Source of the DNA: Candidatus Heimdallarchaeota archaeon
GTDB taxonomy: Archaea > Asgardarchaeota > Heimdallarchaeia > Heimdallarchaeales > Kariarchaeaceae
Reading direction: 5' to 3'
DNA length: 32,000 bases
Assembly (NCBI GenBank): GCA_030149205.1
Contig: JASBSB010000006.1
Span: forward strand, 390,001 to 422,000
Numbering within the stretch: position 1 is the first letter of the stretch; every line of letters begins with the position of its first letter. The position numbers and the translations under genes were made by a program. Of the stretch, positions 1 through 32,000 are shown one piece after another. The notes below the pieces were generated by a model. It worked only from the letters and a program-made list of their open reading frames with translations, did no database searches and was not told the DNA's origin.

Positions 1-630
1 AATCAATGGACGAAATCTTCTTGACTCTCCACCAATTATTGCCACCATAAGAGGAAGACCCATAAGACCTGCTCGTTGAAATGAGGCAGGAGTCCCCCCA
101 ACTCCCAACCAGATAGGAAGTGAGGTCTGGACAGGCCTAGGATAGATGGACTGATTGTACAAGGCAGCTCGAAACTTTCCTGACCAGTTGATTGTAATGT
201 TATCTCTAATTCTAAGCAAAAGATCGAGTTTTTCTGCGAACAAGGCATCATAGTCATGCAGGCTGTACCCAAACAAAGGATAAGCCTCAGTGAATGACCC
301 TCGGCCAGCCACAATCTCAGCCCTCCCGTTTGATAAAAGGTCAAGTGTTGCAAAGTTCTGAAATACCCTTACAGGGTCTGCCGTGCTTAAAACTGTAACT
401 GCACTTGTCAATCGAATATTTTGGGTGACCTGTGAGGCAGCAGCAAGAATCATATACGAAGCTGAGTCTAGGAAATCCTCCCTGTAATGCTCACCAAGCC
501 CATACACTGACAGCCCAAATTTGTCTGCCACCTTTATCCGCTCCAAAACCTCCTGCATTGATTGAACATTCAAAGAGACATCCTTTTGACCTCCCCGTGA
601 TGCTGCAAAACTGTCTACGCCAATCTCCAT
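1..630 (-). CDS. LLM-class (luciferase-like) flavin-dependent oxidoreductase, 5' part; runs off the window edge
   Basis: Not in the ORF track. Manual translation from ATG at 630 is open to base 1: MEIGVDSFAAS...GLGEHYREDFLDSA...IRLTSAVTVLSTADPVRVFQNFATLDLLSNGRAEIVAGRGSF...YPRPVQTSLPIWLGVGGTPASF..., matching the typical bacterial LLM motifs GEHH/Y, DPVR, GRAE..GRGS. Confidence 0.92.
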   Translation of the reverse strand, partial: MEIGVDSFAASRGGQKDVSLNVQSMQEVLERIKVADKFGLSVYGLGEHYREDFLDSASYMILAAASQVTQNIRLTSAVTVLSTADPVRVFQNFATLDLLSNGRAEIVAGRGSFTEAYPLFGYSLHDYDALFAEKLDLLLRIRDNITINWSGKFRAALYNQSIYPRPVQTSLPIWLGVGGTPASFQRAGLMGLPLMVAIIGGESRRFRPLI

Positions 631-679
631 AAATATAGATTCTAAACAGAGATTTAAAGACTGATTTTAACACTATTCC
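540..679. repeat. Source copy 1 (LLM first ~30 codons plus ~50 bp upstream) of the diverged repeat at 8462-8601
   Basis: Ungapped by-eye alignment of 540-679 to 8462-8601 (offset 7922), e.g. aaaacctcctg[c/t]attgattgaacatt[c/t]aaa..gacatccttttgacctcc..gtgatgctgcaaaact and cagagatttaaagactgattt. Confidence 0.95.
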
Positions 680-854
680 TCTTCAATCTCTCAACGGACA
701 TCAATGAGTTTTAATTTCCTATAGTCCCTCCTAAAAATTTGATTACTCCTTTTCTTCTGTAAAACAAATAATTTTCAATTAAATTCATCAATCTTCAACA
801 AGGCTAAATTGATTAAAATATAAATTAACATTAATAATAATCAAATCAAAGGAA

Positions 855-1498
855 TTACACAAATACATTTCCGCACTTTGAACAGTAAGATCCTAGAGCT
901 TCAACACCACAAATTGAGCAAAACCTGTCGTCAAATGAAGAGATATCATCTACTGAACTCTTAAATGAAGAGCCTAAAGCATCATTATCCAAAATTTCTG
1001 GTAAATCATATATGGTGTTTCGCGTATTTTTCTTTTTAATAAAAATTCATTTGCAACATCTGTATTAAGTAGATATAGAATATAAACTCCTGAAGAAAAG
1101 CCTGTAACAAATAAAACTAGGAACAAGAAATCAAGCACTGTATTTGGTACATTACTTAAAGCCTGAGTCCCAAATATAATAAGATTTAACGTTAATATTA
1201 GTAAAACGCCAACTGAAATCCTATAGTGACTTGCTTTATACTCCTGCTTTATAGGGGTAAGAAGAGATTCCAAGATTACTACCACAAAAAAAACAACCCC
1301 CAAAATTATTAGGGAGATGAATATGAAATATATTGCTGCAAAAATTGCTAGAAGGTCAGGTCTTCTCATGAACTGACTAATTGAATAAAATATCGCACCC
1401 ACGATAATAATCCATGGAAGTCCGTTCGAAACATAAAACACCCTGAATGTAAAAATTAATCTCTCTAAATTAGGGAACTCTGTAAAGTTATGTTTCAT
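855..1498 (-). pseudogene. Multi-pass membrane protein with C-terminal zinc ribbon, interrupted by a frameshift near 1000-1050 (real or assembly error)
   Basis: Track ORF 974-1498 ends ...YMIYQKFWIMML*. The -1 frame is open from ~1050 to a TAA at 855-857 and reads KKKNTRNTIYDLPEILDNDALGSS...DDRFCSICGVEALGSYCSKCGNVFV*, a CxxC-x8-CxxC ribbon. Confidence 0.75.
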
Positions 1499-1634
1499 TA
1501 AAAATACATTACAGTGATTTTATAAAAACCTCACTTTTCACATTTAACTTAATCAAAAGCAAGTTAATGAATAAATTTTATGTTTAAATTAACAAACCAC
1601 TCAACATTTAAAAAACTGAATTTGAATTAAATTT

Positions 1635-1991
1635 ATGACATCAATGCCTTCCTTCACATTAAAATTAGAAGCGATAATTTTTTTTTTGTTCTCAATCTAT
1701 CTTTTTGGTCTCACAGGGTACCAATTGTGGATATTGATAGCTACTTGGATAACTCCTGATTTAGGCATGATTGGATATTTTTTCAATTCAAAACTGGGTT
1801 CACTGACCTATAATTTATCTCACAGTTATAGTTTTTCCTTTATTTTTTTAATCGTCGGATTTTCCATTACAAATAGTTTGATTATTGCAATCGGAGCGGT
1901 TTGGATTTCACATATTTCTCTTGACAGATTTCTTGGTTACGGGTTAAAGTACCCAGATAATTTTAAACACACTCATTTACAAGAAATTTGA
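1635..1991 (+). CDS. DUF4260 family membrane protein
   Basis: Motifs PDLGMIGY, YNLSHSY and HISLDRFLGYGLKY..FKHTHL match the family pattern. Confidence 0.85.
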   Translation: MTSMPSFTLKLEAIIFFLFSIYLFGLTGYQLWILIATWITPDLGMIGYFFNSKLGSLTYNLSHSYSFSFIFLIVGFSITNSLIIAIGAVWISHISLDRFLGYGLKYPDNFKHTHLQEI

Positions 1992-2149
1992 ACAAAATTT
2001 TTGATTTATTATTGAAAATCTGATCAAAACCAAACTTTACTCAAATATTTTCTCGTTGGATTATTGGGCGACCAATATTTTTTGTAAGTCAAAAAATTTT
2101 GATCGGAAATTCAAAAGGGTTTTATAATATCATTCTTTTATCCTATTTG

Positions 2150-3124
2150 ATGAAGCTTTTGAGCTTACTGCCACTTTTTATTCTCCTCATTATAGCTTTT
2201 GGTGGAGGAACAATGAAAGAGGTAAATAGTTCATCATTAAATCCAATTATTCTCGATAATCCTGCACCCAAACGTGGGATCTTCTACAAGGATAACAGGA
2301 CATATTATCTATCTTCTAAAACTTCTGGAACCTATCAGGTCGAATCAGTCTATAATAACGGGTCATTCTTGACAGTGCATGATCTGGGAAAATCTGAGCC
2401 TTGGAGCTTATCTGGATATGAAAACTCTCTTTACATCTCTTTTCTGAATGGGACTGTATTGGAGATGTCAACTGATGGTATACTTATACAAAGGCTTCAA
2501 GTTTCAAAACTTTCATATTATGGAGCAAATGTAATATATTTTTCGCATTATAACCAATCCTCTTACATCCTAGTTACTTCACACGGAAACATAACTTTTT
2601 TTGATTCCAGCCTCAATTTTATAAAAACCCGGAACCTCGTTGATATCAGCAACTACCCTAAAATTTCAAATAAAAACGAGAACAGCTTCACCAGTGGGTG
2701 GATGAATTCAACAACCTTGGTTATGATCGCACAACCAGGGTACCTATTTACGTTTAACAAGGGAAATTTTTCAATTGTGGATAATACGACAATATTAAAT
2801 CCCGTTAATGATCCATTGAAGACCTTCGTGGCATATCTGGGGATTAGTGTAGATCGAAACAGACTACTTGTGATGGTAGAGTCATTTGGAGGTTCACTTC
2901 AACACAGACTTTATAGCATAGAATATAAGAAGATTATGGGGCATAAAACAGTGTATCTCTCACAGGTATTGTACACACAGGTTCAATCAACAGTTAGTAA
3001 ACCGATTCCACCTGAAGGATTTAATAATATTATATACCTACTTATCGCTGCAGTAGTCTTAGGGGCAGTGACACTCATACTTTACATATATCGATCAAAC
3101 AAGGAGAAAGAAGATTCATCATGA
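2150..3124 (+). CDS. Secreted, membrane-anchored beta-propeller-like protein
   Basis: Start chosen at ATG 2150, giving signal-like MKLLSLLPLFILLIIAFG. Beta-rich repeats, many N-x-S/T sequons, and C-terminal TM IIYLLIAAVVLGAVTLILYIY with charged tail. ATGA overlap with the next gene. Confidence 0.7.
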   Translation: MKLLSLLPLFILLIIAFGGGTMKEVNSSSLNPIILDNPAPKRGIFYKDNRTYYLSSKTSGTYQVESVYNNGSFLTVHDLGKSEPWSLSGYENSLYISFLNGTVLEMSTDGILIQRLQVSKLSYYGANVIYFSHYNQSSYILVTSHGNITFFDSSLNFIKTRNLVDISNYPKISNKNENSFTSGWMNSTTLVMIAQPGYLFTFNKGNFSIVDNTTILNPVNDPLKTFVAYLGISVDRNRLLVMVESFGGSLQHRLYSIEYKKIMGHKTVYLSQVLYTQVQSTVSKPIPPEGFNNIIYLLIAAVVLGAVTLILYIYRSNKEKEDSS

Positions 3125-4134
3125 GAAAATTATGGTTATTTGTGATTATTTTTATATTCCCATTTAACATCGTTGCTACACCTACTGATTTTAAACTCAT
3201 ATCTGATGGAAAAGATATAATTGGTGCAATAGGTCTACCTTCACCCTATTTTGGCCCTAGTGATCAAACAGCGGAATCAGACTTTCTTAAAGATTATGTG
3301 TATCCAAACTTGTTCAAGTACAACTCGTCATTGTCTTTTGGTCGGGATGGGGTGAACAGAGTCTTCTGGGTAGTACTTCGTCCGAACATCTGGATTGGGA
3401 ACACAAATAGCTTTCCTAATTTCTGGAATGCCTCAACTAATCCTTCTAATATCCCTTCAAATTACACTGGTATAAGCTTTACATTGAAATTTACCAATGT
3501 AGATATAAGTGCGATTACAACGACCTATATACCACAGAAGCTAACACCATGTTGTACAATTGGTGATTACAAATATGACAAGATTAACTTGAATGAAAAA
3601 TCAGATTGGTCTGACCTATTAACCATAACTGGAAATACAGTTAATGTAACCCTTAGAACTTTTCTAACTGCAGATGCTTTCGGTATTCCTTATGAGGTAA
3701 TAAAACACCCTGCATCAGTAAGTTTCATATTAAACGGGGATGGGATCCCAAAAATGAAGCAAATTCAGTTTTTACCAAACTCAATTATACTCCCAAATCA
3801 TGTATATTTAGGACATAATAGAAACATCAGTTTACCTACCGGTTCTACCATACCGTTGACAGAAAGTGTGTTAATAGGTGGGATTCCTGCTGGTTCTCCT
3901 TCAGCAGGAATAGATTTCTTCAAGGTAATCGATGGAGTGATCTCCCCTACCCTTGGATTGGCAACAACGATTGGGGTGTCAAGTACGAGCAGTACTTCAG
4001 CAGTCTTTGGGACAACTATCCTCCTGACCAGCTACCAATTGTTTGGGAAAAAGAGAAAGAAAGCAATTGCATCAGGAAAGGACAAAGGAGGTTATAATAC
4101 CATGATAAAGAATGCTTTGAGGATAAATAAATGA
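3121..4134 (+). CDS. Secreted/surface protein of unknown function with hydrophobic C-terminal anchor and basic tail
   Basis: Signal peptide MRKLWLFVIIFIFPFNIVA, Ser/Thr-rich hydrophobic C-terminal stretch followed by GKKRKK. ATGA overlaps at both ends. Confidence 0.7.
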   Translation: MRKLWLFVIIFIFPFNIVATPTDFKLISDGKDIIGAIGLPSPYFGPSDQTAESDFLKDYVYPNLFKYNSSLSFGRDGVNRVFWVVLRPNIWIGNTNSFPNFWNASTNPSNIPSNYTGISFTLKFTNVDISAITTTYIPQKLTPCCTIGDYKYDKINLNEKSDWSDLLTITGNTVNVTLRTFLTADAFGIPYEVIKHPASVSFILNGDGIPKMKQIQFLPNSIILPNHVYLGHNRNISLPTGSTIPLTESVLIGGIPAGSPSAGIDFFKVIDGVISPTLGLATTIGVSSTSSTSAVFGTTILLTSYQLFGKKRKKAIASGKDKGGYNTMIKNALRINK

Positions 4135-6647
4135 GAAAAAAGATAAATCTGTTTATTTTGCTATTTTTGATTTTACATTTTTCTAATTCACATTTTGTCA
4201 CACAATTATCTGTTCAAGCGCAACAAAATGAGTCAATGATTAAGAATAAAAGCAAGGTGGCTCAAATTAAAACAACTAATACCTCTAGTGGAATTCCATT
4301 CAGTCTGTTGACTGATTGGTTACAGATACCATCTGTAAAATTGAATTCTCACTCCTTAGACATACTTGTCATGGGACAGCCTTTAGGAAACTATTCGACA
4401 ACCTATACCTTTAATTATTTTGATTATCAAAATATATCATCTGTTAGTCAGGAAACACTTGATTTAGCATATTATCTTTCATTCATTAATAATCAGACCC
4501 ACAAAAATTTAAATATTTCTTGGGTTGGTATTGATTTTTTAAACATCAACAGTACATCTTTGATCAAATATATTGATGGTAATTTTAACAGGTTTAAGTT
4601 TGATTTGGTTCTTGTATTTGGAGCTTACGTAGGATTGCCAAACGATAATCTTGCACAATTTTTTATTAAGTTTACGAATTTTGGCATCCCTGTCATTACT
4701 ACATTTCAAAACTCATTTCCAGGAGGAAGCGTTTATTCTCCAGCAAATATACCCTCAGTTACAAGCATTTTAGGTTTGACTATAAGTACCAACAAGTTTA
4801 GTGACCTTCTCAATCCAAATTTGTTTGGTTTTAAATTTACTCCTTCACCAGTGTTTAATCCAGACTATAAATTGTACCCCAACTTTCTGATTCCGGGGGT
4901 CAAATTACGGTTGATAAATTCTTTGGAAACTCCACAATATTTGTACTCAATACACTTACCAACTCTTACTTTTGCATTAGGATATATTACATTTCTATTG
5001 AATAATCCAGACCAATCTCCAAAGCAGATATTAGGTATTCTTAGTCGGAATGGTCATTTTATCTCAGACAAACCGGGTTCACAGCAGGGTTATGGGATAC
5101 CTCAGTTTTTAATTTCATCCTATTCAAATCTGAAATTGCTCCCTCTTGTACTAGATCCTTTAAGAACCCAATATAAAAACAACACTGTTAAAATGGCCCC
5201 TCTACAAACTGTATCCACTTATCTTCTTTTTAGCTCGGAAAATGCTGTAAACGTTAATTCTGTTAAACTAATCGATAAATCTAATAGAACTTATTTCGAA
5301 AGATATAATTTAAGGGCTACAACAGCTCCTGAGATTCAGGAAATTAACTTTACACTCTCCTTTGATAAGAACAGGTTACCCACAGGTCCAAGTTTTATAA
5401 AAATAAATTTTCAGATCCCTGATGTTAAAACCCCCTCGAATTTTTATTTTGAGGTTAATGCCACCTCCAATTCGGAGAATTCAGTTGCTTTGACAAACAT
5501 CACAGTGGATCCGACCTTAAAGTTATTGGGGTTCTCAAGTCTGTTTGAGAGAGATGGTTACTATAGACGAAATTCACCGTATTCAAGACATTACACTTTG
5601 TTTGAAATACTTTATAAGCAAGGTTATCGTTTTTCTAACTTTGATTCATCAAAAACTTTAGAAAATGAGTTAAGCAGCCCCACAGTATTATCGTTGTTAG
5701 TTATTGACCCAGAAAATGTTTCTTTCTCGTTTTTGAACTCTATCAATACGTATGGTGAACGAGGAGGAAACTTAATGATATTTCTTGACTATTTCAATGG
5801 GTCACAACCATTTAAAGGGCAGAGTAAATTTAGTATAGGTGAGTATCAGGTTGACCCAGAATTGAAATATTACTTCGCAAGAAAGGGGATTCAATTAAAT
5901 GAGCAGGATCTAAATCACTGGAATTTTTCAGTGGATGCTATAGATGATGGAGTAAGCAAACATCCATTTGTCCTACGTCCTTGGGTCTTTTCGAAAGGTA
6001 TAAACTCAAGTTTTCCACTCTTTCCGTTCCGCGGATATTACATTGATACAAAGAAGAGTAAACTAAATGAGAAGATGAGTCTTACTGATTTTTCTAGGAT
6101 AACAAAAATAGGATCAGCTTTACAAAATGGAGATGGAAAGATAATTTTAGTAGGTTCAATCTCGCCCCTCCTATCATATTTTTCTGATAAATATCAATTT
6201 ACGTTACCTAGTCCATCTACAGTATTTGAAAGGATAATTGAAAGGACAGAGAATTGGGGTGGTAAAATTCTAGAATTTAAACATATCCCCTCTTTAAACC
6301 CCTTAACAGACACTTTAGAATTTTCATACAAAGTTGCCATTGAAAAATCGTTAAGGTGGAGTATAGATATAATTTCAGGAGAGAGAAGAAATATAATAAA
6401 TCTAACTAACTCTGGAAATTTTGGGACTATAGCATTAAAATTTGATGGTTTTATGGAAGGGAACTTCAATATCACAATTAATCTAACATATGGTTCTTTT
6501 ATTTCTGACTCCAAATCCATTGAGGTGAATATCCAGTATAGTGTGTATAGATTGTCAATGTTAGTCCTATTATGGGTCTCAGTTCTAACGTACACAATTT
6601 ATAAGCTCCTGAAATACAGAGGAAGTGAAGGTAAAAATGGAAGATAA
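4131..6647 (+). CDS. Membrane-anchored S8 subtilase-like protein with Site-1-protease-like architecture; catalytic motifs absent
   Basis: Signal peptide; subtilase scaffold motifs VITTFQN..GSVYSPANIPSV, PNFLIPGV, SPKQILGIL..QQGYG; downstream segment HYTLFEILYKQGY...LLVIDPE...GGNLMIFLDY; C-terminal TM. No D-T/S-G, H-G-T or G-T-S motif found. Confidence 0.65.
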   Translation: MRKKINLFILLFLILHFSNSHFVTQLSVQAQQNESMIKNKSKVAQIKTTNTSSGIPFSLLTDWLQIPSVKLNSHSLDILVMGQPLGNYSTTYTFNYFDYQNISSVSQETLDLAYYLSFINNQTHKNLNISWVGIDFLNINSTSLIKYIDGNFNRFKFDLVLVFGAYVGLPNDNLAQFFIKFTNFGIPVITTFQNSFPGGSVYSPANIPSVTSILGLTISTNKFSDLLNPNLFGFKFTPSPVFNPDYKLYPNFLIPGVKLRLINSLETPQYLYSIHLPTLTFALGYITFLLNNPDQSPKQILGILSRNGHFISDKPGSQQGYGIPQFLISSYSNLKLLPLVLDPLRTQYKNNTVKMAPLQTVSTYLLFSSENAVNVNSVKLIDKSNRTYFERYNLRATTAPEIQEINFTLSFDKNRLPTGPSFIKINFQIPDVKTPSNFYFEVNATSNSENSVALTNITVDPTLKLLGFSSLFERDGYYRRNSPYSRHYTLFEILYKQGYRFSNFDSSKTLENELSSPTVLSLLVIDPENVSFSFLNSINTYGERGGNLMIFLDYFNGSQPFKGQSKFSIGEYQVDPELKYYFARKGIQLNEQDLNHWNFSVDAIDDGVSKHPFVLRPWVFSKGINSSFPLFPFRGYYIDTKKSKLNEKMSLTDFSRITKIGSALQNGDGKIILVGSISPLLSYFSDKYQFTLPSPSTVFERIIERTENWGGKILEFKHIPSLNPLTDTLEFSYKVAIEKSLRWSIDIISGERRNIINLTNSGNFGTIALKFDGFMEGNFNITINLTYGSFISDSKSIEVNIQYSVYRLSMLVLLWVSVLTYTIYKLLKYRGSEGKNGR

Positions 6648-8322
6648 GCTTATTGATAAAGTTTTAGGTCAATCAAAGGCTGTGGAGGTGATAAAACAAA
6701 CGGCAAGAAGCAAACGTCATCTCTTGTTAATTGGGTTACCTGGGACTGGTAAAAGTATGTTAGCAAAAAGCCTTTCAGAAATATTAGAGCATGGGAAAAC
6801 TCATGATATTTTGGCCAGAAATAATCCAAACGATGAAAATTCCCCGCTAATCGAGATAGTTGATACAGGATTAGGACCTACAATTATAGACAAAGAGAAA
6901 AGGGAAGCACGAAAATTGGTTCAGAAATATGATTTGGTAACTCAAATTGGTATATTAATTGTTGTTGGATCATTATTGTCTTTAATTTTATTGAGACAGC
7001 AATTTGGATTTATCGACTTTTTGTTTTCGGCTCTAATCCTTATTTCTTGGTTGATGTATAGAAGACAGGCGAGACCAGATGCTTTAAAGATAATCCCAAA
7101 TCTATTAATAGGAAACCAACTGGGGAAGACTCCGTTTATTGATGCATCAGGGTCAGCAAAAAATATTCTCTTGGGTGATGTAAAACATGACCCTTATCAA
7201 AGTGGTGGCTTAGAAACCCCACCTAACCATTTGTTAATTCCAGGATTAATACATAAAGCAAATGGAGGTGTGCTGTTTATTGACGAAATTGGAACATTAG
7301 ATGCTGAAACACAATTTTATCTCTTGACCGCAATGCAAGAGAAGCAATTTCCAATTGAAGGGAGAAGTCAGGGGAGCTCAGGTAGTATGGTTAAGACAGA
7401 ACCTTTACCTTGTGACTTTATTTTAGTCGCTGCAGGAAACATGGAAACCATCGAAAGATTACACCCCGCATTAAGAAACAGAATACAAGGATATGGAACT
7501 GAGATATTGATGGATAAAAGTATGAAAATTGACCAAATTACATCCATAATAATCAAAAATTTTCTTACTCAGGAAATAGGAGAAAATGTACTTATTCAAA
7601 ATAAAGAGGAAGTAATTGCAAGACTCGTTCAATATGCCGAGGTCTTGTCACAGAGAGATGGTTACATTACTCTTCAATTTAGAAGCATTGGTGGCTTGAT
7701 TAGAACAGCACTTACAATTTCAAAAGATAATATTTTGTCCCCAATAGTATTAAAAGAAGCTTTAAAGTTACAGATACCTCTTGAAGTACAAGTTGAGATT
7801 AATAAACTAAGTGAAATCTACAATAAAGGACAAAATTTTTGGTCAGCAGGGAAGTCTTGGTTTCTCATGGAAGATGAAGGAAGAAGTATTTTAGTAAATG
7901 ATTTTCTAGATTCTGAAGAAAAATCATCTCTTCTTTCAAGTTTTATAACAAAACTTTCTAAGAAATTTGCCTTTGTGGAGACAGATGATAAATATTCAGA
8001 ATTCTTAAATTCCTATGTTAAAGAAAAGAAATCAATACCCTCATCCTTTTTGGTTCAAATCTGGTCTAAAAGAACAAATGTCTGCATAAACCGAAATTTG
8101 ATCATTTTAGGTGACGTAGATAAAAATTCGATGGCTTTACCGTTGAACAATATTGCATACCTGATTGATTTAGCACAAAAAATTGGCTTTCAAGATGTAA
8201 TAGTATTGACAACATTGGATGAAAGATATAGTTCTCCTTTCACAAAGAAAGTTCATATTGTATATGATTTAAATAGTTTACTCGACTTAATCAGAAATGA
8301 ACATCTTGAATCTGATAGTTAA
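6637..8322 (+). CDS. lonB: Archaeal LonB-family membrane-anchored AAA+ ATPase with degenerate protease domain
   Basis: Walker A GLPGTGKS, two-TM insertion, GDVKHDPYQSGGLETPP, ANGGVLFIDEI (Walker B), VAAGN (sensor 1) and HPALRNRI (Arg finger). Start moved to ATG 6637, overlapping the upstream stop. Confidence 0.9.
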   Translation: MEDKLIDKVLGQSKAVEVIKQTARSKRHLLLIGLPGTGKSMLAKSLSEILEHGKTHDILARNNPNDENSPLIEIVDTGLGPTIIDKEKREARKLVQKYDLVTQIGILIVVGSLLSLILLRQQFGFIDFLFSALILISWLMYRRQARPDALKIIPNLLIGNQLGKTPFIDASGSAKNILLGDVKHDPYQSGGLETPPNHLLIPGLIHKANGGVLFIDEIGTLDAETQFYLLTAMQEKQFPIEGRSQGSSGSMVKTEPLPCDFILVAAGNMETIERLHPALRNRIQGYGTEILMDKSMKIDQITSIIIKNFLTQEIGENVLIQNKEEVIARLVQYAEVLSQRDGYITLQFRSIGGLIRTALTISKDNILSPIVLKEALKLQIPLEVQVEINKLSEIYNKGQNFWSAGKSWFLMEDEGRSILVNDFLDSEEKSSLLSSFITKLSKKFAFVETDDKYSEFLNSYVKEKKSIPSSFLVQIWSKRTNVCINRNLIILGDVDKNSMALPLNNIAYLIDLAQKIGFQDVIVLTTLDERYSSPFTKKVHIVYDLNSLLDLIRNEHLESDS

Positions 8323-8350
8323 AAACAAAATAATCCATCATTTCTGATTA
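8288..8350. terminator. 13-bp perfect inverted repeat spanning the lonB stop; possible terminator or processing hairpin
   Basis: taatcagaaatga (8288-8300) and tcatttctgatta (8338-8350), 37-nt spacer. Confidence 0.45.
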
Positions 8351-8374
8351 TTTGTTATTAAACAAAATTGAACC

Positions 8375-8601
8375 TCCAACAATAGTTAAAGATTTATGAT
8401 CCTTAGGTTTTCATATACTAAATTTTAGACGTTATAAATTGAGTTCACGACTTAAATTATAGGTCTAAAACCTCCTGTATTGATTGAACATTTAAACTGA
8501 CATCCTTTTGACCTCCATGTGATGCTGCAAAACTATCTACTCCAATTTCCATTAGCATAGATTCTAATCAGAGATTTAAAGACTGATTTCATCACTAATC
8601 C
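8375..8601. repeat. Chimeric duplicated segment: 3' end of the HAAS gene fused to the 5' end and promoter of the LLM gene
   Basis: 8375-8473 aligns to 8737-8836 (one 1-nt gap) and 8462-8601 aligns to 540-679. The two sources share gctccaaaacct (540-551 and 8825-8836); the chimera has ggtctaaaacct at 8462-8473. Confidence 0.93.
8457..8552 (-). pseudogene. 31-codon truncated paralogue of the LLM N-terminus (MEIGVDSFAASHGGQKDVSLNVQSIQEVLDL*)
   Basis: Manual translation; ATG at 8552 and TAA at 8457-8459 just past the junction. Confidence 0.8.
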
Positions 8602-8733
8602 CTTAAAGTCCGAATCACCATTTAGTACCAGAATTGTTCACACAACTTGATCTCTATAAATATAAATTCCTAGAATCTAAGGGTTAAATATTAAAATTAT
8701 TTTAAACTTTTATGAGACATCCACTCTCTTTAG

Positions 8734-9786
8734 TTATCCCACAATAGTTAATGATTTATGATCCTTAGGTTTCCATGTGCCAAATTTGAAGACATTATAA
8801 ATTGAGTTCACGACTTGAATTATGGCTCCAAAACCTAAGAGATATCTAAGATCCAAGTCATATGACCCAGTAACAGCTTGATAGAAAAATGTTCCAAACG
8901 TTTCATGGATCCACAAGTCCAGATTGAAGGGGTAGAACACAAAAAACATCGCCATAACTATTCCAGAACTGATGTCTACAATTCCATCAATCAACCTTGA
9001 AGCTTTTATCTCTCCCACGAACATTCTTATCATACCTCTGATGATATCCAATGATAATGCGAAAATTGTCAGGTAAATACCCATGGAATACCAAGTTGGA
9101 TTGAATACTGACAATGAAAGGATATAAGAGATGTAAAGAACGAAGATAATGGCTCCTGCATTCCATACAGCCTCTAGGAATCCGCTCAGATGAGCTCCAA
9201 AAGCGGATATTTTTTGCTTTCTTTTCTCCTTTAACTGCTCTGCTGGACTTTTAGGAACCTTTTCATCACCCCGTGCAAATCGATTACGAAGTCTTTTTAC
9301 CTGTCTTTCAAACTCTGCTCTATCCCTGTAATAGAGAGTTAGTGCAATTATTGGAATGACCACTACTACAAAACCAAGTCTGTCAAACAGATCAAAGGGT
9401 GCAAGACCAGGGGTGTAGATGCTGGCCACCCAAGATATTGCAAAAAGCAAAATTGTTGCAATAAGAGTGCCTACCCCTGATAAAATTATAATTTGACCTT
9501 CAGTCAACTGAGGCTCAGGAACAGGAGATTTGGTCTCTGCCCAATTTCCATATGTTCCCGTTCTTAACTCTGCCAAGAAGTCCTGTGCGAGAACCTTTGG
9601 ATCCTCCATTTGATCTAGAGCATATTGGAATGCCTCATCAACACCTGCCCCAGTTTTAGTTGAGTAGTTATTTGCGAGGTCCCAGATGTGGTTTTGTAGT
9701 TCCAAGACTATGTCATCTGCATCTGGGTGATTTTGAAGTGCTTGTCTCACCTCATTTATGAATTGATTTACGTTTGTATTAGACAC
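8734..9786 (-). CDS. Membrane protein with N-terminal HAAS/DUF1700-like helical domain (PadR partner)
   Basis: FINEVRQAL..DDIVLELQNHIWD...EAFQYALDQMEDPKVLAQDF pattern followed by several TM helices. GTG at 9786, preceded by AGGTGA and overlapping the padR stop, is preferred over the track start. Confidence 0.75.
   Translation of the reverse strand: MSNTNVNQFINEVRQALQNHPDADDIVLELQNHIWDLANNYSTKTGAGVDEAFQYALDQMEDPKVLAQDFLAELRTGTYGNWAETKSPVPEPQLTEGQIIILSGVGTLIATILLFAISWVASIYTPGLAPFDLFDRLGFVVVVIPIIALTLYYRDRAEFERQVKRLRNRFARGDEKVPKSPAEQLKEKRKQKISAFGAHLSGFLEAVWNAGAIIFVLYISYILSLSVFNPTWYSMGIYLTIFALSLDIIRGMIRMFVGEIKASRLIDGIVDISSGIVMAMFFVFYPFNLDLWIHETFGTFFYQAVTGSYDLDLRYLLGFGAIIQVVNSIYNVFKFGTWKPKDHKSLTIVG
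8737..8836. repeat. Source copy 2 (last ~33 codons of the HAAS gene) of the diverged repeat at 8375-8473
   Basis: Shared blocks acaatagttaa, gatttatgatccttaggttt and ttataaattgagttcacgactt. Confidence 0.95.
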
Positions 9787-10171
9787 TGTTTTCACCTTTT
9801 GTATTTGCTTCACGCAGTTTCTTTAAGAAGTAGTAATGTCGATCCCATTCAAGACCAAGTGTATTCATCACAGAAACCCCTTGCTCAGTTAGAAAATAAT
9901 GCTTTCGCGGAGGTCCAACATCCGAAGGTTGAACCTTTGAAAAAATGAGTCTGTCCTTCTCTAATCTTCTAAGTATGGCATAAAAAGTTGCATTTGACGC
10001 ATCAAATTCACCTTGTGTAAGCTCAAGCAACTTTTCACTGATTTTGTACCCATAGACACCCCCTGTATTCTGATACAAACGGATTACAAGGAGAAGGGAA
10101 AGTCTGAGACTGCTGTTCTTCAGTGAGTCTAGCTCTTTGTGTAACCAGGTTGACTCTTCTAGGTTCACCAC
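9779..10171 (-). CDS. PadR-family transcriptional regulator
   Basis: LLLVIR...YGYKISEKL..ASNATFYAILRRLEKDRLI...GPPRKHYFLTEQG. Start uncertain; GTG 10171/10168 preferred over the hydrophobic N-terminal extension in the track. Confidence 0.9.
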   Translation of the reverse strand: MVNLEESTWLHKELDSLKNSSLRLSLLLVIRLYQNTGGVYGYKISEKLLELTQGEFDASNATFYAILRRLEKDRLIFSKVQPSDVGPPRKHYFLTEQGVSVMNTLGLEWDRHYYFLKKLREANTKGENSV

Positions 10172-10393
10172 TACTATCAATATGATAATAGTTAAGATAG
10201 TATATAAGGATTTACAAATAGAGTTGTACTCTTTCAAAGCAATCGATTTTATGGAAATCAGATCTTTTGAGTATCAACACTCTTGGATAACAAAAATTGA
10301 TCCTTAAAATAGAATAACAACGTATTGAACTTAATATTAAACCTAAAAAAGGTAAGATTAAACTGCTCAGTGTCTATTATGTATCAAATTTTA

Positions 10394-11185
10394 TTATTTA
10401 AAAGCTGAAAAAATGACCGACTCAAAGGGAACTTCTGTAAGGTTAATTTTTAAATTTTCAGTGAACGAATGTGAGGTTTGTACCTCTTGAAACCCTGCTT
10501 TATGAAGTCTTTCGATATATTCCTCCTTTGAATTAGCACCTCCAATACAGGCACAATAGAACTCATCTTTCTCTGCTTCAGGTATGTTTGAATCAAGAGT
10601 TATCATATCTGCGAACACCAATCTTCCTCCATCCTTAAGAACACGGTAAGCTTCTTTGAAGACTGTTTCTTTGTCCTCAATTAGGTTAATAACACAGTTA
10701 CTAATCACCACATCAAATTGCGCCTTCTCAAAAGGAAGATTTTCAATATCACCTTGCACAAATTCTACGTTTTTATGCCTTAAATTCTTCAGGTTTTCAT
10801 TTGCTAACTTGATCATATCTGATGAAAAATCAATCCCTGTTACTTGGTTGTTTGTTAAATCAGCAATTTTGAATACATCACTCCCAGGTCCAGAACCTAG
10901 GTCTAGCACACTCTCATTTTGTTGAAGGTTCACCTCGTCAATTAAATTTGTATTGCATCCAAATGATGGTACAGGGGTCACTTTTGAAGGAGTTGGTGTG
11001 GTTTTGCTTATTTCTTCTTCACCAGTACAGCATCCAGATTGTTCATCAAAGGTCTTTATTGCCTTAGTTACAGTTTCACAGCAATCATCATCACAGCATT
11101 GATCATCCTTTCCTGCGAGTAGATTCTTTGCCCTGTCAGAGTAAGCTTTTTTGACACGTAATTTAATTTCATCTGTCATAATCAT
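10394..11185 (-). CDS. arsM: Arsenite S-adenosylmethionine methyltransferase
   Basis: SFGC, VLDLGSGPG (SAM motif I), FDVVISNCVINL, LKDGGRLVFAD and ACIGGA. The three Cys positions typical of ArsM/AS3MT are present. Confidence 0.85.
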   Translation of the reverse strand: MIMTDEIKLRVKKAYSDRAKNLLAGKDDQCCDDDCCETVTKAIKTFDEQSGCCTGEEEISKTTPTPSKVTPVPSFGCNTNLIDEVNLQQNESVLDLGSGPGSDVFKIADLTNNQVTGIDFSSDMIKLANENLKNLRHKNVEFVQGDIENLPFEKAQFDVVISNCVINLIEDKETVFKEAYRVLKDGGRLVFADMITLDSNIPEAEKDEFYCACIGGANSKEEYIERLHKAGFQEVQTSHSFTENLKINLTEVPFESVIFSAFK

Positions 11186-11319
11186 TTATTGTTGAATTTA
11201 ATTAATAAATCTTTATCCCAATAAATACCATGAAAAAGTACTAACTTTGCTTCATAAAAACACATTTTGTTATGTTAAATCAAACATTCACAGATAAGTA
11301 CATTTTAATTGTATATTAA

Positions 11320-11345
11320 CTGGATTCATCTGTTGATTTATCCAG
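11320..11345. promoter_or_regulatory. Imperfect palindrome (putative operator) just downstream of a TATA-like element, in the arsM/trmB divergent region
   Basis: ctggatTCatc-tgtt-gatTTatccag, preceded by ttgtatatta at 11309-11318 and 18 nt upstream of ATG 11363. Confidence 0.45.
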
Positions 11346-11362
11346 ATTCTTCCATTGACGAA

Positions 11363-12130
11363 ATGTTTTCATTCCTTTATGACCCAATTTTTGAGTTTAC
11401 AAAATTAGAGGCTAAAATCCTATCATTCCTAATTAGCGAAAATGGGGATTTTAATGTTCCACAGCTTTCACATTCACTCAATGTGCATAATCCAAAGCTG
11501 TATCAAGCATTGAATTCTCTACACGAAAAATACTTGGTTCAGGTTGTTGAGAGTATAAGACCTAAAAGATTCAAGTTTACAGAGCCAGAACATCTACGAA
11601 TCTACCTAGAAAACAGATTGAAACAGGAGGTTTCATCTAAGACTAAGGTAATTGAAAGCATTCTGGAAATCTGCACTAAGCAGACCTATGTAAATGAACC
11701 TTCACAACTCTTATCACTCTTGAAAGGTAAGGAGTTAGAAAGGCACATCATAAGTCATATTAATTCCTCTCAAAAAGAGGTCAGGTTAATTTTGGGTACA
11801 GGATTCAAAAATATTATTGAAACGATTAAATTACCACTTAAATCAGCTTCTCAATTTGGGTCAAGAATTAAAATTGCCATACCAGCCATAAAAGAATTTG
11901 AAGAGATATTAAGGGAATTACCAGACTCAGTAAAAGTTAAGAAAAGTCAATTAGAATTCAACTCATACATCACTGTTGATAACAAGCGATTGTTGAAAAT
12001 CATGCATAATTCGAATGGGCATATAGGCTTACTGACAAATGATGATTTGTTTGTTAACTATATTGATACTTGCTGGAACAACACAGAATGCTGCATAGTT
12101 CCCCCAAATAAGATCAACCTTTCTTTTTAA
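11363..12130 (+). CDS. TrmB-family transcriptional regulator (N-terminal wHTH, C-terminal effector domain)
   Basis: FTKLEAKILSFLI..VPQLSHSLNVHNPKLYQALNSLHEKYLV..RPKRFK, and C-terminal SSQKEVRLI...ITVDNKRLL. Start ATG 11363 preferred over TTG 11309. Confidence 0.8.
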   Translation: MFSFLYDPIFEFTKLEAKILSFLISENGDFNVPQLSHSLNVHNPKLYQALNSLHEKYLVQVVESIRPKRFKFTEPEHLRIYLENRLKQEVSSKTKVIESILEICTKQTYVNEPSQLLSLLKGKELERHIISHINSSQKEVRLILGTGFKNIIETIKLPLKSASQFGSRIKIAIPAIKEFEEILRELPDSVKVKKSQLEFNSYITVDNKRLLKIMHNSNGHIGLLTNDDLFVNYIDTCWNNTECCIVPPNKINLSF

Positions 12131-12779
12131 GCTGTAAAGATGTTAAGGCAGAGATTATTGTGTAGCTAATAATTAAAAGAATAACACCATAAAAAATTGC
12201 CACCTCATAGCTCCCTTTGCTGGTTTCTGTAACAATTGCTGTGGTGAGAACCCTGGTGTAGCCTTTGAGATTCCCTCCAACAATTAATACTGCACCTACT
12301 TCAGAGAACGCCCTCCCAAATGCGGAGATTATCCCAATCAGTACTCCTTGTCTTGCCTCAGACCAGATATTCATTTGAATTTGTCTCTCTGTAGCACCCA
12401 GGGATTTCAACAGCAGTGGTATCTCATCAGAGATATCATTAACAGTACTTTTGGTGATTCCAGAAACGATTGGAAGTGTTAGAATAAATTGGGCAACAAC
12501 CATTGCCAAAGGTGTAAAAAGCAAATCAACAGATACCCATCCCAATGGACCCTGTTTGAATAATATGAGATAAATAACCAAGCCGACAAAGACTGGAGGA
12601 AGGCTCATAAGGGTGTTCAAAAGTGAAGTTGCCCAGAATCCATCATAACGCGTTGATCTTGCCATTCTGATTCCAAGGGGAACCCCTATTATTGTGGATA
12701 AGCCTACAGCGGTCAATGAGACTAAAAGGCTTAGGAATGTAATTTCGATGATTGAAGAGCTTACAATTAGATCTAACAT
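12114..12779 (-). CDS. tupB: Tungstate ABC transporter permease
   Basis: LNTLMSLPPVFVGL, LLFTPLAMVVAQFILTLPIV, FGRAFSEVGAVLIVGGNLKGYTRVLTTAIV. ATG 12779 is adjacent to the tupA stop. Confidence 0.88.
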   Translation of the reverse strand: MLDLIVSSSIIEITFLSLLVSLTAVGLSTIIGVPLGIRMARSTRYDGFWATSLLNTLMSLPPVFVGLVIYLILFKQGPLGWVSVDLLFTPLAMVVAQFILTLPIVSGITKSTVNDISDEIPLLLKSLGATERQIQMNIWSEARQGVLIGIISAFGRAFSEVGAVLIVGGNLKGYTRVLTTAIVTETSKGSYEVAIFYGVILLIISYTIISALTSLQLKKKG

Positions 12780-12780
12780 G

Positions 12781-13614
12781 TTAATTAGCCTCCTTGAAAA
12801 ACACCTGCTTTCCATCTATTCTATAGTTTAGGATCATGGGGAGATATGATAAGAGGAAACTTAAAAAACTACTTGCCCCATGGAAATTTCTCCCGGGATG
12901 TAATGATGGTGAAACGATTGAATATGAGTATCTGTTGTATAATAATGATTCGTTCCCTGTATAAACCACTTTAAGATTTAGATTTGTGATACTTTCCATT
13001 CTAATAAATGTAGCCATATCTGTGAAGGTGTAGGCACCTATTTGACCTGCCAACCTTAAGGTTGCAGCCATACCAGAACCACTCTCTCTGTACCATCCCG
13101 ATCTGGTGTCAACTGTCAGGTTTAAGGATCGCCAGATTTCTAATTCTCTTGAATGTGTCCCAGAAGAATCACCTCGAGAGATAAATTGGATACTCTTTTT
13201 CGATCCTTGTTCATACAGGTATGAGAACGCATCTAAGATTGATTGAAAGATTTTACCCTGTTTTGGCCCAACAAGTAAAAAATAATTATGAAACAACCTT
13301 GTGTAATTTATCCCAAACCCTTGGGAAACAAATTGACTTTCTGCAACAGGGTCATGTGTCAAGATTGCATCTACCTCTCCATCTCGAGCAAGCTGGATAG
13401 CTGCCCCACTTCCCTTTGCAATAACTCTGACAATAGTGTGTGGATATTTCTGATGATATCCGGTGATAATATAGTCTAGCACACCAGAATTATCAACTGA
13501 GGTGGTTGTGCCAAGCAGAAGTACGTCTTTGTTCTGATATGACACACTAAGTGTTGCAAATATCAACAGAGATGTTATCATCACTGAGCTAAGGTACACC
13601 TTCGATACAAACAT
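12781..13614 (-). CDS. tupA: Tungstate ABC transporter substrate-binding protein
   Basis: LGTTTSVDNSG, GSGAAIQLARDGEVD, FISRGDSSGTHSRE and YTFTD motifs. Confidence 0.88.
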   Translation of the reverse strand: MFVSKVYLSSVMITSLLIFATLSVSYQNKDVLLLGTTTSVDNSGVLDYIITGYHQKYPHTIVRVIAKGSGAAIQLARDGEVDAILTHDPVAESQFVSQGFGINYTRLFHNYFLLVGPKQGKIFQSILDAFSYLYEQGSKKSIQFISRGDSSGTHSRELEIWRSLNLTVDTRSGWYRESGSGMAATLRLAGQIGAYTFTDMATFIRMESITNLNLKVVYTGNESLLYNRYSYSIVSPSLHPGRNFHGASSFLSFLLSYLPMILNYRIDGKQVFFKEAN

Positions 13615-13665
13615 TTACCTAAACTATGGTTTGAGGTGAGATTTTTAATTTATGGATTAGGTGAA

Positions 13666-14562
13666 TCAAATATCCTTTGTTGGAAATTCTGAGGTAAGAG
13701 CCCATTTGTATCCTTTTTTTTCAAATAATTCAATAAATTTTTGTTTATCTTTTCCTCTGGTTCCTTTTTTATCAATCAAGAAAAACTTGTTCGGACCAAG
13801 TGTCTTGATATACGCCTGATCTATCAAAGATTCAGTAAAGTAGGCGTGATTGTGTTTTGGAACCACATGTCCCAACATAAACATCTTCTTTTCCACTCTT
13901 TTAATGAATCCAGGGCAATAATGTCCACCACCCACTCCAATTGCTGTAGTATCAGGCAATTCAAATTGAATTTTGTTTTCCCAATACTGAATTGTTTCTA
14001 AAATCACCTTTGCTACCACCAATGTTGCCTCCTGATCCTCCCACTCTGTTTTGGTCCCTCCACATTCAATAAATACTAATGGTGTACTCAGGCTTGTTGG
14101 CCCATGGTGAGTGCATTCAAAACCAATCCAGTATTCGTTCTCCTTTATTTCTGTAGCATGAATTTTTAGGTGATGAAAGGCAAAATATAGTACGTCAGCT
14201 GGAGTGTAAGAGAGCTGAGATTCTTTGCCACTGTTTCCAAACGTTGCTCCCCAGTTTCCAGTTGAATGTACAAGCAGAGCCTTCATTCCCGCTTTAGAAC
14301 TGTGTTTTGAAGCATATATGAGCAAATTTGCTGTCACACCCTGTTCAAGAAAATCGGATTCAATTTGAGATACTGGTATAGTTAATATCCCATTATTTGC
14401 AAGACTAGAAATATAGTAACTTCCTCTTGGCCAATGATTCGGAGGATCAAATTTTGTTTCTTTGGTGAAGTTTGCAAGTTCTAAAAGGTGATTCTTCATA
14501 TTTAAGCCTGCTTCATCAAGGGCTGAGACAATAATTAAGACATTGAATTCCATAGGTCTCAC
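13666..14562 (-). CDS. dtdA: D-aminoacyl-tRNA deacylase (archaeal DtdA/GEK1 type)
   Basis: SKHSS, HSTGNW, ECTHHGPT, FIECG and GVGGGHY motifs. GTGA overlap with the ftsY stop. Confidence 0.88.
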   Translation of the reverse strand: MRPMEFNVLIIVSALDEAGLNMKNHLLELANFTKETKFDPPNHWPRGSYYISSLANNGILTIPVSQIESDFLEQGVTANLLIYASKHSSKAGMKALLVHSTGNWGATFGNSGKESQLSYTPADVLYFAFHHLKIHATEIKENEYWIGFECTHHGPTSLSTPLVFIECGGTKTEWEDQEATLVVAKVILETIQYWENKIQFELPDTTAIGVGGGHYCPGFIKRVEKKMFMLGHVVPKHNHAYFTESLIDQAYIKTLGPNKFFLIDKKGTRGKDKQKFIELFEKKGYKWALTSEFPTKDI

Positions 14563-15470
14563 GGGATTAATTGATCCACAAACACATCTGCATTGAATTC
14601 TTTAAGATCATCATATGACTGTCCAACTCCAAGATACATAATTGGTTTTCCAATTGCTTTTGAAACAGAGAGTGTTGCACCACCTTTCACATCTGAATCT
14701 GCTTTGGTCATGATAACTCCGTCAATTCCTGCAACTTCATCAAATGTCTGTGCCTGACGAATAACATCATTTCCTGCCAAAGAGTCTCCAATGAATATTT
14801 TTATGTCAGGTTCTGTTTTCTCAACCAGTTTACGAAGTTCCTGCATCAGATTGTAATTATTCTGCATTCTTCCTGCTGTGTCAATCATAACAACATCTAT
14901 TCCTTTCGAATATGCGTGGTCTAAAGCATCTATTGCAACTGCAGTTGGGTCACCTCCCTTTTGGTGAGCTATGGTCTTAATTTTAAGGTTTTCTCCATGT
15001 TTGGTTAATTGGTCTATAGCACCTGCTCTAAATGTGTCTGAGGCAGAAAAAACAACTGAAAATCCCTTATTTTGTAACATATATGCCAGCTTTGCAAGGG
15101 TCGTGGTCTTTCCAGTTCCATTGATACCCATTATAACAATTACGTAAGGATCTCCTTCCTGAACCTTTTGCTTAACTTCAGCAACTAAGTCTCTCCTTTT
15201 TTCGGGTTCAATGATAGATCGAATTGACCTTCTGAGCCCTTCTTTCAGCATTGGTCTTGGGTCTCGGAATCTCTCATACTCTGTTTTATTCTGAATCAAC
15301 TCCTTCTTTAGTTTTTTACCAATTTCTTCGGCAACCTCAACTCCCACCTCATTTTGTATCATTAGATTGATAAGCTCCTGTACTGGTTCTCTAAGCGAAT
15401 TTTCATCCAATGTCTTGAATTTAAATTTGTTAATGAGCTTGTTTAAGCCATTTCTCAGTCTATCAAACAT
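14559..15470 (-). CDS. ftsY: Signal recognition particle receptor FtsY
   Basis: GINGTGKTT, DTFRAGA, DTAGR, TKAD, GVGQSYDDL. Start at ATG 15470 (MFDRLRNGL). Confidence 0.95.
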   Translation of the reverse strand: MFDRLRNGLNKLINKFKFKTLDENSLREPVQELINLMIQNEVGVEVAEEIGKKLKKELIQNKTEYERFRDPRPMLKEGLRRSIRSIIEPEKRRDLVAEVKQKVQEGDPYVIVIMGINGTGKTTTLAKLAYMLQNKGFSVVFSASDTFRAGAIDQLTKHGENLKIKTIAHQKGGDPTAVAIDALDHAYSKGIDVVMIDTAGRMQNNYNLMQELRKLVEKTEPDIKIFIGDSLAGNDVIRQAQTFDEVAGIDGVIMTKADSDVKGGATLSVSKAIGKPIMYLGVGQSYDDLKEFNADVFVDQLIP

Positions 15471-15625
15471 CTTTATTTGAATCACTGAGATTTCCCATAA
15501 GAAGATTGTTGTAAAGTCTCAGAGATTTAATTTGTATACTGACGTCATTAGAATATCTCTTTTCTTCTGTAAAAATTTGTTATTCAACGAACTCTTAAAA
15601 AAAGGTAAAGTGTAAGGGGTGTTAT

Positions 15626-15883
15626 ATGACTGAGGCAAAAATCTATAGAGTACAAGGTCACTATAGAAAGAACAAAAGAAACATCCCGTTAACCATGGAC
15701 ATAAGAGCAACCAAGGAACGTGAAGTTCTTGAAAAGGTGTTTGCAGAAGTTGGTAGCAGACATGGTGTAAAAAGAAAAGATATCATGATACCAAAGAAGG
15801 GTGGCTTAACTGTCATCAAAGATCCTTCAGAATCAAGAATGAAAGAGTTTGAAGACCTAGATAGCGAAGATTTTGAAATGTGA
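15626..15883 (+). CDS. rpl18a: 50S ribosomal protein L18Ae/LX (eL20)
   Basis: KIYRVQG...DIRATKEREVLEKVFAEVGSRHGVKRKDI; followed by pfdA as in other archaea. Confidence 0.88.
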   Translation: MTEAKIYRVQGHYRKNKRNIPLTMDIRATKEREVLEKVFAEVGSRHGVKRKDIMIPKKGGLTVIKDPSESRMKEFEDLDSEDFEM

Positions 15884-15891
15884 TGTGTTAG

Positions 15892-16356
15892 ATGTCAAAC
15901 TTACCGCAAATTGACCCCAAAAAAATTAATGAACTGCAGGGAGCATTACAACAATTACAAGCCCAAAATAATGCGTTAGAAGAACAAAGAGAGTTTTTCC
16001 TCAGAAACATCTCGGAGCTTAATGTTACCTTAGATACATTAAGGGGACTTAAAGAGCCAGATTATAAACAAGATATAATGATCCCACTTCCAGGAGGTGT
16101 TTATTTAACTGGAAGGATCACAGATTGGGAACGTATGTTAGTAAATGTTGGGGCAGGCACACTACTTCCTAAATCACTTGATGACTCTATAAAAGTTGTT
16201 GAAGAAAGAATTAAAGGGAGTAAGAATTTGGTACAGAGAATAACAGAAGAGCTTGCTAAAGTTGCAGAACAGACAAGGTCTATTCAAGGGGAGATTCAAT
16301 CTTTGCAATCTGGTAACTTCGGAATTCAACCTGACACAAAAACATATTCTAAATAG
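15892..16356 (+). CDS. pfdA: Prefoldin alpha subunit
   Basis: Coiled coil, then beta-hairpin IMIPLPGGVYLTG...MLVNVGAG, then coiled coil. Confidence 0.9.
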   Translation: MSNLPQIDPKKINELQGALQQLQAQNNALEEQREFFLRNISELNVTLDTLRGLKEPDYKQDIMIPLPGGVYLTGRITDWERMLVNVGAGTLLPKSLDDSIKVVEERIKGSKNLVQRITEELAKVAEQTRSIQGEIQSLQSGNFGIQPDTKTYSK

Positions 16357-16413
16357 TTAAAGAATAATTATTCTTAATGATTAATTCTTAGGTAAGAAAA
16401 ACCTAGACTTTAT

Positions 16414-19338
16414 TCATATCTGTGAGCCAAATTTTCTGTAGATTAGTTTCATAAGTTCAAGAATCAGAATGGGGGACACTGCTGCAAGAATTACAAATAT
16501 CCAATCTACCAGACTTAGAGCAATTAAGGCAATATTAAGTCCTAGAATACCGAGTGTGTTCTGGAAAAATACAGAATACATGAGAATCACATGCATAGCA
16601 GGAGCGAATAGCACTAAAAACCAAATTAATAATCCACTTTGTTTCATTGAGGTAATGATATCTTGGTTTATCCTTCTAATTGAAAATATCATAAATGATT
16701 CTGAGAGATAAATAATCGTTATTAATATTGTTCTTGCCTTGGCTTGTTCATATGATACCGGTAATAGAGGATTATTATGCCCTGAGTATAATGTTGGGAG
16801 AAATCCAGAAAGGTTTTCCGCATTGACTGGTAAAACACCTGTGTATGTCAGGTAATAAGATAACCCAAGGATCAAGCTGAATGATAGTGCATAGATTGTC
16901 ATTGTAACAGTTAAATTTCGACTCAATATGTTGTCATGTTGCCGAGGTTTAAGCTTCATAGTATCATCCGCAATTGTGTCAACGATTAGGATCATAGGTG
17001 GAATCCCATGTACAATACTAAAAATATACGCACGTTGAATGTTATTCAGTAGAAATAGGTCTGGGATAAAGGAGGAGATAATGTATACCAACCCCTCAGC
17101 TATGTTTATTGCAATAAAGAAAAAGATTATCATCCTTATTTTCTCAAATAAGGCCCTTCCTTGTTCTACCCCATCCACCAGGCTTACGTAAGAATCATCT
17201 GCCAGTATTATGTCTGCTGCTTCTTTTGCAACCTCAGTTCCTGTTATACCCATGGCTATCCCTGCATCTGCTCTGGTTATAGCTAGTGAATCATTTACTC
17301 CATCTCCAGTCATAGCCACAATATCACCTCGTTGCTGATACTTGTCCACTATGACTAATTTATCCTGTGGTGAGACACGGGCAAACACAGACACCTTAAA
17401 GAAATCCTCATCGCTTAATTTTGAAATATCCTTTCCTTGGATTACGATTTCATCGGGATCTAGAACACCTACTTGTGTAGCAATTGTTCTTGCGGTATCC
17501 GGAGAATCTCCAGTGATCATTATCGGAAAGATTCCAGCACTATCTAATTTTTTCACAGCAATTTTTACATTTGGACGTGGAGGGTCTAAAAGACACACGA
17601 AGCCAATAAGTACTAATTCGTTCTCCATCCACTCTCGTTCCTCTTCTGGAGATTTGGCTTGTGGTTCCTCATAGAATGCTCTGTAGGCTATTGTTACGAC
17701 TCTGTAACCTAGGTTGGCAAATTGTCTGATATCGTTTAATATTGATTCTTTTGTGCTTTCTTCCAGCGGTTTGACATTTTTTGTTCCCTCATTGCCATAA
17801 TAAGAACACTTCGGGATCATTACTTCTGCAGCCCCCTTTGAAAATAACATCAAATCACCCTCTTCATGGTCTCTAAATAGCTTGCTCATCCTTTTAATTG
17901 AGGAATTAAATGGGTAAGACTTTAGAAGTTCGTATCTGTTGGTAATATAATTAATATCTAACTTTGATCTATAGCCAAGCACCAACAGAGCACCATCTGT
18001 TGCATTTCCAAATACTTCCCAAGAAGTTAATCCAGCCTGTCCATAGTTATCCTCAATAACTATGGTGGCATCATTGTTTAATGTAATGGAGGAAAGAATG
18101 AGTTCTAAAGAGGAGTTACGTGCAACTATATCCAATTCATCAATAACCAAGCCATTTGTACCATTGATATCGTATCTATTGTGCTCGTCAATCGGATAGA
18201 CATTAGCATTTCCCTCTGAGTTGAAGCTGACACCATAGTAATTTTCTGTGTCCCAAACCCGAGTAACAGTCATCTTTGATGTGGTCATCGTACCAGTCTT
18301 GTCAGAACATAACACAGATGTTCTCCCGAGAGTTTCAACCACTGATAGCTCTTTAACTATCACTTTCTTTTTAGCCATATTTAAAACACCAGTGATCAAG
18401 ATTATTGTAGTCAATAATGGGATATTAATTGGTATCACAGACATAGCGGTAGTTATACTCGAACTTAGGTCTCTGGCAAAGATCTCAATTGAATAGTTAT
18501 GTTTTGAACGCTCGTAGATTTTATAGATCATTGAAACAATTAGAAAAAACAACATAATTGAACCTAGTCTCTTACCTAGCAAGTTTATCCTTCTTCGGAG
18601 AGGGATGTCCATTGTTTGCATTTCAGAAATCTGGCTTGCAATCTGCCCAAGCTCCGTGTTATTTCCAATTTGTGTTACTATAGCCTTCGTCGATCCAGTT
18701 TGGACGAAAGTACCAAGATACAGCATATTTTTTCTTTCTGCCAATGGGGTATCTAGGGGGAGCCCTGCTTCGCCATCTTTTGCTTTGGTAACAGCTTTAC
18801 TTTCACCTGTTAAGGATGCCTCGTTTATGGTTAGGTCAGATGAACTAATGATTCGTAGGTCTGCTGGAATCCTGTCTCCTAAACCTAGCTCAATGAGGTC
18901 TCCTACGACAAGCTTAGTTGCTAAAACTTCCATTGGTTTACCATCTCGTATAACTTGGGTTTTTAGCGGAGCTAATTTTTTCAATGCATCCAATTTCTTT
19001 TGAGCTCTAAATTGTTGAAATATGGCAATTGCCATGTTAAATGAGATAATGAAAAACCAAAATGCAACCTGATTTATTATTTTTGGAACCCAAATAGAGA
19101 GAACAATCAGCACAGCTGTCATTATCAGGTAAATTGTGATTAAGGTGTCAAACAATGGTGCAAGGTAAATCTTCAATTTGCTTTGAGATTTAGTTACAAC
19201 TTCATTAGGCCCTAATCTCTTGGTTCGTTCATCCACATGTTTGTTAGTCAAACCATTTGATCGCTGAGTTTCTAATTTTTGTTCAATTTCTGATATTGAC
19301 AAATTATACTCATTATTAATTAATCTTAAACCCTTCAT
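16414..19338 (-). CDS. P-type ATPase, P2A (SERCA/PMR1)-like scaffold with atypical transport-site residues
   Basis: LTGES, CSDKTGT (phosphorylation site), KGAAE, DPPR, MITGD, ARVSPQDK and TGDGVND. M4 is PINIP rather than PEGLP. Confidence 0.92.
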   Translation of the reverse strand: MKGLRLINNEYNLSISEIEQKLETQRSNGLTNKHVDERTKRLGPNEVVTKSQSKLKIYLAPLFDTLITIYLIMTAVLIVLSIWVPKIINQVAFWFFIISFNMAIAIFQQFRAQKKLDALKKLAPLKTQVIRDGKPMEVLATKLVVGDLIELGLGDRIPADLRIISSSDLTINEASLTGESKAVTKAKDGEAGLPLDTPLAERKNMLYLGTFVQTGSTKAIVTQIGNNTELGQIASQISEMQTMDIPLRRRINLLGKRLGSIMLFFLIVSMIYKIYERSKHNYSIEIFARDLSSSITTAMSVIPINIPLLTTIILITGVLNMAKKKVIVKELSVVETLGRTSVLCSDKTGTMTTSKMTVTRVWDTENYYGVSFNSEGNANVYPIDEHNRYDINGTNGLVIDELDIVARNSSLELILSSITLNNDATIVIEDNYGQAGLTSWEVFGNATDGALLVLGYRSKLDINYITNRYELLKSYPFNSSIKRMSKLFRDHEEGDLMLFSKGAAEVMIPKCSYYGNEGTKNVKPLEESTKESILNDIRQFANLGYRVVTIAYRAFYEEPQAKSPEEEREWMENELVLIGFVCLLDPPRPNVKIAVKKLDSAGIFPIMITGDSPDTARTIATQVGVLDPDEIVIQGKDISKLSDEDFFKVSVFARVSPQDKLVIVDKYQQRGDIVAMTGDGVNDSLAITRADAGIAMGITGTEVAKEAADIILADDSYVSLVDGVEQGRALFEKIRMIIFFFIAINIAEGLVYIISSFIPDLFLLNNIQRAYIFSIVHGIPPMILIVDTIADDTMKLKPRQHDNILSRNLTVTMTIYALSFSLILGLSYYLTYTGVLPVNAENLSGFLPTLYSGHNNPLLPVSYEQAKARTILITIIYLSESFMIFSIRRINQDIITSMKQSGLLIWFLVLFAPAMHVILMYSVFFQNTLGILGLNIALIALSLVDWIFVILAAVSPILILELMKLIYRKFGSQI

Positions 19339-19833
19339 TGTGCACCGGATTAGTTATTTCTTCATTTTGAATACCCTTTTTAATCACTCATACATTTATA
19401 TGAATTATCAATTAGTTTTCATATTGATACAAACAAGGTTGAAAAAATTTAGGCTTTTTTACCGTATCACCAATTGAATCTTGTTTAGTAATCACCCAGA
19501 AGGCGCCCTCTCGGCGATAGGTTAGATATTCCATTGAAAACCCAAAATATTAGGCATATAACCCCCTTAACAAGGTTTTACATCTTCAGCCAATTAGAAA
19601 CCATTCTAAAGGCATTTGACATCCCCCCAATATTTTGTTCATATATGGCTCAAACCGTTATTTTTCACTATGATAAATGCTCTAAATTTACGAAAAACAG
19701 ACTGTGAGCCTAAAATAGAAATAAATCAGTTTATACAATTTCTAAGCATTAAAACTGTATTTTTCCCACCTATATAAGCTACGGCTTATTGTAGTGAAAT
19801 GAGGAAAAAAAAATTACGAAATTAGTCTTTCAC

Positions 19834-19925
19834 TGTCTAAAACTAGACATCAATAAAGTTTATATGTAAATTTGTCGTTAAAGACATAGGTAGTTTGTTT
19901 TTTCACAAATAATCTACCGAGGTGA
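19834..19925 (+). promoter_or_regulatory. Putative histone promoter and leader: palindrome, TATA box, 5'-UTR hairpin, Shine-Dalgarno
   Basis: tgtcta-aaac-tagaca (19834-19849); tttatatg (19859-19866); ggtag-tttgt..acaaa-taat-ctacc hairpin (19889-19918); gaggtga (19919-19925). Confidence 0.5.
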
Positions 19926-19930
19926 ACACA

Positions 19931-20134
19931 ATGGCAAAAAAGAAAGCAAAAGCCCCAACAGAAATGCTTGTCGTACAAAGCAAAGTTAGAGAATACGTGA
20001 AGAGTCTTGGTGATTACAACATCGCCAGCGACGTCATGGAATCTGTCAGTCAGAGAGTAGGTGCTCTTCTAGCTGATGCAGTCCGACGAGCAGAACAAAA
20101 CGGAAGAAAAACAATTAAGGGAAGAGACTGTTAA
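19931..20134 (+). CDS. Histone-fold protein of the short face-to-face/Bd0055-like type with Lys-rich N-terminal extension
   Basis: MAKKKAKAP then MLVVQSKVREYVKS...AVRRAEQNGRKTIKGRDC, with RKT....RD at the end and no alpha3 helix. SD GAGGTGA 5 nt before ATG 19931. Confidence 0.85.
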   Translation: MAKKKAKAPTEMLVVQSKVREYVKSLGDYNIASDVMESVSQRVGALLADAVRRAEQNGRKTIKGRDC

Positions 20135-20151
20135 ATTTATTATCTAGACAG

Positions 20152-20454
20152 CTAAACGTTAACTAAGTTATCAATTTTGTTTATGATTAAAGCCCCCTCA
20201 CGTCCAAGTTTCTCAAAGTAATAATCATAATGATCAAGGTGAATGAGATGTAAGAAATCTCCTTCTACTGTACTTAGAGTTTGAAGTTTAATCTCGGACT
20301 GATAAAACTCCAAAACCCATCCATCATGTGTATACACCATAATTCGGTCATCTGTAATCAAGAGGGCTTCTTTGTCAATTTCAATTTCAAACAATACCTC
20401 TTCTTCTAGGTGAAGATTTTCTCTGAGGAGCTCAAGTCTGGGTGTACTTCTCAC
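20152..20454 (-). CDS. Small hypothetical protein, possibly a bacterial-type PH-like fold
   Basis: EEEVLFEI..ALLITDDRIMVY resembles the N-terminal strands of bPH domains; GTG start. Confidence 0.5.
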   Translation of the reverse strand: MRSTPRLELLRENLHLEEEVLFEIEIDKEALLITDDRIMVYTHDGWVLEFYQSEIKLQTLSTVEGDFLHLIHLDHYDYYFEKLGREGALIINKIDNLVNV

Positions 20455-20593
20455 TATAATACAAAATTAGATTCCTTTACGATTAATTTAAGCTTATGAT
20501 ATTTACAATGGACGAAGTGTCATAAATCAGTATCAATAAGACTCATCAACTAATATTTCACATTTAATACTCTCCTCTCTAGCTTATTAATAA

Positions 20594-20932
20594 GTGATCA
20601 ATTATGAAGTTATGATTTTAGAGAGAAAGTATCAGTATATGGATGACACCATTAGCACGGATCTGATATCCTTTTATGGTTCCAGTTCATTTAATCTTGA
20701 TGAGCAGAAGAGGATTGGAGAAGAGCTCAGAGAATACCTGATTAGCAAGATACTTGAAGATTTGATCACCTCAACTGATCTCAAACAAAAATTGAAGTTC
20801 ATAGACCAACTTAGTGAATGGGTGGAGCAGGGTGACACTCTGGTTGTCAATGAGTTAAAAAGGCTTGTAAGTCAAGAAAATTCTATTTCTGTTAAAACAA
20901 ATCTACAGGTTTTAATTGATATCATTTCCTAA
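20594..20932 (+). CDS. Hypothetical alpha-helical (HEAT-like) protein
   Basis: ORF with amphipathic helices (LKQKLKFIDQLSEW...VNELKRLVSQE..VKTNLQVLI). Start may be ATG 20640. Confidence 0.55.
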   Translation: MINYEVMILERKYQYMDDTISTDLISFYGSSSFNLDEQKRIGEELREYLISKILEDLITSTDLKQKLKFIDQLSEWVEQGDTLVVNELKRLVSQENSISVKTNLQVLIDIIS

Positions 20933-20994
20933 TATTACTTTTGTCCTTAATTAGATGAATAGGATAATATGATACAAGAGACATGTAAGTTATA

Positions 20995-21825
20995 ATGGAT
21001 GATTCAGAACTGATTCAAAATTTACTGAGAGAGTACCAAATTCCCTCTGCACGGATAGGTGTCAAGTATGAAAATTCAATGAAGATATTAAGGAAGCTAG
21101 ATTTGAGTGAATTAAATCTTCAGACTTTTCCTGAAATGGAATCTCGTCATCTTCAAGTTCTTAATCTTTCACAAAACTCTATTGAAATAATTCCAAGGAA
21201 TGTTCTTGATAGATATCCTAAGTTGAAAATACTAGACTTGTCAAAAAATATGATAGAAGAGGTAGATATAAGTGTTAATGTCTTAAATCATGAACTTCAA
21301 AGATTAGATATTTCACAAAATCATCTTTCAAGCATAAATATCGAGAATAAATCCTTAAAACATATCAAATTTGTAGATCTTCATCGAAATAGAATCAACT
21401 CATTTCCTTTCATTAAAGCTATTAGGTCAGTTAAAGAGCTTGATTTAAATTTTAATGAGATCGAGGATGATTTAAGATTACTAGAAAATTACAAATCCTT
21501 GAGGGTACTTAAGCTCAAAGAGAACCGATTGAGAGAGCTAAACCTACAGTTTAACACAAATCTTACAAGTCTTGACTTATCATTTAATCAAATTTCAGAA
21601 CTTGTGGTTTCAGGGGATGAGCCGTCAAAATTAAATGAGATTAACCTATCAAACAATGAATTAACTTCAGGTAAGTTAATATCCCTTCTGAAACTACCAC
21701 ATTTGAATCAATTAGATTTAAGAGATAATCCCTGTGATGAAAAATTGGCAAGACTATGGTCAAAGTCTAAAATATCCGAATTATTTGAAATATTAAATAT
21801 GTATATTGGGAATATTGAAACTTAA
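20995..21825 (+). CDS. Leucine-rich repeat protein
   Basis: About ten LxxLxLxxNxI/L repeats, e.g. LQVLNLSQNSI, LKILDLSKNMI, LQRLDISQNHL, LTSLDLSFNQI, LNQLDLRDNP. Confidence 0.92.
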   Translation: MDDSELIQNLLREYQIPSARIGVKYENSMKILRKLDLSELNLQTFPEMESRHLQVLNLSQNSIEIIPRNVLDRYPKLKILDLSKNMIEEVDISVNVLNHELQRLDISQNHLSSINIENKSLKHIKFVDLHRNRINSFPFIKAIRSVKELDLNFNEIEDDLRLLENYKSLRVLKLKENRLRELNLQFNTNLTSLDLSFNQISELVVSGDEPSKLNEINLSNNELTSGKLISLLKLPHLNQLDLRDNPCDEKLARLWSKSKISELFEILNMYIGNIET

Positions 21826-21852
21826 TTAATTTAAACTTTAAGTTGATGAGAT

Positions 21853-22596
21853 TTATTCTCTTCTGCTTCTTCCACGCTTATTACCAGTTCTTCGAGCAGC
21901 GATTAACCCTACTTTTCTGCCTGGTGGAGCATTTCTAGAAACAGTGGTAGCCCTCGGAGGACTCTGGTGAGCACCACCACCGTGTGGGTGACTCACTGGA
22001 TTCATTGCTGTTCCACGAACTCTTGGGTATTTGTGACCCTTGGCTCTGAGCTTGTGATATTTGGTACCTGCCTTTAAAAGAGGTTTTGAGGTTATACCTC
22101 CTCCTGCAATCAGTCCCACAGTTGCCCTTGCTTCTGGAGTAACTTTTCTAATTTTACCAGATGGAAGTTTGACAAAAATCCATTTGTCCGAGGCTGAGTC
22201 AATAATAGCACTTAAACCAGCTGATCGAACAAGTTTGCCTCCATCACCAGCTCTTAATTCAATATTGAATATTGGGGTACGAATAGGCATAAATTTCAAT
22301 GGCAAAACATTACCTGGTTGAATAGATGCATCCGCTCCATATACAATTTCTTGCCCTACAGATATTCCCTCAGCTGGAAGGATATATTTGTAGAGTCCAT
22401 CATCGAAAAGCACTCTGGCTAATGGTGCCCCTCTACCTGGTTCGTGGTGAAAAGATACTATTTTCCCTTTGAATGACCCAGTCAATTCCTCTCGTGAGAA
22501 TTTTCTGTATTTCACAGGTTCAATCCTTTTGTGACCTGCGGCTCTAAAGACAGGAGATCCTGTTCCTCTTCTTTGTACAATTAATTTTTTACCCAT
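21853..22596 (-). CDS. rpl2: 50S ribosomal protein L2
   Basis: MGKKLIVQRRG, HEPGRGAPLA, PRVRGTAMNPVSHPHGGG and PPGRKVGLIAARRTG. Confidence 0.97.
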   Translation of the reverse strand: MGKKLIVQRRGTGSPVFRAAGHKRIEPVKYRKFSREELTGSFKGKIVSFHHEPGRGAPLARVLFDDGLYKYILPAEGISVGQEIVYGADASIQPGNVLPLKFMPIRTPIFNIELRAGDGGKLVRSAGLSAIIDSASDKWIFVKLPSGKIRKVTPEARATVGLIAGGGITSKPLLKAGTKYHKLRAKGHKYPRVRGTAMNPVSHPHGGGAHQSPPRATTVSRNAPPGRKVGLIAARRTGNKRGRSRRE

Positions 22597-22605
22597 TTAT
22601 ATCAC

Positions 22606-22869
22606 CTAGAATAAGTTAAGGTCTGCAGCGAGATCAGAAGCCTTGTATTCCTTGGCTAATTGTACGATAGCTCGCTTTCTACCTCGAGGCGTAATCAAGG
22701 TGTTAACATGTTCTACAGTTACATTGTTATACAGTTCTTGAACAGCCTGTTTGATCTGAAATTTATTTGCGTTTTTATGAACTTCAAATAAAATCTTGTT
22801 CTGGTCTACAATGAGGTCATATACTGACTCAGAGAAGACAGGTCTTATAATTATTTCATGTGCTTCCAT
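22606..22869 (-). CDS. rpl23: 50S ribosomal protein L23
   Basis: IIIRPVFSE, NKILFEVHKNANKFQIKQAVQELY and VNTLITPRGRKRAIV. Confidence 0.95.
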   Translation of the reverse strand: MEAHEIIIRPVFSESVYDLIVDQNKILFEVHKNANKFQIKQAVQELYNNVTVEHVNTLITPRGRKRAIVQLAKEYKASDLAADLNLF

Positions 22870-22871
22870 CT

Positions 22872-23645
22872 TTAGACCTCCGTTTCTAACAACTTTATTG
22901 CACTCTCAGTCCAGAGGGTGAGTCTTGCGGCGTCACCACCAGGTGCCAGCTGTTCAACACTTAAATTAGAAAGTCTGACAACTTCAACACCTAAAAGATT
23001 GGAACCAGCAGATGCCACATCAGAATCATCAGATGTGACTATAAGAGGCCCGGTTTTAGTACGATACTTTCGACCCCTACGCTTACCCTTTCCAGCTCGA
23101 ATAGATCTCTTGCTGCATCTTTTTACATCTTCACCTAAACCTATAGATTCTAATGTCTCTTTTAACTGAGATGTCTTTGAAACTTCCGTTAAAGAATCCT
23201 CAATGATCAGAGGGAACTCTAACTTTTCTGAGACCAAGTGTCCTCTACTCTCAACTAACTCTTTTTGAGCTGTTGCTGCAATAGCGGATCTAAGTGCAAG
23301 TTTGTGTTCTTTCTTATTGATTTTCTCAACAATAATTTTCTCAGTGCTTGGAGGAAATAGCATTCTTCCACCAACTGTACTGTGGATCAATGCACCTCTT
23401 CCAGAGTGATGAGAACCTTTCCCATGTGTTCGAGGTACTTTGGAAGTACCTCTTCCTGGACCCATCGAAGAAGCAGTTGTGAGTCTACCTGCAAGGGGGA
23501 ATCTCCCCTGAGGTTGTTTTTGTTTGCTTTGCTCACTTAAAACTGCTCTTTTTATAATATCTGGTCTGTAAGCAGTTGTGAAAACCTCTGGTAGAGTAAC
23601 GTCTTTTCGGGTTTTGTTTCCCTTTAGATTTAATACCTTTGTCAT
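22872..23645 (-). CDS. rpl4: 50S ribosomal protein L4
   Basis: YRPDIIKRAV, SMGPGRGTSKVPR, TVGGRMLFPP and IRAGKGKRRGRKY. Confidence 0.96.
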   Translation of the reverse strand: MTKVLNLKGNKTRKDVTLPEVFTTAYRPDIIKRAVLSEQSKQKQPQGRFPLAGRLTTASSMGPGRGTSKVPRTHGKGSHHSGRGALIHSTVGGRMLFPPSTEKIIVEKINKKEHKLALRSAIAATAQKELVESRGHLVSEKLEFPLIIEDSLTEVSKTSQLKETLESIGLGEDVKRCSKRSIRAGKGKRRGRKYRTKTGPLIVTSDDSDVASAGSNLLGVEVVRLSNLSVEQLAPGGDAARLTLWTESAIKLLETEV

Positions 23646-23657
23646 TTTTTATCCTCC

Positions 23658-24659
23658 TTACATATGTGATGCCAAAGAGACATAACTAATCCTTGGCTCA
23701 ACAATTAGCTTATTTTGAGCCCTAATTGGCTCTCTTAACATTACCATTCTCTTCTTTGGCCCTGGTACTGATCCTTTCAAAACCACATATCGATTTTTGA
23801 CCTTACCATATCTGATAAAATCACCTCTGGGGTTGATTGAATCTGGATTCTCACCAACAATCATCACTCGTTTATTAAACTCAGTTCTCCTGAAATAGCC
23901 AAGTTGTCCATATCTAGGCAAAACCCATTGTACTCTTGCTGGAGTCCATGGTGCGATTGAACCGACACCTCTTTTTGTGTGTTTTGACTTCTTCTGTAGC
24001 AGAGTTACCCCGTGTCTTTTGACAACACCCGAAAAACCTTTTCCTTTGGTTATACCAACTACATCGAGGTAATGACCTGGTTTCGTGAGGTCTCCTATCT
24101 GAAGTTCCTGTCCAATTCTTTCTTTCAACCATTCAAAACCTTCTTTAAAGGTCTTACAACCAACCATGATCTCAAAGATGCTTGGCTTCTTGGTTCCAAC
24201 ACTTGTTAAATCGGGTTGGGTGTGAACGATTGCTCTTAATTGTACTGCATTCTCTAATGAATTCTCTACATTCTCAAGTTGAGTGTTATAAAGTTCCTCA
24301 TCAGGGAATCTCGTCCTTATCCTCCTTAAAAACTTTGAGGGGCTGGAGAGTTTCGCCTCTGCCAATATTTTTAATCCATAAGGGGTCTCATGGTAAGTTC
24401 TCATCCCCATTAACACAATGGGTGGGGTCTCAATGACTGTAACTGCTGTAGCTCTGTCAGTATTTGCAACATGTGACTTGGGGGAATCTTCCTTATAGAT
24501 AACCCTGGTCATTCCAGCCTTGTATCCAGGAAACGCGAGGATTTTAGGTTCACCTTCGTGATCTGGCCAACCGCGTACTCTTGGTTTATTACTACTCGCT
24601 CTTTTTCGTCTATAACCTAAACTACTTCGATGAGGTGCGTTTTTATTTCTTGCTGTAAT
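23658..24659 (-). CDS. rpl3: 50S ribosomal protein L3 (extended upstream of the track ORF; probable ATT start)
   Basis: The frame stays open upstream of track ATG 24512 and encodes conserved (I)TARNKNAPHRSSLGYRRKRA...PRVRGWP...LAFPGYKAGMT. No in-frame ATG/GTG/TTG occurs before an in-frame TGA. GGTGA lies 6 nt before ATT at 24659. Confidence 0.93.
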   Translation of the reverse strand: MTARNKNAPHRSSLGYRRKRASSNKPRVRGWPDHEGEPKILAFPGYKAGMTRVIYKEDSPKSHVANTDRATAVTVIETPPIVLMGMRTYHETPYGLKILAEAKLSSPSKFLRRIRTRFPDEELYNTQLENVENSLENAVQLRAIVHTQPDLTSVGTKKPSIFEIMVGCKTFKEGFEWLKERIGQELQIGDLTKPGHYLDVVGITKGKGFSGVVKRHGVTLLQKKSKHTKRGVGSIAPWTPARVQWVLPRYGQLGYFRRTEFNKRVMIVGENPDSINPRGDFIRYGKVKNRYVVLKGSVPGPKKRMVMLREPIRAQNKLIVEPRISYVSLASHM

Positions 24660-24777
24660 AAAGCATCACCTGAAACCAGAGGCCTACAAGAATCTCAAGA
24701 GGCATAAGTTTCAAATTTTTCTGCTATTCAATCATTTAAAACTTTGGCATGATAAACGCGTGGATGCTTGTGGATAA

Positions 24778-25338
24778 TCACTTATTTTTGAGAAGTTCAC
24801 TTCCCGTAAGACCAGGTTTTGAGGGTTGATCAGATTCCACAACTGCCTGAAGCCTTTCTCGAATGTTCCAAGTCTTTATGAATAACTTGGTACTGTTTTC
24901 AATAGACTTCGAATATCCTCTCCCAGCTAAAATTTGTTCCCGAATTTTGGTTGATGAGAATTTTTCCCTTTCAAATACCTCAGTTCCACTTGTGGGAAGA
25001 TCTGCCTCTTCAAACAAACGTTTGGTGAAAGGATTGTTACTATACATAACATCAAACGCCGGGAGGAGTCTCCTCAAATGATGTACCCAAAGTGCATTGT
25101 CCAAAATATCTTGAACCGGGATAATATGTAAGCGTTCCAAATCAACCCCTTGGTTGATTAATGCAGATCTAACCATTTCATATCTTTCTCCTGCAGTTAG
25201 GGGATTTTGTAAGGTATGGCTTATCTGAGCTGCAGCAATGGCGATTATAAGCTCCTCCGTTTCTTTAAGAATTGATTTGATGACCTTAATGTGTCCTAGG
25301 TGAATGGGTTGAAACCTAGCAATAAATAGTCCTCTCAC
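24778..25338 (-). CDS. nadM: Nicotinamide-nucleotide adenylyltransferase (archaeal NMNAT)
   Basis: ARFQPIHLGH (HxGH), SHTLQNPLTAGER and SSTKIRE. Confidence 0.92.
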   Translation of the reverse strand: MRGLFIARFQPIHLGHIKVIKSILKETEELIIAIAAAQISHTLQNPLTAGERYEMVRSALINQGVDLERLHIIPVQDILDNALWVHHLRRLLPAFDVMYSNNPFTKRLFEEADLPTSGTEVFEREKFSSTKIREQILAGRGYSKSIENSTKLFIKTWNIRERLQAVVESDQPSKPGLTGSELLKNK

Positions 25339-25472
25339 ACGTTAAATCAGAGAAAATTAATTTATTAGTTTTCTATAACATAAGAAGAAAAAGAATCAAA
25401 AATTATTGAAGACACGCGTTTGTTTAAATCTATAATAAGAATATAATTAAGGCTAAAATTAATGGAGATGTG

Positions 25473-25883
25473 ATGGGAACTTCAAGAATTAGAGTGGTGG
25501 TCGGTAAACCAGGACTGGATGGTCATGATAGAGGGGCAAAGGTGGTTGCCCGTGCTTTACGAGACGCAGGGATGGAGGTAATTTACACTGGTCTTCACCA
25601 AACACCTGAACAGATAGTACAAACTGCGATTCAAGAGGATGTCGATGCAATTGGATTGTCAATATTATCTGGTGCCCATAACGCATTATTTAAGCGAGTG
25701 ATGGAACTCCTGAAACAGGAAGATGCAGAGGATATTTTTGTATTTGGTGGGGGGGTGATTCCAAATCAAGACATCCCTTACCTCAAATCAATAGGGGTTG
25801 CTGAAATTTTTGGTCCAGGAACACCATTAGATAAAATTATTGAATTTATCAAGAAAGAAGTTGCAAAAAAGAGGAACACTTAG
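25473..25883 (+). CDS. Methylmalonyl-CoA mutase, cobalamin-binding small subunit
   Basis: [13 protein letters not shown] (DxHxxG), LSILSGAH and GGGVIP; GGAG RBS upstream. Confidence 0.93.
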
Positions 25884-25884
25884 G

Positions 25885-27456
25885 ATGAACAATAGCAAAC
25901 GATACACATTATCGGGTATAGAAGTACCAGAGTTTCTAGAAAATTATGATGCCTCAAGATCCAATCCTGGGGAGTATCCTTATACTCGGGGGATTTACCC
26001 ATCCATGTACCGTGGGAGACTCTGGACGATGCGTCAGTATTCTGGCTTTTCAACTGCAAAGGAGACTAATGAGAGATTCAAACTCTTGCTAAAAAGGGGT
26101 CAAACAGGGCTTTCCGTTGCTTTTGATCTGCCGACACAAATGGGTTTAGACTCAGATAATCCACTTTCATTGGGAGAGGTTGGCAAGGTTGGGGTAGCTA
26201 TAGACACAATTGACGATATGAAAGAGCTCTTTGATGGGATTGATCTATCGAAAATTTCTACTTCAATGACAATCAATGCCCCTGCCATGATATTGTTGGC
26301 AATGTATGTAGTTGTGGCTGAGGAGTCAGGAATTGATCCCAAGTTAATCTCAGGAACAATTCAAAATGATATTCTGAAGGAATATATTGCCAGAGGAACC
26401 TATATTTTTAAACCAGAACCATCCATGAGACTTATAGCAAATATTTTTGAGTATTGTACAAAAGAATACCCAAAATTTAACACCATAAGCGTTAGTGGAT
26501 ATCATATTCGTGAAGCAGGTGCGACTGCTGTTCAGGAGCTAGCATTTACCTTGGCTAACGCAAAAACCTACGTGAGGTATGCACTAGAGGCAGGTTTGGA
26601 GGTTGATGAATTTGCTCCAAGAATTAGTTTCTTCTTTAATGCGCATAATGATTTCATCGAAGAGATAGCAAAATTTAGAGCTGCACGCCAGATGTGGGCT
26701 AAAATCATGAAAGATGAGTTCAATGCCAAGAAAAAGAAATCACAGATGTTAAGATTTCACACCCAAACTGGAGGAAGCACATTAACTGCTCAACAACCAG
26801 AAAACAATATTGTGAGGGTTACATTACAGGCTTTAGCTGCAGTTTTAGGGGGAACACAATCATTACACACAAACAGTATGGATGAGGCCTTGGCCTTACC
26901 AACCGATAAAGCAGCTACAATTGCACTCCGAACACAACAGATCATCGCTAAAGAGAGTGGAGTAACTAATGCTGTTGATCCACTTGCTGGGTCCTATTTT
27001 CTAGAGTGGCTGACCGATAAACTGGAGAAGGAGGCAGGAGACCTCATAGATAAAATTGAGAAAATTGGTGTATTGAATGCCATTTCAGAGGGTGTTATCC
27101 AACGAGAGATCCAAGAATCTGCATACCAATATCAACTTGAAATAGACAGGAAATCCAAGGTTGTTGTTGGGGTAAATGAGTATGTACAAGAGAATGAAAT
27201 TGTTGATGTAGATATCCTTAGGGTTGACGAAAAGGTAGAAAGCGAACAGAAAGCGAAAATTAAGAGAATCAAAAAATCAAGAGATCAAGAGCTCGTTAAT
27301 AAATCATTGATTGCGCTCTCTGAGGCAGCTAATAATCCAGAGGTTAATCTCTTCCCCTTTGTTTTAGAATCAGTTCGTCGAAGATGTACAATAGGTGAAA
27401 TTTGTGAAATTCTCTTAAGAGTATTTGGAAAATACGAACCAACAATTACAATCTGA
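25885..27456 (+). CDS. Methylmalonyl-CoA mutase, large (substrate-binding TIM-barrel) subunit
   Basis: YPYTRGIYPSMYRGRLWTMRQYSGF, QNDILKEYIARG, SVSGYHIREAG and QSLHTNSMDEAL. Tyr in RQY favours methylmalonyl-CoA. Start ATG 25885. Confidence 0.93.
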   Translation: MNNSKRYTLSGIEVPEFLENYDASRSNPGEYPYTRGIYPSMYRGRLWTMRQYSGFSTAKETNERFKLLLKRGQTGLSVAFDLPTQMGLDSDNPLSLGEVGKVGVAIDTIDDMKELFDGIDLSKISTSMTINAPAMILLAMYVVVAEESGIDPKLISGTIQNDILKEYIARGTYIFKPEPSMRLIANIFEYCTKEYPKFNTISVSGYHIREAGATAVQELAFTLANAKTYVRYALEAGLEVDEFAPRISFFFNAHNDFIEEIAKFRAARQMWAKIMKDEFNAKKKKSQMLRFHTQTGGSTLTAQQPENNIVRVTLQALAAVLGGTQSLHTNSMDEALALPTDKAATIALRTQQIIAKESGVTNAVDPLAGSYFLEWLTDKLEKEAGDLIDKIEKIGVLNAISEGVIQREIQESAYQYQLEIDRKSKVVVGVNEYVQENEIVDVDILRVDEKVESEQKAKIKRIKKSRDQELVNKSLIALSEAANNPEVNLFPFVLESVRRRCTIGEICEILLRVFGKYEPTITI

Positions 27457-27481
27457 TTGAAAATTAAAATATTCTAATACT

Positions 27482-28498
27482 TTAAGATTTTGATTTTCTG
27501 CTTTTTAAAACCTCTTCTACATGAAAACATGCAACAAATCTATCTTCACTAAATTTCTCAAGAGTTGGTCTGGTTTTGCAAATTTCTGTTGCGAATTCAC
27601 ACCTAGGATGAAATCTACATCCAGGTGGAGGATTTATTAATTGAGGTACACTTCCAGGGATAGTTTTCAATTGTTTTTCCTTTCGATCAAATGCGGGTAT
27701 AGATTCTAAAAGTGCAATGGTGTAAGGGTGATGAGGATCCTTGAATATTTCTCTTGTAGGGCCAGATTCTACAACTCTTCCTCCATAAAAGATATGGATC
27801 CGGTCAGTGTTCTCACTTACGACCCCCAAATTATGAGTAATCAACATCAGAGATAATCCTAATTTTTCTCTCATATCTTTTATAATTTTTAAGACCTGAG
27901 CTTGGATAGTAACATCTAGAGCTGTTGTTGGTTCATCTGCAATCAGAAGATCTGGTTGTAATGCAAGGGCCCTTGCAATTAAGATTCTTTGTCTCATACC
28001 TCCTGAATACTGATGGGGATAATCGTCAATTCGTTGCTCTGGTTCAGGGATACCAACCTGCCTCATCATATTAATGGCCAATTCAGCTGCTTCACTCTCA
28101 TTGACCTTTCGATGAAGCTTAATGACATCAACCATTTGTTCTCGGATTGATAGAACCGGATTTAAAGCCGAAAGAGGGTCTTGGAATAATAATGCTATCT
28201 CTTTACCTCTCACAACTCTCATAAGGTGTTCTGGAAGTTTTAGTAAATCAACTCCCTTATAGAAAATCTGTCCAGCTACGGTTTCACCATTTTTCGGTAA
28301 AATGCGAAGAATAGATCTTGATGTGACGGTTTTTCCACACCCAGATTCTCCAACTATACCAACAGACTCATTTTCACGAATATCAAAGGATACACCATCT
28401 AATGCCTTCACAACACCACTCTCAGTCTTAAAATAGGTGTAAATATTTTCCACAAGGAGAATGTTCTTATTATGTTTTGATTTCAACTCTTCTGTCAT
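27482..28498 (-). CDS. oppD: Oligopeptide/dipeptide ABC transporter ATP-binding subunit (OppD/DppD)
   Basis: [36 protein letters not shown] and [11 protein letters not shown]. Confidence 0.92.
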
Positions 28499-28499
28499 T

Positions 28500-29447
28500 T
28501 TAAACCTCCTTCTTTGGTACTGATTTATTATCAGTTATGTTCTTTGTCAACCAATCAATATTTTTATATTCTTCGGGAAGCTCTGTGGTTATATCCTTCA
28601 TTGATACACTCCTATGCTTCCAAGTCTGTAACAACACTTTTGAAGATTTATAACCGTTTTCTATTAACCCCATAACTATTATAGGAATAAATTGGTAGAA
28701 GAACAGTATTGTCATTAACATTAACGGAAAATATTGACCACTATAAACGACAAAAGTTTGATTCCTTCGCTCAGACAAAATACTTGGAATGAAATTCTGC
28801 CAGACATATTTGAAATTTGGGTCTGTCATCTTTGCAAATTCTACACCAACAAAATATGCAATTATTAAATTTATGATACTACGGGACACCAGCGATGTTT
28901 CTCTGCTAAGCCAATTTTTGTAATAAATTGTGATTATTGAAGAGGCAATGATTGGAAGCCATACAATCCCAATATAAAATAAATTTAATTTTGGAAAGAG
29001 AAAACTAATTTCAAACCCATAAACATCTTGATTAAAGAATGCAAATGAATTTGCCCCCTCTTGAGGTGAAAAGCCAGTACTGTTGAAAGCCCTTCCTGCA
29101 TTTGGAATCATAAAGAATGCCATGCCAAAGAATATAGCAAGATAAGGTGCAAATAAAGTCGTTAGAAACGGGTTCGTTAGAAGAGGAGACTGATAAGTGG
29201 AGCTGTTATTAAGTCCAAAATGTAGAAATAAGTTAGTATAATAATAAGGCCCACCAAAAATACCATCTTGATTTAATCCAACTCTTGCAATATTAAAGAA
29301 GACCATACTTAGAAGACCAAAAATGTATAATGAAACAAACCATACAGTTGTTGGACTGGTAGCCATTGATTTTAATATCCTTAAAAGTATTTTTAGGACT
29401 TTCTGACCCAAAGATTTCTCTAGAATGGTGGAATTAATAGAGGTCAT
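28500..29447 (-). CDS. Multi-pass membrane protein of unknown function inside the opp operon
   Basis: About 6 hydrophobic segments; 1-nt gap to oppD and 4-nt overlap with oppF. Confidence 0.75.
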   Translation of the reverse strand: MTSINSTILEKSLGQKVLKILLRILKSMATSPTTVWFVSLYIFGLLSMVFFNIARVGLNQDGIFGGPYYYTNLFLHFGLNNSSTYQSPLLTNPFLTTLFAPYLAIFFGMAFFMIPNAGRAFNSTGFSPQEGANSFAFFNQDVYGFEISFLFPKLNLFYIGIVWLPIIASSIITIYYKNWLSRETSLVSRSIINLIIAYFVGVEFAKMTDPNFKYVWQNFIPSILSERRNQTFVVYSGQYFPLMLMTILFFYQFIPIIVMGLIENGYKSSKVLLQTWKHRSVSMKDITTELPEEYKNIDWLTKNITDNKSVPKKEV

Positions 29448-30550
29448 TTTTGCTCCTCCTTTACATCAAAAAAAATCACAGGTTCCATCTCGGGGAAAAA
29501 GCAAGCAGCCCACTGATTTTCGCTCATCTCAGTTAATATTGGTTCTTCTTCCTTACATCTCTCCTGAGCTTTATAACAACGTGTAACAAATCTACAACCC
29601 TTTGGAAGGTTGATTGGTGACGGAACATCACCTTCAAGTATTATTTCCTTCTTCTTGATATCAGGATCAGGGAATGGTATTGCAGATAATAGGGATACTG
29701 TGTAAGGATGGGCCGGCTTATCAAATACCTTGTCAGTTGGACCAATTTCGACAATTTTACCCAAATACATAACTGCAACCCTATCTGAAATATGTTTTAC
29801 CACAGATAGGTCATGTGCAATGAAAATGAGGGAAATATTAAATTCGTCCCTCAGATCAAGCATTAAATTTAGGATAGAAGCTTGAACTGAAACATCTAAT
29901 GCAGACACTGGTTCATCGGCTATAATAACTTCGGACTTTAGAATTAAAGCCCTGGCTAATCCGATTCTTTGTCTCTGTCCTCCAGAAAACTCATGTGGGT
30001 ATCTGAATGCATGATAATCTTCTAATCCAACTTTTTTCAAGATAGAATATACTTCTTCATCACGGTTCCCCTTTGCCAGTCCATGAATCTGTAATGGTTC
30101 TTTCAAAGTATCAATAACTAACCTTCGAGGGTTTAAGGAATTATAAGGATCTTGAAAAACCATTTGAACATTTCTTTGAAACGTTTTTATGCTTTTTCTA
30201 TCCTTAGTTTTGTTAAAATTAATGTCTCTATACCAAACTTCACCTGTTGTTGGTTTTTCTAAACCCACAATAGTTTTTGAAAGTGTAGATTTACCACAGC
30301 CAGATTCTCCAACTAACCCTAAAATTTCACCTTTTAATAGTTGTAGATCAACTCCATCAACTGCTTTGATTTGACCAACAACTTTTGAAAGGAAAATTGA
30401 CTGACTTTTGATTGGAAAATATTTCCTCAAATTACGTAATTCTAAAACCACATCCTTATCTTTTCCCGTGGGAGTCCCCGGGAAAAAATCAAGATCTTGA
30501 TCGTGATTGATTTGAGGCATATTTTCTTGGCTAGAATCCATTAATGGCAA
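29444..30550 (-). CDS. oppF: Oligopeptide/dipeptide ABC transporter ATP-binding subunit (OppF/DppF)
   Basis: [42 protein letters not shown] and [10 protein letters not shown]. Confidence 0.92.
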
Positions 30551-30597
30551 TCTGAATATAATCTTATTAAACGTTTGTTCAAACCAAAAAATATTCC

Positions 30598-30978
30598 TTA
30601 ATTTAGAAGTTGATTTATGATTTTGAGAAAAGGCTCAAATAAAAATATTAGTGTTAAACCAGAAATTACAGTTCTGGCAATTCCTTTATAAAAATCTAGG
30701 GGATCATCAAATTCTTTAATTGTGATAATTTTTCCTATGGTCTGTTTGTAACTGGGTGAGTCGACAAACCATAATGATAGACCACCACGTAATATTTGCA
30801 TCCCTGCAAACAAACCATAGATAACCGGTATATACAGAAAGAACAAAAATGAAAATATATTTGAACTCAACCAAGCCAATAATATAAATACAAGCCAAAT
30901 AAAAATCCCGTAGATTAGCCCAATGAAAATATTTTGTAGAAAAAATTTACGATAGGTTGTCAGCTCGATTTTATTCAA
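30598..30978 (-). CDS. Small membrane protein, RDD-like
   Basis: Hydrophobic helices plus QTIGK...DFYKGIART, resembling the RDD-family GQTxGK...ALxR segment; TTG start. Confidence 0.5.
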   Translation of the reverse strand: MNKIELTTYRKFFLQNIFIGLIYGIFIWLVFILLAWLSSNIFSFLFFLYIPVIYGLFAGMQILRGGLSLWFVDSPSYKQTIGKIITIKEFDDPLDFYKGIARTVISGLTLIFLFEPFLKIINQLLN

Positions 30979-30984
30979 TCTTTT

Positions 30985-31914
30985 TCACTGTTTTAATTTG
31001 GGATCTAACGCATCTCTTAAGGCATCACCAAACAGGTTTGCTGCTAAAACGACAAAAAATATAGCAAAGCCAGGAGCGAGAGCTTGTTCGGGATTAACAT
31101 ACAAGGTTCCTTGAGATTGAGAAACCATAATTCCCCAACTTACAGTGTTGGCAGGGTCACCTAAACCAAGAAAAGCTAATCCAGCTTCAGAAAGTATAGC
31201 ACCTGCCACGAATAATGCACCTAATACAATGATTGGGGCTAGAATATTAGGAAATATGTGAACAAATAGGATTCTAAGGTCATTTGCACCCATAACTCTA
31301 GCAGCAGAAACGTATTCTAAGGATGAAACTTGTTTAACGTTTGCTGTCACTAATCTAGCCAAACCTGCCCACCCAAACAAACCAATAACATATGTGATGA
31401 CCATTACAACAGGTATATTTGCTAAAAATTGAGCTTTCCCTGACGTGATTAAATTAACTAATAGTAGTGCAATTAACAGGAATGGTACAGCAAGAAAGAG
31501 ATCCACAATTCTCATTAGAATTTCTTCTATGCTTCCTTGATAGTAACCAGCGACCATACCTACTAGTACCCCGATAACCAATGAAATAAGGGTTGCAACT
31601 ATACCAACAGTCATAGAGGTTTCTGAACCTACCAACAACCTGGAATACCCATCTCTTCCTTTTATGTCTGTTCCAGCTGGATATTTTAAGTTTGGAGAAG
31701 CATTGGCTCCACCACCATATTTACTGTTTCTTGCTGGTGCAATAGAAGTTGGATTAAAACTGATTAAAATTGGATAAAATACTGAGATTAAAATAGTTAA
31801 AATTAGAAAATATAGTGCTATCATTGCGACTTTATTTCTCTTAAGTCTTTTTCCAACGACTATCCACTGATTTTCCGATTTGAATTTTTTAATATTAGAA
31901 TTTACTTCTGTCAT
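30985..31914 (-). CDS. oppC: Oligopeptide/dipeptide ABC transporter permease (OppC/DppC)
   Basis: AGTDIKGRD, MRIVDLFLAVP, EYVSAARVMGA, HIFPNILAPII, EAGLAFLGLG and FGDALRDALDP. Confidence 0.93.
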   Translation of the reverse strand: MTEVNSNIKKFKSENQWIVVGKRLKRNKVAMIALYFLILTILISVFYPILISFNPTSIAPARNSKYGGGANASPNLKYPAGTDIKGRDGYSRLLVGSETSMTVGIVATLISLVIGVLVGMVAGYYQGSIEEILMRIVDLFLAVPFLLIALLLVNLITSGKAQFLANIPVVMVITYVIGLFGWAGLARLVTANVKQVSSLEYVSAARVMGANDLRILFVHIFPNILAPIIVLGALFVAGAILSEAGLAFLGLGDPANTVSWGIMVSQSQGTLYVNPEQALAPGFAIFFVVLAANLFGDALRDALDPKLKQ

Positions 31915-31925
31915 AAACTAACCTC

Positions 31926-32000
31926 TTAAAGTGAAATCCTCGGGTCTAAATATGTATAGACAATATCTGTCAACATATTTGCAATTAATATCATAATTGT
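31926..32000 (-). CDS. oppB: 3' end of an OppB/DppB permease (partial)
   Basis: Manual translation TIMILIANMLTDIVYTYLDPRISL* matches the N..D..Y..LDPRI C-terminal motif. Confidence 0.85.
   Translation of the reverse strand, partial: TIMILIANMLTDIVYTYLDPRISL

Follow-up and report, generated by a model that had tools for sequence, protein, structure and literature searches.

We identified a conserved accessory membrane module in some Heimdallarchaeia: a set of four genes that encodes a LonB-derived AAA+ ATPase, in which only a degenerate remnant of the protease domain is left and the Ser-Lys dyad is gone, and three single-pass surface proteins, one of which appears to be a pseudo-subtilase with the architecture of the eukaryotic protease S1P. 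We found no described system in which a LonB motor with a dead protease domain is combined with three surface proteins that include an S1P-like pseudo-subtilase. The operon is a novel combination that was assembled from known parts.

The window that we analyzed is a stretch of 32,000 nucleotides from contig JASBSB010000006.1 of a Candidatus Heimdallarchaeota archaeon, and all coordinates count from its first letter. Genes 1 to 4 are consecutive on the + strand (2150-8322), and all of them overlap. The open reading frames, all on the + strand, span 2099/2150-3124, 3121-4134, 4131-6647, and 6625/6637-8322. As the preliminary description had noted from the sequence, genes 1 and 2 share an ATGA overlap (3121-3124), as do genes 2 and 3 (4131-4134), and genes 3 and 4 overlap by 11 nt: the ATG of the Lon gene, at 6637, lies upstream of the stop codon of gene 3 (6645-6647). 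Upstream of the operon, a putative BRE/TATA-like promoter element (2114..2130, +) can be read directly from the sequence as a purine-rich run followed by TTTATAATA. Judging by the archaeal promoter consensus, its position about 20-35 nt upstream of the ATG of gene 1 would give an mRNA with a short leader or none. The neighboring genes (DUF4260, a HAAS/PadR pair, and a methyltransferase) are unrelated to the operon.

Gene 4 (P0004/P0005; 6637..8322, +) encodes a paralogue of LonB in which the AAA+ module is intact and the protease-fold domain at the C-terminus is degenerate. It matches only positions 10-401 of the 608 in the LonB model TIGR00764, and its score of 357.8 bits is below the curated equivalog cut-off (516.6 bits). 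The same genome has a separate, canonical LonB at another locus; its dyad is intact, and it scores 819 bits. The AAA+ motifs of gene 4 are all present: Walker A (GLPGTGKS; 6733..6756, +), pore-1 Tyr191 (7195-7197, +), D220/E221 of Walker B (7282-7287, +), sensor-1 Asn272, the arginine finger (R284/R286), and sensor-2 Arg360. In the motif columns of five clade members (P0004 and four relatives), every one of these motifs, and the pore-1 tyrosine, is intact. The AF2 model of gene 4 has a pLDDT of 80. With VIA-align 2, residues 6-565 of the model align to residues 36-619 of the LonB from Thermococcus onnurineus (3k1j_A, Z 28.2), and the model also matches the ATPase domain of that protein (4zpx_A, Z 28.8). 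LonC and ComM are among the other structural matches.

Between Walker A and Walker B, the AAA+ module carries a two-helix membrane insert (6934..7059, +; residues 104-145). The hydrophobic helices span residues 104-122 and 127-145, and the AF2 helices span 83-122 and 129-148. An insert of transmembrane (TM) helices that anchors the protein in the membrane has been described within the AAA+ module of LonB (PMC9569914). Basic residues flank both ends of the hairpin in gene 4, and the Lon domain is cytoplasmic; the earlier proposal that the pseudo-protease domains act outside the cell does not hold for it. Mean identity within the insert is 40% in the paralogue clade vs. 17% among canonical LonBs. 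For the AAA+ core, the corresponding values are 57% and 67%. The paralogues form one supported branch (SH-aLRT 97) that is separate from the canonical LonBs and does not group with the host's own LonB; the branches are very long. Gene 4 has no sequence relation to the Ecc proteins beyond the P-loop: the sole match to EccA is the Walker A stretch (E = 5.6e-4).

The protease-fold domain (7822..8319, +) has diverged far more, with a mean identity of 21% in the paralogue clade vs. 59% in canonical LonBs. Pfam's Lon_C has no match in gene 4. The Ser position of the Lon dyad is occupied by Ser470 (8032-8034, +) and the Lys position by Leu513 (8161-8163, +). Across the five clade members, these positions hold S/Y/T/E/S and L/L/N/R/S, respectively, so the catalytic lysine is lost in 5/5; the GG that precedes it is lost clade-wide as well. 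The preliminary description, which had gene 4 as a membrane-anchored LonB with intact ATPase motifs and no catalytic lysine, was right on all of these points, and none of the four relatives retains a normal dyad. The C-terminal domain of the AF2 model aligns with 3k1j_A up to residue 565; canonical LonBs were part of the input alignment, and pLDDT is low over residues 408-462.

Gene 3 (P0003; 4131..6647, +) matches nothing in Pfam or NCBIfam with an E-value threshold of 0.1, and the Peptidase_S8 HMM (PF00082) does not detect it. Its AF2 model is of low confidence (mean pLDDT 47.9). Foldseek's best hits for this model are the S1P structures 9csd_A (E = 3e-11) and 8uw8_A, and other subtilases come next. 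With VIA-align 2, residues 56-329 of the low-confidence model align to residues 3-275 of subtilisin, which is the whole enzyme (Z 12.8, rmsd 3.8, 213 residues), and all 50 of the 50 best entries are subtilases. Profile-profile alignment with hhalign relates gene 3 to the genome's own S8 domains (Prob 81%, E = 1.2e-5) and to Asgard proteins with S8, GATase-like, and TM segments (Prob 82%, E = 1.1e-5, in a single collinear alignment over 164-552). These Asgard proteins match PF00082 and, weakly, PF23090, PF09822, and PF14258; PF09822 is also weakly matched in three homologues of P0003. In a ranking by ESM features, an archaeal S8+DUF4350 cluster comes first for gene 3 (0.90), and the next two places go to clusters of eukaryotic MBTPS1 (0.88-0.89). 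The fold model, the profile-profile alignments, and the language-model features agree, and they support an S1P-type architecture: a predicted subtilase fold (4293-5120, +; residues 55-330), a beta-sandwich (5178-5540, +), a GATase-like domain (from 5553, +), and a C-terminal TM anchor (6543-6608, +; residues 805-826).

Judging by the alignments, gene 3 lacks the catalytic Asp and His of subtilases. In a global hhalign alignment, which is of low confidence in that part, the position of the Asp is taken by Gly82 (4374..4376, +), which is invariant in the family. Over residues 64-160, an alignment of five sequences has no column in which Asp or His is invariant. An invariant serine, Ser273 (4947..4949, +), is a candidate for the nucleophile position: it lies in an S-x-x-x-P motif like that of subtilases, and in the alignment with the Asgard proteins, Ser273 and Pro277 fall on the catalytic Ser and the Pro of active subtilases. 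The assignment is ambiguous because the alignment with the genome's own S8 domains falls one residue off. Thus, of the earlier claim that the subtilase lacks the D, H, and S motifs, the fold and the absence of Asp and His stand, but Ser273 might be a nucleophile, and residual or non-classical catalysis may be retained. The oxyanion Asn is not conserved. There is also no pro-domain: the fold begins at about residue 55 (corresponding to residue 3 of subtilisin), directly after the signal peptide.

Genes 1 to 3 encode three single-pass surface proteins with the N-terminus outside and the C-terminus inside. All three have an N-terminal hydrophobic, signal-like segment, and a clear TM helix is present at the C-terminus of genes 1 and 3. 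The preliminary description gave all three genes a signal peptide and a membrane anchor; the anchor of gene 2 is weak. Gene 1 (P0001 from the ATG at 2150; 2150..3124, +) has a beta-rich ectodomain, a C-terminal TM helix (3029-3085, +), and a short basic tail. It has no match in Pfam, and ESM features give only weak leads, to beta-propellers (0.85). It is homologous to the first gene of two other loci, L004 and L019 (22% identity, E = 1e-7). Gene 2 (P0002; 3121..4134, +) has a signal peptide and an orphan ectodomain, with no relative in Pfam, the PDB, or the Atlas. Its Ser/Thr-rich C-terminal anchor is weakly hydrophobic, under the Kyte-Doolittle cut-off that we used, and is followed by a basic cytoplasmic tail of about 30 residues (4018-4131, +) with a conserved C-terminal motif. 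Within the tail, I329, A332, and N336 are invariant. Next to the Lon paralogue, L004, L019, and L006 each have a homologue of gene 2 (E = 7e-27 to 3e-18).

Sequons are numerous in the first and third genes, as had been pointed out before: gene 1 has 9 vs. 5.1±2.0 in composition shuffles, and gene 3 has 20 vs. 11.8±3.0. Gene 2 is near its expectation (5 vs. 4.2), and the Lon gene has none (0 vs. 3.5). The genome encodes an STT3/AglB oligosaccharyltransferase. The sequon-rich ectodomains are probably glycosylated.

The Lon paralogue adjoins a homologue of gene 3 in all six of the independent loci that we recovered (the window, L004, L005, L006, L020, and the contig of P0130). The four genes form a real module: in metagenomic loci outside the window, homologues of genes 2-4 lie side by side, in two orders, P1-P2-P3-Lon and P2-Lon-P3. 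The family is very rare, with four representatives among 1.84 billion proteins, and the module is patchy: it is present in 2 of 400 genomes of the phylum, and we did not find it in three genomes from the same genus (82-89% complete). This rare and patchy occurrence implies that its role is dispensable. The dN/dS ratios, 0.26 for gene 1, 0.29 for gene 2, and 0.13 for gene 3, are not near 1 and indicate purifying selection, so this is not an operon in decay. Low-depth contigs give a partial list of strain-level changes, 15 of them nonsynonymous vs. 8 synonymous, with most in genes 1 and 3; this pattern fits variable surface proteins and relaxed constraint alike.

Our preferred reading, which we hold tentatively, is that the non-proteolytic AAA+ ring works on, or organizes, the surface proteins that are encoded with it. 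Inactive Lon-like domains in RadA/Sms and ComM have a ring-holding role, and the sole job of the dead Lon domain would likewise be to hold the AAA+ ring together. The unusually conserved TM hairpin would pack onto the single TM helices of the partners, and the ring, driven by ATP, would act on the short basic tails of these proteins in the cytoplasm by pulling or remodelling them, with the conserved tail of gene 2 as the best candidate. The pseudo-subtilase would be a binding or scaffold subunit, like mycosin in the ESX type VII secretion complexes. As the outcome, sequon-rich, ligand-binding ectodomains would be extracted, repositioned, or assembled without being degraded. A more ambitious version is possible but doubtful: the LonB-derived ring and the S1P-like pseudo-subtilase may form an undescribed archaeal trans-membrane machine, in which the co-evolved TM hairpin and the single-pass partner helices would link ATP hydrolysis in the cytoplasm mechanically to glycosylated surface receptors, and so to their extraction, display, or signalling state.

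The canonical LonB in the same genome, with its intact dyad, raises another explanation: the dead paralogue might co-assemble with that enzyme, or hand over to it, and so deliver surface proteins for regulated degradation. The paralogue appears to retain the ring-forming architecture of LonB from end to end, which fits this adaptor role. However, the surfaces that would meet in a mixed ring, the TM insert and the C-terminal domain, are just 13-14% identical to their counterparts in canonical LonBs, the clade branches away from the host's own LonB, and the operon has no positional link to lonB, so we consider this improbable. We see about as little chance that the operon is an export or surface-assembly apparatus by analogy to type VII secretion, in which the AAA+ ring would power the passage or display of a substrate, the subtilase-like protein would stabilize the complex, with genes 1 and 2 as structural components. 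The intact pore loops, the apparently tight coupling of translation (from the overlapping genes), and the ESX precedent of a membrane subtilase with a non-catalytic, stabilizing role in the same locus as an AAA+ ATPase (PMC5082899) would all suit such an apparatus. But neither the operon nor the adjoining genes encode a channel-forming polytopic membrane protein or a candidate substrate, the neighbors are unrelated, and the relation to Ecc proteins is limited to P-loop matches.

The rare, patchy distribution and the long branches could also reflect a conflict, defence, or exclusion module: an accessory, horizontally moving pair of AAA+ and subtilase-like proteins, with fast-evolving receptors that sense or block viruses or competitors. 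At the strain level, many of the changes that genes 1 and 3 carry are nonsynonymous, and pairs of AAA+ proteins and subtilases are known in defence systems (IetAS, in PADLOC). Yet the match of PADLOC's IetA to the Lon protein is weak and confined to the P-loop region (residues 14-55, E = 1e-4), genes 1-3 have no match, and gene 3 has no hit to IetS. No mobile-element family was found among the neighbors that we scanned, the GC content of the operon is the same as that of its surroundings, and genes 1-3 are under purifying selection. We rate this slightly below the previous two explanations. Very improbable is a decaying, functionless duplicate operon, even though catalytic residues are gone from two protease-type domains, the former protease domain of Lon is poorly conserved, and close relatives lack the module. 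The selection and conservation data contradict decay: open frames are intact in at least six loci with a mutual identity of just 22-54%, dN/dS is 0.13-0.29, the AAA+ motifs are all invariant, and copies from independent samples are 98-99% identical and free of indels.

Coupling of an unfoldase to a degradation chamber is the defining trait of Lon proteases. A lineage under selection that keeps the Lon motor and its membrane anchor but drops proteolysis, beside genes for surface proteins, points to a non-degradative job for Lon at the archaeal membrane. Asgard archaea seem to have the S1P-type architecture (subtilase, Ig-like, GATase-like, TM) in active and disarmed forms, which bears on the origin of S1P in the eukaryotic secretory pathway. 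With four genes, the module is small and biochemically tractable. Its rarity restricts its general importance.

Among known systems, the membrane LonB of archaea (Thermococcus onnurineus LonB, PDB 3K1J/4ZPX) is the closest to gene 4. The two share all of the AAA+ motifs and the two-helix insert between Walker A and Walker B, and the AF2 model of gene 4, which drew on canonical LonBs, has a C-terminal domain that aligns in structure with the Lon protease domain. In gene 4, the sequence gives no match to Lon_C, and the domain is shortened in its first half, which is modelled with low confidence. Its clade lacks the catalytic Lys and the preceding GG and does not conserve the Ser. Gene 4 itself scores under the TIGR00764 cut-off, is present in addition to a canonical LonB, and has a fixed place beside genes for surface proteins.

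Gene 3 resembles S1P (MBTPS1) and the archaeal S8+GATase-like+TM subtilases in its predicted order of signal peptide, subtilase, Ig-like beta-sandwich, GATase-like domain, C-terminal TM helix, and short tail. The domain order of S1P and its N-terminal pro-domains, which are inhibitory or act as chaperones, have been described (PMC11231238). In contrast, gene 3 has no pro-domain, appears to lack the catalytic Asp and His, and does not conserve the oxyanion Asn, and P0003 itself matches neither an S8 nor an MBTPS1 family of Pfam. The active Asgard homologue that we examined (L043, in genome G307) is a stand-alone gene, whereas gene 3 is joined to a gene for an AAA+ protein.

The pairing of a subtilase-like membrane protein with an AAA+ gene also recalls the ESX loci, which encode the AAA+ ATPase EccA as well as a mycosin. 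The presence of the mycosin MycP, a membrane-anchored subtilase with a C-terminal TM helix, stabilizes the ESX membrane complex, and its protease activity is not what matters (PMC5082899). But MycP retains its triad, and the ESX core (EccB/EccC/EccD/EccE) has no equivalents among genes 1 and 2 or the neighbors, nor are there substrates. Furthermore, the ATPase of the operon is LonB-derived and is itself embedded in the membrane, and the host is archaeal.

MtaLonC, RadA/Sms, and ComM also have a Lon-type architecture that has lost one activity and uses the leftover fold for ring assembly. LonC is the mirror case, with a dead ATPase and a live protease. RadA and ComM are soluble and act on DNA. 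Unlike gene 4, none of these proteins is inserted in the membrane or linked to surface proteins.

In ERAD, Derlin, a catalytically dead membrane protein with a protease fold, works with the cytoplasmic AAA+ unfoldase p97/Cdc48. Derlins have the rhomboid fold and p97 is a classic-clade AAA protein, so this pair shares its logic with the operon but no homology, and the analogy is functional only. If the trans-membrane machine exists, it would be an Asgard equivalent of this eukaryotic pair, a pseudoprotease and an AAA+ dislocase, and would use the same S1P-type scaffold as the eukaryotic secretory pathway.

The four genes at 2150-8322 come from an assembly of 3.3 Mb with an estimated completeness of 93.5%. 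On the + strand, the open reading frames run from 2099/2150 to 3124 (gene 1), 3121 to 4134 (gene 2), 4131 to 6647 (gene 3), and 6625/6637 to 8322 (gene 4, a LonB paralogue). As the preliminary description stated, genes 1 and 2 share an ATGA at 3121-3124, genes 2 and 3 share another at 4131-4134, and the Lon gene begins with the ATG at 6637, 11 nt ahead of the end of gene 3. All three internal starts are preceded by GGAG- or GAGG-like motifs. A BRE/TATA-like element at 2114-2130, ahead of the ATG at 2150, is the putative promoter of gene 1. (A scan with bacterial promoter and terminator models gave the same counts as in shuffled sequences.) The flanking genes are unrelated: DUF4260 upstream and, on the downstream side, a convergent HAAS/PadR pair together with a methyltransferase. 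On a contig from the source sample, the intergenic region 8467-8601 has a second match with 16 differences, located some 820 nt ahead of window position 1500 (about 545-679), in keeping with a junction downstream of the operon that was duplicated and has diverged. A 133-residue antisense ORF within gene 3 (6194-6595, - strand) is probably spurious.

Similar loci are found in other genomes, in two gene orders. With P1, P2, and P3 for the families of genes 1-3, the order is P1-P2-P3(-Lon) at L004 (GCA_015522385.1) and L019, and (P2-)Lon-P3 at L006, L005, L020, and the contig that encodes P0130. Every gene-3 homolog with a visible neighbor adjoins a Lon paralogue. The homologs are 22-28% identical for the surface proteins and 41-54% identical for Lon. 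Gene 3 is rare: its family has only 4 representatives among 1.84 billion proteins, and only 2 of 400 genomes from the phylum contain a full-length match. In a search of the syntenic site in genomes of the same genus, the proteins that flank the operon either showed only about 50% identity or were missing. The close pair L004/L019 stops ahead of the Lon gene and hence covers genes 1-3, for which dN/dS was 0.26, 0.29, and 0.13, respectively. Independent vent and sediment metagenomes contain fragments of all four genes, at 98-99% identity and without indels; a partial list of the strain differences includes at least 15 nonsynonymous and at least 8 synonymous changes, most of them located in genes 1 and 3. 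A scan of metagenome contigs with the gene-3 alignment found nothing, and a scan with the clade-specific transmembrane (TM) insert of Lon found only partial matches at 34-56%, none at within-clade identity.

A far more divergent three-gene analog is found in another genome of the genus (G055, contig C34, minus strand: 11656-12972, 9045-11651, and 7259-9061). It encodes single-pass surface proteins of 438 and 868 amino acids and then a LonB-like ATPase of 600 residues, in which the AAA+ motifs are intact and the C-terminus is unrelated. In a search of five proteins, the gene-3 profile gave only a weak match to the 868-residue protein (E = 1.7e-5).

Gene 4 (P0004) matches the LonB family TIGR00764 over model positions 10-401 of 608 only (358 bits, cut-off 516.6). 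Pfam identifies AAA-type families, including the LonB-like AAA_32, and Lon_C is not among the matches. The sequence aligns with LonB from Thermococcus onnurineus across the AAA+ module and the membrane insert. The AlphaFold2 model (pLDDT 80, with low values at residues 408-462) was built from an alignment that included canonical LonBs, and it fits 3k1j_A across residues 6-565 (Z = 28.2). Therefore, gene 4 probably retains a remnant of the protease fold.

The AAA+ motifs are intact in P0004 and in P0006-P0009, the four proteins most closely related to it: Walker A and B, the pore-1 Tyr, sensors 1 and 2, and the Arg finger. The protease's Ser-Lys dyad and the membrane insert of LonB have been described (PMC9569914). 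The catalytic Lys, which the preliminary description reported as missing, is indeed L/L/N/R/S in these five proteins; the Ser position is S/Y/T/E/S, and the GG before the Lys is lost. The genome also encodes a separate canonical LonB (C4:271383-273170, 819 bits). In a phylogenetic tree, the five paralogues group in one supported branch (SH-aLRT 97), separate from the 30 canonical LonBs included, with end branches of 1.35-2.28 versus a median of 0.22. The former protease domain is 21% identical within the paralogue clade, versus 59% among canonical LonBs, and the AAA+ core is 57% identical, versus 67%. In contrast, identity in the TM insert is higher inside the clade (40%) than among canonical LonBs (17%). 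The second TM helix of this insert (6934-7059) has a clade-specific motif, LF..L...W.MYR, with L38, F39, L42, W47, M49, Y50, and R51 invariant (alignment A6), and Trp815 is invariant in the TM segment of gene 3 (6543-6608). These are candidate contact residues. Complex prediction for the Lon paralogue with the TM segment and cytoplasmic tail of gene 2 scored 0.00, which is evidence neither way.

Gene 3 has no matching family in Pfam or NCBIfam, a word-based protein search returned only gene 3 itself, and a PDB profile search with its alignment found nothing. The AlphaFold2 model, from an alignment of five sequences, is poor (pLDDT 47.9). Foldseek's best matches to it are Site-1 protease, or S1P (9csd_A, E = 3e-11; 8uw8_A); ScpA, Vpr, Tk-SP, and plant subtilases come next. 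With VIA-align 2, residues 56-329 fit a whole subtilisin (Z = 12.8, rmsd 3.8 over 213 residues), and the 50 top-ranked entries are without exception subtilases. Independently of the model, hhalign aligned the family to five S8 domains from the same genome (residues 163-326, Prob 81%, E = 1.2e-5), and to 818-residue Asgard proteins in a single collinear alignment (residues 164-552, Prob 82%, E = 1.1e-5). Those proteins have Peptidase_S8 (194 bits), a C-terminal TM segment, and weak matches to ABC_transp_aux, DUF4350, MBTPS1_4th, and IFT52_GIFT. By language-model features, an archaeal S8+DUF4350 cluster ranks first (0.90) and eukaryotic MBTPS1 clusters come next (0.89 and 0.88). Together, this evidence gives gene 3 an S1P-type architecture: a subtilase, a beta-sandwich, a GATase-like domain, a TM segment, and a short tail. 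The domain order is that of S1P (PMC11231238), without the pro-domains.

The reported loss of the D/H/S motifs holds for two of the three residues: the Asp position is an invariant Gly82, and the family alignment has no conserved His. The invariant Ser273 and Pro277 may be the nucleophile motif; they align with it in the comparison to Asgard proteins and are one residue off in the comparison to the genome's S8 domains. Judging by these residues, gene 3 is likely disarmed. The genome has a large subtilase repertoire alongside it, with 14 or more distinct open frames that score above Pfam's cut-off for Peptidase_S8, several of them longer than 800 residues. Four other genomes from the phylum (G305-G308) encode apparently active membrane subtilases of ~810 residues (at L043-L046; for example, L043:1694-4117). 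Their layout is of the eukaryotic S1P type: a Peptidase_S8 domain, then a beta-sandwich, a GATase-like domain (weak matches to MBTPS1_4th, IFT52_GIFT, or DUF4350), and a C-terminal TM segment. The Atlas has a Thorarchaeota cluster with S8+DUF4350. We found no literature linking MBTPS1 to Asgard archaea.

Genes 1 and 2 are orphans without a Pfam family. An Atlas feature search gave only sub-threshold beta-propeller leads for gene 1 and no usable match for gene 2, and a PDB profile search with the gene-2 alignment found nothing. Both have signal-like N-termini, as had been claimed. A C-terminal TM segment is clear in gene 1. In gene 2 the anchor is weak and rich in Ser and Thr, and it precedes a basic tail of ~30 residues that is conserved at its very end. 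N-x-S/T sequons, described as numerous in the first and third proteins, are enriched in both, and Lon has none. The genome encodes AglB.

The operon is a real module under selection, because synteny is kept, dN/dS is 0.13-0.29 for genes 1-3, and relatives have also lost the catalytic residues; we give very little credence to decay. The dead paralogue might instead serve the canonical LonB as an adaptor, which we consider unlikely, and we are just as doubtful that the four genes form an export apparatus. A conflict system seems more doubtful still. The best-supported reading, which we hold tentatively, is that a non-proteolytic ring derived from LonB remodels, extracts, or organizes single-pass surface partners. 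The dead protease domain would be kept as a scaffold for the ring, the unusually constrained TM hairpin would tie the ring to its partners, and the ring would act on them by way of their cytoplasmic tails. In the incomplete literature that we covered, we found no published description of this gene combination. In this putative surface machine, the pseudo-subtilase would serve as a subunit for binding or scaffolding, a role that may be likened to that of mycosin as a subunit of ESX complexes (PMC5082899).

Follow-up and report, generated by a model that had tools for sequence, protein, structure and literature searches.

P0001 is a complete P-type ATPase gene on the minus strand of a window of 32,000 nucleotides (the whole stretch of DNA that was analysed) from an Asgard archaeon of the Heimdall group, an assignment which agrees with the host proposed in the sequence-only reading. 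The gene consists of one uninterrupted open reading frame with an ATG start and no internal stops, and its 974-residue product carries 10 predicted transmembrane helices in addition to A, P and N domains. Five Pfam domains were recognized, each over its own cut-off, and the general P-type model TIGR01494 (HAD-IC) scored 242 bits (cut-off 62.3), placing the protein within the superfamily. Translation recovered every motif that had earlier been read from the letters, among them TGES instead of DGET in the A domain; the coordinates are collected in Table 1. In a 139-sequence alignment of the family to which P0001 belongs, TGES, DKTGT, TGDGVND and the N-domain residue Lys501 are invariant. From its sequence, P0001 is predicted to encode a catalytically competent P-type ATPase, the machinery for ATP hydrolysis and phosphorylation being intact and P2-like.

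Table 1. Features of P0001 and its upstream region, in window coordinates
Feature	Coordinates	Strand	Basis
P0001, complete P-type ATPase gene	16414..19338	-	ORF list and translation
M4 motif P303-I304-N305-I306-P307, where PEGLP is expected	18418..18432	-	translation and alignments
Full M4 stretch SVIPINIPLL	18412-18441	-	translation
M6 stretch AYIFSIVHGIPP	16996-17031	-	translation
His777 in M6, aligned with SERCA Asp800	17008..17010	-	translation and alignments
M5 N745-I-A-E748, equivalents of SERCA Asn768 and Glu771 (site I ligands, kept)	17095..17106	-	
M8 YLSESF	16693-16710	-	translation
Glu880 in M8, equivalent of SERCA Glu908	16699..16701	-	translation and alignments
Q108-Q109, cytoplasmic end of M2 (P2A consensus Q-E)	19012..19017	-	columns discriminating family from P2A
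DKTGT phosphorylation motif, Asp346	18289..18303	-	translation; invariant in family alignment
TGES, A-domain dephosphorylation motif (P4 type is DGET)	18799..18810	-	
TGDGVND, P-domain hinge and Mg2+-binding motif	17290..17310	-	
592-bp intergenic region upstream of P0001, between it and a small histone-like gene in divergent orientation	19339..19930	.	

The ion-binding site of P0001

To obtain residue equivalences, P0001 was aligned by HMMER with human SPCA1 (8iww) and by MAFFT with 105 PEGLP pumps. In SERCA numbering, Ile304 and Asn305 of M4 fall on Glu309 and Gly310, and Phe773, Val776 and His777 of M6 fall on Asn796, Thr799 and Asp800, respectively; with these five residues, P0001 lacks the P2A combination of PEGLP in M4 and N-x-x-T-D in M6. 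The ligands of Ca2+ site II (Glu309, Asn796 and Asp800) are now Ile, Phe and His. The site is abolished, as the sequence-only reading had proposed, and ordinary Ca2+ pumping is therefore unlikely, which upholds its view that this is probably not a normal Ca2+ pump.

Pro303, Glu748 and His777 are invariant in the 139-sequence alignment, and the conservation of Ile304, Asn745 and Glu880 is 90% or higher. When counted over 146 family members, position 304 is Ile in 134, and position 305 is Asn in 124 and Ser in 18; Glu748 is present in all 146 and Asn745 in 142. At the position of Glu880, the prokaryotic PEGLP pumps that were compared mostly carry Gln or a hydrophobic residue. The family has aromatic residues of its own at Tyr58 and Tyr70 in M1, Trp94 in M2 and Phe773 in M6. 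In P0001, Q113 stands where P2A pumps have E, and M1 bears Y58, P61 and Y70; together with Q108-Q109, these residues neutralise the acidic cytoplasmic entrance of M1/M2. Asn745 and Glu748 (M5), His777 (M6), Glu880 (M8) and Asn305 (M4) make up a predicted site-I-like pocket that does not vary over the family as a whole; its geometry was inferred from the alignments, from homology to SERCA and from the DSSP string of the structural model.

Predicted structure and profile scores

The AF2 model of P0001 (pLDDT 89.8, pTM 0.83) was assigned by DSSP an M4 helix unwound at residues 302-304 and an M6 helix broken at 777-779, where His777 lies; at the canonical binding site, both helices remain unwound in the model. 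The best 50 Foldseek matches were exclusively P2 pumps (SPCA, SERCA, Na,K- and H,K-ATPases, and LMCA1), and no P4 flippase structure was among them. SPCA1 and LMCA1 were the best solved relatives. P0001 has the P2 architecture and fold, with N- and C-terminal cation-ATPase domains, ten membrane helices and P2A pumps as closest relatives. Pfam, NCBIfam, the SPCA1 alignment and Foldseek all bear out the earlier description of its cytoplasmic machinery as P2-type and SERCA/PMR1-like.

Among the NCBIfam models, PMR1 (TIGR01522) scored highest on P0001, at 476.5 bits against an equivalog cut-off of 798.3, followed by SERCA (TIGR01116; 399.2 against 703.4), ENA (395), P3A (TIGR01647; 315 against 615), P5 (224) and P4 (100.8); P1B models gave about 220 bits or less. 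The canonical Ca2+ pump of the host genome scored 717 and 703 bits with the PMR1 and SERCA models, respectively. P0001 departs from the P3A site in having His at the M6 Asp position and an M5 without Arg. Affinity to P4 and P5 pumps was judged from curated profiles, scored alongside controls, in place of a P1-P5 tree with eukaryotic P4 and P5 references. With the P4 model (TIGR01652, cut-off 431) the family scored 94-117 bits, as against 91-107 for canonical Ca2+ pump controls, and with the P5 model (TIGR01657, cut-off 618) it scored 224-263 bits, as against 229-283 for P2A controls. The P5 motif P-P-x-L-P is absent from M4 of P0001, in which a single Pro precedes the Ile. None of the pumps in 201 sampled Asgard genomes matched the P4 model at E 1e-50.

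An Asgard-restricted family

M4 reads P-[IV]-[NSTA]-I-P in every one of the 120 nearest homologues. Their A-domain motif is TGES in 115 and SGES in 3, and the remaining 2 look like artefacts of a loose search pattern. The sequence-only reading had raised the concern that close homologues might all have PEGLP, leaving the motif private to this assembly; none of the 120 has it, and the M4 change is neither chance nor private. Of 400 genomes from the phylum, 288 had a strong match to the family, as did 71 of the 90 that are of high quality. Two copies per genome are frequent, and every named member comes from an Asgard archaeon.

We defined the clade by P-[IVFWL]-[NS]-x-[PVI] in M4, N-x-x-E in M5, His in M6, Glu in M8, and monophyly. 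P0001 shows all four sequence features and sits inside the clade with a support of 100. In a tree of 896 columns, for which the group was chosen by its M4 and M6 residues, the family formed one clade (SH-aLRT 100, stem length 0.49) among prokaryotic PEGLP Ca2+ pumps, apart from the P3A and P3B pumps of the host genome; the P2A backbone of this tree is unresolved, and its references exclude eukaryotic P2B, P2C, P2D, P4 and P5 pumps. One subclade within the family reads P-I-S-I-P in M4. No informative domain fusions were found, the long forms in the family carrying just low-complexity inserts, and when longer proteins were sought, the matches were mis-fused gene models of eukaryotic Na,K-ATPases along with PEGLP double pumps, none of them a family member. 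Together these data describe a large Asgard-restricted subfamily, apparently undescribed, which branched from prokaryotic P2A (PMR1/LMCA1-like) Ca2+ pumps.

Genomic context

In addition to its canonical PEGLP Ca2+ pump, the host genome encodes a true P3A H+ pump (G000:C4:836538-838598; 941 bits against a cut-off of 615; M4 motif P-V-A-L-P), a true MgtA-type pump (902 bits against 611) and four P1B metal pumps. Since the genome has its own canonical Ca2+, P3A and MgtA-type pumps, a different substrate for P0001 is plausible.

Neighbour clustering across 33 homologous loci revealed no conserved or metal-related neighbour gene, only lineage-local synteny: an S8 subtilase, a pantoate transferase, an MFS transporter and an SCP2-like gene in one lineage, and a DUF362 gene in another. 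An apparent cluster of ABC-transporter neighbours was rejected, as it was made up of generic ABC components whose distances varied. Each of the three homologous loci inspected first had an Arf/Ras-type gene nearby. Over the full set, a small GTPase lay within about 8.5 kb in 4 of the 33 loci (about 30 genera), and the link was rejected as chance; the host genome has 27 small-GTPase genes, none of them close to either family pump. The region upstream of P0001 contained neither a riboswitch nor any other Rfam match. CDC50 (PF03381) had no match in the host genome, which is 93.5% complete, although control genomes were equally silent.

Discussion

P0001 is best explained as a competent, P2A-derived Asgard pump whose substrate is a small inorganic cation, but not Ca2+, a reading that we consider probable. 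Such a pump would run a normal E1/E2 cycle and carry one ion per cycle, and His777 would either be a ligand or supply an internal counter-ion, a role with precedent in the membrane His of a transition-metal P1B-4 pump (PMC10654040). The buried, conserved Glu, His and Glu, with two Asn, point to a single bound cation, and the conservation of Glu748, His777 and Glu880 within a cation site argues for an ion over a lipid. On ligand chemistry alone, the likeliest substrates would be transition metals and protons: in the first place a divalent transition metal (Mn2+, Fe2+, Zn2+, Co2+ or Ni2+), and in the second a proton, which might pass by way of a Glu-His relay. The neutralised M1/M2 entrance fits less well with a divalent cation, and, with four P1B pumps and a P3A pump already in the genome, neither metals nor protons are obviously unserved. 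We suggest only tentatively that P0001 could represent the first transition-metal or His-based proton pump on a P2 scaffold, deserving a subfamily name of its own.

The residues that P0001 retains could also be read as those of a pump for Ca2+, or for Mg2+, which uses site-I-like Asn745, Glu748 and Glu880 alone with His777 as counter-ion, and which may have an altered affinity or, as with the P6 pump CtpE, may mediate uptake. N-x-x-E of M5 and Glu of M8 are indeed the conserved site I ligands of SERCA, public annotations all name a Ca2+ or cation ATPase, and CtpE moves Ca2+ despite a replaced M6 Asp (PMC10654040). We nevertheless regard this as unlikely, because Glu309, Asn796, Thr799 and Asp800 are all gone, the scores lie far under the Ca2+-pump equivalog cut-offs (476 vs 798 and 399 vs 703 bits), and both ions are served in this genome by separate pumps, a canonical PEGLP pump and one of the MgtA type. 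In general coordination chemistry, moreover, His is a poor ligand for Ca2+ and Mg2+ alike. The family's own aromatic substitutions around M1, M2 and M6, together with the missing M4 acid, would by analogy suit an organic cation such as a polyamine, held in P5B-like fashion by two Glu and by Tyr58, Tyr70, Trp94 and Phe773; the P5 scores are not above those of ordinary P2A pumps, M4 has no double-Pro motif and no polyamine genes recur near the 33 loci, so that we consider a substrate of this kind very unlikely.

The sequence-only reading had suggested a possible transporter of lipids or other non-cations on a P2 scaffold, an intermediate towards the eukaryotic P4 flippases or convergent with them. 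What speaks for it is Ile in place of Glu309 with Asn or Ser next in line, the resemblance of P-I-S-I-P in one subclade to P-I-S-L of P4 pumps, and a host lineage that is the closest archaeal relative of eukaryotes. P3A H+-ATPases, however, likewise have an aliphatic residue at this position (Ile in P-I-A-M-P, Val in the host genome's own copy), and Ile is therefore not specific to flippases. P4 profiles score the family no better than Ca2+ pumps, TGES stands in place of DGET, the second Pro of M4 is kept, and two invariant residues (Glu748 and His777) and one that is at least 90% conserved (Glu880) line the cation pocket. Nor did the clade, which roots within prokaryotic P2A, have a conserved partner gene at the 33 loci, or P0001 a P4 structure among its best 50 fold matches, and small GTPases occurred near the loci at about chance level. 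The P4 and P5 profiles, the tree, Foldseek, the survey of 201 Asgard genomes and TGES all went against the proposal, which we regard as extremely improbable; nothing beyond one isoleucine links P0001 to lipid flippases. In a broader form of the idea, an Ile-gated M4 would let through substrates that are bulky or amphipathic, either organic cations or the head groups of lipids. The clade would then be a prokaryotic analogue or distant forerunner, within the lineage from which eukaryotes arose, of the eukaryote-only 'large-substrate' pumps of the P4/P5 types, a reading that is just as difficult to credit.

What defines a subfamily of P-type ATPases is its binding site in the membrane, and the ion site of this clade has no characterised counterpart. 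The clade is notable for being phylum-wide in Asgard archaea, often with two copies per genome, and for its strong conservation. A 2023 review, in which the word 'Asgard' is absent, noted that undescribed diversity remains in prokaryotes and treated the existence of further families as an open question (PMC10654040). Identification of the substrate would give a textbook family of pumps a new class of specificity and would also inform on how the archaea closest to eukaryotes manage ions or metals; meanwhile, a tempting, unsupported tie to the origin of eukaryotic lipid flippases is removed.

Comparison with known pumps

P2A pumps (Listeria LMCA1, SPCA1/PMR1 and SERCA) are the best sequence, profile and fold matches of P0001, with which they have in common the domain order, ten transmembrane helices, TGES/DKTGT/TGDGVND, unwound M4 and M6, and N-x-x-E in M5; Glu of M8 is SERCA-like. 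P0001 differs from them in having PINIP for PEGLP in M4, F-x-x-V-H for N-x-x-T-D in M6, and Pro or Gln for the acidic residues of the M1/M2 entrance, in missing the equivalog cut-offs by about 300 bits, and in belonging to a separate, Asgard-restricted clade. P3A pumps (AHA2/Pma1) share with it the aliphatic residue at the Glu309 position and both prolines of M4, and P0001 could conceivably, as these pumps do, rely on a single site whose partner charge is built in; P3A pumps, however, have an M6 Asp and an M5 Arg (seen in the host's own copy), whereas P0001 has an M6 His and Glu in M5 and M8, and they form a separate branch in the tree.

The P4 flippases (ATP8A1/2 and Drs2) resemble P0001 in the Ile at the Glu309 position and the small polar residue that follows. 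Their motifs include DGET in the A domain and an M4 P-I-S-L without a second proline (see also PMC10654040); P0001 shares only the Ile among these motifs, and unlike P4 pumps keeps acidic and His residues in the cation pocket. A conserved M6 membrane His at the canonical site is found in P1B-4 pumps for Co2+, Zn2+ and Fe2+ (of the sCoaT/PfeT type; PMC10654040), although these have 8 transmembrane helices and S-P-C in M4 and belong to a distant clade, so that the likeness is one of analogy only. The P6 pump CtpE of Mycobacterium, which was compared by description only, is likewise a prokaryotic offshoot with P2-like features and a replaced M6 Asp (PMC10654040), but it is bacterial, keeps PEGL, and has Ile in M6 where P0001 has His.

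Motifs and genomic setting of the pump

P0001, the 974-aa pump of the window, has the full set of five Pfam domains seen in cation-transporting P-type ATPases and retains the catalytic motifs TGES, DKTGT and TGDGVND; its motor is intact. Each motif claimed in a prior sequence-only reading was reproduced by translation. Residue equivalences were taken from two alignments, one made by HMMER with human SPCA1 and one by MAFFT with 105 canonical pumps; Ile304 and Asn305 occupied the positions of SERCA Glu309 and Gly310, Phe773, Val776 and His777 those of Asn796, Thr799 and Asp800, and Asn745, Glu748 and Glu880 those of Asn768, Glu771 and Glu908. The substitutions at Glu309, Asn796 and Asp800 bear out the earlier view that this is probably not a normal Ca2+ pump.

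An unusually long, AT-rich intergenic region without an Rfam match separates the pump from a small histone-like gene, and a TATA-like ATATAAA lies ~60 nt upstream of the pump ATG. Downstream of the pump lie genes with housekeeping roles (ribosomal protein L18Ae/LX, prefoldin alpha, FtsY/SRP receptor and D-aminoacyl-tRNA deacylase), and nothing in the window connects its neighbourhood functionally with transport.

Coordinates of the pump, its motifs, its neighbours and other pumps of the same genome (window positions unless a contig is named)
Feature	Position	Strand	Remark
P-type ATPase gene	16414-19338	(-)	one ORF, 974 codons, no interruption
M4 PINIP	18418-18432	(-)	translation
His777 (M6)	17008-17010	(-)	translation
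M5 NIAE	17095-17106	(-)	translation
M8 YLSESF	16693-16710	(-)	translation
Intergenic region	19339-19930		592 bp
Histone-like gene	19931-20134		divergent from pump
Downstream neighbours	15626-16356, 13666-15485		housekeeping
Second family member, P0047	G000:C2:464461-467286		outside window
Other pumps of the genome	C4:300512-302815, C4:836538-838598, C8:381096-383081		loci L003-L008

Conservation and distribution of the family

P-[IV]-[NSTA]-I-P was present in 120 of the 120 nearest database homologues (41-63% identity); on this sequence comparison, PINIP is neither private to the assembly nor accidental. Among representatives at 50% identity, the family signature was kept down to ~33% identity to the query, and below ~450 bits it changed abruptly to PEGLP with N-x-x-T-D. 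Pro303, Glu748 and His777 were invariant in a 139-sequence family alignment, in which Ile304, Asn745, Glu880, Tyr58, Pro61, Tyr70 and Gln109 were at least 90% conserved; of 146 family members, 124 have Asn at position 305 and 18 have Ser.

Among 400 genomes from the phylum to which the window belongs, 288 (71 of the 90 of high quality) gave a family match at E ≤1e-150, and many carry two copies. All source-named members, the most basal subclade included, are Asgard (Heimdall-, Kari-, Hod-, Thor-, Odin-, Hel-, Loki- or Promethearchaeota). The window's genome encodes a second member, P0047, ~55 kb from the pump and 51% identical to it, and head-to-tail tandems of two copies occur in other Asgard lineages, namely at all five sampled loci of a large family, f20, and in genus g5 (loci L021 and L031-L035); the duplication is thus an old one that has been retained.

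No conserved partner gene was found across 33 loci from ~30 genera. A link to Arf/Ras-type GTPases, seen near the first three loci, held at just 4 of 33 loci on wider sampling, and 27 such genes are scattered over the window's 3.3-Mb genome. At loci L036-L047 (Asgard family f31), a ~670-aa S8 subtilase-like gene always flanks the pump, often within 200 bp, and in nine of these an SCP2 sterol-carrier-like gene lies 1.5-3 kb away; this arrangement is lineage-local synteny, absent elsewhere in the phylum.

Placement among P-type ATPases

Against curated NCBIfam profiles, P0001 scored highest with the PMR1-type (476 bits), followed by SERCA-type (399), ENA-type (395), P3A (315), P5 (224) and P4 (101), and fell below every equivalog cut-off. 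An AlphaFold2 model built from the family alignment (pLDDT 89.8, pTM 0.83) returned SPCA1, SERCA, Na,K-ATPase, H,K-ATPase or LMCA1 throughout its best 50 Foldseek matches. The modelled helices M4 and M6 break at 302-304 and 777-779, respectively, where P2 pumps bind their ions.

A maximum-likelihood tree was computed from 81 sequences and 896 columns, comprising 40 family members, 37 PEGLP pumps, the own-genome P3A and P3B pumps and a P1B outgroup, with no eukaryotic P2B-D, P4 or P5 sequences among them. The family members, picked by their M4 and M6 residues, formed a single clade (SH-aLRT 100, stem length 0.49), which arises from the prokaryotic PEGLP radiation without resolved branching and is placed away from both P3A and P3B. 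We class the family as an Asgard-specific subfamily that derives from P2A pumps and has a single, rebuilt ion site.

A full-text literature search found no paper describing it; a census of Asgard transporters lists only 'putative Ca2+ ATPase' orthologues (PMC7997004), and a 2023 review, in which the word 'Asgard' is absent, holds P4 and P5 to be unique to eukaryotes and notes that prokaryotes still hold undescribed P-type diversity (PMC10654040).

A rebuilt ion site

The family has lost site II of the Ca2+ pumps, and throughout the clade it holds a fixed site-I-like polar set: Asn745, Glu748, His777, Glu880 and, where M4 breaks, Asn305. The conserved acidic residues found where M1 and M2 meet the cytoplasm are also replaced, M2 Q-E becoming Q-Q and the Glu113 equivalent Gln, alongside an M1 Gln to Pro change. 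In the basal P-[WF]-N-F-P subclade, M1 and M2 are still P2A-like; its proteins P0149, P0203, P0274 and P0275 (Loki/Hel-type Asgard; M4 P-W-[NS]-F-P) already have the M6 His, M5 Glu and M8 Glu and retain a P2A-like M1 (P-Q-I-F-D) and the M2 acidic residue. This subclade resembles a transitional stage that records the sequence of changes, and suggests that the pocket was rebuilt before the entrance.

We infer that the canonical pocket, with its invariant buried carboxylates and imidazole, would bind a cation. The O/N ligand set would favour a divalent transition metal, with a Glu-His proton relay as the alternative; as a precedent, P1B-4 pumps have a membrane His described as an internal counter-ion (PMC10654040). 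The same genome holds four P1B pumps, an MgtA-type P3B pump, a PEGLP Ca2+ pump of canonical type and a genuine P3A H+-ATPase of the plasma-membrane type. It is therefore likely that the clade brings a further specificity and does not simply repeat Ca2+ export, and, given the P3A and P1B pumps, neither favoured ion is clearly without a pump. The P3A pump, which has M6 Asp and M5 Arg, passed its 615-bit cut-off with a score of 941; such pumps are otherwise known chiefly from methanogens, fungi and plants. A representative search also recovered P0152, P0185, P0244 and P0261 (1550-1700 aa), in which two complete P-type ATPases, each with DKTGT, share one polypeptide; the N-terminal one has an unusual Pro-Ala/Ser M4, and the one that follows is a canonical PEGLP Ca2+-type unit.

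Comparison with flippases and Ca2+ pumps

The sequence-only reading had further raised the possibility of a lipid or other non-cation transporter, as a candidate intermediate toward, or convergent with, P4 flippases. Family members scored 94-117 bits against the P4 profile, versus 91-107 for ordinary Ca2+ pumps (P5 profile, 224-263 versus 229-283), and across a sample of 201 Asgard genomes none of the pumps matched the P4 profile at E 1e-50. The A-domain motif was TGES or SGES, not DGET, in essentially all 120 homologues. P4 pumps lack the second M4 proline, which the family keeps, and match it only in the Ile at the Glu309 position (plus the Asn or Ser that follows); an aliphatic residue there is common to P3A proton pumps too, including the own-genome copy (M4 P-V-A-L-P), so that Ile is not flippase-specific. 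A CDC50 search of the window's genome gave no match, the control being silent as well. There is no evidence for a flippase or P4 intermediate; the earlier interpretation is supported in part, in that the protein departs from a normal Ca2+ pump. P2A Ca2+ pumps are the nearest profile and fold matches, from which the family differs by its PINIP-type M4 and M6 His.
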